A stretch of DNA of 64,000 nucleotides from Vulcanimicrobiota bacterium (lineage in GTDB: Bacteria > Vulcanimicrobiota > Vulcanimicrobiia > Vulcanimicrobiales > Vulcanimicrobiaceae): assembly GCA_963812155.1 (NCBI GenBank), contig CAWETW010000003.1, forward strand, positions 320,001 to 384,000, read 5' to 3'. The notes beneath the pieces are model-generated. The model searched no databases, was not told the DNA's origin, and saw nothing but the letters and a program-made list of their open reading frames with translations. Made by a program: the position numbers and the translations under genes. How positions within the stretch are numbered: the stretch's first letter is position 1; every line of letters begins with the position of its first letter. Of the stretch, positions 1 through 64,000 are shown one piece after another.

Positions 1-222
1 GAGTTTGCTCCGACCCGTTCGATCGCCGCGGGCATATGGACCTCGTGGCCGGCGGCAAGTTCGCGCGACGTCGCGCGATTTCTCGCGCGCTGGCGTTTCA
101 GCGGCGTCGCCCTGTATCGCAACGGTTACCAGGCGCTTCATCAACTCGTGATGGCGGGGTGGTACGGCAATGCGGCGTCGTGGAACGCCATCGGGTATCC
201 GGGGCCGCCGTCGCTTTCATGA
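1..222 (+). CDS. C-terminus of GMC-oxidoreductase partner protein (gluconate-2-dehydrogenase subunit 3-like), 5' truncated
   Basis: Frame open from base 1 (EFAPTRSIAAG...LVMAGWYGNAASWNAIGYPGPPSLS*); WxxIGYPGP end motif; TGA overlaps the ATG of the GMC gene. Confidence 0.7.
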   Translation, partial: EFAPTRSIAAGIWTSWPAASSRDVARFLARWRFSGVALYRNGYQALHQLVMAGWYGNAASWNAIGYPGPPSLS

Positions 223-1817
223 TCGCCGATCCGATTGCGCTCGGCCTTCACCGCGGCTGGAACGTTCACGATGCGTCCGCGCTCGGCGGGGATCTGCAGC
301 TCGAAGCCGACGCGGTCGTCGTCGGAACCGGTGCGGGCGGTGCGACGGCAGCCGAAACGCTGACGCGCGCCGGCGTGCGCGTCGTGATGATCGAAGAAGG
401 GCCGCTGCAGAGTTCGCGCGATTTTCACATGCTCGAGCGCGAGGCCTATCCGTCGCTCTATCAAGAATCCGCCGCGCGCAAGACCAAAGACGGCGCGATT
501 ACGATACTGCAAGGCCGCGCGGTGGGCGGATCGACGGTCGTGAATTGGACGAGCTGCTTTCGTGCGCCGGCGCGAACGCTGGCCTACTGGCGCGAGCGCT
601 ACGGCTTAGCCGGCTATACGCCCGAACGGCTGGCGCCGTGGTTCGAGCGCGCCGAAGGCCGCCTCTCGATCGCACCGTGGCACATGGCGCCAAACGCGAA
701 CAATGCGGCGCTGCAGCGCGGCGCGGCGGCGCTCCACATCGCCAGCGGCACCATGTCGCGCAACGTAAAGGGTTGCGCAAATCTCGGCTACTGCGGCTTG
801 GGTTGTCCGACCAACGCCAAACAATCGATGCTCGTCACGGCGATCCCTGCGGCACTCGACCGGGGCGCAGTGCTCGTGCATCGCGCTCGCGCAGAGCGGT
901 TCACGATGGAGAACGGCCGCATCGCACGCTTGGAGTGCGCGGCGCTCGATGCCGGCGGAACGAGATTGCCGCATCGCGCCATCGTGCGCGCGAAGGTCTA
1001 CGTCGCCGCCGGCGGTGGAATCGGAACGCCGGCGCTGTTGCTGCGCAGCGCGCTTCCCGATCCGTACGGAGTTCTCGGCAAGCGAACGTTTTTGCATCCG
1101 GTCGTTCTTTCGGCCGCGCTCATGCCGGAAGTTGTTGCCGCTTACGCGGGAACCCCGCAGTCGGTCTATTCCGATCGCTTTCTCGACGAATATCCGTTCG
1201 AAGGACCGGTGGGCTTCAAACTCGAGGTTCCTCCGGTGCAGCCGCTGCTGGCTGCGGTCACGATGCCGGGCTTGGGGGCGCCGGGCGCGCATTTGATGGC
1301 GGAATTCCCGCACCTCCAGGTGACCCTGGCGCTGTTGCGCGACGGGTTCCACGAGCAAAGCCAGGGCGGGAACGTGGAACTCGCGGGCGACGGATCGCCG
1401 GTGCTCGACTATCCGATTTCCACCTACCTCTGGGATGGCATGCGGCGCGCCTTGTTGGCCATGGCGGAGATTCAGTTCGCGGCCGGCGCGAAGCGCGTGC
1501 TTCCGGTGCACGAGTCGGCGCGGCCATATGCGTCGTGGAGCGAGGCGAGGATGCAAATCTTGACGTTACCGATGGAGACGCTGCTGACGAGAGTCGTCAG
1601 CGCGCACGTCATGGGAGGCTGCGCGATGAGTGCCGGCGCGGACACCGGAGTCGTCGACGGTGACGGCCGGCATCATCAGATTGAAAATCTCTACGTCTTC
1701 GATGGCTCGGTCTTCCCGACGGGCCTCGGAACGAATCCGCAGTTGACGATTTACGCCCTCGCGGAGCGCATGGCGAGCCGGTTGGCGCGCTCGCTCGGCG
1801 GTACGTCAGAAGAGTAA
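219..1817 (+). CDS. GMC family oxidoreductase
   Basis: GTGAGG FAD motif, GRAVGGSTVVN, CxxxGxCxxGC, C-terminal SAHVMGGC and GTNPQLTI; start taken at ATG 219 (ATGA overlap). Confidence 0.9.
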   Translation: MIADPIALGLHRGWNVHDASALGGDLQLEADAVVVGTGAGGATAAETLTRAGVRVVMIEEGPLQSSRDFHMLEREAYPSLYQESAARKTKDGAITILQGRAVGGSTVVNWTSCFRAPARTLAYWRERYGLAGYTPERLAPWFERAEGRLSIAPWHMAPNANNAALQRGAAALHIASGTMSRNVKGCANLGYCGLGCPTNAKQSMLVTAIPAALDRGAVLVHRARAERFTMENGRIARLECAALDAGGTRLPHRAIVRAKVYVAAGGGIGTPALLLRSALPDPYGVLGKRTFLHPVVLSAALMPEVVAAYAGTPQSVYSDRFLDEYPFEGPVGFKLEVPPVQPLLAAVTMPGLGAPGAHLMAEFPHLQVTLALLRDGFHEQSQGGNVELAGDGSPVLDYPISTYLWDGMRRALLAMAEIQFAAGAKRVLPVHESARPYASWSEARMQILTLPMETLLTRVVSAHVMGGCAMSAGADTGVVDGDGRHHQIENLYVFDGSVFPTGLGTNPQLTIYALAERMASRLARSLGGTSEE

Positions 1818-2639
1818 GGTTTGAAAGTCCGCGACGTGCTCGAATCCGACGCGGCGGTAGAGTGCGATCGCCGGAGCGTTGAAGTCGTTAACGTAGAGCG
1901 ACAGCGTCGGCACGTCTTCGAGCAGGCGCGCGCAGATCGCCGAGAGTGACGCCGTAGCGTAGCCGCGTCCGCGCAGTTCCGGCGGCACCCAGATTCCCTG
2001 AAGCTGCGCCGTCGCGTCTGACTGCGGGCCGACGCTGCAAAAGAAACATAGACGCTCGCCGCTTTGCGCGACCCACCATCGCTCGCGTTCGACCATCGCG
2101 CGCACGCCGGCCGCAAATTCCGGCGACGTGCGCCGCGGATCGTATTCCAGCTCGTGCTGGATCATCTGTGCGGATGCGTTCACGGTTTCCGCAACGTCGC
2201 GCGCTTCGGCGATTCGGACGCGCGCGGCGCCGTCGGGGCGGCGCAGCCGCTCGGCGTCGACGGCCATGACCAACTGACGCTCGCGCACTAGGCGTGGCGC
2301 GGGGCGTCCGTCGCGTACGAGATTCCAAAAAGCGGCGACGACGCGACGCGGGCCGACGATCATGCGCTCGCCGCGGCGCCGGCGCGCCAGCTCGGCGAAG
2401 GCGCTCAGCGCCTGCGGCTCTGCCGCGAGCACGAGTTGCCGTCCAAACGATGCGACGCCCGTCATGCGATCGCCGTCGATCGCGGTGAAAAGCCCGTTGC
2501 GCGTCGAGGGCGAGCGATCGTGCGCAATGAGATCGGAAAGGTGAACGTTCTCGTAAGGAGCCCGTGCGAGATAGGCGAGCACCGCGCTTTCGTTCGCGGA
2601 CGTGACGCGCTCGAGGCATACGCCGGGATCGGGAATAAT
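1806..2639 (-). CDS. GNAT family N-acetyltransferase
   Basis: C-terminal VPPELRGRGYA acetyl-CoA motif and NAPAIALYRRVGF; start codon uncertain. Confidence 0.8.
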   Translation of the reverse strand: MIPDPGVCLERVTSANESAVLAYLARAPYENVHLSDLIAHDRSPSTRNGLFTAIDGDRMTGVASFGRQLVLAAEPQALSAFAELARRRRGERMIVGPRRVVAAFWNLVRDGRPAPRLVRERQLVMAVDAERLRRPDGAARVRIAEARDVAETVNASAQMIQHELEYDPRRTSPEFAAGVRAMVERERWWVAQSGERLCFFCSVGPQSDATAQLQGIWVPPELRGRGYATASLSAICARLLEDVPTLSLYVNDFNAPAIALYRRVGFEHVADFQTLLF

Positions 2640-2644
2640 CGCGC

Positions 2645-3433
2645 CTACGTGAGCGTGACCAGCAGAACCGGTTTCGACGTCGGCTGCTTGCTGCCGCCGT
2701 CCGGCTCGACGCTGACGGCGACCGCCGATATCGCCTTCGCGTCGGACGGCAGGGTCACGATCGCGACGCCGTGCGCGTCGGGTACGAACGTCGACGACGG
2801 CACCATCTTCGTCGCGCCTTTGGGCAGCATCCACGCCTGGTAGACTTTGCCGCGCGGAGGTTGCGGTAAATCGTGCATCGCGATGTAGGCGCGATTGCCG
2901 CGCATGACGACTTCACCGCCGTTGGCAGTGTAGCGCTTTGCGTCCGATCCCATGAGATCCGAGATGGTCGTCCGCTGCTCTTCGAGCGCGCGCGCGAGCG
3001 TGTCCGAGCGTTGCGAAGTGCGCGATAGCTCCTGTTGCGCTTGCCGCAGTTGGCTGACGAGCGCGACGTTCCACATCGAGGAAGCGATCGCGATGACCAC
3101 GCACGCCGCGGCCACCAGGTATGCCGGCCACGCCGGCATCCGGGACGCAGGCGCCGGCAGCGTTACTGAAGGCGCGGTCTTCGACGCGCGTACCCTCGCC
3201 ATGATCCGCGGTTTGAGCAGCGTACTCGGACAGTTCTCCGCGTCGCCCGTCGTTTCGGCGGAGACACCGATCAGCGCGGCCGCGTTTTTGAGGCTCGCGT
3301 ATTCGCTCGCGCAACGGCGGCAACCGGCGATGTGGGCGCGCACCTTGGCCGCTTCGGCCGGCGGCAGCGCGCCGAGCGCATAGACGGCGACGTCGTCGAG
3401 CATGTCGTGCGGCGGTTCCCGGCGCTCGTTCAT
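2645..3433 (-). CDS. Anti-sigma factor, RskA-like with N-terminal zinc finger
   Basis: YALGAL...HIAGCRRC (HxxxCxxC), one TM helix, C-terminal YQAW...AVSVEPDGGSKQPT. Confidence 0.85.
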   Translation of the reverse strand: MNERREPPHDMLDDVAVYALGALPPAEAAKVRAHIAGCRRCASEYASLKNAAALIGVSAETTGDAENCPSTLLKPRIMARVRASKTAPSVTLPAPASRMPAWPAYLVAAACVVIAIASSMWNVALVSQLRQAQQELSRTSQRSDTLARALEEQRTTISDLMGSDAKRYTANGGEVVMRGNRAYIAMHDLPQPPRGKVYQAWMLPKGATKMVPSSTFVPDAHGVAIVTLPSDAKAISAVAVSVEPDGGSKQPTSKPVLLVTLT

Positions 3434-3966
3434 GCCGTCACCGCATCGTCGAGGACGGCGCGCAGCCGGCGCAGACCCGAACGGATTCGCGTCTTCACCG
3501 TGCCGAGCGGCGTTTGGAAGCGCCGCGCAATTTCTTGGTGGGTCACGCCGCCGAAAAATCCGAGTTCGATGGGCTCGCGCTGCTCGGGCGGCAGCGCGGC
3601 CAGCGCGCTGCGTACGCGCTCGGCGTCGATGCGCGCGAAGGCAGCGTCCTCCATCGATTCGCTTTCGGGAAAGGCTTCGGGAAGTTCGGCCTCGGCGCGC
3701 ACGTTACGTCCGCGCACGACGTCGAGCGCGCGATTGCGCGTGACGCGAGCGATCCAAGCGGCAAAATTCCCGCCGTGAAAGAGATTGGGAGCGTTCCACA
3801 ATTTGAGAAAGACCGTTTGCGTGACGTCTTCGGCGCCAGCGCGGTCGCCGAGCACCCGCAGCGCGATCCCGTAGACGATCCGATGGTACGTATCGTAGAG
3901 CGTTTCGAAGGCGTCGGCGTCTTGCCGTCGCACTCGCGCCATCAACGCGTCGGCGTCTTCGGTCAC
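3430..3966 (-). CDS. ECF sigma-70 factor (SigK-like)
   Basis: AEDVTQTVFLKLW region 2; THQEIA...PLGTVKTRIRSGL region 4; stop overlaps the anti-sigma start. Confidence 0.9.
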   Translation of the reverse strand: MTEDADALMARVRRQDADAFETLYDTYHRIVYGIALRVLGDRAGAEDVTQTVFLKLWNAPNLFHGGNFAAWIARVTRNRALDVVRGRNVRAEAELPEAFPESESMEDAAFARIDAERVRSALAALPPEQREPIELGFFGGVTHQEIARRFQTPLGTVKTRIRSGLRRLRAVLDDAVTA

Positions 3967-4072
3967 CTCCCTACCCTTCGCTTCGCCCCGGCCCTGCCCT
4001 CGGGCGTTCTCTCCGCTAACGCTCGCCGCGGCCCAGCGGATTCGCGCGCTGCGTCTCGCGAAGTTGCGACCG

Positions 4073-4798
4073 ATGGAGGAACTCGTCGCCCGCCTGCGCG
4101 CCGCTGCCTCGATCTTCGTCCTCACCGGATCGGGCATTTCGGTCGAGAGCGGTCTTCCGACGTTTCGCGGAGCCGGCGGCCTGTGGCGGAACCGGCGCGT
4201 CGAAGAGCTTGCGTCGCCGCAAGGCTTCGAGCGCGATCCGGTGCTGGTGTGGACGTGGTACAACCAGCGGCTTGCGACCCATGCGAGCGCTCAGCCGAAC
4301 GCCGGGCACACAGCGCTGGCGCGGCTGGAGGATCTTTGCGGCGACTTCACGCTCGCGACCCAGAACGTGGATTCGCTGCATCTGCGTGCCGGCTCGCGCC
4401 GGGTTCTAGAACTCCACGGACATCTTCGTGAGGCGCGCTGCTCCGGTTGCGGAACGCGCCGGACGCTCGGCGCGGGCGGCTTGCCGCTCGACGAAATCGA
4501 TCACGCCTGCGGCGGCCGAATGCGCCCGTGCGTGGTCTGGTTCGGTGAGCCGCTGCCTGCGGACGTATGGTCGCACGCAGAACGAGCCGCGGCTCGCGCC
4601 GATGCGATCCTGGTCGTGGGTACGAGTGCGGTCGTGTATCCCGCCGCGGCGCTGGCGACGCGGTACGCCCGCGCCGCGTACGTCGTCGAAATCAATCCCG
4701 AGGCGACGCCGGTAAGCGAAGCCGTCGATCTCGCCCTGCGCGAGCCGGCAGCGAGCGCCTTGCCGCGCATCGCCGATGCCCTTTCGGCGTCACGCTGA
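4073..4798 (+). CDS. cobB: NAD-dependent protein deacylase (sirtuin)
   Basis: TGSGISVESGLPTFRG, TQNVDSLH, ELHG, RPCVVWFGE, GTSAVVYPAA. Confidence 0.9.
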   Translation: MEELVARLRAAASIFVLTGSGISVESGLPTFRGAGGLWRNRRVEELASPQGFERDPVLVWTWYNQRLATHASAQPNAGHTALARLEDLCGDFTLATQNVDSLHLRAGSRRVLELHGHLREARCSGCGTRRTLGAGGLPLDEIDHACGGRMRPCVVWFGEPLPADVWSHAERAAARADAILVVGTSAVVYPAAALATRYARAAYVVEINPEATPVSEAVDLALREPAASALPRIADALSASR

Positions 4799-4843
4799 CG
4801 CAGCGGGCGAGGGACACGGTCGCGACGCGGCGTAGCGACCTGC

Positions 4844-5251
4844 ATGCTACTTCCGGATTTTCTGCAAAGCGCGATCGCCGGCTTTCCCGGCTACGGCGAC
4901 GACGTTGCGCGCCAACAGTCCGACGAGTTCGTGCGCTCGTACGCCGGCGAGCGTCTCGCCGATCTGCAGCAGCGTCTGCAGCCGCTCGACACGGCGCTCG
5001 GCGATCGCATCGAAGCGCTGCTGTTCCGCTGCGCATTCGTCAATCAAACGGCCTACAAACTCTACGAGGGGAATGACCGATCGACGATTGACGTCGACGC
5101 TGTCGTTGCGGCCGACGCTGCCGCCGTGGAGGTGGCCGATCGCGCGTCGTCGATCGACGCCGTGCAACTGGCGCAGTATCTCGACGACGTGACGCGCATG
5201 CTGGATGGCCGCGACGCCGCTATGAGCGGCGCCCGATCAACTGCAGGTTGA
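4844..5251 (+). CDS. Hypothetical protein
   Basis: 135-aa ORF with protein-like composition filling the gap. Confidence 0.65.
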   Translation: MLLPDFLQSAIAGFPGYGDDVARQQSDEFVRSYAGERLADLQQRLQPLDTALGDRIEALLFRCAFVNQTAYKLYEGNDRSTIDVDAVVAADAAAVEVADRASSIDAVQLAQYLDDVTRMLDGRDAAMSGARSTAG

Positions 5252-6043
5252 GAGAGTGGGCGCCGGGCTCGGCGTCGCTTTCTTCTTGAAAAGACCGCTG
5301 ATGCCGTTGACCACCTCGCCGCCGTAACCGCCGGTCACGTTGTTGGCGGCACTCCCGGCGTAACCGACGACTTCGCCCTTAGCCGCATCCCAACTCGTCG
5401 GAACGCCGAAATCGCCGGCAAACTGTCCGATGAGTTGCTGCGTCAGCTGCTGGACCTCGGCTTGGACGATGCCGTTCACGATGTGCGCGAAGAGCGATTG
5501 CCCGGCGTTGACGCTAAAGACTTTGCCGCTCTTGGTCGTCACCTGAACCGGCATTTGCGGATCGCAAAGTTCGTAGACGTTGACGCGGATCGAGCCGTCG
5601 CCGGCGTATTCGATGTCGCCTTGCGTGCCGCGCACGCCGACGCTCGCGGTCGGCGTCGCAAATGTGTAGTTCGCTTTGGCGCCTTGCGGATGGCGCACGG
5701 CGAAGCGAACTTTTCCTTGGTAGACGACGAACTTCGCGGTCGCGATTTGTGCTTGGTTAAAAAACGCGAGCTGCACCTTCGTATCGGAGCCGACGAGTAC
5801 GCGAGAACTATCCGGCAACGATACCTGCGCGAGCGATCCGCCGCCGGTGATGGCGAAGTCGCGATCGGCGAGACCGATCGTGGCGTTGACGCCGAGCGTC
5901 ACCGGTTTGCCGTTAGGCACCTGATAGGAGACGTCGCCCTTTTGGCTTTGCAACTGCTTGTCGTCGCCGGCCACCGACGGCGCGCCCGACGCAACGACGA
6001 GCGCCGCAAGACCGGCAATCGCGAGGGCACGACGCAGATTCAT
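5237..6043 (-). CDS. Secreted FecR-domain protein
   Basis: Signal peptide; LPDSSRVLVGSDTK and FATPTASVGVRGT FecR motifs. Confidence 0.8.
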   Translation of the reverse strand: MNLRRALAIAGLAALVVASGAPSVAGDDKQLQSQKGDVSYQVPNGKPVTLGVNATIGLADRDFAITGGGSLAQVSLPDSSRVLVGSDTKVQLAFFNQAQIATAKFVVYQGKVRFAVRHPQGAKANYTFATPTASVGVRGTQGDIEYAGDGSIRVNVYELCDPQMPVQVTTKSGKVFSVNAGQSLFAHIVNGIVQAEVQQLTQQLIGQFAGDFGVPTSWDAAKGEVVGYAGSAANNVTGGYGGEVVNGISGLFKKKATPSPAPTLSTCS

Positions 6044-6096
6044 CGCACAACGATTAAGCGATCGGCCGCCGCAGCCCTGGCGGGAAGCCCATTCCG

Positions 6097-8100
6097 GTGC
6101 GACTAACGCGCACGACGGTGAAGCTTCTGAGCGGAGCGTGCATCGTCGCGGCGGCGCTGGCGCCGGCAGCGGCCGGGGCGCAGATGCTGCCCTTGCACCT
6201 GGTGCCTCGGCCCGCCGAAGTGACGCGTCTGGATTGCCGGGTGCCGGCGAACGCGCTGACCAGCGTCGCTTCGGGATTCGACCCGGCGGCGCGCCAGGAA
6301 ATCGACGAGCGCTGGAGAGCGCTGCGCATCGGCTCGCTCCGCACCGGCGCGCGGCCCGCGATCGCCGTGCGCCGCGATGCGTCGCTCGGCACGCAGGCCT
6401 ACCGGCTGACGGTCCGCGACGGCCGCGCGACGATCGAGGCCGGCGACGGCGACGGCGCCTTCTACGGCGCGATGACGCTCGCGCAACTGCCGGTGCGCTC
6501 GGGCGGCGCGTGGGCGGTGCCGTGCGTGGCGATCGCCGACCGCCCGGCGCTGCGCTGGCGAATCCTTTCCGACGACGTTTCGCGCGGGCCGCTGCCGACG
6601 ATGCGCTACTTCGAGGAACGCATCCGCACGATTGCCGCCTTCAAGATGAACGGCTACTCGCCGTACATGGAGCACGTTTTCGTCAGCCCGACCGATCCGT
6701 TGCCGGCGCCGCTCGACGGCATCACTCCGGCCCAACTCGCGGCATTGGCGGCGTATGCAGCGCGATTTCACGTGACGCTCGTTCCGCAACAGCAAACCTT
6801 CGCGCACATGCACGGCGTGCTGCGCGTGGAGACCTATGCGGACGCCGCGGCGCTGCCGCACGGATTTCTCCTCTCGCCCGATTCCGCAACCTCGTCGGAG
6901 TATCTCAGCCGAATTCTGACGCAGGAACTGCAAGCGGTTCCCCGGCCGCCGTTCTTTCACATCGGCTCCGACGAAACGGCGACGCTGGGACTCGGACGCT
7001 CGAGCGCCTACGTGAAGCAACGCGGTCTCTCGCAAGCATTTGCCGATCACGTCGCCGCGATGAACCGCGCGATCGCGCCGTCCGGCGCGCGCATCATGCT
7101 GTGGGACGACGCGGTCGAAAAGGACCCCGGCATCATGAAGCTGCTGCCTCCCGCAGCGGTGCTGGTGAACTACCACTACGAGCCGCAGGCGCCGTTTGCC
7201 GCCGATATCGCGCGCATCGCCGGCGGCGGCTTCGCACAGATGGTCGCTCCCGGCGCGAGCAACTGGGACGAAATCTTTCCGGCGATCGACGTGGCGATTG
7301 CCAACGAGCGCGGGTTTATCGCTGCCGGTAAAAACGCGCGCGTCCTCGGCAGTTTTCAAACCGTCTGGCACGACGACGGCGAAACGCTCTACGAGGCGAC
7401 GTGGTATCCCGTGCTGTTTGCGGCGGCGGCGTCGTGGCAGAGCGGCGACGCGCAGCCGGCGCAGTTTGCGGCCGATTTCCCGAGCGCGTTCTTCGGTGAC
7501 GACGACGCGCGCTACGCGCACGACGTCGCGACGCTCGGCGCGATTCTCCGCGCGCTCGAGGCAGCGCCGTACGATCGTACCGACGCGCTTTTTTGGACGG
7601 GACCGTTCGACGCCGCAGCCGGCGCGCGCATGGCGCGGATCGATCTGCGCGCCGTGCGGCTCGATGCCGAGGGAGTCGAGGGCGATTTGTATTTCGCGCG
7701 TCCCCCGCTGCATGCCGATGCCGCGCGCGTGATGTTTCTCGCCGCGCGGCGGTACGACGCGCTGGCACGCAAATTCCAAATCGGCGCCGAAGTGCGCGCG
7801 ATGTATGCCGACGCGCAGACGCATGCCGGCGACGCCTCCGGCGCGACCACGCTGCGCGATCTCTTTTGGTGCCGCTACTGGATGTGGGAATTGCGCGATG
7901 CCTATGAGGATCTGGCGCCGCTCTATGCGGCCGCATGGCGCTACGAGAGCCGTGAGGGACATTTGGCCTCCAACCTCGAGCGGTATCATCTCGCCGCGCA
8001 ACGCGCCATTACCGATGCCGACGCATTTTATCGCGCAACCTACGACGGATTCGTCCGCTCGAAAACGCTGCCGCCGTTCGACTCCGTGATCGCGCCGTGA
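6097..8100 (+). CDS. Secreted GH20-family glycoside hydrolase (beta-N-acetylhexosaminidase-like)
   Basis: LVPRP, IADRPALRWR, DDVSRG, FHIGSDE catalytic motif; signal peptide. Confidence 0.85.
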   Translation: MRLTRTTVKLLSGACIVAAALAPAAAGAQMLPLHLVPRPAEVTRLDCRVPANALTSVASGFDPAARQEIDERWRALRIGSLRTGARPAIAVRRDASLGTQAYRLTVRDGRATIEAGDGDGAFYGAMTLAQLPVRSGGAWAVPCVAIADRPALRWRILSDDVSRGPLPTMRYFEERIRTIAAFKMNGYSPYMEHVFVSPTDPLPAPLDGITPAQLAALAAYAARFHVTLVPQQQTFAHMHGVLRVETYADAAALPHGFLLSPDSATSSEYLSRILTQELQAVPRPPFFHIGSDETATLGLGRSSAYVKQRGLSQAFADHVAAMNRAIAPSGARIMLWDDAVEKDPGIMKLLPPAAVLVNYHYEPQAPFAADIARIAGGGFAQMVAPGASNWDEIFPAIDVAIANERGFIAAGKNARVLGSFQTVWHDDGETLYEATWYPVLFAAAASWQSGDAQPAQFAADFPSAFFGDDDARYAHDVATLGAILRALEAAPYDRTDALFWTGPFDAAAGARMARIDLRAVRLDAEGVEGDLYFARPPLHADAARVMFLAARRYDALARKFQIGAEVRAMYADAQTHAGDASGATTLRDLFWCRYWMWELRDAYEDLAPLYAAAWRYESREGHLASNLERYHLAAQRAITDADAFYRATYDGFVRSKTLPPFDSVIAP

Positions 8101-10128
8101 GCGCCGTCGTCATTCTCGTCATTTTCGCCGTCTTCGCGGCGTTGATGTACGCGCGCCGGCTGCCGGCAATTCTCGCGGTGCCGCTGATGGCCGTTGCGAT
8201 GGCGCTCGCCGCGGGCGTCGGCTTGGGACGAATCGGCACGATCGTCACGGGCGGCGCCGTTGCGCTCGCGCCGGTCTACGTGGCGGTCGTTTTCGGCGCA
8301 TTGCTCGGACGCGTGACGCTCGACACCGGCATCGCGCGCGCGATCGTCAACCTGGCGGCGGAATACGGCGGGGAGCGGCCGTTCGCACTCGCGCTGGCGA
8401 TGTGCGCGGTCGTGGCGCTGCTGTTCGTCTCGCTGCAGGGCCTCGGGGCGATTATCATGGTCGGCTCGATCGTACTTCCGATCATGATGACGACCGGCGT
8501 ACCGAGAACGATCGCCGCGACGCTCTTTCTCATGGCGTTTGCGCTCGGCTTTATTTTCAACATCGCGAACTGGACGTTCTATACGAAGTTCTTCGGCGTG
8601 ACGCCGGAACATCTCGTACGCTACGCGATCGTGCTCGCAATCGTCGACGCCGTCGCACTCGTCGTCTACGCCGCCGTCGCGTTCCGGCGCGAACGCGGAT
8701 ATGCGACGTGGGCGGTGCGCGCGACGGGCGACGACGGCGAAACGCGGGGCGTGCCGGCCGTCGCGATGCTGGCGCCGGTGCTTCCCATCGTCTTGTACTA
8801 CGCGTTGCATCTCGAAGCCGCGCCCGCGTTCTTGCTGTCGGCGATCTTCGCCGTGCTGGTGACGCGCCCGCGCGACGCGGTGCAGACGCTGATTGCGGCG
8901 GCGGTGCGCGGGGTCGAAGACGTGGCGCCCGCCGTGCTGCTCTTCATGGGCATCGGCATGCTGCTCGTTGCAACGCAGCAGCCGCAGTTCGCCGCCGCGC
9001 TGGCGCCGCTCGCACACGGCGGCTGGGTGCGCAATCCGATTGCCTACGTCGCCGTCTTCGGATTGGCGAGCCCGCTGGTGCTCTATCGCGGGCCGCTCAA
9101 TCCGTTCGGCGTCGGCATCGCGATCTTTACGGTGCTGCTTGCGTCGAACGCGGTGCCGCCCGTCATACTCGTCGCAGCGTCATGGCGGTCGTCCAAGTGC
9201 AGAACGTCTGCGACCCGACCAATACGGCCAACGTTTGGGTGGCGAACTTCACCGGCGTGCCGATCGACGCAATCACCAAGCGGACGCTGCCGTTTCAAGC
9301 CGCGGTGGCGACCGTGGCGACCCTCGCCGTCGCGTTCGCGTCGCCGTCACTCTTCGGGTTGCACGCGTTTGCCGCAACGATGCCGCAAGCGCGCGCCGAC
9401 GTCGCGGCGCCGGCCGCAGCGGCCGGATTCTACGCGTCCGCCGCGGCGCGCGGACGCATCGCCGTGACGCACGACGCGACGGCACTCTCGGCGCGCGGCG
9501 GCCGAAGCCGTCGCCGGCGCGCTCGACGGCGCGCAATGGCGCGCGTTCATGACGGGCGACGATCCGAACGCAACCGATTGCGCGAACAAAGACTACGCTG
9601 CGTCGCTCCACGTGACGACCTCGTCGTTTTCGCTGGTCGAGGGGACGGATTTCGACGTCGGGTTGCGGCTCGAAGATTGCGGCGGCTGGGTCGTCGACGA
9701 ATGGCACGACCATCGCGTCGTTCGCGCAGGCGCCCACGGAGTCCGACGCGCGCGCGCTCGCGCTCGAAGGCGTCGCGCGGTTGCGCGCCTGGGCCACGGC
9801 GCAGCCGGTACGCAGCGCGAATCTCTGTTGCGTCCGGCGTCGCAGCCGCGCCGCGCGATCCGCCCACCTACTTCTTACGCACTCTTCAAAACCGTCGACG
9901 GACGAATGCGCGCCTACGTACGCGCCGGCGGACCGGCCTACGCGGCCGGCTTACGTACCGGTGACGTCGTCGACAAGCTCGACGGGAAATACTGGTGGGA
10001 GTACGGCACCTATCAAACGCAGCAGCGCGCCTACGACGGCAAACCGCACTCGTTCGAAATCGAACGCGGCGGCAAGACGCTCGACGTGCAGTTGGGAGCA
10101 CCCTTCGTGGCGGCAACCTGCGTCGTGA
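8097..10128 (+). pseudogene. Multi-TM permease (citrate/gluconate transporter-like) fused to a soluble domain and PDZ-like domain; frameshifted as assembled
   Basis: Many TM helices, LYRGPLNPFGVG and CDPTNTANVW; continues across frames to GGPAYAAGLRTGDVVDKLDG (PDZ-like). Confidence 0.7.
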
Positions 10129-11539
10129 CCCTCGATCGATCCGCAGCTCGTCGCATCCTGCGAGCGCGACGAGCAGCGCGCCCTTGCCGAACTCAAGCGG
10201 CTCGATCGCCATACCGTCGGTCTCCGCCGATCCGGAACGACGTCGGTGACGTTCGCGCGCTGTTGCGACCGGTTGTCGAACGCATGCGCGACGTCGGGCT
10301 CGACGCGCGCAAGTGCTCGAGACCGGCGGCAATCCGCTCGCATACGGCGAGTGGCTCGGCGCACCCGGGAAGCCGACGGTGCTCGTCTACGGCCACTACG
10401 ACGTGCAGCCGGTCGATCCGCTCGAGCTGTGGCAGATCGCCGCCGTTCGAAGCGACGCGTGCGCGACGGAAAGATCTTCGGCCGCGGCACGGTCGACGAC
10501 AAGGGCCAAGTGCTGATGCATCTCGCCGCCGATCGAAGCGCACATGCGCGCGCGCGGAGCGCTTGCCGATCAACGTGAAGGTCGTGGTCGAAGGCGAGGA
10601 AGAGATCGGCTCGCCGAACTTCGATGCGGCCGTCGAGCGCTATCGCGAGCGAATTTCGCGGCCGATCGTCGCGGTCATTTCCGACACGGCCGTCTATGCC
10701 GAAGACGTGCCGTCGCTCACGACGTCGCTGCGCGGCCTGGTGCATTGGGAAATTACGGTCGCACGGTCCGGCGCGACGACGCTTCACTCGGGGTACTTCG
10801 GCGGCGTCGTGCGCAATCCGATCGAGGCGCTTGCGGCGATTCGTTACATCGCTCAAAGACGACGACGGACGGGTCACCGTGCCGGGATTCTACGACGGCG
10901 TCCGCGAGCTCGAGGCCGAGCGCACCGCCGAACTTGCGGCGCTCGCGTACGACGAAGCGCGCGAAGCGGCGAAGCTCGGCGTGCCGCGAACTCGCCGGCG
11001 AACGCGGTCGTCTCGCGCTCGAGCGGATGTGGTTTCGCCCGACGCTCGAATGCAACGGAATCTGGGGTGGCTACAGCGGGCCCGGAAGTAAGACGATCGT
11101 GCCGTCGTTTGCGAAGGCGAAGCTCTCGGCGCGGCTCGTCGGCGAGCAAGATCCGCAGCACGTGCGGCGCATCGTGACGGAGTTCGTCGAACGCAACGCG
11201 CCGCCGGCGTGCGCGTGCGCGTGACCGAGCGGGGGTGCGTGCGGCCGATCGTCGTCGAGCGCGACCATCCGGCGGTTGCCGCCGCGGCGCGCGCGATGGA
11301 AGCGGGGTTCGGCAAGCGCGCCGGTCTTCATCGGCACGGGCGGATCGATCGGTCCGGTCGCGACGTTCGACCGCGTGCTTGCGTCTCCCGCAGGTGCTGA
11401 TCGGGCTCGGACTTCCCGACGATCAACATCCACGCGCCCAACGAAAAGTTCTAGCCTCGGGCAGTTCTTCGGCGGCATCAAGACGATCGCGGCGTTCTAC
11501 GACGAACTGGCGAAGACGCTTCCCGCTGCCGATGGCTGA
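10125..11539 (+). pseudogene. M20 family dipeptidase; frameshifted as assembled
   Basis: Fragments [54 protein letters not shown] in different frames. Confidence 0.85.
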
Positions 11540-12294
11540 GCGGACTTCGTTCGACCGAACGGTTCAGCGACCGTGCCGCAGCCTATGCCGCGTCATCGTC
11601 CGTCGTATCCGGCCGGAGGCGATCGATGCCGTGTTCGACGGGCTGGGCGATCCGAGCGGCGCTGGTCGTCGCCGACGTCGGCGCCGGCACCGGAATTTCG
11701 TGCGCGGCTCTTCGCGGATCGCGGCGCAACGGTGTTCGCAATCGAGCCGAACGCCGAAATGCGCCAAGCCGCCGCACCGCACCCGCGCGTGACGTGGCAC
11801 GACGGCACCGCCGAGCGACCGGTCTGGCGCGGCAAGAGCGTCGACGTCGTGGTCGCGTGCCAAGCCTTCCACTGGTTCGCAACGCCTGAAGCGATGCGGG
11901 AGCTCGCGCGGATCGCCCGGCGGCGCATCGCCGTCGTACAATACGAACGCGACGAACGCGATCCGTTTACGAACGCGTACGGCGAGATCGTGCGCCGTAC
12001 GCAACCGACGATACCGAAACGTTGCGCGCGGCGGCCATTGGGGCGTTCGAGCGAACGCACCCGGAGCGCGTGTGGCGATGCGAGTTTCCGGCGCGGCAGA
12101 GCTTGACGATCGACGGCGTGCTCGGGCGCGCCGCGTCCTCGTCGTACGTTCCCCACGACGGACCGGCGCACCAAGCGTTGGAACGGGATTTGCGCGACGC
12201 GTACGCGCGTCACGAACGCGACGGCGCCGTCGCGTTGGCGATGGTGACCTACGTTCTCGGGGCAGATCTCGACGCGGGCACGGAACGGCAGTGA
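11532..12294 (+). pseudogene. Class I SAM-dependent methyltransferase; frameshifted as assembled
   Basis: HRPSYP, VADVGAGTGIS, AIEPNAEM, ACQAFHWF in different frames. Confidence 0.8.
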
Positions 12295-14437
12295 GCGGAC
12301 TGCGCATCGGCATCGACGTCGGCGGCACGTTCACCGACGTCGTTGCGATCGATGCCGGCACGCGCGCGCTTAAGGCGCCGTCAAGGTTCCGACGACGCAC
12401 GCCGCGGCCGACGGCGTCGCCGCCGGGATCGTCGCCGGTATCGAACGGTTGTTCGCAGAGCGCCGGCCTCGCAAGCGAAGACGTCGCGTTCATCGCGCAC
12501 TCGACGACGCAAGCCACCAACGCGCTGCTCGAAGGCGACGTCGCGCGCGTCGGCGTGATCGGGCTGCTGCGCCGCAACGGCTGGCTCGCGCGGCGCCACA
12601 TGCGGTTCGGTGACGTGACGCTGGCGCCGGGTTCGAAACTCGACGCCTCGTTTCGCTTCGCCGCGGCCGGCGACGAGAACGCCGATTCGCAGCGCGGTCG
12701 ACGCCGCCATCGCAGACGGCGTCGCGCGCGATCGCCGCGAGCGAAGCGTTCGGCGTCGATCGTCCGCGCGCGGAGTCGTTGCCGCCGAGTATGCCCGCGA
12801 GTCGCGGCGTCGACGCGACGAGCGGCCACGACGTCAGCTCGACGTACGGCTTGCGCGCGCGCACGCGAACGGCCGCGCTCAACGCGGCGATGCTTCCGGC
12901 GATGGTGCGTACGGCGCGCATGACGCTGGACGCGGTCGAACGCACCGCGATCCCCGCTCCGTTGATGATCATGCGCAGCGACGGCGGCGTGATGGACGTT
13001 CGCGAGATCGAGCGGCGGCCGATTCTGACGCTGCTGTCCGGGCCGGCGGCCGGTGTCGCCGGTGCGCTGCTGTACGAGAATGTCAGCGACGGCATCTTCG
13101 TCGAAGTCGGCGGAACGAGTTCGGATTGCTCGGCGATTCGCGCCGGACGGCCGCAGATGCGGCCGGCGCGCATCGGCGGACATCGCACGATGCTGCACAC
13201 GCTCGACGTCCGCACGATCGGCATCGCCGGCGGAAGCATGGTGCGCCTCGGCAACGGGGGCATTGCCGACGTCGGACCGCGCAGCGCGCACATCGCCGGA
13301 TGCGCGTACGCCTGCTTCACCGATGAAGCGACGATCGCGAACGCACGCCTCGAAACGATCGCGCCGACGCCGCACGATCCCGCCGATTACGTCGCGTTCG
13401 TCGCCGGCGACGGCACGCGCATCGCGTTGACGACGACGTGCGCGGCCAACGCGCTCGGCAATCGTGCCCGAACGGCGCCTTCGCGCGCGGCAACGGTGCG
13501 AGCGCGCTGCGCGCCTTCCGAATGCTCGCGCGAACGAAACGGCGGCGATGCGGCAGTCGCTGGCCCGCGCGGTGCTCGAGATTGCAGCCGCGCAAACTTC
13601 GCGCGATCATCGACGAACTCATCGCCGACTACGACCTCGAGCGAAGGGCACGTCGTCGTCGTCGGCGGAGGCGGCGGCGCGGGTGCGCTCGTCCCGTTCA
13701 CCGCGGAGAGCATGCGCGTGCCGTATCGCATCGCGCGCGACGCGGAAGTGATCTCGCCGGTCGGCGTGGCTCTGGCGCTCGTGCGCGACGTCGTCGAGCG
13801 CACGATCGCGTCGCCGACGCCCAGCGACATCGCGCGCATGCGGCGCGAGGCGACGGATCGCGTCGTCGCAGCGGGCGCCGCGATCGACCGCGTCGAGGTG
13901 ACGGTCGAAATCGATCCGCGGCGCAATCGGGTACGCGCCACTGCATCCGGGGCGACCGCGCTCGCCGACGCCGTCGATGCGACGCCGTGCGACGAGACCG
14001 CCCGCCGCCGGGCGGCGGCGCACTCGCTGCAGTGCGAGCCCGCGGAGTTGGAGCGCGTCGAACTGACGGCGCCGTTGGCCGCCTACCTGCGCCGGCTGCG
14101 AATTCGCCGTTCGTTCGGTCGAGAGCGCGAGATCGCCGATCTGCGCATCGTCGACGAGCGGGGGGTCGTGCGGTTGGCATTGCGCGACGCCGCAATTCTC
14201 GCCACATCGGCCGGCGATGCGGAAAGCGCCGTGCGCGGCGCGGTCGAGCGCGCGACGCGTTTCGGCGACGTCGGGCGGGCGCTCCCGGCGCTGCACCTCG
14301 TCCGGCGGGCGCGCATCGCCACGTTCGACGGATTCGCCGACGCGGAGCAAGCCATCGCGTTGGCGGCGCAAGAACTCGAGGGCTGCGACCCGGACGAGCG
14401 GGTCGCGATTCTAACGACCGCCGCGACGGCAGCGTAA
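12291..14437 (+). pseudogene. Hydantoinase/oxoprolinase A-type ATPase; frameshifted as assembled
   Basis: RIGIDVGGTFTD, HSTTQATNALLEG, MRSDGG, LLSGPAAG, EVGGTSSD, IAGGS. Confidence 0.85.
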
Positions 14438-14454
14438 CCATCGAACGCGGCCCT

Positions 14455-14480
14455 GTTTAGCCGGTGTGAGACTGCGGTAT
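14455..14480 (+). promoter_or_regulatory. SigB/SigF-like promoter
   Basis: GTTTAG-N14-CGGTAT upstream of the 14524 gene. Confidence 0.55.
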
Positions 14481-14523
14481 CAGCGAAATAACGCTGTCTC
14501 GCACAAGGGGGATTCCTCAAGAT

Positions 14524-14913
14524 ATGGCGGCACGCAAAACGTCCTCGGGGCGCAAGAAATCTTCCGGACGCAAGAAATCGGCCGGGCGGAAAACGACCGC
14601 TCGTACCTCGTCGTCCTCGCGGAAGAAGACCGGCGGCCGGAAGAAGTCGTCGAACGGCCGTAAGAATACGTCGAACGGCCGCAAGAAGTCGTCGAACGGC
14701 CGCAAGAAGTCGTCGAACGGACGTAAGAAATCGACGCGGAAGTATTCGCGCAAATCCGGCCGCAAGGTCGAGCGGGCGATGCACGAAATGAAAGAGGGAA
14801 AATTGAAATCGGGTCGCTCCGGCAAAAAGGTCAAGAGCCGGAAGCAGGCGATAGCGATCGGCCTGAGCGAGGCCCGTCGTGAGGGCGATAAAGTTCCGGA
14901 CAAGAAGGGGTAG
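14524..14913 (+). CDS. Lys/Arg/Ser-rich basic protein with C-terminal DUF6496-like domain
   Basis: KVERAMHEMKEGKLKSGRSGKKVKSRKQAIAIGLSEARREG; repeated KKSS(N)GR N-terminal half. Confidence 0.85.
   Translation: MAARKTSSGRKKSSGRKKSAGRKTTARTSSSSRKKTGGRKKSSNGRKNTSNGRKKSSNGRKKSSNGRKKSTRKYSRKSGRKVERAMHEMKEGKLKSGRSGKKVKSRKQAIAIGLSEARREGDKVPDKKG
14641..14724 (+). repeat. Four tandem 21-bp coding repeats (KKSSNGR)
   Basis: aagaagtcgtcgaacggccg(t/c) units at 14641, 14662, 14683 and 14704 with small variations. Confidence 0.9.
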
Positions 14914-14919
14914 CAAGAG

Positions 14920-14948
14920 GTAAGGGGCCGGTCGATCCGGCCCCTTAC
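14920..14948. terminator. Hairpin between convergent genes, probable bidirectional terminator
   Basis: gtaaggggccgg-tcgat-ccggccccttac perfect 12-bp stem. Confidence 0.75.
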
Positions 14949-14955
14949 GTTTACG

Positions 14956-15531
14956 TTATCGCCGAGCCGGCGAGGCCTGTAAGCGCTCTTTTTCAGCGGC
15001 CATCTCTTGGCCGCACTCTTCGAGTTCGTCGCGGCTCATGAACTTGCGCGCGAGTTTGAAGATCGTCGACTCCTCTTCCTTGACGTGGTGTTTCACCGAC
15101 TCGCCGAGCACTTGCAGCTCGGCCTTGAACTTTTCGTCGGGGCCTTTCTCGGATTTGAGCAGCGCCAGCAAGTGTTTGATGACGTCGTGCTCGGTGTAGG
15201 CTTCGAAGACGTCGGTCAACTGTTCGTCGTCCTCGCTACGGTCGCGCAACTCCGGATAGAACAGATCTTCTTCGATCTTCGCGTGCACGGTGAGGGCGTC
15301 GGCCATCGAGCGGGCCAGTTCGCGCAGCCGCTCGTCGCCGGGCTCGCAATCGGGAATTTCGTCGATCATCGCGCCGACCGTTTCGTGGTCGCGGTGCAGT
15401 AAGGAGAGCACGTCGGTGGGTTGCGATCCGCGCTTCGACGCCTGACGCGCGGGCGCTTTGCGCGCGGGTGCTTTCTTTCGGGCCGCCGTCGTCGCGGTTC
15501 GGGTCTTGCCGTTTCGGGAGCGAGTGGGCAT
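14956..15531 (-). CDS. Hemerythrin (HHE) domain protein with basic N-terminal tail
   Basis: LHRDH, HAKIEEDLFYP, EH, HHVKEEESTIF; ARKKAPARKAPAR tail. Confidence 0.85.
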   Translation of the reverse strand: MPTRSRNGKTRTATTAARKKAPARKAPARQASKRGSQPTDVLSLLHRDHETVGAMIDEIPDCEPGDERLRELARSMADALTVHAKIEEDLFYPELRDRSEDDEQLTDVFEAYTEHDVIKHLLALLKSEKGPDEKFKAELQVLGESVKHHVKEEESTIFKLARKFMSRDELEECGQEMAAEKERLQASPARR

Positions 15532-15548
15532 GGTGCGGTGGTTACCTC

Positions 15549-16109
15549 CTAGTGGTGTTTCTTGTCGAAAGCTTTGATGCCGTCGTGAACGGCGTGGATC
15601 GCTTGCTTGCGCGATTTCGTACCCTCGAACTCGATCTTGTTACCCTCGGACTCGGAGTACTCAACGAGATAGCGGCAGATACTCTTGACGGTGTCGGCCG
15701 GCACGTCGTCGATGTCTTTGAAGCCGTCGGTAAATTGCGTCAACCCGTCCTGGCGCATCGGTCGCGCGATGATGCGATCGTTTTCGACGCCGTTCTTTTT
15801 AAGGTTGACGATGCCGAGCACGCGGGCTTGGACGAGACAGCCGGTGAAGGTCGGCTCCGAACCCAGGAAGAGCACGTCGAGCGGGTCGCCGTCGTCGGCG
15901 AGCGTTCGTGGAATAAAGCCGTAGTCGTAGGGCCACAGCAGGCCGTCGGGCAGCAGCAGTTTCTGCTGAAAAAGTCCGAACTCGGAGACGAACGCGTACT
16001 TCTGGCGCTGGTTTCTCGGCGTCTCGACGATCGCGTTTACGACGTCCTTTTCGTCATCGTGGAACGCGGGGATATTGTCGAAGTGCGTAGGATTGATGCG
16101 TTGCTTCAC
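15549..16109 (-). CDS. ppa: Family I inorganic pyrophosphatase
   Basis: WPYDYGFIPRTLADDGDPLDV signature; GTG start at 16109. Confidence 0.85.
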   Translation of the reverse strand: MKQRINPTHFDNIPAFHDDEKDVVNAIVETPRNQRQKYAFVSEFGLFQQKLLLPDGLLWPYDYGFIPRTLADDGDPLDVLFLGSEPTFTGCLVQARVLGIVNLKKNGVENDRIIARPMRQDGLTQFTDGFKDIDDVPADTVKSICRYLVEYSESEGNKIEFEGTKSRKQAIHAVHDGIKAFDKKHH

Positions 16110-16120
16110 TGCCGTGCACG

Positions 16121-16146
16121 GTACCCGGGCGCCAGCCCCGGTAAAC
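16121..16146 (-). promoter_or_regulatory. SigB/SigF-like promoter of ppa-hemerythrin
   Basis: GTTTAC-N14-GGGTAC, 11 nt before the GTG. Confidence 0.6.
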
Positions 16147-16161
16147 GTTCGAACGGGCGAC

Positions 16162-16187
16162 GTTTTGCTCTTCGGAAGCACGGGTAA
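16162..16187 (+). promoter_or_regulatory. SigB/SigF-like promoter of the NRAMP gene
   Basis: GTTTTG-N14-GGGTAA, 10 nt before the GTG. Confidence 0.6.
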
Positions 16188-16197
16188 GCCGAGGGTC

Positions 16198-17502
16198 GTG
16201 AGCGCTCGCGATAACCGCGCTTCGCAACGCAAAGGCGTAGCGGCGCGGCTCTTCGGTTTCTTCAAGGTACTCGGGCCCGGCCTCATCACCGGGGCAGCCG
16301 ACGACGACCCGTCGGGAATCTCCACCTATTCGGTGGCGGGCGCGTCGACGGGCTTTTCGCTGCTCTGGCTGACGCTGATTTCGACGCCGATGATGGCGGT
16401 GATTCAGGGAATGTGCGCCCGGATCGCAATGGTGTCGGGGGTCGGCCTGGCCGCCGTCATGCGCAAGCGGTTACCGCTTGCGGTCGCCTACGCTCTCGCG
16501 ATCGTCGTCGTCGCCGCGAACACGTTCAACGTCGGCGCCGACTTGGGCGGCATGTCGGCGGCACTGGCGATGGTGACGCCGATCCCGGCCGGTGCCGCGG
16601 TCTTCATCTTCGGGATCTTACTGATCGCCGCGCAACTCTGGCTCTCGTATGCGACGATCGCCCGCATCTTCAAATGGCTGACGCTAACGCTGTTCGCCTA
16701 CGTCGTGACGGCGTTCGTCGTCCGGCCGCCCTGGGGCGAGGTGTTGAAGCACTTCGCCGTTCCCCACATCACTTTGAACGGCGCCACGCTCGCGACGATG
16801 GTCGGCGTCCTCGGAACGACCATCACGCCCTACCTCTTCTTTTGGCAAGCGTCGCTGATGGTCGAAGAAGAGAAGACCGAAGGAAAAACGTCGGTGGCGC
16901 AGCGCCGGGGAACCGACGAACCGGCGGTGCGCGCAATGCACGCCGACGTCAACGCCGGCATGATTTTCTCGAACGTCGTCGCCTTTTTCATCATCGTCAC
17001 GACGGCGGCGACGCTCGGGATGCACGGCAGGCACGACATCGCGACGGCGCAACAGGCGGCCGAGGCGCTGCGCCCGCTGGCCGGCAAGTTTGCGGCGCTG
17101 CTTTTTACCCTCGGCATGATCGGGACCGGCGTGTTGGCCGTGCCCGTGCTTGCGGGATCGTCGGCGTACGTCGTCGCCCAGACGTTCAAACTCCGCGAGG
17201 GGTTGAACGAGAAGCCGCAGCGCGCGCCCGAGTTTTATGGCGTCATTGTGGCGGGCATTCTCATCGGCATCGCGATGAATCTCGTCCACATCGACGCGAT
17301 CAAGGCGCTGTTTTGGTCGGCCGTGCTCAATGGCGTGGCGGCCGTGCCCATCATTGCGGTGATCGTCCTGCTCGCGTCGGATGCAAACGTCATGGGCGAA
17401 TGGCGCAGTTCGCCGTTGGCCCGGGTCTGGGGCTGGGCGACGGTCGCTTTGATGGGTGTCGCGACGCTGGCGATGTTCTACTTTTCGGCAAAGGGAACGT
17501 GA
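16198..17502 (+). CDS. NRAMP-family divalent metal transporter
   Basis: LGPGLITGAADDDPSGISTYS, GTTITPYLFFWQ; multi-TM. Confidence 0.9.
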   Translation: MSARDNRASQRKGVAARLFGFFKVLGPGLITGAADDDPSGISTYSVAGASTGFSLLWLTLISTPMMAVIQGMCARIAMVSGVGLAAVMRKRLPLAVAYALAIVVVAANTFNVGADLGGMSAALAMVTPIPAGAAVFIFGILLIAAQLWLSYATIARIFKWLTLTLFAYVVTAFVVRPPWGEVLKHFAVPHITLNGATLATMVGVLGTTITPYLFFWQASLMVEEEKTEGKTSVAQRRGTDEPAVRAMHADVNAGMIFSNVVAFFIIVTTAATLGMHGRHDIATAQQAAEALRPLAGKFAALLFTLGMIGTGVLAVPVLAGSSAYVVAQTFKLREGLNEKPQRAPEFYGVIVAGILIGIAMNLVHIDAIKALFWSAVLNGVAAVPIIAVIVLLASDANVMGEWRSSPLARVWGWATVALMGVATLAMFYFSAKGT

Positions 17503-17504
17503 CT

Positions 17505-17530
17505 GATTCGACCGTTCGCCGTGTGGGTAA
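17505..17530 (+). promoter_or_regulatory. Possible SigB/SigF-like promoter
   Basis: GATTCG-N14-GGGTAA upstream of the 17575 gene. Confidence 0.45.
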
Positions 17531-17574
17531 AGAAGCGCCAACTCGTTCCGTTGGTTTAAATGGAGGCATCCAAC

Positions 17575-17736
17575 ATGGTAGGCATTCTCTGGGCGATCAT
17601 CGTGATCTGCTTCGTTCTGTGGCTCCTCGGTTTTCTGGCGTTCCACATCGGTGGCGGCCTGATCCACATCCTTTTGGTGGTCGCGCTCGTGCTGTTGGTG
17701 GTCAACCTTCTCACGGGCCGAGGCGCGCGCATCTAG
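17575..17736 (+). CDS. Small membrane protein, lmo0937/DUF5670-like (53 aa; not in the ORF track)
   Basis: GGAGG RBS; MVGILWAIIVICFVLWLLGFLAFHIGGGLIHILLVVALVLLVVNLLTGRGARI*. Confidence 0.85.
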   Translation: MVGILWAIIVICFVLWLLGFLAFHIGGGLIHILLVVALVLLVVNLLTGRGARI

Positions 17737-17762
17737 GAAATCGCTAGAGACACGACACGAGT

Positions 17763-18482
17763 CTATTTCCCCCGTGCGGCTTCCCGCTCTTCACGATTCG
17801 GAGCGCCGCAGAGAAGTGAGTGAATGACGACCGCTAAGCCCGCTCCTACGAGCGGGCCGGCGGCATAGATCCACACGAGTCCGAACTGTCCGCAGAGAAT
17901 CTGCGGAGCGATCGATCGTGCGGGATTCATCGATGCGCCGCTGATCGGCCCGGCAAAGAAGCCGCATGCCGCGACCGCAAAACCGACGGCCAGCGCGGCC
18001 TCTTTTCCGACGATCGCCTTCTCTTTGGCGGTCGCGAGAATCACGAGCATCACGATTGCGGTGAGCACGACCTCGCAGACCACGGCAACGAGCGGCGGCA
18101 CCGTCGGGCCGGGGTGGCTCGCCCCGAACGCAATCGCCGATCCAAAGTAGGCGCCCAGCAGTCCCGCGGCTGCGAAGCTTCCGGCAAACTGCGCGGACCA
18201 ATAGAGCGGCAGCATGCGCGCCGAGAAGACGCCCCGCAGCGTAAAGCCGAGCGTAATCGCCGGATCGACGTGCGCGCCCGAGATTTCGGAAAACGCATAG
18301 ATGACGACCGCCGTCGCGAAACCGCGCGCCAACCAGCGGGAGACGTAGTCGACCTGATGCGTCGTGTAGTACAGCACGTCGACGCTCATGGCGGCGAGCG
18401 TCACGACGAACGTCCCGAGGAACTCCGCCCCGATCTTTCGAGCAGCGGACGGCTGGTCGCCGTTCTCTCGATTCTTGGGCAA
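17763..18482 (-). CDS. MIP/aquaporin family channel
   Basis: AEFLGTF, SGAHVDPA (first NPA is DPA), SGASMNPARS. Confidence 0.9.
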   Translation of the reverse strand: MPKNRENGDQPSAARKIGAEFLGTFVVTLAAMSVDVLYYTTHQVDYVSRWLARGFATAVVIYAFSEISGAHVDPAITLGFTLRGVFSARMLPLYWSAQFAGSFAAAGLLGAYFGSAIAFGASHPGPTVPPLVAVVCEVVLTAIVMLVILATAKEKAIVGKEAALAVGFAVAACGFFAGPISGASMNPARSIAPQILCGQFGLVWIYAAGPLVGAGLAVVIHSLLCGAPNREEREAARGK

Positions 18483-18495
18483 CGCTCCTAGGCCA

Positions 18496-20037
18496 CTAGT
18501 TGACCGGCGGCTGCCGCACCGCCAGGCGTTCCGTTTCTTCGAGTGCGACGGTGCTCTTATGCCGGCCGTACGAGTAGTAGAAGATGAGGCCGACGACCAT
18601 CCAGATCAAGAACCAGAGCCACACGATCGGGAAGAAGCCCCAGACCAGTGGATTGCCGACCCGCAGATAGTAGATCAACCCGAGCGCCGTAACTGCCGAC
18701 AGCACCGGGATCACGTACGGACCCAGCGGCAACTTGAACCTGCCGACCGTTTCCGGATGCCGCACGCGCAGAATCGGGACGGCGATGGATACGAGAATGA
18801 AGGCGGCGAGGGTGCCCATGTTCGTGAGCGAGCCCACGATGTTGATCGGCGTGAAAGCCGCAATCAAGGCGATGCAGACGCCGAAGAAGGCGGTCGAGAA
18901 AATCGGCGTTCTCCACGTCTTGTGCACGCGCGTGAACGAGGGCGGAATCAGGCCGTCGCGCGACATCGCGAAGAAGACGCGGCTCTGACCGAACATCATC
19001 ACGAGCAAGACCGTCGTAAGACCGGCAATCGCGCCGAGAGAGATGATGACGCCGGCCCAACTCAGCCCCACGTAGTTCATCGCAAAGGCGACCGGAAACG
19101 CGACGTTGAGTTTGTAGAACGGGACCATGCCGTTGAGGATCGCGACGACGATGATGTAGAGGACCGTGCAGACCAGCAGGCTCGCGATGATGCCGAACGG
19201 CAAATCGCGGCCGGGGTTGCGCGCCTCTTCTGCGGTGGTCGAGACCGCATCGAAGCCGATGTACGCAAAGAAGATGAACGCGGCTCCGCCGAGCATGCCT
19301 TGCCAGCCGAAGGGGAAGTAGCCGCCGAACCCAGCCGGACCGCCTGCCGGCAAGTGATAGTTCGCCCCGTCGATGTGACCTATGCCGACGATGATGAAGA
19401 ACAGCACGATCGCGAGTTTGATCGTGACGATGATCCCGTTGACCGCTCCCGACTCGCGCGTTCCGCGGCAGAGCAGCAACGTGATCAAGATGATGATGCC
19501 GGCAGCGGGAAGATTCGCGTAGCCGGAGACTCCGGCTTGACCGGCGAGTCCCCAGTGCGGACCGTTCGCCCATTCCGGCGGAATGCTGAGCCATCCGAAT
19601 CCGGTCGCAAGCGACGCTTGATGCAGGATGTTCACGAAATACCCGGACCAGCCGATGCTGACGGTTGCGGCGCCGAGCGCGTACTCCAGCACCAAATCCC
19701 AGCCGATGATCCACGCCAAGAACTCGCCGAGCGTCGCGTAGGTGTAGGTGTAGGCGCTGCCGGAGATCGGAATTTTGCTGGAAACTTCCGCATAGCAGAG
19801 CGCCGCCAATGCGCTGACCAGTCCCGCGACGACGAACGAAAGCGTGATGGACGGCCCGGCACGCGTCGCCGACGCTACACCGGTCAAGACGAAAATACCG
19901 GTGCCGATAATCGCGCCGATGCCCATCGCCGTCAGCGCCCAGGGGCCGAGCGAGCGCCTCAGCGCGTGTTCGGATTTCTCGTCGCTACCCTCGGCCAAAA
20001 TGCGCGAGAGCGGTTTGACTCGTTGGAACAGCAGCAT
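18496..20037 (-). CDS. APC-family amino acid permease
   Basis: GAIIGTGIF, CYAE, GSAYTY, FFAYIGFD, EEARNPGRDLP. Confidence 0.9.
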   Translation of the reverse strand: MLLFQRVKPLSRILAEGSDEKSEHALRRSLGPWALTAMGIGAIIGTGIFVLTGVASATRAGPSITLSFVVAGLVSALAALCYAEVSSKIPISGSAYTYTYATLGEFLAWIIGWDLVLEYALGAATVSIGWSGYFVNILHQASLATGFGWLSIPPEWANGPHWGLAGQAGVSGYANLPAAGIIILITLLLCRGTRESGAVNGIIVTIKLAIVLFFIIVGIGHIDGANYHLPAGGPAGFGGYFPFGWQGMLGGAAFIFFAYIGFDAVSTTAEEARNPGRDLPFGIIASLLVCTVLYIIVVAILNGMVPFYKLNVAFPVAFAMNYVGLSWAGVIISLGAIAGLTTVLLVMMFGQSRVFFAMSRDGLIPPSFTRVHKTWRTPIFSTAFFGVCIALIAAFTPINIVGSLTNMGTLAAFILVSIAVPILRVRHPETVGRFKLPLGPYVIPVLSAVTALGLIYYLRVGNPLVWGFFPIVWLWFLIWMVVGLIFYYSYGRHKSTVALEETERLAVRQPPVN

Positions 20038-20120
20038 CGCTCCGGAATACACCCTTCGCGTCCGACTCCCTGGTCGGTCGTCCCAGGCGGGGGCCTGCGT
20101 CCGGCGAATTCGCTGACGCG

Positions 20121-21476
20121 ATGAGCGAGTACGACGTAATGGTCGCCGGCGGCGGCAACGCCGGCTGCGCGGCTGCAATCGCGGCCGCTCGCCACGGCGC
20201 GCGCACGCTGCTCGTCGAGCGCTACGGGTTTCTCGGGGGCACGGCGACGGCTTCGATGGTCGGACCGTGGATGACGTTTCACTCCGGTGAGGATCGCATC
20301 GTCGGCGGCATCGCCCAAGAGATCGTGGAGCGGCTGATGCGTTCGGGCGCGTCTCCCGGACATCTGCGCGATTCGTCCGACTACGTCGCGACGATCACGC
20401 CGTTCGATCCCGAGGCGCACAAAGCGCTGCTGTTCGAAATGATGCGCGAGGCCGGCGTCGCGTTGCTGCTGCACGCCTACGCGCTCGATGCGCAGGTCGA
20501 AGACGATACGGTGCGCGGCGCCTCCTTCGCGACGGTCGGCGGCGTGCGGCCGTATCGCGCGACGGTCACGATCGACGCGACCGCCGATGCTTTCGTTGCG
20601 GCTTCGGCCGGCGTGCCGACGCAGCAGGGCGACGAGCGCGGACGCGTGCAGCCCGCCAGTTTGATGTTTCGCTTGAGCCACGTGAATCTCGACGCACTCG
20701 CCGGCTACGTGCGCGCGCATCCCGATCAAATGCGCACGTCGCTGCCGCCGGAAGAACGAACGGCATCCGCATTGACGGCGGTGGCGGGGTTGCGCGATCT
20801 GTGGGAGGGCGCGCGCCGCGACGGCATCGTGAACGTGCCGCGCGAACTCGTGTCGTTTTTTATTTCGCCGTACCCTGACGAAGTCACCGTCAACATGACG
20901 CGCGTCGTCGAGATCGATCCGCTCGATCCCGACGATCTCACGCGCGCCGAAGTCGAGGCCCGGCTGCAGGTGATGCAGTTGCTCGAGTTCTTTCGCCGCC
21001 GCGTTCCGGGATTCGAGCACGCGCGGTTGGCGGCGACCGGAACGCAAATCGGCATTCGCGAGTCGCGGCGCATCGTCGGCCGCTACACGCTGACCGCGGC
21101 GGACGTGCTCGAGGCGCGGCATTTCGACGATGCGGTCGCGCGCAGCGCGTACCCGATCGACATTCACAATCCGTCCGGTTCGGGCACGACGACGAAACGA
21201 TTGGCCCCCGGCAGCGCGTACGAGATTCCGTACCGCTGTTTGCTGCCGGTCAACCGCGAGCAGTTGCTCGTTGCCGGACGCTGCATCTCGACGACGCACG
21301 AAGCGCTGGCGTCGACACGATTGACGCCGACCGTGATGACGCTGGGTCAGGCTGCCGGAACCGCGGCGGCGCTGGCCTGCGAACGGCACGTCCGCGCCGG
21401 CGACGTGGATGCGAGCGAACTGCGCGCGCGGCTCGTCGCCGACGGCGTTGACTTACGGCGCGAGGCGACGCGATGA
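20121..21476 (+). CDS. FAD-dependent oxidoreductase (FAD_oxidored-like)
   Basis: VAGGGNAG, ERYGFLGG, IDATADA, GIRESRRIVG, YEIPYRCLLP, VAGRCIS. Confidence 0.85.
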   Translation: MSEYDVMVAGGGNAGCAAAIAAARHGARTLLVERYGFLGGTATASMVGPWMTFHSGEDRIVGGIAQEIVERLMRSGASPGHLRDSSDYVATITPFDPEAHKALLFEMMREAGVALLLHAYALDAQVEDDTVRGASFATVGGVRPYRATVTIDATADAFVAASAGVPTQQGDERGRVQPASLMFRLSHVNLDALAGYVRAHPDQMRTSLPPEERTASALTAVAGLRDLWEGARRDGIVNVPRELVSFFISPYPDEVTVNMTRVVEIDPLDPDDLTRAEVEARLQVMQLLEFFRRRVPGFEHARLAATGTQIGIRESRRIVGRYTLTAADVLEARHFDDAVARSAYPIDIHNPSGSGTTTKRLAPGSAYEIPYRCLLPVNREQLLVAGRCISTTHEALASTRLTPTVMTLGQAAGTAAALACERHVRAGDVDASELRARLVADGVDLRREATR

Positions 21477-21778
21477 ACGCCGCGTTGCGGCTGGCGCGCG
21501 CGTACGGCGTCGCGGTCTCGTTCGCCGATTTAGGCGATTGGGGTACGGCCGAGCTTCGCTCCGAGTACGACCCGCGCGGGCCGTCCATCCGCATCAACCA
21601 ACGCGTCGCGGGCCGGTTATCGGGAACGGCATTGCGTGAGTTCGTCGCGCTCGCGGTCGCGCACGAACTCTACCATCATCGCGAGTACATCGGAGAGATT
21701 CTCACGGTTGCAGATCCGGCGCGGCGCGAAGACGAAGCCGGGCGCTACGCTGCGCACCTGTTGCGAGCGTCGCGATGA
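21473..21778 (+). CDS. Small HExxH protein (ImmA/IrrE-like metallopeptidase motif)
   Basis: VAHELYHH...EDEA; 4-nt overlaps with both neighbours. Confidence 0.7.
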   Translation: MNAALRLARAYGVAVSFADLGDWGTAELRSEYDPRGPSIRINQRVAGRLSGTALREFVALAVAHELYHHREYIGEILTVADPARREDEAGRYAAHLLRASR

Positions 21779-22689
21779 GCGCGTACGTCGCCGGAATCGA
21801 CGGCGGTCAGACTTCGACCGAAGCCGTCATCGGAGACGAGCACGGACGCATCGTCGGACGCGGCAGCGCCGGTCCGGCCGACGAGTTGGGCGTGGGGCCG
21901 GAGTCGAACCGGTTGCGCGACGCGCTCTCGGCCGCGCTGGACGCAGCGCGCCGCGATGCGGGGTTGCCCGAAGCGACGCGCTATCGTGCAATCGTCGCCG
22001 GCGTTAGCGGATACGCGGGAGAGGTTCGCGGCAACGCGCCCGCATTGCCGGCCGAGCGCCTCACGCTGTTGCACGATGCACCCGTCGCGCATGCCGGCGC
22101 GCTCGCCGGCGAACCCGGAATCGTCGTCATCGCGGGCACCGGTTCGTTCGTCTACGGGTCGGCGCCCGGCGTTACGTGGAGCGCGGGCGGCTGGGGCTAC
22201 CTCTTCGGCGACGAGGGCAGTGCGTTCTGGACGGCACGTGAAGCGCTGTCCGAACTCATGCGCCGGGAAGACGAGGGCTTGCGAGCCGATCGGGAAGCGC
22301 TCGCCGCCTGCGACTTCTTCGGCCTTCCTTCTTTACGCGAGGTGGCGCGCGCGGCATATGCGGGCGAGATCGGTCGCCCGGAGATAGCGGCGTTCGCACC
22401 GGTTGCGATGCGATGGGAGCGGTTCGCAGCCATTGGGATGCGCGGCGCGGAGCGCCTCGCGACGCTCGTTGCGGCCGCGGCTGAGGCTGGGGTGCCAGCA
22501 ACGGTCGCCTGCATCGGAGGCATGTTCGGCGACGACGGATTCGCGCGCCGTTTTACCGAGCGTGTCGTTGAAGCGATTCCGAGCGCGCGTGTCGTCCCGC
22601 CGCGCTACGATCCGAGCGCCGGCGCGTTGCTGATCGCCTATCGCGAGGCCGGCCTCGGGCCGTTCGATGCGATCGCGGTACGCTCGTGA
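21775..22689 (+). CDS. BadF/BadG/BcrA/BcrD-family sugar kinase (GlcNAc kinase-like)
   Basis: GIDGGQTST, IAGTGS, GGWGYLFGDEGSA. Confidence 0.85.
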   Translation: MSAYVAGIDGGQTSTEAVIGDEHGRIVGRGSAGPADELGVGPESNRLRDALSAALDAARRDAGLPEATRYRAIVAGVSGYAGEVRGNAPALPAERLTLLHDAPVAHAGALAGEPGIVVIAGTGSFVYGSAPGVTWSAGGWGYLFGDEGSAFWTAREALSELMRREDEGLRADREALAACDFFGLPSLREVARAAYAGEIGRPEIAAFAPVAMRWERFAAIGMRGAERLATLVAAAAEAGVPATVACIGGMFGDDGFARRFTERVVEAIPSARVVPPRYDPSAGALLIAYREAGLGPFDAIAVRS

Positions 22690-23369
22690 GCGTGCTCGAC
22701 GCCTTACGCGGCGGCTTGATCGTGTCGGTGCAAGCCTGGAAGGGTTCGGCACTCGACGATCCACTCGTCATCGCGGCGCTCGCGCGCGCCGCGCAGGACG
22801 GCGGCGCCGTCGCGGTTCGCGTCGCCGGAGAGGCGCATCTGCGCGCGGTCCGCAAGCGGGTCGAAATTCCGATCGTCGGCCTTATCAAGCGCGAATATCC
22901 GGGCTTCGAGCCGTACATCACGCCGGCGTGCGAAGAAGTCGCCGCGATCGTCGCAGCCGGCGCCGAGATCGTGGCGTTCGATGCGACCGCGCGGCCGCGA
23001 CCGGCGGGTGCGACCATTGCCGCAATCGTCGACGCGATCGCCGCGGCAGGGTGCGTGCCGATGGCCGATTGCGCGACGGCCGCCGACGCGCGACGCGCCG
23101 CCGCACTCGGATCGCCGATTGTCGCGACGACGCTGTGCGGCTACACACCGGAAACGGCCGGTCAGCAGCTGCCGGCGCTATCACTGGTGCGCGAGTTGGC
23201 GTCGCTTGATGCTTTCGTCGTATGCGAGGGCGGCGTAACGGAACCGGCGCACGTACGCGCGGCGCTCGACGCGGGTGCCGACGCAGTCGTGGTCGGAACG
23301 GCGATAACTAATGTAGACTGGCTAGTACGGCGGTTTGCAGGTTCTGCGGACACCGTGCGAAACCGCTAA
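22686..23369 (+). CDS. nanE: N-acetylmannosamine-6-phosphate 2-epimerase
   Basis: GLIVSVQA, PIVGLIKR, YITP, DATARPRP, TTLCGYT, VVGTAIT. Confidence 0.9.
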   Translation: MSVLDALRGGLIVSVQAWKGSALDDPLVIAALARAAQDGGAVAVRVAGEAHLRAVRKRVEIPIVGLIKREYPGFEPYITPACEEVAAIVAAGAEIVAFDATARPRPAGATIAAIVDAIAAAGCVPMADCATAADARRAAALGSPIVATTLCGYTPETAGQQLPALSLVRELASLDAFVVCEGGVTEPAHVRAALDAGADAVVVGTAITNVDWLVRRFAGSADTVRNR

Positions 23370-23405
23370 CCCGACACTAGCCCCGGACGATGGAGAGTAC
23401 GTTCA

Positions 23406-24497
23406 TTGGTTGAGAATGGAGCGCAGCCCGTGCGCCTCGGCCGCGGATTCTGGCTGGTTACGGCGCTGCTGGCCGCGCTCGGCGCCGCCGGGATCGTCTT
23501 CTGGTACGTGTTTCCGCTCGAACGCTACCTGCCCGCGGCGATCGTCACCGCGCGCCAGGTCGATACCCTGTTCAAGTTCATGGCGGCGACGGGGACGGCG
23601 CTCTACATCTTCGTCTTGGGGTATCTCGTCTATTTCGCACTGGCGTTTCGGGTGCGTGCGAGCGACCCGCCGGATGCCATCGGCGTCCAAATTCACGACA
23701 ATCCAAAGCTCGAGTTTTGGTGGGCGATCATCCCGGTGCTGTTCGTCATTCTGCTCTCGGTCGTTTCGGTGCGAATCTGGTACGAGATCATGCTCGAGCC
23801 CGAAAACGGCATCGTCGTGCAGGCGATCGGACACCAGTTCGATTTCACGTTCCGCTACCCGCAGATCAACGGTGAAATCTCCGACGAGATGCATCTGCCG
23901 GTCAACGTGCCGGTGACGCTCAACCTGACGTCGTCCGACGTGATTCACTCGTTCTGGGTTCCGGCGATGCGTCTCAAGAACGACACCGTGCCCGGACTCG
24001 TGACGTCGATCCGCTTCACGCCGCGCCTGACCGGGCGGTATCAGATCATCTGCACGCAGTTCTGCGGCGTGCTGCATAGCCAAATGAACAAGCAAGTGCT
24101 TGTGGTCGAAGACAAAGGCACGTTCAACACCTGGTATCGCGCCATGCAGCTCAAGAACGCGCACGTCAGCAACGTGCTGCCGGCGGCGGGCGGTGCGATC
24201 TCGCTGGCGGGCGGCTCGGCGCCGGCCGGTCAAACGCTCTTCGCGCAAAAGTGCTCGGCTTGCCACGCAGTCGGTCCGTTCGATCAGCGCATCGTCGGCC
24301 CGGGACTCAAGGGCGTGCTGCACGACCCGGCGCATCCGAACCTCGTCAACGGCGAGCCGGCCACGCCTGGCAACGTCGCGAAAATTCTGCAAACCGGGTA
24401 TACCGGCAGCATCGGCACCATGCCCAACGCCACCACCAACGGATTGTCGAGTCAAGACATCGCCAATCTCGTCGCCTATCTGGAGACTTTGAAGTAA
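23406..24497 (+). CDS. coxB: Cytochrome c oxidase subunit II with fused cytochrome c
   Basis: DVIHSFW, CTQFCGVLHSQM CuA site, C-terminal CSACH heme motif. Confidence 0.9.
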   Translation: MVENGAQPVRLGRGFWLVTALLAALGAAGIVFWYVFPLERYLPAAIVTARQVDTLFKFMAATGTALYIFVLGYLVYFALAFRVRASDPPDAIGVQIHDNPKLEFWWAIIPVLFVILLSVVSVRIWYEIMLEPENGIVVQAIGHQFDFTFRYPQINGEISDEMHLPVNVPVTLNLTSSDVIHSFWVPAMRLKNDTVPGLVTSIRFTPRLTGRYQIICTQFCGVLHSQMNKQVLVVEDKGTFNTWYRAMQLKNAHVSNVLPAAGGAISLAGGSAPAGQTLFAQKCSACHAVGPFDQRIVGPGLKGVLHDPAHPNLVNGEPATPGNVAKILQTGYTGSIGTMPNATTNGLSSQDIANLVAYLETLK

Positions 24498-24523
24498 GCG
24501 GCCAACGTGGCCGAGAGGAATAC

Positions 24524-26206
24524 ATGTCGACCCAAGCAGCGCAACTGACCCACGGCGGAGGCATCGCCGACCACATCCATCCCGAACCGCAAGGATTCGT
24601 CCGCCGGTACGTCTTTTCAATCGACCACAAGATCATCGGCATTCAGTATCTGATCACCGCGTGGGTGTTCTTCATTCTCGCGGGACTGCTGGCGGAAGTG
24701 ATCCGCACGCAGCTGCTCAATGCCAACGGCGGTTTCGTCTCCCCCGAAACGTACAACGAAGTCTACAGCGTTCACGGCAGCACGATGGTGTGGCTGGTCG
24801 TGATCCCGATGCTCACCGGCGGATTCGGCAATCTCATCTTTCCGCTGCAGATCGGCGCGCGCGACGTCGCCTTCCCGTGGTTGAACATGTTGAGCTTCTG
24901 GATCTTTCCGGTGGCTGGTTTGATGCTGTTCTCATCGTTCCTGATGGGCGCGCCGACGGCCGGCTGGACGGAATATCCGCCGGTCTCGTTACAAGGCGCC
25001 GCCGGGACGTCGATGTGGGCGGCCGCAATCTTCCTGGTCGGCGTCAGTTCGACGCTGACCGGCATCAACTTCGTCGTCACGTTGCTCAAGATGCGCGCGC
25101 CGGGCATGACGTTCACGCGCATGCCGCTCTTTTGCTGGGGCCAGTTCGCGACCGCGCCGCTGCTGATGATCGCCACCACCGCGCTCGCCGCCGCCCTCGC
25201 GGCGCTGTTCATGGAGCGCGTCTTCGGCGTGCCGTTCTACGACCCGACCAAAGGCGGAAGCCCGGTGCTGTGGCAGCACATGTTCTGGTTCTACTCGCAT
25301 CCGGCCGTCTACATCATGATCTTGCCGGCGTTCGGCATCGTCTCCGAGGTGCTGCCCACCTTTTCGCGCAAGCCGATCTTCGGCTACAAGTTGATTGCCT
25401 TTTCGTCGGCGGCGATCGCGCTGGCCGGCTTCATGGTCTGGGCGCACCACATGTTCACGTCGGGCCTCGCACCGTACTTGCAGCTGCCCTTCATGATTAT
25501 CACGTTTGTCATCGGCGTTCCGACCGGCATCAAAATCTTCTCGTGGACTGCGACCCTGTGGGGCGGAAAGATTCACCTGACGACGGCGATGCTGTTCTCC
25601 ATCGGCTTCATCGCGCTGTTCACGTGCGGAGGCATCACCGGAATCTTCTTGGCCGCGGTGCCCTACGACCTCGACGTGCACGGCACGTACTTCGTCGTCG
25701 CGCACTTCCACTACGTGCTCGTGGGCGGCAGTTTAATGGGCATCTTTTCGGGGATGTACTACTGGTTCCCGAAGATGTCGGGACGGTTGCTCAACGAGAC
25801 GTTCGGCAAGATCCACTTCTGGTTGTTCTTCGTCGGATTCAACGGAACGTTCTTGCCGATGCATTGGCTGGGCGTGGAAGGCATGCCGCGCTGGGTTGCG
25901 ACCTACGATCCGCAGTTCGAGTTTTGGAACCGGTTCGCGTCGGTCTCTTCGTACGTGATGGGCATTGCGATCCTCGTGTTCTTCGCCAACGTGCTGTGGA
26001 GCATTCGCAACGGCAAGAAATCCGGACCGAATCCCTGGGGCGGAAGGACGCTCGAATGGATGATCCCCTCGCCGCCGCACTACTACAACTTCAAGCACAT
26101 TCCGACCGTCTACGGGCTGCCGTACGATTTCTCGCATCCGCTTCCATATAAAGGGTTGGAAGACGAACTGACCGACACGCCGCCGGTCACGGCGGGAGCC
26201 CACTGA
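24524..26206 (+). CDS. coxA: Cytochrome c oxidase subunit I (A2 type)
   Basis: DHKIIG, WFYSHPAVY, WAHHMF, VAHFHYV; ATG 24524 after a GAGG RBS. Confidence 0.95.
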   Translation: MSTQAAQLTHGGGIADHIHPEPQGFVRRYVFSIDHKIIGIQYLITAWVFFILAGLLAEVIRTQLLNANGGFVSPETYNEVYSVHGSTMVWLVVIPMLTGGFGNLIFPLQIGARDVAFPWLNMLSFWIFPVAGLMLFSSFLMGAPTAGWTEYPPVSLQGAAGTSMWAAAIFLVGVSSTLTGINFVVTLLKMRAPGMTFTRMPLFCWGQFATAPLLMIATTALAAALAALFMERVFGVPFYDPTKGGSPVLWQHMFWFYSHPAVYIMILPAFGIVSEVLPTFSRKPIFGYKLIAFSSAAIALAGFMVWAHHMFTSGLAPYLQLPFMIITFVIGVPTGIKIFSWTATLWGGKIHLTTAMLFSIGFIALFTCGGITGIFLAAVPYDLDVHGTYFVVAHFHYVLVGGSLMGIFSGMYYWFPKMSGRLLNETFGKIHFWLFFVGFNGTFLPMHWLGVEGMPRWVATYDPQFEFWNRFASVSSYVMGIAILVFFANVLWSIRNGKKSGPNPWGGRTLEWMIPSPPHYYNFKHIPTVYGLPYDFSHPLPYKGLEDELTDTPPVTAGAH

Positions 26207-26826
26207 TGGCGGTGGCATCGGTCACGCGCGCCGGTGTGGGAGAGCCTCCCGTCGATCAGCTCTACGCAGAAACGCGCGAGCTGAGGCTGCAAGGCTTCCT
26301 GCTCTTCCTGATTAGCGACTGCGTGCTGTTCTCGTCGTTCATCTTCGCTTATCTCTACCTGCGCAACAGCGGTCAAGGGTGGCCGCCGCCCGGCATCAAG
26401 CATCTCGACGTCGCCTTCGCGGCGTGGAACTCGGTGCTGCTCTTCGGTTCGGGCGCGACGATGCACTACGCCCTCGAGAATTGGAAGCACGGCAACTTCA
26501 TCAAGTATATGTGGATGCTGATCTTCACGATTATCCTGGGCGCCGGGTTCCTCGGGGGCCAGGCCTACGAATACACCCACTTAATATTCGGCGAACACGT
26601 GAGCTGGTGGGGCAGCGGCATCTTCGGCGCATCGTTCTTCACGCTGACCGGCATGCACGGATTCCACGTTTTCGTCGGCGTCTGTTATCTCACCGTGCTG
26701 CTGATGCAGTCGGCCGCCGGCGTCTACACGGGAGAGAAGTACTTCGGCATTACCGCGGGCACGCTCTACTGGCATTTCGTCGACGTCATCTGGGTCGTGC
26801 TCTTCTCGATTTTCTATCTGATATGA
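26206..26826 (+). CDS. coxC: Cytochrome c oxidase subunit III
   Basis: TGMHGFHV, YWHFVDVIW. Confidence 0.9.
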   Translation: MAVASVTRAGVGEPPVDQLYAETRELRLQGFLLFLISDCVLFSSFIFAYLYLRNSGQGWPPPGIKHLDVAFAAWNSVLLFGSGATMHYALENWKHGNFIKYMWMLIFTIILGAGFLGGQAYEYTHLIFGEHVSWWGSGIFGASFFTLTGMHGFHVFVGVCYLTVLLMQSAAGVYTGEKYFGITAGTLYWHFVDVIWVVLFSIFYLI

Positions 26827-26838
26827 GGAATCGTCCGC

Positions 26839-27051
26839 ATGCACGTTGATCCCGTCATTCTCGAACGTACCGGCGCCATCGCCGGAGGCATCGTCGTTGG
26901 AATCGTCGCGATCTACGCGCTGTACAAAGACTGGACGACTCCCGGTGTCGAAAACCACGTTTTCAAACTCATGCTGCTGCTGCTCGGCATCGGTGCCATC
27001 CTCGCCATTTTGGCGGGCGCGGGCGTGCTCGGCAACTTCCCAACGGCATAA
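26839..27051 (+). CDS. Small 2-TM membrane protein in the cox operon
   Basis: GAGG RBS; two hydrophobic segments. Confidence 0.65.
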   Translation: MHVDPVILERTGAIAGGIVVGIVAIYALYKDWTTPGVENHVFKLMLLLLGIGAILAILAGAGVLGNFPTA

Positions 27052-27069
27052 AACTACGGAGCGCGTGCG

Positions 27070-27273
27070 ATGATCGTCCCAGATGAAGAATATCTCGATT
27101 TCAGCAGGGTTCCGCAGAGCCGCGGCGTTCCGCGCCCGCTCACCTATGCCATCGTCATCGGCTTGTTGATGATTTTCGCCATCGGCGGGGCGACCTGTCT
27201 ATTGTCGGGCTACGGCCACGAGTGGCCCGCGACGCACTCGATGCGCGTGGACCTCGGCACTCTACACGAGTAA
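27070..27273 (+). CDS. Small 1-TM membrane protein
   Basis: GGAG RBS; one hydrophobic segment. Confidence 0.6.
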   Translation: MIVPDEEYLDFSRVPQSRGVPRPLTYAIVIGLLMIFAIGGATCLLSGYGHEWPATHSMRVDLGTLHE

Positions 27274-27289
27274 TTCTTTTCGCGACTAC

Positions 27290-27444
27290 GAGCCTTCTAA
27301 GCAAGGAACGCGCCGCCCTCGGGACGTTCGCGTTTTCGCATCCATGACGAAAACGCTTCTCGCTGGCTCCGCGCTCCCGGGCATCCAGCCCTCCGCGCCT
27401 CGTCCAGACGCCCTCGGGCCAGCGCGTTCCTTGCTCGAAGGCTC
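27290..27444. repeat. ~155-bp element bounded by imperfect terminal inverted repeats (MITE-like or structured RNA)
   Basis: gagccttctaagcaaggaacgcgc (27290-27313) versus gcgcgttccttgctcgaaggctc (27422-27444); internal hairpin 27330-27356. Confidence 0.6.
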
Positions 27445-28032
27445 TTAGTCGCGGAAGCGTTCGCGCGCTATACCGATAGCGAGCGGCGGCATTTCCTCGT
27501 CGGGAAGTAAGCCGGTGGCTTTGCCGTCGATGCGGTGAATCCCGGCGTAGACCGAGAACTCGATGAGCGACGGAATGGTCGCGTTGGGTAAACGCTTTTG
27601 GCCGAGCCATTCCCATTCACACGCGATCGCGCGATCGGGGAAGAGCGCGGCGACGTAACCGCACGCATCGCCTTGCGAGTGGTCGTCGGGCTCGCGATAG
27701 CGGACGTAACCGTCGAGGACGTAGATCGGCTTGAATGTTTGCAGGTACGCGGAGAACGGCGCGACGAGCACGGCGACGAAATATCCGGCGAAGGCTACGG
27801 CCCCGACGAGAAAAATCGGTGCGATTTTTGCAAGCGTTGCGTCGCTGGTGACGTGTTGCGCGCGCCAGATGACGCCCCATCCCAGCAGCCCCATGAACAG
27901 CATGCCGAGGAGCGGCTCGATTGCAAGTGCGAAGCGGCCGGTCAAACCGCGCCACACGACGCGCCGCTCGCGTGCGGTCCACGGACGGTGCGCGAGTTCG
28001 TGCGCTCGGCGGTCGAATTCGCGGTATTTCAC
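27445..28032 (-). CDS. Hypothetical membrane protein
   Basis: 195-aa ORF, two TM helices followed by a soluble domain. Confidence 0.7.
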   Translation of the reverse strand: MKYREFDRRAHELAHRPWTARERRVVWRGLTGRFALAIEPLLGMLFMGLLGWGVIWRAQHVTSDATLAKIAPIFLVGAVAFAGYFVAVLVAPFSAYLQTFKPIYVLDGYVRYREPDDHSQGDACGYVAALFPDRAIACEWEWLGQKRLPNATIPSLIEFSVYAGIHRIDGKATGLLPDEEMPPLAIGIARERFRD

Positions 28033-28065
28033 AACGACGTCTTTACCCCCACGGGCTGCGGGTCG

Positions 28066-29397
28066 TCACGCCGCTTGGGCGATGGCTCGGGTTCTTTCGT
28101 CGCGGCGCGACTTGAGGCTTGCGGCTAGAGCCAGGGCGACGAAGGCAATCGCACAGAACGCCAAATAGGCGTGCCGGTAGCCGAGCCGTTCGCTGCTTGC
28201 ATAACCGATGAGCCCGCCGGCAAGCGAGCTTCCCAGAATTTGGCCGACGATGAGGCACTGGCTCAGCAGGCCGACCGCGGTCGCGCGTAGTTCCTGCGGC
28301 GTTTCGTTGGTGACGATGTATCGCGTGGGCGCCCCCAGCAGCGCGCCGAAACCGGCGCCCGCCACAATCATGGCGAGCAGCGAGAGCCAGAGCGATCCGA
28401 AGCCGATCGCGAAAATCGCCAGGCCGATCTCCGTGAACGCGGTTCCGGCGAGCAGCACGTCGCGGCTGCCGACGCGGTCGAGCGCGCGACCGGCGCCGGG
28501 GATGACGACGACGAACGTCAGGGCGCCCAGGGCCGCGATCGCGCCGGCCGCCAGTGCCGAGAGATTCTGCGCGCCGATCAACACCGTCGGAATGAAGAAG
28601 AGCGAGCCTTCCAGCATCCCGATTGCGATTTCGAGCGCGTAGGTTTTCGCGAGTTGCGGCGCGCGAAAGAGACTCATCGGCACCGCCGGTGCGTCGGCGG
28701 CGTAGCGTTCCCAAAGAACGAACCCAACGAGCGCGACGACGCCGAGAATGCCGATTGCCGCGTGCGACGCGATGAGCCCGTCCATGATCGCGAGCAAACC
28801 GGTACTTAGAAGGACGAGTCCGACGGCGTCGAGCGGTCGCCGCCGCTGTGGTGCCGTCGACGGCACGTGCAGACGCGCCAGCACGAAAACGGCGATCGCG
28901 AGCGGCACGTTCGGCGCGAAGATCCAACGCCACGACACGAAATGCGTCACCAATCCTCCGAATGCAGGGCCGGCCACGGCCGCCAGTCCCCACGTTGCCG
29001 CCACCAGTCCGAGGGCGGCACCGCGTCTCTCTTGCGGCACGACGTCGCCGATGGCTGCGGTTGCGACCGGAAAGATACCGCCTGCGCCCAGTGCTTGGAG
29101 TGCGCGCGCGGCAAGCAAGACGGGATATGCAGGCGCGGCCATCGCGAGAACGCTGCCGGCGGCGAAGAGCGCGATGCATCCGATGTAGACGTTGCGCCGG
29201 CCGTACCGGTCCGCAAGCGCGCTCGCAATCGCAATCGATACGATGGTCGCGAGGAGGTAGATGGTAAAAACCCATGCGAGGTCGCTGGTCGCAACGCCGA
29301 AGTCCTTGCCGATGGCGGGCAGCGCCGGTGCCAGCACGCTCAAGTCGAGCGCGCCGGCGAAGACTCCTAAGCCGAGCGTGAGGAGCAGCGGTCTCAC
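28066..29397 (-). CDS. MFS transporter (DHA2-like)
   Basis: ALADRYGRR, ARALQALGAGG, GPAFGG; GTG overlaps the ctaB stop. Confidence 0.9.
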   Translation of the reverse strand: MRPLLLTLGLGVFAGALDLSVLAPALPAIGKDFGVATSDLAWVFTIYLLATIVSIAIASALADRYGRRNVYIGCIALFAAGSVLAMAAPAYPVLLAARALQALGAGGIFPVATAAIGDVVPQERRGAALGLVAATWGLAAVAGPAFGGLVTHFVSWRWIFAPNVPLAIAVFVLARLHVPSTAPQRRRPLDAVGLVLLSTGLLAIMDGLIASHAAIGILGVVALVGFVLWERYAADAPAVPMSLFRAPQLAKTYALEIAIGMLEGSLFFIPTVLIGAQNLSALAAGAIAALGALTFVVVIPGAGRALDRVGSRDVLLAGTAFTEIGLAIFAIGFGSLWLSLLAMIVAGAGFGALLGAPTRYIVTNETPQELRATAVGLLSQCLIVGQILGSSLAGGLIGYASSERLGYRHAYLAFCAIAFVALALAASLKSRRDERTRAIAQAA

Positions 29398-30272
29398 GAA
29401 ATGACGATGCGGTCGATGACCATGACCGCGCACATGAGCGCCAGATAGATCAGCGAAAAACGAAACAAGCGGCGAGCCGCGACGGTCGCATCGCTCGCGC
29501 GCCACGTGCGAATCGCATCGGCGACGAAGACGCCGCCGAGCACCGCGGCGGCGGCAAAGTAGAACGCGCCCATGACGTGCAGGGGATAGAGCGCCAGCGA
29601 CGCGATCACGAGAATGATGCTGTAATAGACGATCTCGCGCTTAGTGCGCTGCTCGCCGTAGACGTTGGGAAACATCGGGATCTTCGCCTTGGCGTAGTCG
29701 AGCTCGGTCATTAGCGAGAGCGACCAGAAGTGCGGCGGCGTCCAGAGAAAGATCAGCGCGAAGAGACCCAGCGCCGGACCGCCGATGGAGTGCGTGACCG
29801 CCGCCCATCCTACGAGCGGCGGCACCGAGCCCGCGGCGCCGCCGATGACGATGTTGAGCGGCGTGATGCGTTTGAGCCACATCGTGTAGATCACGACGTA
29901 GTACAGATTTCCGGCGAGCGAGAGCCACGCCGCCAGCGGATTGACCAGCAGATAGAGCACCGCAAAGCCGGCAACGCCCGCGACGATTGCGAACGCGACC
30001 GCTTCCGGAACGCCGATGCGTCCCTGCGGAATCGGGCGGCGGCGGGTGCGCTCCATGAGGCCGTCGATGTCGGCGTCGTAGGCGCAGTTGAAGGCGCCGG
30101 CCGAGGCGGCAGCCAGCGCTCCGCCAAGCAGCGTCCACAGGACCAGCGCCGGTGCGGGAAGGCCGCGCGCCGCCATCGCCATCGCCGCTGCCGTGGTGAT
30201 CAGCAACAAAACGATGATGCGCGGTTTCGAGAGTTCGTAGTACGCCCCGATGCGCGCCGCGAATGCGCTCAC
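29394..30272 (-). CDS. ctaB: Protoheme IX farnesyltransferase (heme O synthase)
   Basis: KPRII, NCAYDADIDGLMERTRRRP, YTMWLKR, WTPPHFW. Confidence 0.95.
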   Translation of the reverse strand: MSAFAARIGAYYELSKPRIIVLLLITTAAAMAMAARGLPAPALVLWTLLGGALAAASAGAFNCAYDADIDGLMERTRRRPIPQGRIGVPEAVAFAIVAGVAGFAVLYLLVNPLAAWLSLAGNLYYVVIYTMWLKRITPLNIVIGGAAGSVPPLVGWAAVTHSIGGPALGLFALIFLWTPPHFWSLSLMTELDYAKAKIPMFPNVYGEQRTKREIVYYSIILVIASLALYPLHVMGAFYFAAAAVLGGVFVADAIRTWRASDATVAARRLFRFSLIYLALMCAVMVIDRIVIS

Positions 30273-31186
30273 GGATCGGCGATCGCGCTCGGAGCGCGCT
30301 GCAGTGCGCCGTTGTCGATGACGGCGAAGAGCGCTGCGACGACGAACGCGAGGAACGTCAGCGCGGCGTTCACCGCGTGCGCTTCGCGCAGTTCGGTCGG
30401 CAGCCGCAGCGCGACGTTGAGCAGTCCGAGAAGCACTTGCACGCCGACCAGAGCGACGCCGGTGCTGACGGCCGCGCGCACGCGCGCCGGCGCCGGTTGC
30501 GCCCAAGCGAGTGCGAGCGCGCCGGCGGCGGCAACCAGCGTTGCGCCGGCAGCGATGCGATGCAGCAGCTGCACGATCTGACCGTCGGAGTAGACGACGA
30601 CGTTGCCGGCGCAGCCGGGAATCGAGAGACACGCGAGACCGGCGCCGCTCGAGCTGACATACGCGCCGATGCACATCGTCACGAACGCAATCGTCGCGGT
30701 GGCGACGAGTGCCGGCGCGAGGAAATCGTACCTGGCTCCGGCGGTCCGCGGCGCGCCGGAATCCGAGGCAGCCGCGAAAATCGCCATCGCCGAAAGGGCC
30801 GCTACGAGTGCCATTGCCGTGGCCCAGTGCAGCACCACGGAGAACGGCGTATTCGCCAATCGGACGGTCGCCGCGCCAATCAGAATTTGGGCGACGAAGA
30901 TGGCTGCGATTACGACGACGGTGGGAGCGATGAACGGCGACTCTTTGCGCCGGCGCCACGCGCAGATCACGAGCGCGGCGACGAGCGGCGCGACCAACAG
31001 TGCCAGCAGGCGATGCGACCATTCCCAGATCGTGCCGTCGCTCATGGACGGGAGGATGCTGCCGCGGCACAGCGGCCAGTCGGGACAGGTTTCGCCCGCC
31101 CCGTTGATCCGCGTCCAACTTCCGAGGACCACCGCGCCCAGCGCGATCAGATCCGTCCCCAGCGCCAGGCGGCGCAGAGTTTTCAT
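30269..31186 (-). CDS. ctaA: Heme A synthase
   Basis: GAGETCPDWPLC, EWSHR, second Cys pair and QLLHR. Confidence 0.85.
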   Translation of the reverse strand: MKTLRRLALGTDLIALGAVVLGSWTRINGAGETCPDWPLCRGSILPSMSDGTIWEWSHRLLALLVAPLVAALVICAWRRRKESPFIAPTVVVIAAIFVAQILIGAATVRLANTPFSVVLHWATAMALVAALSAMAIFAAASDSGAPRTAGARYDFLAPALVATATIAFVTMCIGAYVSSSGAGLACLSIPGCAGNVVVYSDGQIVQLLHRIAAGATLVAAAGALALAWAQPAPARVRAAVSTGVALVGVQVLLGLLNVALRLPTELREAHAVNAALTFLAFVVAALFAVIDNGALQRAPSAIADP

Positions 31187-31298
31187 GCCAGTTCAGGGTA
31201 CCGGCGCGCCGTCATTGGTCACAATGACATTGGATGCTGGGTCTCATTATTCATCGCCGCCACGGGGGCGCGCCGACGCGCGCGCGAAGGCGAGGGCC

Positions 31299-31730
31299 GT
31301 GAAACGCTGGTGGGCGCTCGCGGCACTCCTGCTCCTCGTCGGTTGCCGGGAAGTCCGCGTGAAGACGCTTTCAACCGGAACGACGACCGTCCCGGGCGGC
31401 AACCAGATCGCCGTCGTCCGCAACCCCGACGACCTCGCAAAACTCGGCCTCCACGCGCCGGTGCACTTTCGCGGCGAGTTCGGCGTCATTCTCTTGATGG
31501 GTCCCCACGTCCGCACGGGGTACAAGCAGATCATCGAGTCGATTCGGGCGAACGACCAGCGCGTGAGGGTCGTAGCCTTCGAGCAGGAGCCTGCCGACGG
31601 CGGCGAACCTTCCCCGAGTTACCGCACGTACACCTTATGGATCGTGCCGAACAGCGTGTACCGGCGCGGCGTTCGAGTAGAAGTGGTCACGCCGAGCGAC
31701 GAGCCGATCGCCACCACGTATCTCCCGTAG
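31299..31730 (+). CDS. Lipoprotein, PrcB C-terminal-like domain
   Basis: LLLVGC lipobox; ILLMGPHVRTGY motif. Confidence 0.6.
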   Translation: MKRWWALAALLLLVGCREVRVKTLSTGTTTVPGGNQIAVVRNPDDLAKLGLHAPVHFRGEFGVILLMGPHVRTGYKQIIESIRANDQRVRVVAFEQEPADGGEPSPSYRTYTLWIVPNSVYRRGVRVEVVTPSDEPIATTYLP

Positions 31731-31749
31731 GAGTCTGCTGAAGAAACCG

Positions 31750-32847
31750 ATGCTGGTTCCCAAAGATTCCGCGCAGACTGCGGGAAGCGACGAACGCAAG
31801 GGCGCGCGCGTCGAGCGGCTTGGCGTCGTGATGAGTCCCGACGGAGAACGCACGGAAGCGGCCGGAATCCTCAATCCGGCGGCCGCGCGCGGACCGCAGA
31901 ACGAGTTGCTCCTCTATCCGCGTTGCGTCGCGCGCGGAAACATCTCGCGCGTCGGAACCGTTCAGGCCGATCCATCGCGAGACGGCATCGGCGTACGAAA
32001 GTTGGGATTCGCGCTCGAGCCGCAAGCGCCGTACGAAAAGCGCGCGCGCGGCGGACACGGATGCGAAGATCCGCGCGTCACCTACATTCCGGCACTGAAG
32101 GCATACGTGATGGCGTACACGGCGTTTGGACCCGATGGTCCGCGCGTTGCCTTCGCGATTTCGGACGACGCGTACCACTGGGAGCGCCTCGGCTTAGCTC
32201 GCTTCGACGGCACCGGAACGCCGGCGGGCGACGACAAGGACGCAGCCTTTTTCCCCGAGCCGGTCACGTCGCCGGCCGGCGTGCGCAGTCTCGCCTTCTA
32301 CCATCGGCCGATGCTCCATCTTTCCGCGCTCGACGGCCGCGCGGCGATACCGATGATCGAGCGATTGCCGTTCGACGAACGCGAATCGATTCGCATCGCG
32401 TACGTTCCGCTGGAAGCCGTCTTGAAGGATCGTGCAAACCTCCTCAACGTGGCCGAGAGCGTCAACGCACTCTCGCCCGACGCAAACTGGGGCTCGATCA
32501 AGATCGGCGCGGGCACGCCGCCGGTACGCATCGCCGAAGGCTGGATGTCGCTCTATCACGGCGTCGATTGCATCGGGAATCACGGGCGCAAGCCGCTCCT
32601 CACCTACAGCAGCGGCATCGTCGTGCACGATCTCGAGCGACCCGACCGCATCGTCTATCGTTCACCCAAGCCGATCATCACGCCCGAGACCGACTTCGAA
32701 CGCGAGGGCACCGTCGACAACGTCGTCTTTCCGACCGGATTGGATCCGCGTCCCGATATCGGCGAACGCGTCTTCGATTTCTACTACGGTGCAGGCGACT
32801 GGAGGGTCGCCGCCGCGCGCATGTGGCTCGACGACAACCTAACCTAA
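31750..32847 (+). CDS. GH130-family glycosidase/phosphorylase
   Basis: ILNPAA, GCEDPRVT, DDKDAAFFP, DNVVFPTG, YYGAGD. Confidence 0.85.
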   Translation: MLVPKDSAQTAGSDERKGARVERLGVVMSPDGERTEAAGILNPAAARGPQNELLLYPRCVARGNISRVGTVQADPSRDGIGVRKLGFALEPQAPYEKRARGGHGCEDPRVTYIPALKAYVMAYTAFGPDGPRVAFAISDDAYHWERLGLARFDGTGTPAGDDKDAAFFPEPVTSPAGVRSLAFYHRPMLHLSALDGRAAIPMIERLPFDERESIRIAYVPLEAVLKDRANLLNVAESVNALSPDANWGSIKIGAGTPPVRIAEGWMSLYHGVDCIGNHGRKPLLTYSSGIVVHDLERPDRIVYRSPKPIITPETDFEREGTVDNVVFPTGLDPRPDIGERVFDFYYGAGDWRVAAARMWLDDNLT

Positions 32848-32856
32848 TATTCTGGT

Positions 32857-33252
32857 CTAGCGTGCGGAATTCAAACGGAACCGCAGGCTCAGCGTCGTGC
32901 CCGGCGTCGTCCGCAGTTCGACCGAATCGGCGACCGCGCGCATGATGCGCATTCCGAAACCGCGCTGCGGCCGTCGCCGCGGCTTTACGAACGTTCCGCG
33001 ATCGACGACTTCGACGTTGAGTGCGTCGTCGCCGTCGACGAACGCGACGATGCGCACCTCACCGGCCGGCTCGCCGCAGTACGCGTGCTCGATGGCGTTC
33101 GCCAGGGCCTCACCGACCGCCGTGATGACGTCGAGGCGTATCGGTTCGGGAATGCCGACCGCGTCGAGGAAATCGGAAAGCGCGCGGCGCATCGGCGCCG
33201 CGGCCGCGGCGTCGGCGACGCGCTCGAGCGAGAAGCGGCCGTGCCTGATCAC
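32857..33252 (-). CDS. RsbW/SpoIIAB-like anti-sigma kinase (HATPase)
   Basis: AVGEALANAIEHAY, VVDRG, RGFGMRIM; GTG overlaps the STAS stop. Confidence 0.85.
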   Translation of the reverse strand: MIRHGRFSLERVADAAAAAPMRRALSDFLDAVGIPEPIRLDVITAVGEALANAIEHAYCGEPAGEVRIVAFVDGDDALNVEVVDRGTFVKPRRRPQRGFGMRIMRAVADSVELRTTPGTTLSLRFRLNSAR

Positions 33253-33572
33253 GCCGCCTCTTCCAGATGCCGGCGCGCATCGTCGCGATTGGAGAAAACG
33301 TCGAAAACCTCGTACAATCCCGCATAGCGCACGATGCGGTCGAGCTGCGGCGTGGCGATGACGACCGCAACCGGCAAATCGCGTTCCTTCGCGACCAGGC
33401 GAAAGCGCAAGAGTTCGGTCAGCGCCGTCGAGTCGGCGTAGTCGACGCCGGACATGTCGAGCAGAACGCCGTCGGCTCCATCGACGGAAAGGGCGGCGCG
33501 CAACTCCTCTTTGCGCGCGATGTCGAGTTCGCCGCGCAGCGCGATGACGGCGATGTTCGGATTTTCTCTCAC
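33249..33572 (-). CDS. STAS domain anti-sigma antagonist
   Basis: LRGELDI, LDMSGVDYADSTAL. Confidence 0.85.
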   Translation of the reverse strand: MRENPNIAVIALRGELDIARKEELRAALSVDGADGVLLDMSGVDYADSTALTELLRFRLVAKERDLPVAVVIATPQLDRIVRYAGLYEVFDVFSNRDDARRHLEEAA

Positions 33573-35020
33573 GATGCGCGCACCTCGGCAAGCGCACCGA
33601 CGAGCGGCGGCGCGTCGGCGCTGGAAAACGAGAGCGTGAGGATGGCGACGTCGTCGCCGGCCGATGCGTCTTGGAAGATTCTCCGGTAAATCCAGTTCGC
33701 CGGATCGGCGCGCGGCGGTATTTTCGTGATTGCGTCGAGCAGCGCGCGTTCGCCCGCGAGAATGTCGTGCGACAGTTCGGTGACGCCGTCGGTGTAGAGT
33801 ACCAGCAGTGCGCCCGGAACGGTCGTGACGCGATGCAAACGATAGCCGGCGTCGGCTGAAATTCCCAGCGGCAAGCCGCCGTATTCCAAGCAGCGCGGCG
33901 CCACGCCCGGCTCGGCCAAAATCGGTGGAGGATGCCCTGCGCCGGAGTATGCAAACGTGCATCCGTGCGTCTCGGCGATGCCCACGAGTGCGGTGACGGT
34001 CGGAGCCTGCGAGGCGTCGCGGGTCAAGCGCTGGTTGACGCGCGCCAGTATTGCGGCAGCGTCGGCTTCGACTAATGCGGCTGCAAGAATTTCGTTGCGC
34101 ACGCGGCTCATCGTCACCGCAGCCGACATGCCGTGCCCGGCAACGTCGCCGATGGCGAAGAGCACGCGCCCCGCGCCGAGATCGAACGCGTCGTACCAGT
34201 CGCCTCCCACGCGCTCCTGTTCTCCGGCCGAAGCGTACGTCGAACTGAACGTCACCGAGGGCACCGCCGGGAGAGCGCGCTGCACGAAAGCACGCTGCAG
34301 CGTTTCGACCACGCGCCGTTCGGCGCTGAAGGCGGCGCGCAGGTCGCGTTCGCGCATCTGCATTTCTTCGCGCTCCCCTCGTGCCCGTTCCAACCGGCGC
34401 CACGCTTGAGCGGTGCTGTCGGCAAAGAAGAAGCCGATTGCGAAACTCAGCAGCGCCGAAACGACGATCAACGCGCCGAACTCCGCAAGTTCCCGCTCGG
34501 ATTCCAAGAGCAGGAGATCGTTTCGCCGGTCGAGCTCCGCGTCGACGACGTGCCAATCGTTGCGGAACCGGTCGACGAATCTCTTGCCGGCTTTCTGAAT
34601 CGTCAGGGTGCTCGTCTCGGGCTTGCGCAGCGAAGGGGCTGCGACCGACGTGACCCAGGCCGAGTTCACGTTGGCCGCGTCGGCGAGCGCGTTCTGCGCG
34701 TGTGCCAAGTGCAGCTGCACCAAGAGATCGTTCAACGCGGCAAACCTTCCGGGAAGCGCGTGTCGCGCGGTCTGGTACGGCGCCAGAAAGAGCCGGTCGC
34801 GCGTCGCAAGATAGCCGCGTAGGCCGGTTTCCTCGTCGAGCTGATCGCGCAGGGTCGCGAACAGCAGCGCGCGTGCACGGCGGATGCTTTGCGACGTGTC
34901 GAAGGTTCGGGCGACCGAGTTACGGATGGCCCAGCCGGCGCCGAATTGGACGACCACGACCAGGATCAACGCGCCGACCCACAACGATGTCCAAGGCCGC
35001 AACATGCGCCTCAACGGCAT
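33569..35020 (-). CDS. Membrane CHASE3-like sensor fused to SpoIIE/RsbU PP2C phosphatase
   Basis: DEETGLRGYL...FLAPY; VGGDWYD, GDVAGHG, AGHPPP, YTDGVTE, DDVAIL. Confidence 0.9.
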   Translation of the reverse strand: MPLRRMLRPWTSLWVGALILVVVVQFGAGWAIRNSVARTFDTSQSIRRARALLFATLRDQLDEETGLRGYLATRDRLFLAPYQTARHALPGRFAALNDLLVQLHLAHAQNALADAANVNSAWVTSVAAPSLRKPETSTLTIQKAGKRFVDRFRNDWHVVDAELDRRNDLLLLESERELAEFGALIVVSALLSFAIGFFFADSTAQAWRRLERARGEREEMQMRERDLRAAFSAERRVVETLQRAFVQRALPAVPSVTFSSTYASAGEQERVGGDWYDAFDLGAGRVLFAIGDVAGHGMSAAVTMSRVRNEILAAALVEADAAAILARVNQRLTRDASQAPTVTALVGIAETHGCTFAYSGAGHPPPILAEPGVAPRCLEYGGLPLGISADAGYRLHRVTTVPGALLVLYTDGVTELSHDILAGERALLDAITKIPPRADPANWIYRRIFQDASAGDDVAILTLSFSSADAPPLVGALAEVRAS

Positions 35021-35167
35021 GTGAAATTGCTTAGAGGGCGCGCCTTGGTTCCCTCTCACGCTCGCAGGCTTCCAGGCGTAACGGCGACTTTTATTGGTAT
35101 GAACAATGTGTCAGGGAGATGACAGACGGCGGGGCGCCGGCCTCCTATACTGGATCGAATGCCGCCC

Positions 35168-35908
35168 CTATGCGAGGGGCGGCACCGAGGTATAGAGTTG
35201 CTGATACGCCTTCGAGATCGCATGGTAGCACTCGCACGAGGCACCTTCGAGCCCGCTGCGATCGACGATGTGCACTCGGCCACGCCGGTAGCGGATCAAT
35301 CCCGCGCGCTGCAGGGCCGAGGCGGCCTCGGAGACGGTAGGCCGGCGGGAGCCGACCATTTCTGCGAGCAGCTCCTGGATAAGCTCGAAATCGTCGCTGC
35401 GCGCGCGGTCGGCGGTCGTCAAGAGCCATCGCGCGCAGCGTTGTACGGCGTTGTGCAGCCGGTTGCAGGCGGACGATTGCGAGATGACGTTGATCAAAAC
35501 GTTGGCATAACGCAGCAAGAAATCGCCGACGCGGGGCGCGCTTTGAACGATCCTCAAGAACTCGTCGGTGCCGATCAGGCACGCGATGCCTGGAACTTGG
35601 ATGAAGGAGCGGAGCGTTCCGGTTTCCCCACCGAGGATTGCCGAAATTCCAACCAGTCCTTCATTCCCAATCGTCACGGCTTCGATAGAGTCTCCGGCAT
35701 GCGTGCACGTAACCGTGGATGCGACGGCCGTCAGCGGAAAGCAGAAAAATTCGATGGGGTCGCCCGCGTTGTGGATCGTGAAACCGGTTTCGACGAATCG
35801 AACGTCGGCGGCCGTCTTGAGCGACGCCAAGGCGCTGGGTCCGAGCAACGCGAGCACGCGATTATCGGTGACGGGCAGTTTCAACTCGCCGGCGCGCTCG
35901 AGGTTCAT
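35168..35908 (-). CDS. Crp/Fnr family transcriptional regulator
   Basis: IGNEGLVG, ACNRLH...RCARWLL, QELLAEMVGSRRPTVS HTH. Confidence 0.9.
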   Translation of the reverse strand: MNLERAGELKLPVTDNRVLALLGPSALASLKTAADVRFVETGFTIHNAGDPIEFFCFPLTAVASTVTCTHAGDSIEAVTIGNEGLVGISAILGGETGTLRSFIQVPGIACLIGTDEFLRIVQSAPRVGDFLLRYANVLINVISQSSACNRLHNAVQRCARWLLTTADRARSDDFELIQELLAEMVGSRRPTVSEAASALQRAGLIRYRRGRVHIVDRSGLEGASCECYHAISKAYQQLYTSVPPLA

Positions 35909-35950
35909 CGCTGCGGCGCCTGGACGACTCTGACGAACGGACGGTATATT

Positions 35951-36268
35951 GTGGATTCCGAATCTTTGAACGGCGGCGCCTACGACGAAAGGGCGAACGT
36001 TCTCACGCTTTCCGGTGAGTGGGACTTTGCCGGGAAGGACGCGCTGCGAACCTTGACCGCACGGTTGCACGGTTCCCCCGCAGCGACGATCGACCTGTGC
36101 GGCGTACGCTTCATGGATTCTTCCGTCATCAACGAAATCTTTCGCACGTACAAACGGCTCGCCGCCGAGGGTGCTACGCTGCGTCTGGTCGTTGCCGACG
36201 AACGAATCGAGCGCTTGCTGCAAATAACGCAGGTGGATCAAGTCATGGAAGTCTCGCGCCGGGTTTAG
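35951..36268 (+). CDS. STAS domain protein
   Basis: LSGEWD, IDLCGVRFMDSSVI. Confidence 0.85.
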   Translation: MDSESLNGGAYDERANVLTLSGEWDFAGKDALRTLTARLHGSPAATIDLCGVRFMDSSVINEIFRTYKRLAAEGATLRLVVADERIERLLQITQVDQVMEVSRRV

Positions 36269-39200
36269 TGCGGAGTCGCGGCTTCGGCGACGGCTCGATT
36301 CATGGGCAGTAAGAGAAAACTCCGCCGCCGATCGTCGTCCTCGATGCTCGCCGCAAAGCGTTCGAGTTCCTCGCGCCCGCGCTGCGCCGCCTGTCGCGCT
36401 TCGTCTGACTTTCCAGCGGCCGCGTAACCCTGCGCCATGGCCCACCACGCGTAATGCGGCCACATCGCACCGGCGAAGTTGTTGCGGCTTAACGGTTCGA
36501 GCTCCGATGCCGTTGCAAGCGCGTCGCCGCTTCTCCCGGCGGAAACGTATGCCAGGATGAGGTCGGAGAGGTCGTCGACGAACTCGTGCGGTTCTTGGAT
36601 CGGCCGTCGCAACGCGATCCCCGCCTCCATGTGCGCGATTGCGGCGCGCGCATTGCCTAGGAGACGTTCTGCGTTTCCGAGATTGGAGAGCGCTGCGGCC
36701 TCGAACCCGGGAAACCCGATGTCGCGCGCGGTTTGCAAGGCCGTCTGCGCCATCGCTTTCGCGGCGGCGAGATTGCCGAGTTGCAGATGCAGGAAACTCT
36801 CGTTTACTTGATTGACGCAGGTCGTCCGCTTTTCGTGAACGACGTCGAGCAACGCGTTGGAGCGCTTGATGGAGTCCATCGCCTCGTGAAAAAGGCCGGA
36901 TTTCATCTGCAGCACGGTTCGATTTGCATACGTCAGCGCGAGGCCGCGTTTGTTTCCGAAGGAATCGTATGCGTCGATGGCGCGGTCGAACTCGCGCAGC
37001 GCGAGCGCGTAGTCGCCCAGACAGGTGGCCGTTGCAGCCAGACGGCCGCGGCTATAGGCTTCGCCCTCGCGATCGTTGGTGGCCAGCGATATTTCAAGCG
37101 AGCGTTGCGAGAGGTCGAATGCGGCGCGATACTCTTGGCGCAGCATGAGCGCCGTCGCCACCATCGCCAGCGCGCGAGCCTCTACCGCGCGATTGGCCAA
37201 GCTCGTCGAGCGTTCGCGCATGGCCTCGATATACGATCGAGACGCTTGCGTTTCGCCGATGTGCGACGTAATTTCGACCAGCAGAAAGAGCGCCTCGAAC
37301 TGGCCTTGCACGTCGCCAAGATCTTCATAGGATTCGAGCGCGCGGCGAGCGATATCGAGAGCCTCGGCGGAACGGCCGCACAGTTTGGCGTGCGTGGATG
37401 CATAAATCAGCGCTTGCGCGCGAGCCTCGCCGGTGCCGATCGCCTCGGCGGCTTCCCTCAACGCCGCGACGTAGCGGCCTTCTTCGTCGGAATCGCCCAA
37501 ACTGCGAGCCAGCATCACGCGGCGTTCGATGACGTCGAATCGCGCGCGCGGATTTCCCTCCGAAAGGGCGTCCAACGCGTCGATGTCCTCGCGTTGTCCG
37601 GTGCGGTCTCCGCGCCGTCCGCGCGCCTTCTCGCGGATGTCCAGTGCTGCCGCCCGCTCTTCATCGGACGCGGAAAGCGCGAGCGCACGGCCGGCCAGTT
37701 CGATTGCGTCGGCGTAGGCGTAGACCGCCGTGGCCGCGCGCGCCGCACTCAGATACCAGGCCGCTGCAGCCCGCGCATCCCCGGCAGCCTCGAAATGCAT
37801 CGCGATTTGCCGAGGCAAACCGGATTCGCTTTTGCGATAGGTCGTTTCGAGATAGCGAGCGATGCGAAGGTGGCGCTGCGAGCGAAAGGCCGGATCGATC
37901 TTGCGATACATCGCGTCGACGATGAGATGGTGGCTGAAAACGTAATCAACGTTCGTGCGCGCGCCGGCCTCACGGACGATTCGCCGTTCGAGCAATTCGT
38001 CGAGTCCGCGCGAAACCGCGGCGGCCGGCGCGTTCGAAACTTCGCGGAGGAGAGAGACGGTGAAGCCCAAACCGGCGACGGCCGCAAGCTCTGCAACATT
38101 GCGAGCCTCGGCACTGAGCGAGTCGAGGCGGCCGTCGATGAGCTGGGCGACGCTTTTCGAGACGGTCTCGGCTTCGGATACGCCGCGCTCGATCGCGGTT
38201 TCGATAGCCGCGGTGAGGAAAAACGCGTTGCCCTCGCTTTGTGCGTACAGCTTCGAGGCGAGATCTCCGCCGGCGTCGTGCAGCTCTTCGACGCGATCGA
38301 TCAGCGCCGAGACGTCGCGCGGCTCGAAGCGATCGATATCCAACTCCGACGCGTTGTCGAATACCTCTAACGATCGCTGCAGCGCGCGCACGGGATGGTC
38401 CGGGGGCGTTTGTTCTTCGCGACAGGTCCCGACGATCAGCACGGGTGCCGCCCCGATTTCCCGGACGATTGCGCCGACGGCTTCGGCCGTTGCCGAACCG
38501 GCCCAATGGAGATCTTCGAGAACGAGCAGCAGGGGTCGAGGCGATGCGAGACGATGGACGGCATCGCGCAATGCGTCGTGAACGCGCGCGGCCTCCTGAT
38601 CCGCGGTACGCTCGGCGGATACGACTGGGGAAACGGCCGCGTCGCGTATTTCGGGAACGAGCTGCGCCAAAATCGCGCGGCGTCCGGCGTCGGGTGGCCG
38701 CGCCAGCAGCAGAGGCAACGCCGAACGAAGCGCTTCGGCGATGGCTTGATACGGCAGCAGTTCGGGCATCGAGGTCGTTCCGGTGAAAACGCGGCCGCCT
38801 TCCGACTGCACTTTGCGGGCGAACTCGGAAACCAAGCGTGTCTTTCCCACGCCCGCTTCGCCGCGAAGTAAAACCAGCGATCCGGAACCGCGAGCCGCGC
38901 GCGTCCATACTGCTTGAAGTTTCTCTAACTCGCGCTCGCGCCCGACGAACGGAAAACCCGCGCGCTCTCGCGACGATGCGGTCGACGAACGTTCGACCGG
39001 AACGTTCAGGCTTCCGGGAAGCGCTTCGTTGCGCAGAATCGATTGCCGCAGACCGACCGTCTCGGGCATCGGTGCAACGTCGAGCTCGTCGCGGAGTCGT
39101 TTTGCAAAGCCTTCGTACTCCGCCAGCGCTCCCGACGTGTCGCCCGATTCGTAGCGCAGCGCAACGAGCTCGCGTAAGGCGTCTTCGCGCCACGGATCGG

Positions 39201-39780
39201 CGAGAAGAATGCGCTTCGCATCGGCGATCGCGTTTTCGAACCGGCGATCGGCACGATGCTTGTCGAGTAAGTGCTTCAACAACGCCAGGTACCGGGAGCG
39301 CAAGAGTTCGCGTTCGGCGAGCACCCAGTCTTCGTAGAGATCCGCCAGCAGGTCTCCGGTGTAGAGTTCGGCGGCCCGTTCCCAACTGTGCGGGTCGGCG
39401 CTCAATCGATCGAATTCGAGCACGTCCACGAAAGCGCCGCCTTCGGCATTCCAACGCACCGTTTCGGGGTCGACCGCAATCCACGGAACCGGCGAGGTGA
39501 GCGATTTGTTTGCCCGGTAAAGATAACGGCGAAGCTCGGCGAGCGCAGTCGCCTCGTCGGCCTCGGGAAACGTGAGATAGGCGAGGGCTTCGCGCGAGAC
39601 GGGATGGCCGCGCTTGAGCACGAGGTAGGCAATCATCGCCAGCGTGGTGGAGCGTTTGGCGAACTTTACCGGGACGCCGTCGAGCGTGATGGTCGCGTGC
39701 CCGAACAAACGGATATCGAGTTGACCGCGCTTGCCGGGAACCAGCGCCGTCGCCGTGCTTGCGCGCATGACCGCAGCCAT
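36265..39780 (-). CDS. SARP-type regulator: winged-helix/BTAD + STAND-type ATPase + TPR repeats
   Basis: IRLFG...REALAYLTFPE, VDVLEF, YTGDLL, DPWRE (BTAD); GEAGVGKT Walker A; LEDLHWA Walker B; helical C-terminal repeats. Confidence 0.9.
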   Translation of the reverse strand: MAAVMRASTATALVPGKRGQLDIRLFGHATITLDGVPVKFAKRSTTLAMIAYLVLKRGHPVSREALAYLTFPEADEATALAELRRYLYRANKSLTSPVPWIAVDPETVRWNAEGGAFVDVLEFDRLSADPHSWERAAELYTGDLLADLYEDWVLAERELLRSRYLALLKHLLDKHRADRRFENAIADAKRILLADPWREDALRELVALRYESGDTSGALAEYEGFAKRLRDELDVAPMPETVGLRQSILRNEALPGSLNVPVERSSTASSRERAGFPFVGRERELEKLQAVWTRAARGSGSLVLLRGEAGVGKTRLVSEFARKVQSEGGRVFTGTTSMPELLPYQAIAEALRSALPLLLARPPDAGRRAILAQLVPEIRDAAVSPVVSAERTADQEAARVHDALRDAVHRLASPRPLLLVLEDLHWAGSATAEAVGAIVREIGAAPVLIVGTCREEQTPPDHPVRALQRSLEVFDNASELDIDRFEPRDVSALIDRVEELHDAGGDLASKLYAQSEGNAFFLTAAIETAIERGVSEAETVSKSVAQLIDGRLDSLSAEARNVAELAAVAGLGFTVSLLREVSNAPAAAVSRGLDELLERRIVREAGARTNVDYVFSHHLIVDAMYRKIDPAFRSQRHLRIARYLETTYRKSESGLPRQIAMHFEAAGDARAAAAWYLSAARAATAVYAYADAIELAGRALALSASDEERAAALDIREKARGRRGDRTGQREDIDALDALSEGNPRARFDVIERRVMLARSLGDSDEEGRYVAALREAAEAIGTGEARAQALIYASTHAKLCGRSAEALDIARRALESYEDLGDVQGQFEALFLLVEITSHIGETQASRSYIEAMRERSTSLANRAVEARALAMVATALMLRQEYRAAFDLSQRSLEISLATNDREGEAYSRGRLAATATCLGDYALALREFDRAIDAYDSFGNKRGLALTYANRTVLQMKSGLFHEAMDSIKRSNALLDVVHEKRTTCVNQVNESFLHLQLGNLAAAKAMAQTALQTARDIGFPGFEAAALSNLGNAERLLGNARAAIAHMEAGIALRRPIQEPHEFVDDLSDLILAYVSAGRSGDALATASELEPLSRNNFAGAMWPHYAWWAMAQGYAAAGKSDEARQAAQRGREELERFAASIEDDDRRRSFLLLPMNRAVAEAATPH

Positions 39781-39814
39781 GTTCGAGAGCGAGCGCGATC
39801 CGGCCTGGAGCGCG

Positions 39815-39846
39815 TGCACGTTTTTGGCACGCCGCTCCGGTACGCT
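39815..39846 (+). promoter_or_regulatory. SARP-type direct-repeat box plus -10 element
   Basis: TGCACGT-tttt-GGCACGC-8 nt-TACGCT-6 nt-ATG. Confidence 0.65.
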
Positions 39847-39852
39847 TTGCGC

Positions 39853-40203
39853 ATGATAAAACATTTCACCGCATCCGCCGCGGCCATGGCGGCTCTTCTC
39901 ATCGCTTCCCCGGCGCTCGCCGCCGATCACGACGGCTCGCTGCCGCTCTATTCGCACGGCACCGTGGCGGCCGGAATGGGCGGCATTCCTGCAAGCGCGT
40001 TGGCTCAAGGCGTACCGTATCAGCAAACCACCAGCGATTCGGTCTCGACCGTCGATGCGTGGTATAAATCGAACGTGCCGAAATCGTGCACGCGGCTCGC
40101 CGCTTCCGGCGGCGTCCGCTACACGTGTCCGGGCGGCACCATCGTGATTCAAAACCACAACGGAACGTTGATCAGCTTGCTGCCGGCAATGCCGCATTTC
40201 TGA
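39853..40203 (+). CDS. Small secreted protein
   Basis: MIKHFTASAAAMAALLIASPALA signal peptide; two Cys in the mature part. Confidence 0.75.
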   Translation: MIKHFTASAAAMAALLIASPALAADHDGSLPLYSHGTVAAGMGGIPASALAQGVPYQQTTSDSVSTVDAWYKSNVPKSCTRLAASGGVRYTCPGGTIVIQNHNGTLISLLPAMPHF

Positions 40204-40226
40204 TCCCTCAGGAAATACGCAACCGC

Positions 40227-40254
40227 TGGATAGGCGACGTGCATCGCCTATCCA
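40227..40254. terminator. Hairpin between convergent genes
   Basis: tggataggcga-cgtgca-tcgcctatcca 11-bp stem. Confidence 0.7.
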
Positions 40255-40443
40255 TTAATCTTTCCGGGACTGTGAGGCGAGGTATGAGGCGATGAAATCG
40301 GCGACGTCGCGCGTGTCGGTGAAGAAGAGTCGCCTGCCGGAGGTGACTTCCTGGACGGAGCCGCGCCAGTGCGGCGCGCCGTCGAGCTCTTCGGTGCGCC
40401 ACGTTCTCACGAGGAACGTGACGTCACGCTTTTCCGAGTTCAC
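40255..40443 (-). CDS. Small hypothetical protein (FLVRxW...WRG...SGRRLFF)
   Basis: 62 aa; own promoter box; stop abuts the terminator hairpin. Confidence 0.75.
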   Translation of the reverse strand: MNSEKRDVTFLVRTWRTEELDGAPHWRGSVQEVTSGRRLFFTDTRDVADFIASYLASQSRKD

Positions 40444-40449
40444 GCCTCC

Positions 40450-40481
40450 AGCCTACGGCTAGGGCGTGCCGTGCGTGTGCC
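40450..40481 (-). promoter_or_regulatory. SARP-type direct-repeat box plus -10 element
   Basis: Minus strand GGCACAC-gcac-GGCACGC-8 nt-TAGGCT-6 nt-GTG. Confidence 0.65.
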
Positions 40482-40527
40482 GCGCCCGCTGCGTGTGGAA
40501 CTCGGGGGCCGAGGGTAGCACTCAACT

Positions 40528-40716
40528 ATGGCCATTCGATCGGAAAAGCGATTTCGGCGCGACCGCGCGGGCGAAATATTTCAGAGCGACCTCACCGAAG
40601 AAGACCTGCCGGCGCCGCCCGTGCGCGAGGAGGCGGATCACGATCTCCGGGGCGATCCCGGCGTAGATTCGCAAGAAGCCGACGAGTTCATGAAGCAGCG
40701 GAAGTTCGAACGGTGA
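40528..40716 (+). CDS. Small acidic hypothetical protein
   Basis: 62-aa ORF preceded by GTGTGG-N14-GGGTAG (40493-40518). Confidence 0.55.
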   Translation: MAIRSEKRFRRDRAGEIFQSDLTEEDLPAPPVREEADHDLRGDPGVDSQEADEFMKQRKFER

Positions 40717-40732
40717 AGCTGCCGGCGGGCGC

Positions 40733-41839
40733 TTAGCTCGGCCGCGTACGCGCGGCACGCGGAGAGCGCCGGCGCCGCGCGGGTTTCGCCGGCGACGCTT
40801 CGTTGGAAGCCGCAAGCAGCGCCTCGAGCACAGCAGTTTCATCCGCGTTCGAGCGGCTTGCGGCGCTCGCCAGTTCGAAACGGCCGTCGCGAACGAAGCG
40901 TTCGAATAGCGCAGGATGGATGTAGGACGAGCGGCAGACCGAGGGCGTGTTTCGCAGGCGCTTGGCGACGATGCGGCAGGCTTCCGCGACGGCGCCCTTG
41001 CGCTCGGCCGGAGACTCGGCGGGGTTACCGGCGAGCCATTGCGCGCACGTCGTGGTGGCAAGCCAGGTGCGGAAATCCTTTGCCGAATAATCGGCATTCG
41101 AAATCGCGCGGATGTAATCGTTGACGGCCGCCGAATCGATCGCCGCGACGCCGCCTTGTTCGTCGACGTAGCCGAACAGATGCTGGCCGGGCAAGTCCAA
41201 ACACTGCGCGACGATGCGCGCGATCCGCCGGTCGTGGAGATCGACCCGGTGCGGGATGCCGCTCTTACCTTTGAATTGAAATCGCAGGTCGGCGCCGCGA
41301 ACGCGCACGTGACCGTTGGTGAGCGTCGTCAGGCCGTAAGAATCGTTGGCGCGCGCGTACTCCTCGTTGCCGACCCGAATCAGCGTCGTCTCGAGCAGCG
41401 TCACGACCGCCGCGAGTACTTTTTCCTTGGGCATGCCCGGAAGCGCTAAGTCCTTGGCAACGCAATCGCGAATCGCCGGCAGCGCGGCTGCGAAGTCGAG
41501 CAAATGGGCAAACTTCGACGCGTCGCGCGTCTCGCGCCAGCGGGCGTGGTAGCGGTATTGTTTGCGTCCGCGCGCGTCCCGGCCCGTCGCTTGGATGTGT
41601 CCGTTGGGTTGGGGACAGATCCAGACCGATTCGTACGCCGGGGGAATCGCGAGTTTGGCGATGCGATCGCGCGTTGCGGCGTCGCGTACCGGCGTACCGT
41701 CGGGCCACACGTAGCGAAACTTTCCGCGACTGCGAAGGCGGCGTATCCCCGGCCCGTCGTCGGAAACGTACCGTAGACGCGCCTCGCGCGCGTCGCGTTC
41801 GGCCGGGGTGAGTTCCGTCGACGTGCCGGGCGCGCTCAT
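40733..41839 (-). CDS. DNA topoisomerase IB (bacterial/poxvirus-like)
   Basis: IPPAYESVWIC, GRDARGRKQYRY, IRVGNEEY, FKGKSG, KDFRTW, NTPSVCRSSYIHP (catalytic Tyr). Confidence 0.92.
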   Translation of the reverse strand: MSAPGTSTELTPAERDAREARLRYVSDDGPGIRRLRSRGKFRYVWPDGTPVRDAATRDRIAKLAIPPAYESVWICPQPNGHIQATGRDARGRKQYRYHARWRETRDASKFAHLLDFAAALPAIRDCVAKDLALPGMPKEKVLAAVVTLLETTLIRVGNEEYARANDSYGLTTLTNGHVRVRGADLRFQFKGKSGIPHRVDLHDRRIARIVAQCLDLPGQHLFGYVDEQGGVAAIDSAAVNDYIRAISNADYSAKDFRTWLATTTCAQWLAGNPAESPAERKGAVAEACRIVAKRLRNTPSVCRSSYIHPALFERFVRDGRFELASAASRSNADETAVLEALLAASNEASPAKPARRRRSPRAARTRPS

Positions 41840-41851
41840 GGCGCACTCGTT

Positions 41852-41931
41852 CTTCCCATGCCTGCCTGCCGAGAAACCCGAAGCCGCTAAGGACCCGCTA
41901 CGCGTTACCCATCCCGGCGCTGGGTAGAAAC
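41852..41931 (-). promoter_or_regulatory. Two tandem SigB/SigF-like promoters of TopIB
   Basis: GTTTCT-N15-GGGTAA (41931-41905) and GTTTCT-N14-GGGAAG (41877-41852). Confidence 0.55.
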
Positions 41932-42011
41932 GTGCGATGAGTCAGGCGCAAACGCTTTCCGGTCGCCCCGGATGCAATCGCCTAGCGGCGCTCTAGCGCA
42001 CGGCGAATCGA

Positions 42012-42632
42012 GTGCCGTACGAAACCGCAGCCGCCTATCTTCCGCGCACCACGTCGCTGCGGAGTTTGAAACGCGCGGCGGCGGGTTGCCGCGGCTGCGA
42101 CTTGTACGAGCACGCGACGCAAACCGTGTTCGGCGAAGGTTCGCGCGGTGCGCGGATCGTGCTGGTCGGCGAACAGCCGGGCGACCGCGAAGACATCGAA
42201 GGCGAGCCGTTCGTCGGACCGGCCGGCGCGATGCTGCAATCGGCGATCGAAGAAGCCGGCATCGATCGTTCCGGCGTGTACGTTACCAACGCCGTCAAGC
42301 ACTTTCGCTTCGTCGTGCGGGGGAAACGGCGCATCCACCAAAAGCCTCGCGCGATCGAGATCGACGCCTGCCGGCCCTGGCTCGATGCTGAAATTGCCGC
42401 CGTGGATCCGCGCACCATCGTCGCGATGGGCGCGACCGCCGCACGCAGCCTGCTCGGCCGTCCGGTGCGTATCGGCGACCGGCGTGGAAAGCCGCTGACC
42501 AGCGACGGCCGCACCATTTTCGTGACGATCCATCCGGCGAGCGTGCTGCGGCAGCCCGACCGCAACGCCCGGCGCGCCGCGTTCGCACGCCTCGTCGCCG
42601 ACCTTCGTGCGGCCGGCGAAACGGCGCGGTGA
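42012..42632 (+). CDS. udgX: UdgX-family uracil-DNA binding protein
   Basis: CRGC, GEQPG, TNAVKHF, KRRIHQKP R-loop, HPAS. Confidence 0.9.
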   Translation: MPYETAAAYLPRTTSLRSLKRAAAGCRGCDLYEHATQTVFGEGSRGARIVLVGEQPGDREDIEGEPFVGPAGAMLQSAIEEAGIDRSGVYVTNAVKHFRFVVRGKRRIHQKPRAIEIDACRPWLDAEIAAVDPRTIVAMGATAARSLLGRPVRIGDRRGKPLTSDGRTIFVTIHPASVLRQPDRNARRAAFARLVADLRAAGETAR

Positions 42633-42656
42633 ACGAGTACCCGAGGCCTGGGCCGG

Positions 42657-42950
42657 TCAGCCTTTCTCGCCGTCCTCTTCTATCGGTTCGACCTCGCCGC
42701 GGACGCTCAAACCCAACGAACGATGATGTTCTTCATTTCTCGCCAGTGCATCGGCGATGTCGTCGCGTATGCCGTGCTCGCTGCGCAGCCGCCGCAAGAC
42801 TTCTAGGCTCGCGCGCAAGGCGTTTGCGTGGCCCTCGAGTACGGCGCCCGGCACGTCGGGTGCGTCCACCGGGCGGCTCAACCACGCCTCCATGGCAGCG
42901 TGCGCGGCCTCTCCCTGCCGTACCGCCTGGTTTAGTTCGTCGCGATACAC
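42657..42950 (-). CDS. Hypothetical protein
   Basis: 97-aa ORF filling the gap; no recognised motif. Confidence 0.45.
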   Translation of the reverse strand: MYRDELNQAVRQGEAAHAAMEAWLSRPVDAPDVPGAVLEGHANALRASLEVLRRLRSEHGIRDDIADALARNEEHHRSLGLSVRGEVEPIEEDGEKG

Positions 42951-43037
42951 GTGGCTGGCAGCAGCCCTGGGGAAACTTGTCTCACGGCGGTCCTCACGGG
43001 CGACTTTTACGACGATATCGAGCGGGGTCCCGTCGCC

Positions 43038-43063
43038 GATTCAGCGGCGCCGCGCCCGGGTAC
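43038..43063 (+). promoter_or_regulatory. SigB/SigF-like promoter
   Basis: GATTCA-N14-GGGTAC, 12 nt before ATG 43076. Confidence 0.5.
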
Positions 43064-43075
43064 ACCGAGTAGGCG

Positions 43076-43594
43076 ATGAACCCAGCCGCCGGAGAACTCG
43101 CCTCCGCAACCGGTGATGCGTTCGCCACGTTGCGCAGCGACCACGAAGTCGTCAAGAATCTGTTGGCGGAGCTCGTCCAGCCCGGCGATCGAACGCTGCG
43201 CCGTACGATGCTCAACCGGCTCAAGACGGCGCTCGCCATTCACAATGCGACCGAGGAGAGCCTGATCTATCCTGCGACGCGCGTGCTCGCGGGGCGTAAA
43301 GACCGTGCCGAGCGGCTCTATCGCGAGACGGCCGAGGCCGACGTGCTGCTGTTCGAGATCGACCTGCTGCGTGAAGATGACGACGTGCCCGATTTCGACG
43401 AGAAGGTCGCAAAACTGCGCGACGCGATCGTCGCCCACATCGACGAAGAAGAGACGACGATTTTTCCCGACCTGCTCGACCGGCTTGGAGCCGACGGCTG
43501 CAAGCGGCTCGCGCAATCGATGCGGGAGTTCCGGGGCGCCTTTGAACCGCATCCCTCGCAATCCAAAATCCGGGAAGTCGAGGGACTGGGCTAA
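43076..43594 (+). CDS. Hemerythrin (HHE) domain protein
   Basis: LRSDH, HNATEESLIYP, HIDEEETTIFP. Confidence 0.85.
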   Translation: MNPAAGELASATGDAFATLRSDHEVVKNLLAELVQPGDRTLRRTMLNRLKTALAIHNATEESLIYPATRVLAGRKDRAERLYRETAEADVLLFEIDLLREDDDVPDFDEKVAKLRDAIVAHIDEEETTIFPDLLDRLGADGCKRLAQSMREFRGAFEPHPSQSKIREVEGLG

Positions 43595-43621
43595 TTCCCG
43601 TCGCGCCGCGAAGCGCGAAGC

Positions 43622-44104
43622 GTGCTGCGGTATCTGGTCTTAGCGGCGATTATCGTCTTCGCGATCGCGATCGCCGTCGCCGGATGGGTGAATCGGGATG
43701 CGATTCGCATCAGAATCGCCTCGGTTTACGTTCGCGTGAGTCCGAAACCGCAAGCCTCAAACGTACCGGGCCCGGGGTCGTCGAAGGGACTGGGCGGCGA
43801 CGCGCCCTGGGCGCTCTCGGCGCTGCCCGAATGTCTCGTGCAAACGTCTGAAACCACCGGTCCCCTCGCATACGTCTTGCAGCATCTCCCGGACGGCGCG
43901 GCGCCGGTCGCTCAGCCGGCGACGCTTCGCTACGGCGATTGCACGATCGAACTCGCCGGCGGCGCGGCCGTCGTCAGGCGAGGAGAGGATCGCTTTCGAA
44001 TTCCGCCGCACGTGCGGCTTTACCGAGGCCCGGGCGTGCTTGCGCTGCTGCGCACCGCGTCGAACGGAAACGAACTGCGCGTGTACGAACCAACGACACC
44101 ATAG
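43622..44104 (+). CDS. Hypothetical membrane-anchored protein
   Basis: N-terminal TM helix; 160 aa. Confidence 0.65.
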   Translation: MLRYLVLAAIIVFAIAIAVAGWVNRDAIRIRIASVYVRVSPKPQASNVPGPGSSKGLGGDAPWALSALPECLVQTSETTGPLAYVLQHLPDGAAPVAQPATLRYGDCTIELAGGAAVVRRGEDRFRIPPHVRLYRGPGVLALLRTASNGNELRVYEPTTP

Positions 44105-44111
44105 GAAAAAC

Positions 44112-45707
44112 GTGACGATAGACGACGAAGTCCGCCATCGCCGAACGTTCGCGATCATCTCGCACCCGGACGCCGGCAAGACGACGTTAACCGAGAAGCT
44201 GCTGCTTTACGGCGGAGCGATTCACGTCGCGGGACAGGTCTCGGCGCGCAAGCGGCAGCGTCAGGCAACCAGCGACTGGATGGCACTCGAGCGCGAGCGC
44301 GGAATTTCGATCACCTCGACCGTGCTGCAGTTTCCGTACGGCGGGCACACGATCAACCTGCTGGACACTCCCGGACACCAAGACTTCGGCGAAGATACGT
44401 ATCGCACGCTGCTGGCCGCCGACAGCGCGGTCATGCTTATCGACGCGGCCAAGGGCGTGGAGCCGCAGACGAAAAAGCTCTTCGCGATCTGCCGCGAACG
44501 CGGCATTCCGCTCTTTACGTTCATGAACAAGCTCGATCGGCCCAGCCGCGACCCGCTCGAGCTGCTCGACGAACTCGAATCGGTGTTGGGAATCGGCGCG
44601 TATCCGATGAACTGGCCGCTCGGAAGCGGCGACGAGTTTCGCGGCATCTACGACCGGCGCACGCGCGAACTCCATCTCTTCGAGCGTTCCGCACACGGAA
44701 CGACGCGCGCCGCCGCGACGACGACGGTCGCGGGCGACGACCGTTTGCGTTCGCTCGTCGGCGAAGCGGAGTACGCGCGCTTTCGCGAAGGAATCGAGCT
44801 GCTCGACGGCGCCGGCGAATCGTTCGACCGCGACGCGATGCTCGCGGGAACGACCACGCCGGTCTTCTTCGGAAGCGCGGTGACGAACTTCGGCGTGCAG
44901 CTCTTTCTCGATGCGTTCGTCGAGATGGCGCCGCCGCCGGCGGCGCGCGCCGGAATTCCGCCGGAACATCCGGAGTTCAGCGCGTTCGTTTTCAAGATCC
45001 AAGCCAACATGGACCCGCGCCATCGCGACCGCATCGCCTTCGTGCGCGTCTGCTCGGGCCGGTTCGAGCGCGACATGACGGTTCGTAACGGCCGAACGGG
45101 CAAAGAAGTGCGTTTGTCACGCGCGATGCGGCTGTTTGCCGACGAACGGGAGTCGCTCGACGCGGCCTACGCCGGCGACGTCGTCGGCTTGGCCAACCCC
45201 GGCGTGTTCGCCATCGGCGACGCGCTCTACGACGGCGCGCCCGTCGAGTTCGCGCCGATTCCCGCCTTCGCCCCGGAACATTTTGCGAGCGTCCGGAGTA
45301 TCGATGCTTCGGGTCACAAATCGTTCGCGAAAGGCATCGCGCAGTTGCGCGAGGAGGGAGCGGTGCAGGTGTTCTATCCGCTGGGATCGATGCGCACGGA
45401 GCCGATCGTCGGCGTGGTCGGCGAGCTCCAGTTCGAGGTGGCGAAATATCGCTTGGAAAGCGAGTATAACGTCAAGACCGTTTTCACGACGCTCCCGCTC
45501 GCGCTCGCGCGGCACGTTGAAGGCGAACGAAGCCGCTTGCTTTCCGCGCAGTTTCCCTCCAACGCCAAACTCGTGGAAGATTGGGACGGGCGTCCGGCGG
45601 CGCTCTTCGAAAGCGAGTGGAGCATGCGTCTCGCCAAGGAATGGAATCCCGATCTGACGTTCGTTCGCTTCTCTGCCGACACGCTGAAGGAGACCGTCGC
45701 ACCGTGA
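44112..45707 (+). CDS. prfC: Peptide chain release factor 3
   Basis: RRTFAIISHPDAGKTTLTEK, DTPGHQDF, NKLD, FKIQANMDPRHRDR. Confidence 0.97.
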   Translation: MTIDDEVRHRRTFAIISHPDAGKTTLTEKLLLYGGAIHVAGQVSARKRQRQATSDWMALERERGISITSTVLQFPYGGHTINLLDTPGHQDFGEDTYRTLLAADSAVMLIDAAKGVEPQTKKLFAICRERGIPLFTFMNKLDRPSRDPLELLDELESVLGIGAYPMNWPLGSGDEFRGIYDRRTRELHLFERSAHGTTRAAATTTVAGDDRLRSLVGEAEYARFREGIELLDGAGESFDRDAMLAGTTTPVFFGSAVTNFGVQLFLDAFVEMAPPPAARAGIPPEHPEFSAFVFKIQANMDPRHRDRIAFVRVCSGRFERDMTVRNGRTGKEVRLSRAMRLFADERESLDAAYAGDVVGLANPGVFAIGDALYDGAPVEFAPIPAFAPEHFASVRSIDASGHKSFAKGIAQLREEGAVQVFYPLGSMRTEPIVGVVGELQFEVAKYRLESEYNVKTVFTTLPLALARHVEGERSRLLSAQFPSNAKLVEDWDGRPAALFESEWSMRLAKEWNPDLTFVRFSADTLKETVAP

Positions 45708-46078
45708 TACGCCCCCGTACGTTGGCCGTTCTCGCCGCCGCCGTTCTCGCGGCGTGCTCGTTTCAAAACAAATACGAACGCGAAACCGGAGACATCACGA
45801 AAGCCGTGATGAACAATAACCTGCAGCCGGTTTCCGGCGACATCGCTCCCGGCGTCAACATTCCTCGCGTCAAGGTCGCGGAGTGGTCGGACGAACTGAA
45901 CGCGCAAGGCAAACTGCTCTCGATAAAAGAGACGCCCGACAAATGCGAGCCCGGGTGGCACTGCTTTGAGGCGAAGTTCGAAAAGCGCGTCTACGTCGAG
46001 CGCATGCGGCTCGACGAAAACGGCAAGGTCGTCAACTGGAACTTCAAAATGGCGCCGGTCGCGGCCACGGCGACGTGA
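45704..46078 (+). CDS. Lipoprotein
   Basis: VLAAC lipobox; overlaps the prfC stop. Confidence 0.7.
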   Translation: MIRPRTLAVLAAAVLAACSFQNKYERETGDITKAVMNNNLQPVSGDIAPGVNIPRVKVAEWSDELNAQGKLLSIKETPDKCEPGWHCFEAKFEKRVYVERMRLDENGKVVNWNFKMAPVAATAT

Positions 46079-47085
46079 GCCGCCATCTCGGCGTTCTGGC
46101 GCTCGTCTTTGCCGTAGCCGGATGCGCGGGCGTGCAATCGCCGATCGCACCGCCTGGAACGCCGGCGAACCCCGCAACGGTTTCGGCGGCGAAGCGCGGT
46201 GCGTCCTGGATGGCGCCGCAAGCGCAGAAAGCTGCGAGTCTGCTCTACGTTTCCAATTGGGGCACGTCCGACGTTACCGTATATACCTACGCGAACGGCG
46301 GCGGACTGGTGCTGGTCGGAACGTTGACCGGCTTCTCGTTACCGGGTGGATTGTGCACCGACAGCACGGGCAACGTCTGGATTCCGGACACGAGCGGCAG
46401 AAGGGTGTTCGAATACGCGCACGGCGGGACGAAACCGATCCAAACGATCCAGCTGTCGACCGGCTATCCCTACGCATGCGCCGTCGATTCGGCGACCGGG
46501 AACATCGCGGTTTCGAGCGCGCATCCCAATGGAAAGTACCAAGCCTACAGCATCGTTGACGTCTTTTCGAAAGGCTCGAGGAGGCCGGCGCGGTATTCGA
46601 CCCTTCACGGGTTCAAGAACGTGTATTTCGTCGCGTACGACGACAAGAGTAATCTCTACGCCGACGCAACGCCGTGCGAATTTCGGGGCTGTTACTACCG
46701 GCAAGAAGGTCCACCGGGGTTTTACAAGCTGTCGAGCGGCGGATCCGACTTTAAGCGGCTGACGCTCGTTGGTGCCAAGCTCCACGAACCGGCGGCAATC
46801 GACTGGGTGAAGCCGACACTCCTGTTAGGCGATCGGGATTTTGAAGAACAAGGAACGTCGGGTGCCTATAAGGTCTTCGTCTCCGGCGCGAAGGCGACGG
46901 TCGTCGCTACGCTGCCCTTCGGCGGAACGCAGCAAGCCTACGGATTTTCGCGCCGGGCCACCCGGGTCATCGTGCCGGACTTCACCGGAAACGCCGTCAG
47001 GGTGTACGATCTTTCCGACGGGTCCCTCATTTCCACGCTCACGACCGAGATTTCGGAGCCCTTCGCAACGGTGGTAAGCCAGTAG
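46075..47085 (+). CDS. Lipoprotein with beta-propeller-like repeats
   Basis: VAGC lipobox; LLYVSNW, PGGLCTDSTGNVWI, EYAHGG, CAVDSATGNIAV. Confidence 0.75.
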   Translation: MSRHLGVLALVFAVAGCAGVQSPIAPPGTPANPATVSAAKRGASWMAPQAQKAASLLYVSNWGTSDVTVYTYANGGGLVLVGTLTGFSLPGGLCTDSTGNVWIPDTSGRRVFEYAHGGTKPIQTIQLSTGYPYACAVDSATGNIAVSSAHPNGKYQAYSIVDVFSKGSRRPARYSTLHGFKNVYFVAYDDKSNLYADATPCEFRGCYYRQEGPPGFYKLSSGGSDFKRLTLVGAKLHEPAAIDWVKPTLLLGDRDFEEQGTSGAYKVFVSGAKATVVATLPFGGTQQAYGFSRRATRVIVPDFTGNAVRVYDLSDGSLISTLTTEISEPFATVVSQ

Positions 47086-47088
47086 CGA

Positions 47089-48522
47089 TTAGTACGTATC
47101 CGCCGGCGTGTCGTCGGGATGCGTCAAAAAGTAGTGCGCGTCGTACTTTACGGCGACTTTCTTGTAGTGCAGCGGCTTCTGCGTGAAGTCGAACATGTCT
47201 TCGAACGCGTCGGCACGCTCGTCGGCATATTTTGTCGATGGCTTGCAATGCGGATGGCAGATCGGCGGCAAGCCGAACGTTTGCTCGATGAAGTGCAAGG
47301 TGCTGGCAATCTCGTGCTGACTGTGAGAGATGTATCCCGGTTTCGCGTACGGCGAGATGACGATCAAGGGAACGCGGAAGCCCAAGCCTTCGCGCGCATG
47401 GGTGTCCGGGTCGGCATATTGCGGCGGCTTCACGTGATCGAACCAGCCGCCCCAGTCGTCCCACATCACGATGATGGCCGAACTGTTCCAATACTTGCTT
47501 TGACCGACGGCATTGGCAATGCTGGCGACCCATGATGGGCCCTTGTCGCCGGACGCGGGGCCGGCGTGATCGGAGTTCTGGCCCGACGGCATGACCCACG
47601 AGACGTTTGACAGCGTTCCGTTCGAAATGTCGGTAAAGATTTGCAGATCCGGCGACTTGATGTTCTTCCAGTCCGGACCCTGATAGATTTGCTGGATCGC
47701 GGCAAAGCCGTTGAGATTTCCACCGGGGTTCTTTGCTTCGGCGTAGTAGGTCCACGTAATTCCCGCACCGTCGAGATTGTTCGCGATGGTCGGATAAGTG
47801 AAGCACGGGAACGGTCCCGGCACTTCGTAACCCGTCGCCTTTGAGAACACGGGCGGGTCGGCTTGCCCATATTTGAGGACCTCGACGTACGTCGAGGGAA
47901 TTTGGTTGTTGCAGCCCCACGGCTGCGAGCTTGGCACTTCGGATGCGTGACCGGATTGGCCCGCGATCAAATATTGGTGGGCGACGTAACTCGGGCCGCT
48001 GTTCGATGCGAATGCATCGTCACCCAGCGCATACTGCTGCGCGAGCGTCCAGTAACCTTGAACGTCGGACTGGTAGACGTAGGAATAAATGTCCTGTTTG
48101 ATCGCCGAATTGTTGGAGAAAACCCAGCACGCCGGGTGGTTGATGGGATCGGAGCAACCGGGTTTATGCTTTACGATGTAATGATCGAAACCATCGGTTT
48201 TACCTTGATCGTAGTCTTCCAGAAATTGAGAATGGTCGTGATTCGGATCGAACTGCGTAAATTTTAGATGGATCGGTTCGAGCGTGTAGGTCGTGCCGCC
48301 CTCACCCTTACTCGTGTCAACGCTGTTGGCTCCCGGAAAGCCGTGGAACAAATTGTCGAACGTCCGATTTTCCTGAACGACGATGATGATGTGCTTGATC
48401 GGCGTCGATCCGCCCGAATCGCGAACGAGGTACTGATTTTTAGCCGCAGGCGGGGTTTGACCGAACGAGCCGTTGCAGCCGGCCAGCATCGCTGCCATGA
48501 CGATAACGGATAATTTCCTCAC
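47089..48522 (-). CDS. Phosphoesterase (phospholipase C/acid phosphatase family) lipoprotein
   Basis: LAGC lipobox; HIIIVVQENRTFDN, GPSY, WDDWGGWFDHV, GFRVPLIVISPYAK. Confidence 0.9.
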   Translation of the reverse strand: MRKLSVIVMAAMLAGCNGSFGQTPPAAKNQYLVRDSGGSTPIKHIIIVVQENRTFDNLFHGFPGANSVDTSKGEGGTTYTLEPIHLKFTQFDPNHDHSQFLEDYDQGKTDGFDHYIVKHKPGCSDPINHPACWVFSNNSAIKQDIYSYVYQSDVQGYWTLAQQYALGDDAFASNSGPSYVAHQYLIAGQSGHASEVPSSQPWGCNNQIPSTYVEVLKYGQADPPVFSKATGYEVPGPFPCFTYPTIANNLDGAGITWTYYAEAKNPGGNLNGFAAIQQIYQGPDWKNIKSPDLQIFTDISNGTLSNVSWVMPSGQNSDHAGPASGDKGPSWVASIANAVGQSKYWNSSAIIVMWDDWGGWFDHVKPPQYADPDTHAREGLGFRVPLIVISPYAKPGYISHSQHEIASTLHFIEQTFGLPPICHPHCKPSTKYADERADAFEDMFDFTQKPLHYKKVAVKYDAHYFLTHPDDTPADTY

Positions 48523-48556
48523 TGCGATTTCGTTCCTCAATTTCGTCGCTGCCGTA

Positions 48557-50035
48557 CTAATAGTCGATCTCGGGTCCGGCATTTTGCACCGACATGCATG
48601 CTTGGTAGTTCGCCGGCTCCGGAATCTTCACGAACTTCGTGGGCTGCTGCGAATAGTTGAACGCATCACCGTAGCCGTCGGCACGCTTGTCGTCGAGCCC
48701 GAGCGTCTTCCCCGGAGTAAAAATATCTTCAATGAAACGCAGTGCCGACGCCGTTTCGTACTGTGCATGCGATACGTAGTGCTGCTTGGCGTACGGTGAG
48801 ACGATGATCAGCGGGGTCCGATAGCCCAACCCCTCGTACGCCCCTGTTTTGAGATTCGGGTACTGCGGAGGCACGACGTGATCGAACCATCCGCCCCATT
48901 CGTCCCAGCTGATGATGATTGCGGTGCTGTTCCAATACGGACTCTTGCCGATGGCGTTCACGATCGCCGTCACCCACGCAGGCCCGCACGCTCCAGACTT
49001 TACGCCGCCGTGATCGGACGCGCCCTCGTGCGGCATCACCCAAGACACTTGCGCGAGATCGTTGTTGGCGATGTCGGTCAGCACTTTCGTGTCGGGCGTG
49101 ATGACCTTCGTCTCGTCCGGGCCGTAGCGCACGGCCTTGATCGAATCGAACGCATCCAACCAATCGGAGTCGTACGGATTGAAACCCGACGAATCGCGAC
49201 GCGAGTCCGAGGGCGGCGGGGTGGGCTGTTTATACCATTGCCAGGAAACGTTTGCGGCGTCCAACTTCTTCGCGATGCTGATGAAGCCGAAACACGGATT
49301 CGGCCCCTTGACGCTGTGCCCGAAGATCGCCGGAAACGCCGGCGGATTCGCTTGGCCGTACTGCAGGTAGTACTCCCAGGTCGTCTTCGGCGCGTCGCAG
49401 CCCCACGGCATATTGGATGGGACCTCGTCGGCGTGGGCGATCTGCCCGGCTACGAGCTCCAGATGCGCTCCATAACTCGGCCCGCTGTTCGAGGCAAAGT
49501 TGTCGTCGCCGAGTGTGTACCGCGACGCCATCGTCCAGTACGGCTGGATGTCCGATTTCTGTACGTAGCTGAAGATGAGTTTGGAGTACGATGATGGACG
49601 ATACGCCCAGCACTGCGGTTCGTTCACCCAGTTGTAGACCCACTTCTTGCATTGCCCAACCAGATTGTTACCGGTGACGATCAGGTCCCAGCCGTCGTTG
49701 TTGCCGCCGTCGTAGTCTTCGAGGAACTGGTAGTGCTCGTGGTTGGGATCGAGTTTATTCACAAGTGAGTGGGATTGCAAAACGTACTGCTTGCCGTGAC
49801 CGTAGCCGGACGTCGCCGTGTTGGCACCGGGAAACCCGTAGAACAGGTTATCGAAACTCCTGTTCTCTTGCATGATGACGACGACGTGCGTAATCGGCGA
49901 CGAACTCGCATGCCGGCGCTCGGAGGAATTCGTAAATGGATTCGGGACGAGACCGTGCGAGACGGGCGACGAGTTGCAAGCCGCGACGACCATCCCGGCT
50001 AGCACGAGGACGACAAAAACGGATACGCGCTTCAT
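48557..50035 (-). CDS. Phosphoesterase (phospholipase C/acid phosphatase family) lipoprotein
   Basis: VAAC lipobox; [39 protein letters not shown]. Confidence 0.9.
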   Translation of the reverse strand: MKRVSVFVVLVLAGMVVAACNSSPVSHGLVPNPFTNSSERRHASSSPITHVVVIMQENRSFDNLFYGFPGANTATSGYGHGKQYVLQSHSLVNKLDPNHEHYQFLEDYDGGNNDGWDLIVTGNNLVGQCKKWVYNWVNEPQCWAYRPSSYSKLIFSYVQKSDIQPYWTMASRYTLGDDNFASNSGPSYGAHLELVAGQIAHADEVPSNMPWGCDAPKTTWEYYLQYGQANPPAFPAIFGHSVKGPNPCFGFISIAKKLDAANVSWQWYKQPTPPPSDSRRDSSGFNPYDSDWLDAFDSIKAVRYGPDETKVITPDTKVLTDIANNDLAQVSWVMPHEGASDHGGVKSGACGPAWVTAIVNAIGKSPYWNSTAIIISWDEWGGWFDHVVPPQYPNLKTGAYEGLGYRTPLIIVSPYAKQHYVSHAQYETASALRFIEDIFTPGKTLGLDDKRADGYGDAFNYSQQPTKFVKIPEPANYQACMSVQNAGPEIDY

Positions 50036-50087
50036 GATGCTTCGTTCGCGACCACTCCTCGCGAGTGCCTGTCGCGAGCGCCGAGCG

Positions 50088-51284
50088 TCACGGCACGTAG
50101 GTGAAGATCGTACCGCGGCCGGTCGGGTCGCCGTGCGCCGTCGCGCCGTAGAGAACCCGATTCATCTCGACGAATCCTCCCGTCGGAACGCCGCCGTCGT
50201 GCCGGTCGTTTGCAAATTGGTGCAGCACCGAAAACGTGCCGTCTTTCTTGACTTGGAAGAACGTTCCGACGTAGTTCTGCGTGTTACCGAATCCTGCCGT
50301 GCCGTAGACTTTCGAACCGACTGCGATGACGCCGTGGGATCGTTTCCGTCGTCGGGGCTGCGGCGAACGAATGCAACACGATCTCGTGCCCTACGGCGTC
50401 GATGGAGTAGACGGTTCCCGCGTTGTTCGTTCCGCCGAAGGGGGTGATGCCGTAGAAGACGCCGTTGGCAAACGCCAGCGGAAGCCTTGAGGATATTCGC
50501 CGTCACCGGGCTTTCCCGCGAAAGTCGTAGAGCGTCGTCTTTTGACCTTTGAACGTCATCGTAAAGAACGTGCCGCAACCGACGGCGTAACATGCGGTGC
50601 CGCCGCCCGTGCTCGTCGTACCGTAGAGGCGCCGCCTTTCGCGAACAGATTTCCGCTCGGGTTCGCACCGTCGCTTCCGCCTTGAAAGTTATAGAGCACG
50701 CGCTTGGATCCGGAGACCGGATCGATCGAGAAGATCGTGCCTTCGTTCGAAGTCCCGCCGTTCGGTGTTGCGCCGTAGAGACGGCCGTTTGCCGCGATGA
50801 CGCCGTGGGCTCGCTTCCGTCGCGTCCCGCCTTTGAAACTGTAGAGGACGCGTTCCGACCCCGAGGTGGTAACGCAAAGACACGGTACCGTCACCGTGCG
50901 TTCCGCCGGCGTAGGTGGTGCCGTAGAGCGTCCCTTTGAGGGCCGTAAGGTCTTCGGGAATGTTACCGTCGGGGTGTCCGGCAAAGTTGTAGACGACGTG
51001 CTCGGCCCCGACGCGTCGACGGCATAGACGATGCCCTTGCCGTTCGCTCCGGCCTCAGTGTCTACACCGTAGATCGTCCCGTCGAGCGCCACGAGGCGGC
51101 CGGCCGGCCACTTGCCGTCGTTTGGTCCGCCCTTGAAGCCGTAGAGTTCTCTGTAGATTTGGCCGCCGGAGAAGGTTTTCATGGCGCTCGGGGCGCTGCT
51201 GCCGAGCCCCGGCGTCATCGTGCCCGCCGATTGGGAGCAAGCCGTAAGGAGCAGTATGCAGAAAAGAATGCCGGCAATGCGCAT
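50088..51284 (-). pseudogene. Tandem-repeat lipoprotein (TIGR03803/GloVer-like); frameshifted as assembled
   Basis: LTAC lipobox; repeats LY(S/N)FxGG.DG..P...LYG.T..GG....GTIF across several frames. Confidence 0.75.
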
Positions 51285-51353
51285 GATGATGCCCTCTTTT
51301 TTGTCGCCGCTACGTTCGGCTCGCCGGGAGTGCGAACCTACTTTCGGCCGGCC

Positions 51354-52313
51354 GTGAGCGCCGGCGCAGTTGACGTTCGTGCCGCCGCGCAACGCTTGGC
51401 CGGCGTCGCGTACCGTACGCCGGTCGTACGCTCGCGTACGCTCGACGCTTTAACCGATGCCGAGGTGTTCGTCAAATGCGAGAACTTCCAACGCATGGGT
51501 GCATTCAAGTTTCGCGGTGCGTACAATTTCCTCGCGTCGCTTTCACCCGGCGAGCGCGCCGGCGGCGTCGTGGCGTTTTCCAGCGGCAACCACGCTCAAG
51601 GGGTCGCATTGGCGGCCCGGATGCTCGGCGTCGACGCGACGATCGTCATGCCCTCCGATGCGCCGGCGGGAAAGCTTGCCGCCACGCGCGCGTACGGCGC
51701 GCAGATCGTGCTCTACGAACGCGAGCGTTCGCATCGTGAAGAGATCGCGCGCGGCATCGCCGGCGAACGGGGCGCGACGGTCGTGCCGCCGTTCGACGAT
51801 CCGCGCATCGTCGCCGGTGCGGGCACGGCCGCGCTCGAACTCCTCGAAGAAGCGGAGAGGCTCGATGCAATCGTCGTACCGGTCGGCGGCGGCGGCCTGA
51901 TGGGCGGCACCGCGCTGGCCGCACATGGAATCGATCCGAAGATCTCCGTGTACGGCGTCGAGCCGGAAGCAGGCGACGATTTCGCGCGCTCGCTGGCGGC
52001 CGGCGAGCGCATCTCTATTCAGGTGCCGCGCACGATCGCCGACGGACTCCAAACGACGGCGCCCGGAATGGTGACGTTTGCAATCGCGCAACGGCACGGG
52101 TGCCGCGTCGTCACGGTGAGCGACGGCGAATTGCGCGACGCGATGCGATTTGCGTTCGAGCGCATGAAGCTGGTCGTCGAACCGAGCGCCGCCGCGCCCC
52201 TGGCCGCGTTACTGCACAAGCGCATCCCCGAACTCTGCGGCATGCGCGTCGGAACGATCGTCAGCGGAGGGAACGTGGACGCAGCCCGCTTCGCACAGTT
52301 GCTTTCGCTCTGA
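51354..52313 (+). CDS. PLP-dependent serine/threonine dehydratase-family enzyme
   Basis: KCENFQRMGAFKFRGA, SSGNHAQG, PVGGGGL, SGGN. Confidence 0.9.
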   Translation: MSAGAVDVRAAAQRLAGVAYRTPVVRSRTLDALTDAEVFVKCENFQRMGAFKFRGAYNFLASLSPGERAGGVVAFSSGNHAQGVALAARMLGVDATIVMPSDAPAGKLAATRAYGAQIVLYERERSHREEIARGIAGERGATVVPPFDDPRIVAGAGTAALELLEEAERLDAIVVPVGGGGLMGGTALAAHGIDPKISVYGVEPEAGDDFARSLAAGERISIQVPRTIADGLQTTAPGMVTFAIAQRHGCRVVTVSDGELRDAMRFAFERMKLVVEPSAAAPLAALLHKRIPELCGMRVGTIVSGGNVDAARFAQLLSL

Positions 52314-52330
52314 GCACCTGACGCGACGGG

Positions 52331-52901
52331 TTAGCGGCCCATGGAATAAAATTCGGCGTTGGGACGCATGTCCATCAGGCCGGCCATGCGATTGGAGAAG
52401 CCGAAAAACGCCGCAATTGCGGCGATGTCCCAAACGTCGTCGCTGGAGAAGCCCTGCGCGCGCAGCGCGTCGATCTCCGCATCGCTTGCGGCGAACCCGC
52501 GCTCGTTCACGCGCGACGCAAACTCGAGCATCGCGCGCCAGCGCGGCGAGAGCTCGGCGGTGCGCCAGTTGTTGGCGATTTGCTCGGCGAGCTACGGGGT
52601 CTTTGCCGAGAATGCGTAAGGCCGCGCCGTGCGCCGTCATGCAATACTGACAGCGGTTCTCCGACGAAACGGCGACGACGATCGCCTCGCGCTCCGCGCG
52701 ATTGAGTCCCCCGGGCGCCTTCATGAGCACGTCGTGGTACGCCATGAACGCGCGGAAGTGGTCGGGACGCCGCGCGTACGCGCGAAAGACGTTTGGCACG
52801 AAACCGATTTTCTCGCGATTCGCGCGATAGATTTCGGCGATATCCGCCGGCAGCTCCGCTTCGGACGGTTCTCCGAAGCGGGATGCCGGCGAATCACGCA
52901 T
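52331..52901 (-). pseudogene. Peroxidase-related AhpD/CMD-family protein, one frameshift near 52595
   Basis: GFVPNVF, EREAIVVAVSSENRCQYCMTAH; C-terminus AAFFGFSNRMA...PNAEFYSMGR in another frame. Confidence 0.85.
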
Positions 52902-52910
52902 GCGATGCTC

Positions 52911-53330
52911 CTACGACGTCTTGATGTCGCCGCACGAGACGTACGTTCCCAAGTCCGTAGTACTCTTGTGAACGTTGATCGCAAACGTTCCCGACGTCAG
53001 CTGATGGAGCGACTCGCCTTTGAGGACCGTCCTCGAGACGCCTTTAGCGACGTTTGTCAAGGGGTACTGCGGCGCAGGATTGAGTTTCGCGCAGGTTCCC
53101 GCATGGATGTGCGCAGGCTGATCCTCGGCGGGCGCGTTCTTGAGGAGAATGGCGACGACGACGCCGTCGTTGGTTTGGGTCAGCGTTGCGCTGCCATCCT
53201 CACCCGAGCCGTTCTGCGCGTTCATCGTGACGGTCACGACAGTGCCGGTGGCCATTTGGGCCGAGGCCGGGATGGCGCACGCGAGGCCGGCGAGAATCGA
53301 GACGGCAAGCGCGAGACGTAAGGCATTCAT
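52911..53330 (-). CDS. Secreted CHRD/Cu-Zn-SOD-like small protein
   Basis: AGGAG RBS; signal peptide; QPAHIHAGTC, AINVHKS, VSCGDI. Confidence 0.7.
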   Translation of the reverse strand: MNALRLALAVSILAGLACAIPASAQMATGTVVTVTMNAQNGSGEDGSATLTQTNDGVVVAILLKNAPAEDQPAHIHAGTCAKLNPAPQYPLTNVAKGVSRTVLKGESLHQLTSGTFAINVHKSTTDLGTYVSCGDIKTS

Positions 53331-53390
53331 TGCTGAGGTCTCCTTTCCAGCGTTGGGTTTGTCCATGCTGGTTACCCGGGAAGTGCGGCG

Positions 53391-56330
53391 CTACCCTGGT
53401 TTCGGCGCGCCGTGCGCCTCCAATTCCATCAGGCGGCCGCTCAACGTCGCGAGCGCCTCTACGGCTTGCGAGGTCGGGGCAGCGTCGGCTCCGTCGACGG
53501 TGTCGAGGAGATTTGCGGCCTCGTCGTTGATCGATTCGAAGAGCCGCGCGTCGGCATCCCGGCCTGCGCTTTTAGCCGCTGCCGCATCGCGTAGACTGCG
53601 ATCCATCATCGATGCCAGCGCGCGCGCAGCGTCGTATTGGTGCCGCAGTTGCGCCGCAGCGATCGAGACGCGCGGATCCATCACGACGGTCAGCGGCTGC
53701 CTGACCGACAATCCATCCGCATCGAGCGTCACCATGTAGCGTCCCGGCAAAACCAGTGGACCCTGCGGAACGCGCGGCGTGTCGTGCGGGACGGCCGAAA
53801 TCGGCAAATCGTGCGACACCGCCTGCGGCGGCCGTTCGCGCACGTCCCACACGAAGCGGTGCATGCCTTCGCCGGTCGCCGGCCGCCGGAAGGGGCGCTC
53901 CCAATACGCCGGCTTGTCGAGATCCGGAATCGGCGCCGGCTCGGGATCGTCGCTGGCGTAGCGGCGAACGACGCGACCGCTCGCATCGGCAATGACGATC
54001 GTGACGCGTCGCGCATTCCGCGCCAGTGCGTAGTCGATAATCGCGCCGTCGGGCGGATTCTCTCCCGCGGGCTCCTCGGGCGGCAGCGGCGTATCGGTGT
54101 TCAGGCTGCGGCGCACGCGATACGCCGTCTCCGGAGCGTAGAGATACGCGCGCCGCGCGAGCGGATCGGCGTTGCGCGCTAATGCGCGTAGCGGCGTGAC
54201 GTCGTCGAGTATCCAGAAACCGCGTCCGTGCGTCGCGACGATCGCGTCGTTACCGTGCACGATGATGTCGCGCACCGACGTATGCGGAAGGTCGAGCTGC
54301 AGACTCTGCCAATGCGCGCCTGCATCGAAAGAGACGTACGCACCGTTTTCGGTTGCTGCGTAGAGCAGGCGCGGTTCCTGGGGATCCTGGCGCACGGCGT
54401 TGACCGGCTCGTTCGGAAGCCCGTTGACGGCCGCTTGCCAATGCCCCCCACTGTCGTGCGTGACGTAGACGTACGGCCGTAAGTCGTTTAAGCGGAAGCG
54501 ATTCACCGCGACGAACGCCGTGCCGTCGTCTTCACGCGACGCGTCGATCTGCGCCACCTTGCTCCACGGCGTCAGCTCCGGCGGCGAGACGTTGCGCCAA
54601 TGCCCGCCGCCGTCGCGCGTGATCCATACCAGTCCGTCGTCGGTGCCGGCCCACACCGTCCCGCCACGGCGGTACGACGGTGCGATGGCGTACACGACGC
54701 CGCGGTGCATGCCGCGCTGCGGATCGGCGCTCTCGAACGAGCCGAGCACCGCCGGCACGCCGGCATGGCGCCGAGTGAGGTCGGGACTGATCGCGCGCCA
54801 AGACGATCCGCCGTCGACGGTCGCGAACACCACGTCGGAGCCGAAGTACAGACGGCGGCGATCGAAGTGATCGAAGGCGAGCGGCTCCGTGCGTACGACG
54901 CGATACCGTTTCGACGGCAGCGCGATCGGCGAGACTTCTTGCGTTTGGCCGGTGCGCTCGACGAACCGTTCGACTTTTCCACCGAAAAAGACGCCCGGAT
55001 GCAGCGGGTCCGCAATCACGTAGCCGTATTCCTGCGCGCCGACGGTGAACCAATCGCGCTGCGTGATCGCGCCCCAATCGCCGCGGCTGAGCACGCAGGC
55101 CGACCCGCTCTCCTGTTGGCCGCCGCAGACGCGATACGGGAACCGGTCGTCGGCCGAAACGTGATACATCTGCGCGGTCGGCTGATTGTACCAGGTGCTC
55201 CAGGTGCGTCCGTGGTTGACGGAGATCGTCGCGCCTTGATCGGCGGCGAGCGCGATGACGTTCGAGTTCCCGGGATCGATCCACACCGTGTGATAGTCGT
55301 CGCCGCCCGGCGCGCCCTTGAACGCGACGAACGTCTTGCCGCCGTCGCTCGAGCGGTACGCCGCCGTGTTCGTGAGGTAGAGGACGTTGGCGTCGTGCGG
55401 GTCGACGGCGATCGATACGAGATCGTCCCCGCGCTGGGCGATCGCGGCATCGCCGTTGGTTTTCGCGAAATGCGCGCCGGCGTCGTCGCTGCGATAGACG
55501 GCCCCGCCGTTATCGGGCGTATCGGCATACGCGTAGACGATTTGGGGATTGCTCGGGGCCGCCGCGATTTCTGCGCGCCCGATGCGCTGCGGCAATCCGT
55601 TCGTCAACTGCGACCACGTCGTTCCGCCGTCGACGGATTTGTAGATGCCGCTTCCGGGAATTTCGAAGGAGCCGCCGATCTCCCACGGCGCTTGGCGCGC
55701 GGCCCACAGCGTCGCGTAGACGACGTCGGGGTTCTGCGGATCGAGCACGACGTCGTATGCGCCCACGTTTTCGTCTTTGAAAAGTACGCGCGCGAACGTC
55801 GCGCCGCCGTCGAGCGAACGATAGATCCCGCGTTGATCGTTCGGTCCGAACGGATGGCCGAGTACTGCAACGAACAAACGGCCGGCATTCTTCGGATCGA
55901 CCGCGATCGCCGGGATCTGCTGACCGTCGCGCAAGCCGAGATGCGTCCAGGTCGCGCCGGCGTCGGTTGACTTGTAGATGCCGTCGCCGATGGCGAGATC
56001 GGGGCGCTGCAATCCCTCGCCGCTGCCGGCGTAGATGACGTTCGGATCGCTCGCCGCCACCGCGAGCGCGCCGATCGATCCGGTCGGCTGCGAATCGAAA
56101 ATCGGCGACCAGGTTCGCCCGGCATCGTCGCTCTTCCACACGCCGCCGTTGACGACGCCGATATAGAAGAGATTCGGACGTCCGGCCACGCCCGCGATCG
56201 AGGTCGTGCGGCCGCCGCGCAGCGGTCCTACCGAGCGCCAATGCATGTCGCGGTAGAGCGCCGGCGAAACGCCCGCGCATGCAATCGCGGTGACGGCGAG
56301 CGCGAGCGTCCGCGCGACGATCGCTCGCAT
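53391..56330 (-). CDS. VPS10/BNR-repeat glycosyl hydrolase-like protein
   Basis: WRSVGPLRGGR, repeated SxDGGxTW Asp-boxes, ATHGRGFWILD. Confidence 0.85.
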   Translation of the reverse strand: MRAIVARTLALAVTAIACAGVSPALYRDMHWRSVGPLRGGRTTSIAGVAGRPNLFYIGVVNGGVWKSDDAGRTWSPIFDSQPTGSIGALAVAASDPNVIYAGSGEGLQRPDLAIGDGIYKSTDAGATWTHLGLRDGQQIPAIAVDPKNAGRLFVAVLGHPFGPNDQRGIYRSLDGGATFARVLFKDENVGAYDVVLDPQNPDVVYATLWAARQAPWEIGGSFEIPGSGIYKSVDGGTTWSQLTNGLPQRIGRAEIAAAPSNPQIVYAYADTPDNGGAVYRSDDAGAHFAKTNGDAAIAQRGDDLVSIAVDPHDANVLYLTNTAAYRSSDGGKTFVAFKGAPGGDDYHTVWIDPGNSNVIALAADQGATISVNHGRTWSTWYNQPTAQMYHVSADDRFPYRVCGGQQESGSACVLSRGDWGAITQRDWFTVGAQEYGYVIADPLHPGVFFGGKVERFVERTGQTQEVSPIALPSKRYRVVRTEPLAFDHFDRRRLYFGSDVVFATVDGGSSWRAISPDLTRRHAGVPAVLGSFESADPQRGMHRGVVYAIAPSYRRGGTVWAGTDDGLVWITRDGGGHWRNVSPPELTPWSKVAQIDASREDDGTAFVAVNRFRLNDLRPYVYVTHDSGGHWQAAVNGLPNEPVNAVRQDPQEPRLLYAATENGAYVSFDAGAHWQSLQLDLPHTSVRDIIVHGNDAIVATHGRGFWILDDVTPLRALARNADPLARRAYLYAPETAYRVRRSLNTDTPLPPEEPAGENPPDGAIIDYALARNARRVTIVIADASGRVVRRYASDDPEPAPIPDLDKPAYWERPFRRPATGEGMHRFVWDVRERPPQAVSHDLPISAVPHDTPRVPQGPLVLPGRYMVTLDADGLSVRQPLTVVMDPRVSIAAAQLRHQYDAARALASMMDRSLRDAAAAKSAGRDADARLFESINDEAANLLDTVDGADAAPTSQAVEALATLSGRLMELEAHGAPKPG

Positions 56331-57220
56331 TACGCCTTGGTCACGCGGCCGACGAACGCGGCGATCTCCGAAAAGGCTTCGCGCGATTCCGGCAGTCCGG
56401 CGAAGATGTGCCACACGTGGGGAACGCCCTCCCAGAGCCGCAACGTCGAATCCACGCCGGCCGAGCGCGCCTTGGCATCGAGCCGCACCGCGTCGTCGCA
56501 CAATCGTTCGATCGTACTGGCCTGAATCATCAACGGCGGCAGGCCGTGCAAATCGGCGTAGAGACCGGATGCGAGCGGATCGTCGAAGGCGCCGTCGCCG
56601 ACGTACGCGTGCGCGATGCGCCCTTCGCCGCGCGTCGCCGTCGCAAGCGCCGTTGGAAGATCTACCCAGGGCGCGATGAGCACGGCGCCGGCCGGCGGGG
56701 GCTCGTGCGCGTCGCGCAGCGCGAGCAGCGTCGAGAGCGCCAAGCCGCCGCCGGCCGAATCGCCGGCGATGACGATCGACTGCGGCGCAATGCCCGCTGC
56801 GAGCAGCCAGCGATATCCGGCAATCGCATCGTGCAGCGCCGCGGGAAAGCGATGCTCGGGAGCGAGACGGTAGTCGAGCGCAAAGACGCGCGCTTCGCAA
56901 CGGCGGCAGAAAGCACCGGTGAGGGTGCGGTACGTCGCGGGCGAACCGGCGACGAATCCGCCGCCGTGCAAGTAGTAGACGACGGTCGCCGCGTTGGGAT
57001 CGGCGTTGAGCAACAGCCATTCACCGCGCACGCCCGCCGCGCGATCCTCAACGCTCACGCGCGTCGTTCCGCGCGGCACGCGTCCGAAAAGCAACGCCGT
57101 GCGCCCGATGAACCGGCGGTAGCGGCGCACGAAGTGCGGGCTGGCAACGGTGCGCGCCCCGGGAATTCTGCGCGTGGCCGCAACCATGAGGCGCAGCGCG
57201 CGCGCGCCCAGACTCGCCAC
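56330..57220 (-). CDS. Alpha/beta hydrolase (HSL-family esterase)
   Basis: HGGG, YRLAPEH, GDSAGG, HVW. Confidence 0.9.
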   Translation of the reverse strand: MASLGARALRLMVAATRRIPGARTVASPHFVRRYRRFIGRTALLFGRVPRGTTRVSVEDRAAGVRGEWLLLNADPNAATVVYYLHGGGFVAGSPATYRTLTGAFCRRCEARVFALDYRLAPEHRFPAALHDAIAGYRWLLAAGIAPQSIVIAGDSAGGGLALSTLLALRDAHEPPPAGAVLIAPWVDLPTALATATRGEGRIAHAYVGDGAFDDPLASGLYADLHGLPPLMIQASTIERLCDDAVRLDAKARSAGVDSTLRLWEGVPHVWHIFAGLPESREAFSEIAAFVGRVTKA

Positions 57221-57223
57221 CGC

Positions 57224-57904
57224 CTACATTCGTCTCCCGTTGCGGTTGCCGCGGCGTTTCGGCGCGAACGGCGAACCGATCTTCCACGACGTCTTACGCG
57301 GAAGGCCTTCGTCGACGTCGTCGCAGCCGATCGGCGTAAACTCGCGACAATCGCCCGGCCGCCCTTCGTAAATGCCGCAGTAGTAGCGGCCGCTGCGCGG
57401 ACCCTTGAGAAACATGCATTTATCGGCAAGGTCGTCGCCGACCTTACGCAGCCAGCCGACGTAGAACCCGTCGGCGGAGGCACGTTCCACGACGTAGTCG
57501 CGCATCACGTCGGCGTACGGCATCGAGAGATGCTCGGCAATACGCTGCACGTCGGCACGGCTGACGAAGGGCTCGTAGCCGCTACAGCACTCCGCGCAGC
57601 CCGGCGGGCACGCCACGTTGTCGGGCATGTCTTTGAGGTGCTTGCGCGCCAGATCGATGACTTTTGCGACGGCTTTGACGAACTCCGGATCGTCGTTGTA
57701 TTTATACGTCCACTCTCGCTTCGAAATCTCGTTCACGTTGTAGAAGCGGGTCGTCTTTTCGTCGAACTCGACGGTGACGTGTTCTTCGTCTATCTCGATT
57801 TTATTGACGTGTTGAATCGGACGCGCGTCGAGCAGTTCGGGATGCGTCGGCTGCCCCGTGCGCCGTGAAAAGTTCCGTAGGGCTATGAGGTCGATGGTCT
57901 CCAT
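57224..57904 (-). CDS. YkgJ-family Zn/Fe cysteine-cluster protein
   Basis: CPPGCAECC...CMFL...CGIYEGRPGDCR. Confidence 0.8.
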   Translation of the reverse strand: METIDLIALRNFSRRTGQPTHPELLDARPIQHVNKIEIDEEHVTVEFDEKTTRFYNVNEISKREWTYKYNDDPEFVKAVAKVIDLARKHLKDMPDNVACPPGCAECCSGYEPFVSRADVQRIAEHLSMPYADVMRDYVVERASADGFYVGWLRKVGDDLADKCMFLKGPRSGRYYCGIYEGRPGDCREFTPIGCDDVDEGLPRKTSWKIGSPFAPKRRGNRNGRRM

Positions 57905-57966
57905 GCGTCGGTCGATTCCCCCGCCGTGCGGGTGCGGCCTGTGGGTGCGCCAAACATAAAAGCGAT

Positions 57967-58929
57967 ATGCGTACGGCAATCGGCGTAGACCTCGGCGGAT
58001 CGCACGTCACCGCGGCCGTCGTCACCGACGACGGGGCGATTCATTCTCAACACGAGCAGGACCTCGACGATCTCGCCTTCGAGCCGGTCGTCGACGCGGT
58101 CGGAACGCAGATCGCGGCCGCGCTGAAGGAGGCCGGCTCGAGCGTCGCCGGCATCGGCATCGGTTCGCCGGGAAACATCGACGCCGCGAGCGGCGCCGTG
58201 CTGTACAGTCCCAATTTCGGATGGTCGAACGCGCCGCTCGGCGCTGCGCTGCGCAAACGCTTCGGCGTACCGGTCTTCGTCGGCAACGATGCGCGCTGTG
58301 CGACGCTCGGCGAACACGTTTACGGCAGCGGACGCGGAACGAGCGATTTCGTTTTGCTGACGTTAGGCACGGGAATCGGCGGCGGCATCGTCGCCGGGGG
58401 CAGGTTGATGCTCGGCTACAAATGGGGAGCCGGCGAAATCGGGCACCACCAAATCCGTCCGACCGACGGCTTCGTTTGCGGTTGCGGAAAGATCGGCTGC
58501 TTCGAGGCGCAGGCGTCGGGAACCGGATTGATTCGGCACGCATTTGCGGTGGCGCCGTCGTTTCCGCGCAGTCCGCTGCTCGACGTCGCCCGCGACAAAC
58601 TCAGCTCGAAAAAAATTCGCAAGGCGGCGCAGGCCGGCGACAAGCACGCAATGGCCGCGTGGAACCGCTTCACCGCCGACCTGGCGCTCGGTTTGGCCAA
58701 CGTCATCGCGTTCGTCAATCCCGAAACGATCGCGCTGGGAGGCGGCGTTTCGTCGGCCGGAGATTTCATGCTCGACGCGATTCGCGCGCCGGTGGATGCG
58801 TTGACGACGATGGTTCCCAAAGGAACGACGGAGTTGCGGATCGCGGCGCTCGGTAACGATGCCGGGCAAGTCGGGGCTGCCGTGATGGCGTTGAACGGCG
58901 GGCTCTCGGGGGATGCGGCGTCCGCCTAA
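57967..58929 (+). CDS. ROK-family sugar kinase (glucokinase-like)
   Basis: [33 protein letters not shown]. Confidence 0.9.
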
Positions 58930-59017
58930 GTGGAGCTTTCTCATCGAACCGCCATTGCGCGCGCCGGTTAACGCTGTATGCTCGCGGGAAAGACCGCGAT
59001 GGAGGTCGGTCGGAAGC

Positions 59018-60448
59018 ATGCTGAAACGAAACGTGTTGATTGCAACGGCCGCGGCGCTCGCGCTGATCGGCGGAGCGTGTCTCGCGCTGACGACGGCGGC
59101 CTCGCGCTCGGCGATGAACGAGGGCGGCATTCACAAGATCCGGCACGTCGTGATCATCATGCAAGAAAACCGCTCCTTCGATACCTATTTCGGCACGTTT
59201 CCCGGCGCCGACGGCATTCCGATGAAGGACGGCGTTCCCACCGTCTGCATACCGCAGCCGAGCGGTCCGTGCGTACGGCCCTACCGCGATACGCTCGATC
59301 GCAATCGCGGCGGCCCGCACAACTTCGGCGCGGCAAAGAACGACATCAACGGCGGCAAGATGGATGGCTTTCTAACGTCGACGCGCGTCGGCCGAAAGTG
59401 CCGGGGCGTCGACGATCCCAGTTGCGTGAAGCGCGCCGGAAAAGGCGACGTGATGGGGTACCACGACGACCACGACCTTCCGAACTATTGGGCGTACGCG
59501 CGCGATAACGTGCTGCAGGATCGCATGTTCGAAAACATCGCGTCGTGGAGTTTGCCGCAGCATCTGTTCATGGTGTCGGAGTGGTCGGCGAGTTGTCCGC
59601 AACTGCAGGTCGCGATGAGCTGCGTCAACGAGCCGGAGTCGCCGGATCCGCCGGGCGACATGCGCCGCCGGACCGGCACCCGCGGCGAAGGGCGGCCCGA
59701 CTATGCGTGGACCGATCTCACGTATCTGCTCCATCGCGCTCACGTCAGTTGGGCGTACTACGTCATGGCGGGTACCGAGCCCGACTGCGCCAACGGCATC
59801 GACGGCTGCCGTGCGCGACGCCAGAATTCGCGCACGCCGGGGATATGGAACGTCTTACCGGGCTTCGACACCGTTAAAGAGGACGGCGAACTCGGCAACG
59901 TTCAGGATCTGCGCAAATTTTACGCCGCCGCAAAGGACGGCACGCTGCCGAGCGTCGTGTGGATTTGCCCTTCGAACGCGTACAGCGAACATCCGCCCGG
60001 GCTGGTCAGCGCCGGCCAAGCCTACGTGACGGGCTTGGTCAATGCGATTGCACGCGGTCCGGACTGGGACAGCACCGCGATCTTTCTCTCGTGGGACGAC
60101 TGGGGCGGATTCTACGATCACGTTCCGCCGCCGAAGGTCGACGAAAACGGTTACGGCATCCGCGTGCCCGGTATCGTCATCAGTCCTTACGCGCGCCGCG
60201 GTTACATCGACCATCAAGTGCTCAGTCACGACGCGTACGTGAAGTTCATCGAAGACGACTTCTTGAACGCCGAACGCATCGATCCGAAGACGGACGGCCG
60301 CCCCGACCGGCGTCCGGACGTGCGCGAGAACGCCTCGCAGCTGGGCGATTTACGCTCCGACTTCGATTTCAATCAGTCGCCGCGCCGGCCCGAGGTGCTT
60401 CCGAACGGTACCGTCTGGATGGGTACCGGCACCGTTCCGGAACACTGA
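59018..60448 (+). CDS. Secreted phosphoesterase (phospholipase C/acid phosphatase family)
   Basis: [42 protein letters not shown]. Confidence 0.9.
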
Positions 60449-60488
60449 CTCGACATAAATAGAGCGGAGCCTCCGGTCGCGGTGACGA

Positions 60489-61685
60489 TCAGACGCCGGC
60501 GGCTTGACGCAGCGGCTCGAGCGGCTCGAATTCTTGCGGCGGGATCATTCCCGTGTTCGCAATCTGCGCGATGAGGGCGGCGATCCGGCGCGAACTGCGG
60601 CGCGGCGCGACGATTTCTTGATTGTGGCGGATCGCGGCGAGGCGCTCGGGCATGCGAATCATCGAGCGCACGGCTTCGACGACCTGCGACGCTCCGCCGA
60701 TGGCGACCTCGCCGAGCCCGTTGTGACGAACGAAATCGAGGTTACCGCGTTCCTGTCCCGGCACGTAATCGTAGACGATGACCGGCAACTGTGCGGCGTT
60801 GGCTTCGGCCAGCGTGCCGGGCCCCGCTTTGGTGACGAGCAGATCGACGGCGCGAAAATACTCGGGAATCTTGTCGGTGAACCCGAGCACTTGCATCGGC
60901 GTCGGCAGACTCGCCGACATTTCGGCGAGCTTCTGCTGCAAATGTTCGTTGCGCCCGCAGACGACGACGAGATGCACCGGCAGCCGCGCGCGCGCCAGCG
61001 CGAGCGTCGTCGAGAGCAGTTTCCCGCCGCCCTCGCCGCCGGCCATGAGCATCACGACCATATCGTCGGCGGGCAGGCCGAGGGCGGCGCGTAATTCGGC
61101 AACCGTCCCGGTCACGTCGTCGAACTTCGGATGAATCGGATGTCCGAGCAGGCGCAGGCTCGCGGGCGGCACGCCGCGCGACAGCGCGCGCTGGAAGACC
61201 TCGCGCGCCGGCACGACGACCGCGTCGGCGTCGGCGACGAGCCACGATTCGTGGACCTTGCCGAGATCGGTGATGACGGTGACGATCGGCACGTGCTGCA
61301 TGTGCGCGTCGGCGCGCGCACGCAGCGCTGCGTGGTTGAGCAGCGGGTGGACCGAGACGATCACGTCGGGCTGATAGCTGATGAACAGATCGCGCAGCCG
61401 CTCGCGGTAGAGCGGCTCGCAGAAGCGAATCAGCGCCTTGTAGCGCCGGCGTCCGTTGGTTGCATAGTAGAGCGCGCCGTAGACCGGCGGCGCGTAGCGC
61501 AGCGCCATGCTATAGCCGAGCCCGAGTTGGGTGAGCGGGAAGGAGCAGTGGGCGGCAACGTCTTCGATCCGATGCGTAAAGGAGAAGGGCGTCGTGATCT
61601 CGTCGAGGGCGGCGGTAATCGCGTTGGCAGCGCTGCGGTGGCCGCCTCCGGTATCCGAGATCAAGAACATTGCCCGCTTGGTCAT
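60489..61685 (-). CDS. MGDG-synthase/UgtP-like diacylglycerol glycosyltransferase (GT28)
   Basis: DTGGGHRSAA, PDVIVSVHP, TVITD, GGEG, TKAGPGTLAE, PGQERGN. Confidence 0.88.
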   Translation of the reverse strand: MTKRAMFLISDTGGGHRSAANAITAALDEITTPFSFTHRIEDVAAHCSFPLTQLGLGYSMALRYAPPVYGALYYATNGRRRYKALIRFCEPLYRERLRDLFISYQPDVIVSVHPLLNHAALRARADAHMQHVPIVTVITDLGKVHESWLVADADAVVVPAREVFQRALSRGVPPASLRLLGHPIHPKFDDVTGTVAELRAALGLPADDMVVMLMAGGEGGGKLLSTTLALARARLPVHLVVVCGRNEHLQQKLAEMSASLPTPMQVLGFTDKIPEYFRAVDLLVTKAGPGTLAEANAAQLPVIVYDYVPGQERGNLDFVRHNGLGEVAIGGASQVVEAVRSMIRMPERLAAIRHNQEIVAPRRSSRRIAALIAQIANTGMIPPQEFEPLEPLRQAAGV

Positions 61686-61696
61686 TCGCTCTCCCG

Positions 61697-62227
61697 TCAG
61701 GCTCGAGCCGGCGTCGTCTGCGTACTCCCGCGCAGCGCCGCATTCCGCTTCCGACGGCTCGTCGGGGCCAGCCTGGCGATCAGCGCTCGTGCCGGAGCGT
61801 CGTAGAATCGGAAGATGTCGCCAAACTCGATATCGGGGTTTCGGTGATGGGCGTCGTGGTCCTCGGGAATCACGACTCCCAGGGGGCGCAGCACGGCACG
61901 CACCGCCGGCGGCGTCGTCCAACCGAGATCGGTGGTGTGCCGCCACCACACGTGGAGCTGGCCCAGCGCCAGGCCGCCTAGTGCTCCTTGCCAAGAGAGT
62001 CGCGACAGAACGGCTGCGGCGGCAAGATAGGGCAGCGCTCCCAAGGCGCCGTCGGCCAATACGCCGGGGTCGCGCGAGAGCACGGCGTGATCCCAATAGG
62101 AGCGCCGGCGGTCGTGATGCGTGCGCAGGTGCAGCGTGAACCATAGATGCTGAGGCACGTGATAGAAGAAGGTCGAAGCGAAGTCGCCTAGGACCAGCGT
62201 GGCGACGGCCGCCGCAACGATGAGCAT
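61697..62227 (-). CDS. Sterol desaturase/fatty-acid hydroxylase family protein
   Basis: His boxes YHVPQH, HLRTHH, HVWWRH, HDAHH. Confidence 0.75.
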   Translation of the reverse strand: MLIVAAAVATLVLGDFASTFFYHVPQHLWFTLHLRTHHDRRRSYWDHAVLSRDPGVLADGALGALPYLAAAAVLSRLSWQGALGGLALGQLHVWWRHTTDLGWTTPPAVRAVLRPLGVVIPEDHDAHHRNPDIEFGDIFRFYDAPARALIARLAPTSRRKRNAALRGSTQTTPARA

Positions 62228-62318
62228 GCAAAGCACCTCTCTAGAACGCAGTTATACCCACAATGCGCTTGCAAAGCGGGCGCTCCTATGTGCGGTTTTG
62301 TGGACGTGCGGGTGCTCG

Positions 62319-62930
62319 ATGCCGCACCGCGCGATCACGGGTTTCTACGACAGACCTCGCTTGGCGAGGGCGCTCGACGACGCGTTGAGCCGGCCCTTTC
62401 CCGGCGGTTCCGGCGCGCTCGCCGGCGGCCGGCTTCTGCGCGACGGCCCGCCGGTGCGCCAGCCGGAGTTGGCGATCGCTCGCGCGATCCTCGCAACCAA
62501 TCCGCGGGTCGCCGAAGCGTACGCACTCCTGCTCGCCGTCGAAACGGCGAACGCCGCTCGCGCCGCCGCATTGCCGCCGGAGTTTTTGGCGGCGACGCTG
62601 CTGCAAGAGTCGGCGTACGACGATCAGGCGCTTTCGGCGGCCGGTGCCATCGGCATCGCGCAGTTCATGCCCGAGACGGCGGCCGGCATCGGCGTCGATC
62701 CGTACGATCCGTTTTCGGCGATCGGCGGAGCGGCGGCGCTGCTCGGGTCGTATGCAACCGCGTATCGCACGCGATACGCCGATCCGTATGCGGCTGCGCT
62801 GGCCGCCTACAATGCCGGTCCGCTGGCCGTCGAACGGTACGGTGGCGTGCCGCCCTACCGGGAAACGCGCGATTACGTCGCGCTCGTTTTCGATCGCTGG
62901 GCGCGCATCGTCTCGTACGAGCGTTCGTAG
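62319..62930 (+). CDS. Lytic transglycosylase (SLT domain)
   Basis: QES, GAIGIAQFMPETA, ALAAYNAG, PPYRETRDYV; start uncertain. Confidence 0.85.
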   Translation: MPHRAITGFYDRPRLARALDDALSRPFPGGSGALAGGRLLRDGPPVRQPELAIARAILATNPRVAEAYALLLAVETANAARAAALPPEFLAATLLQESAYDDQALSAAGAIGIAQFMPETAAGIGVDPYDPFSAIGGAAALLGSYATAYRTRYADPYAAALAAYNAGPLAVERYGGVPPYRETRDYVALVFDRWARIVSYERS

Positions 62931-62992
62931 GTGCGTCCGCCCCGAGGTGGAAGCAGTTCCTCGCAAAATCGTCTGCCGCAGGAGGTCGTTCG

Positions 62993-63472
62993 ATGTCGCG
63001 GTCTTTTTCCGTTACGGTCGCCTTCGCAGCGCTGCTCGCCGTAAGCGGCTGTGGATTCAACAGCAGTCCCGCCGACAACATCACCTTCAAGGCACCGGCG
63101 GGCTGGCAGGCCTCACCCGGCATCATGGGCTTCATGCAGCTATGGAAAGCGCCCGGGGGCCGCGACGAAGTGCTGATGCTGTTTCGCTCGCCCAAGCAAA
63201 TCGCGACGAGCGACGTCATGAGCAGTGCCAATGTCAAGGACGCGCGCATAGAGTCCGAGCAGCGCGTCACGATCTGCGGCAACCAGTCCGCCGAATTCCT
63301 GAAGGCGCAAGGCAGCGCGCACGGCGTAGGGTCGAAAGCTGACAGCAGCAACGTCGAGACGATGGTCAGCAACACCGGCGGAGCGACCTACATGGCGATG
63401 TACGTCTATCCGATCGGCGGCGTGCCGAACGCCGAGGCCACCGCGGCACTGCGCGAGCTCTGCGCGAAATAG
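62993..63472 (+). CDS. Lipoprotein
   Basis: GGAGG RBS; VSGC lipobox. Confidence 0.7.
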   Translation: MSRSFSVTVAFAALLAVSGCGFNSSPADNITFKAPAGWQASPGIMGFMQLWKAPGGRDEVLMLFRSPKQIATSDVMSSANVKDARIESEQRVTICGNQSAEFLKAQGSAHGVGSKADSSNVETMVSNTGGATYMAMYVYPIGGVPNAEATAALRELCAK

Positions 63473-63500
63473 CGCGCACCGTCTGGCGTCGCGCCGGCCG

Positions 63501-64000
63501 ATGAGCGTTCTCAAGCAGCTTTTCGCCAGACAGCCGCTCGGCTGGACGGCATCCGAGCACGAAGGGCCGGCGCTGCGACGGGTTCTCGGGTGGCCCGCGC
63601 TCACGGCGATTGGTCTGGGCACGATGCTGGGCGGCATCTTTCCGACCATCGGCGCGGGTGCGCACGCGGCCGGTCCGGGCGTCATCCTGGCGTACGTCGC
63701 TTCCGGTTTAGTGAGCCTGTGCGTCGCGCTCTGCTACGCGGAGTTCGCCTCAATGGTGCCCGTCGCCGGAAGCGCCTATACGTACGCGTACGCAACACTC
63801 GGCGAACTCGTGGCGTGGGTCATCGGCTGGGACTTGATTCTCGAGTACGGCCTCTCGCTGGCGCCGACGGCGTCCTCGCTTTCCGATTACTTTCAGCACA
63901 TGCTGGCCAACGTCGGAATCGTGTTTCCGTCGTGGGCGCAGACCGCTAACATCGGCGGCGCACATCCGCAGATCGACGTCTTCGCCGCGCTGGTGACGCT
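63501..64000 (+). CDS. APC-family amino acid permease, 3' truncated by the window
   Basis: MSVLKQLFAR...LCYAEFASMVPVAGSAYTYAYATLGE...WDLILEY. Confidence 0.9.
   Translation, partial: MSVLKQLFARQPLGWTASEHEGPALRRVLGWPALTAIGLGTMLGGIFPTIGAGAHAAGPGVILAYVASGLVSLCVALCYAEFASMVPVAGSAYTYAYATLGELVAWVIGWDLILEYGLSLAPTASSLSDYFQHMLANVGIVFPSWAQTANIGGAHPQIDVFAALVT

Follow-up and report, generated by a model that had tools for sequence, protein, structure and literature searches.

In the window analyzed here (the whole stretch of DNA, 64,000 nt), an AfsR-type activator is predicted to switch on about ten genes together with the gene for a 62-aa protein, whose product likely feeds back on it, most likely as a brake. 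This overall reading, drawn from sequence comparisons, is somewhat better than an even bet. We hold with high confidence its first part, in which the neighboring AfsR-like protein would act as an activator with a regulon composed mostly of genes for predicted secreted proteins. The conserved unit is a SARP gene plus the 62-aa gene. SARP activation has so far been known almost only from Streptomyces and Mycobacterium, and literature searches, mainly of openly readable main texts, found no paper on SARP regulons in Eremiobacterota; the present data would provide a readable regulon, with operator, predicted starts and targets, in an almost uncultured soil phylum. Features of the locus are listed in Table 1.

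Table 1. Coordinates of the features at the regulator locus within the window
Feature	Position	Strand	Description
Large SARP/STAND regulator, 1171 aa	36265..39780	-	wHTH, BTAD, AAA_16-type ATPase, TPR
Predicted recognition helix ELRRYLY	39508..39546	-	aligned to AfsR helix alpha3
Predicted SARP box, secreted gene	39815..39832	+	two direct repeats, GCACG core, 11-bp period
-10-like hexamer TACGCT	39841..39846	+	ATG 6 nt further; predicted leaderless start 39853
Predicted secreted protein, 116 aa, one regulon member	39853..40203	+	signal-peptide-like N-terminus
Hairpin between convergent genes, 11-bp stem	40227..40254	.	terminator-like mainly for + strand
62-aa member of unnamed SARP-associated small-protein family	40255..40443	-	predicted beta-beta-beta-alpha fold
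-10-like hexamer TAGGCT	40450..40455	-	GTG 6 nt further; predicted leaderless start 40443
Predicted SARP box, small gene	40464..40481	-	two direct repeats GCACA/GCACG, 11-bp period

The regulator has the domain composition of a large SARP of the STAND type: an OmpR-type wHTH followed by BTAD, a STAND P-loop ATPase and TPR. Pfam matches to BTAD (8.6e-18), AAA_16 (1.5e-29) and TPR_12 (3.6e-9) were over the cut-off, whereas Trans_reg_C was matched in one relative and not in the regulator. The N-terminus matched EmbR and AfsR, and the profile of the regulator family matched AfsR (8hvr) at 3.4e-28 over positions 3-238, covering the AfsR SARP domain. At 42.4 bits against a curated NCBIfam cut-off of 1430, the protein falls outside the AfsR equivalog NF053617. 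Walker A (GEAGVGKT at 307) and Walker B (LEDLHW at 421) motifs are conserved in orthologs, no transmembrane segment was found (top 19-residue hydropathy 1.6), and the ORF has an alternative ATG at 39768.

The paired promoters are real and more than chance. Both strings reported in the first-pass annotation are exact, TGCACGT-N4-GGCACGC-N8-TACGCT-N6-ATG for the secreted gene at 39815-39855 (+) and GGCACAC-N4-GGCACGC-N8-TAGGCT-N6-GTG for the 62-aa gene at 40481-40441 (-), and both promoters are retained in G001 and G007, the conservation at related loci on which that annotation had staked its reading. With a matrix built from 29 small-gene promoters, all from other genomes, the boxes scored 25.5 bits (secreted gene) and 22.3 bits (small gene). 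They follow the rule for SARP promoters, in which direct repeats with an 11-bp period end about 8 bp from the -10 (PMC10936776). Leaderless starts, also proposed earlier, are favored by spacing statistics: for 18 of the 50 motif hits a start codon (ATG or GTG) stood exactly 6 nt past the -10 hexamer, versus 0-3 at other offsets, and the same spacing was seen in 31 of 56 small-gene promoters. This supports the prediction that transcripts of both genes begin at the first base of the start codon; if that base is +1, the repeats end at -33 and -22, the same as the 8 bp contacted by AfsR. A TATCAT hexamer overlaps the start of the secreted gene, but negative autoregulation through it was rejected, since the hexamer is not conserved in G001.

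The same motif occurs elsewhere in the genome. A scan for GCACR-N6-GCACR-N9-TAnnnT, as the annotation had suggested, gave seven matches in 2.96 Mb, five of which played no part in defining the pattern; at 119 other spacing pairs there were 0-2 matches each (21 in total, mean 0.18). Across 41 genomes, 67 matches were found versus 13 for the reversed pattern. The matrix gave nine hits of at least 20 bits at the native spacing versus 0-4 at 34 shifted spacings. In this genome the box precedes about ten genes, mostly with signal peptides, and a hydrophobic N-terminus was present in 32 of 50 ORFs downstream of the motif compared to 394 among 1365 background ORFs. In relatives, no plausible gene follows six of the 43 strict hits. 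Strict hit C3:1276099, antisense within a tadA-like gene, was treated as chance. Enrichment of the motif with the regulator was also found: excluding G036, 21 genomes have a close wHTH ortholog (at least 45% identity), and 19 of these carry the strict motif, compared with 1 of the 19 genomes lacking such an ortholog. The domains, the AfsR and EmbR matches and a motif that tracks the ortholog support the central proposal of the annotation, in which the adjacent protein activates both promoters in the SARP/AfsR manner.

In each of the 78 Eremiobacterota loci retrieved, the small gene adjoins a SARP-domain gene, with all four orientations represented. Among 80 pattern-found loci, mostly from Chloroflexota and Proteobacteria, a SARP-domain gene was adjacent in 70 and the partner was SARP-only in 52; nine had no SARP gene, including four with the full 5.9 kb upstream. 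Linkage by itself would produce the correlation of 0.72 between SARP and small-protein distances, which was given no weight. Of the roughly 150 BTAD matches in the 41 genomes, only 35 lay within 4 kb of a small gene, indicating that SARP domains do not generally need the small protein. It persists across loci with different outputs (secreted proteins, eCIS genes or multi-hydrolase genes), and its gene leads the output operon in those Proteobacteria and Chloroflexota loci that were inspected. One SARP subfamily would thus have, in three phyla or more, a regular companion from a family of thousands of small proteins without a name.

This family comprises 6,916 clusters. The 62-aa protein had no meaningful match in Pfam, NCBIfam or Rfam and a best E of 0.18 in a PDB sequence search, and no paper on the family was found in literature searches (mainly openly readable main texts). 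Its model (pLDDT 88) contains beta10-17, beta25-32, beta38-41 and alpha44-61, which by secondary structure is the topology of AP2 and integrase arm-binding domains. In profile comparison, the probability against 25 integrase arm-binding domains was 0.2%, and a reversed control was higher at 3.5%. Fold searches with VIA-align gave a best Z of 5.2 (YaiA, rmsd 3.8, 60 aligned), followed by tied and generic hits to T7 gp1.2, hibernation factors, dsRBDs and an AP2 domain (Z 3.8); Foldseek returned nothing at E 0.001 or below, which does not in itself make the fold new. Judging from strand alternation, the conserved residues R13, W15, R27, R38 and Y/F40 are probably on one face of the sheet. Such an arrangement resembles nucleic-acid-binding three-stranded sheets and probably counts against a protein-contact role. 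The W/R residues are constant while the DNA word varies, and the median net charge of the family is 0, a value more in keeping with contact to protein than with binding to DNA.

These features bear on a possible but rather unlikely reading, in which activator and regulon are as described and the 62-aa protein is a downstream effector that binds nucleic acid or polymerase and relays or amplifies the signal like AfsS. The fold, with its conserved Arg and aromatic residues, has a topology that we take to be that of AP2, integrase-arm and dsRBD domains, and the leading position of the gene in output operons would suit such a role. A precedent is afsS, whose 63-aa product, encoded next to the activator that targets it, is a positive regulator in the available text of PMC2267785. 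On the other hand, the median net charge is 0, the protein keeps its core across phyla that have different operator words and target genes, and the secreted targets carry a SARP box themselves, so that no relay is needed.

For the feedback reading, which we prefer, the 1171-aa protein would bind the paired GCACG repeats. By analogy with AfsR (PMC10936776), its ATPase and TPR domains would keep it inactive, and release would require a cytoplasmic signal together with ATP binding; a pair of SARP domains would then lie side by side on the repeats, covering roughly -37 to -22, and bring in RNA polymerase via sigma region 4. Genomics alone suggests the next step, in which the small protein would contact the wHTH-BTAD domain, or the polymerase surface used by it, and feed back on activation. 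We consider modulation by protein contact, of either sign, an even call, and a negative effect only a tentative choice, given that linkage alone cannot give the sign of any feedback. A complex prediction limited to the SARP domain and the small protein scored 0.02 against a mark of 0.32 and is evidence neither way. Equally tentatively, the 62-aa protein might be the prototype for a large family, spread across phyla, of proteins dedicated to feedback inhibition of SARPs, each induced by the neighboring activator via that activator's own repeat word and shutting it off at the wHTH-BTAD domain or the sigma-region-4 docking surface. If true, SARP regulons outside Actinobacteria, including those for secreted proteins, hydrolases and eCIS, would share a general off-switch, and a brake would add a layer of SARP control that our literature searches did not find described.

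The first-pass annotation had suggested that the locus may be a self-contained three-gene sensor-response cassette with one regulator, two targets and one shared terminator. The three-gene order is retained in G001 and G007, and in G014 the three genes are together but rearranged. We nevertheless abandoned this improbable reading, as about eight boxes of this genome are away from the locus, homologs of the secreted gene keep the box though unlinked from the regulator (L131, L170-L172), with adjacency at the genus level only, and the hairpin varies. The shared hairpin (z -3.9 on + and -3.3 on -, with a U-rich tail on the + strand only) is real as a structure, but it is not conserved, as G001 retains it and G007 has a replacement. 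For the region, Rfam returned no meaningful match. The secreted protein has two invariant Cys residues in 30 homologs and a predicted alpha/beta fold (mean pLDDT 78.8), for which Foldseek found nothing significant and atlas hits were all under 0.9; Pfam and NCBIfam gave no meaningful match. A lectin assignment from PDB sequence hits was discarded because the matches were mostly within the signal-peptide region.

The 11-bp repeat word of the small-gene promoter is consistent with its following the recognition helix of the regulator. Helix LRRY was found with GYACG at 33 of 36 loci, LRR[HN] with RGACG at 26 of 36 and xNT/xST with GTGA at 40 of 41, an agreement that rests on 1-3 independent pairs, with word classes defined after the data were seen. 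A claim of helix-word co-evolution was weakened for this reason. The second small gene of this genome adjoins a paralog (G000:C3:295.9-299.4 kb) with a different helix and has its own word, AGACG; a search for an AGACG regulon of that paralog found only this small gene. No period-11 repeat precedes the small gene in clades with RLRST or KLRMNL helices. Small-gene promoters may thus reveal the operator word of each regulator and provide a helix-to-word table. The least probable reading, that another factor (an OmpR-type regulator or alternative sigma factor) reads the repeats beside a SARP gene that is a mere neighbor, draws on the binding of 11-bp-period repeats by OmpR-type wHTH proteins, on two strict hits in G019, which is without a close wHTH ortholog, and on the four BTAD genes of this 84% complete genome, but conflicts with the tracking of the ortholog by the motif and with the shift of the word with the adjacent paralog's helix inside single genomes (G000, G037).

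Promoter geometry and regulator domain order match AfsR at afsS and are a known design. As in Streptomyces coelicolor (PDB 8HVR, 8K60, 8JKE), the SARP-ATPase-TPR order is present, two direct repeats with an 11-bp period end 8-9 bp before the -10, the acidic HTH loop is retained, and a small target gene (AfsS is about 63 aa) with the activator's predicted box adjoins the activator. By contrast, the AfsR ATPase is NB-ARC and that of our regulator AAA_16 type; the word here is GCACG, and Arg occupies the position that is T88 in AfsR; and AfsR targets are antibiotic regulators, whereas predicted secreted proteins are targeted here. AfsS contains three repeats of a 12-aa segment, according to the available text of PMC2267785. 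The 62-aa protein is a predicted folded, repeat-free domain present in several phyla, with at most 2/8 identities on self-comparison at offsets 8 to 24, and is not an AfsS homolog.

Small SARPs (ActII-ORF4, DnrI, EmbR 2FEZ, BagI/FevR) share the wHTH-BTAD domain. SARP-only partners in Proteobacteria and Chloroflexota match BTAD, and one that was tested weakly matched BagI/FevR; unlike known small SARPs, they stand before operons of the eCIS or multi-hydrolase kind, and four GTGA repeats are common there. Literature searches found no dedicated small partner described for small SARPs. MalT, also a STAND transcription activator, is tuned by the protein inhibitors MalY, Aes and MalK. These inhibitors act on the ATPase/sensor part and are large enzymes or transporters, whereas partner tuning is a proposal here and linkage points to the SARP domain. 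BTAD was described as an eCIS shell domain and likely regulator by Geller et al. 2021 (PMC8213781), whose available text names neither operator nor small gene. Several Chloroflexota small-gene loci are eCIS loci; the present window contains no eCIS. Cultured carriers of the small gene include Lysobacter sp. Root76, Pseudoxanthomonas suwonensis and Roseateles.

The two promoter strings and the hairpin described in the first-pass annotation are present at their positions in the window. When both spacers of GCACR-Nx-GCACR-Ny-TAnnnT were varied (120 combinations), the source genome (G000) held seven matches at spacing (6,9) and 0-2 elsewhere (mean 0.18); five of the seven are new, beyond the pair that defined the motif. 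A scan across 41 genomes yielded 67 strict matches in 20 genomes, compared with 13 for the reversed pattern. The proposed tie to the regulator, a 1171-aa wHTH-BTAD-ATPase-TPR protein, was supported as well: across 40 genomes (G036 excluded), the motif occurred in 19 of the 21 that carry a close wHTH orthologue (identity of 45% or above; one is a fragment) and in 1 of 19 without (G019), a tally that is not a test statistic because kin are not independent. In both genomes with an orthologue and no strict motif, G032 and G002, a variant word precedes the small gene (the second word in G032); the G002 assembly is fragmented and 65% complete. The hairpin, thought to be common to both convergent genes, folds well on either strand and is retained in G001; its U-rich tail, however, is present on the + strand only, and it is replaced in G007.

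Positions of features in the window and on contig C3 of the source genome
Feature	Position	Strand	Remarks
Anti-sigma/anti-anti-sigma-like, phosphatase-like and Crp-like ORFs	33267-36268		Directly past regulator 3' end; families by eye; synteny in G001, partial in G007
Regulator ORF	36265-39780	-	BTAD, AAA_16 and TPR matches above cut-off
Secreted gene	39853-40203	+	116-aa predicted secreted protein
Hairpin	40227-40254		Between secreted and small genes
Small gene	40255-40443	-	62-aa protein
Region with 62-aa acidic ORF and the next two genes	40528-42632
Type IB topoisomerase	40733-41839	-
Uracil-DNA-glycosylase-family gene	42012-42632
Boxed gene (L180)	C3:253174	-	Apparently frameshifted near start relative to 186-aa lipoprotein of G007 (L135)
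Second regulator and small-gene pair (L021)	C3:295733-299370		Convergent; own AGACG repeats
Boxed promoter	C3:1289641	+	Near contig end, not far from integrase-like gene (~1300737)
Boxed promoter	C3:1291095	-	Convergent with the preceding, 1.4 kb apart; precedes short ORFs only

Walker A and Walker B motifs are intact in the regulator, which lacks any membrane segment. Its N-terminal part matches EmbR and AfsR, and a 145-row regulator profile spans the entire AfsR SARP domain (E 3.4e-28). Excerpts of a study of AfsR (PMC10936776) describe SARP repeats 11 or 22 bp apart, the last one 8 bp from the -10 element, with two AfsR protomers touching each repeat over its first 8 bp (box -40 to -19), T88 and R92 of helix alpha3 reading bases, and ATPase and TPR domains that are inhibitory until ATP binding. 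With the start codon taken as +1, the ends of the GCACG words in the window promoters fall at -33 and -22, in the register described there for AfsR; AfsR T88 aligns with R85 of the window regulator. The regulator is very probably an activator working like AfsR. The promoter feature is real, and its design is already known; what is new is the Eremiobacterota regulon, the helix-word table and a large unnamed partner family. In G001, the acidic ORF and the topoisomerase lie 7 kb away from the module, and therefore belong outside it.

The small gene is the activator's most constant target. All 78 Eremiobacterota regions around small-gene matches (drawn from two match sets; the phylum-wide set listed 99, those left out being mostly weaker) hold a regulator match, 74 including the SARP domain and four partial. 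The order was regulator then small gene in 44, the reverse in 19, divergent in eight and convergent in seven, with the two genes no more than 400 bp apart in 71. In an unselected cross-count, 36 of 37 small-gene matches had a BTAD match no more than 4 kb away, the exception being on a very short contig; conversely, 35 of about 150 BTAD matches were paired, implying that the partner belongs to one SARP subfamily. Scanning GTDB genomes with a degenerate pattern gave at least 120 matches. The 80 examined with flanks were mostly from Pseudomonadota and Chloroflexota, with three from Eremiobacterota and one from Acidobacteriota; one match from Bacteroidota and one from an archaeon are on MAG contigs and may be misbinned. 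A wHTH-BTAD gene was found in 70 of these loci (52 SARP-only, 15 with ATPase/TPR, three with other long tails); one further locus was partial and nine had no SARP gene (three with <1.2 kb upstream, four with the full 5.9 kb). Since most partners are SARP-only, the common element is the SARP domain rather than the ATPase or TPR.

An unbiased scan of 81 regions upstream of the small gene found exact 5-mer repeats of period 11, with a gap of 9 before TAnnnT, in 23, versus 0-2 at other periods (47 versus at most eight with one mismatch). Three or more period-11 copies occurred in 43 of 80 pattern-found loci, versus 2-5 at other periods. Where the repeat was recognisable, an in-frame start followed the hexamer by 6 nt in 31 of 56 promoters and by 7 nt in seven. 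Helix LRRY was paired with word GYACG in 33 of 36 loci and LRR[HN] with RGACG in 26 of 36; for xNT/xST and GTGA the figure was 40 of 41. These classes were drawn after the data were seen, and trees built without the helix leave only 1-3 independent pairs. The pairing serves to assign boxes to neighbouring regulators; it does not demonstrate co-evolution. In the RLRST and KLRMNL clades no period-11 repeat was found before the small gene among the 81 regions; GAACG-type repeats with a 10-bp period are apparently used in the KLRMNL/KLRASL clade (L106, L115, L118, L121). The source genome's second small gene adjoins a 30%-identical regulator paralogue and has the promoter AGACG-N6-AGACG-N9-TACCAT; no further AGACG targets of this paralogue were found in that genome.

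A matrix built from 29 small-gene promoters, all from genomes other than the source genome, G001 and G007, detected nine matches scoring 20 bits or more at the native spacing in the 84%-complete source genome, versus 0-4 at 34 shifted spacings. Among the top ten boxes are those of both window genes. Others belong to a multicopper oxidase that has a signal peptide, two lipoprotein-like genes, a protein with a membrane anchor and what is probably a frameshifted lipoprotein; two or three are not directly followed by a clear ORF. Boxed gene L180 looks like a pseudogene or an assembly error. Fifty of the 67 strict matches were inspected (43 from ten relatives, seven own): 32 of the 50 following ORFs had a hydrophobic N-terminus, versus 394 of 1365 background ORFs scored with that same rough criterion, and by eye 6 of the 43 boxes in relatives preceded no plausible gene. 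ATG or GTG stood exactly 6 nt past the hexamer in 18 of 50 (both window sites and their orthologues included), versus 0-3 at other offsets; the promoter class is mixed, because other boxed targets have leaders with Shine-Dalgarno-like words. The secreted gene adjoins the regulator in G000, G001 and G007 and is rearranged in G014, a genus-level arrangement; its homologues are boxed even apart from the regulator (L131, L170-L172). GCACG boxes also precede ~110-130-aa proteins with N-terminal ALNxQPIPP and no signal peptide (L132, L143, L146 in G010, G013, G003), whose genes in G010 and G013 are just upstream of the regulator.

The window's secreted and small genes have homologues named from Candidatus Cybelea, Tumulicola and Baltobacteraceae, which makes Eremiobacterota (Vulcanimicrobiota) the probable source of the window. 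Matches to the small protein occur in 24 of the 41 relatives and, phylum-wide, in 64 of 201 genomes (the unpublished G036 counts in both tallies). A 145-row profile matched 6,916 clusters (50% identity); the top 150 are almost all stand-alone proteins of 58-142 aa. Among proteins P0279, P0272 and P0159, the domain is joined to a globin domain in one and tandemly duplicated in the others. We found no account of this family in the literature searched; supplements could list it. The predicted model (pLDDT 88) has strands at 10-17, 25-32 and 38-41 and a helix at 44-61. In the alignment with pattern-found rows, conservation reaches 90% or more at F10, W15, W26, R27 and G28, partly through selection by the pattern itself; in the 79-row Eremiobacterota set the residues at this level are F10, W15, R27 and F50.

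The W/R residues stay constant while the DNA word varies, the median net charge is 0, and linkage persists whichever way the genes are oriented, whether or not sensor domains are present and regardless of the output. Together these features point to a conserved protein surface, and contact with the SARP domain, or with the polymerase parts it contacts, is about an even prospect. We tentatively favor a brake on SARP activation, in which the activator would induce the small gene and its product would then shut activation off, since an off-switch is the simplest role for a partner whose inducing activator lacks a sensor. Somewhat less likely, the small protein is a downstream effector in an AfsS-like role. 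The window system very probably works like AfsR-afsS but is not a member: the regulator scores 42 against the AfsR equivalog cut-off of 1430. AfsS is of similar size (63 aa), but the three 12-aa repeats described for it (PMC2267785; bioRxiv 10.64898/2026.09.02.748808) are absent from the window protein, in which no internal repeat was found.

Among 13 annotated loci in all, genes downstream included amidase/trypsin/papain-type multi-hydrolases in Proteobacteria and, in Chloroflexota, eCIS genes (sheath, tube, Pvc16 and core). BTAD has already been noted as an eCIS shell domain (PMC8213781). AGACG-type repeats in some Chloroflexota eCIS loci are a candidate eCIS operator. In L195, L224 and L237 (Chloroflexota), a SARP-only gene and the small gene head eCIS operons; L231 is similar, with no Pfam match. 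In L188-L256 (Lysobacteraceae, Burkholderiales), four GTGAT repeats with an 11-bp period and inverted ATCAC copies ahead precede the small gene, and in annotated loci the genes downstream encode an amidase/trypsin/Peptidase_C70 protein of 1100-1770 aa and a conserved unknown protein of 320 aa.
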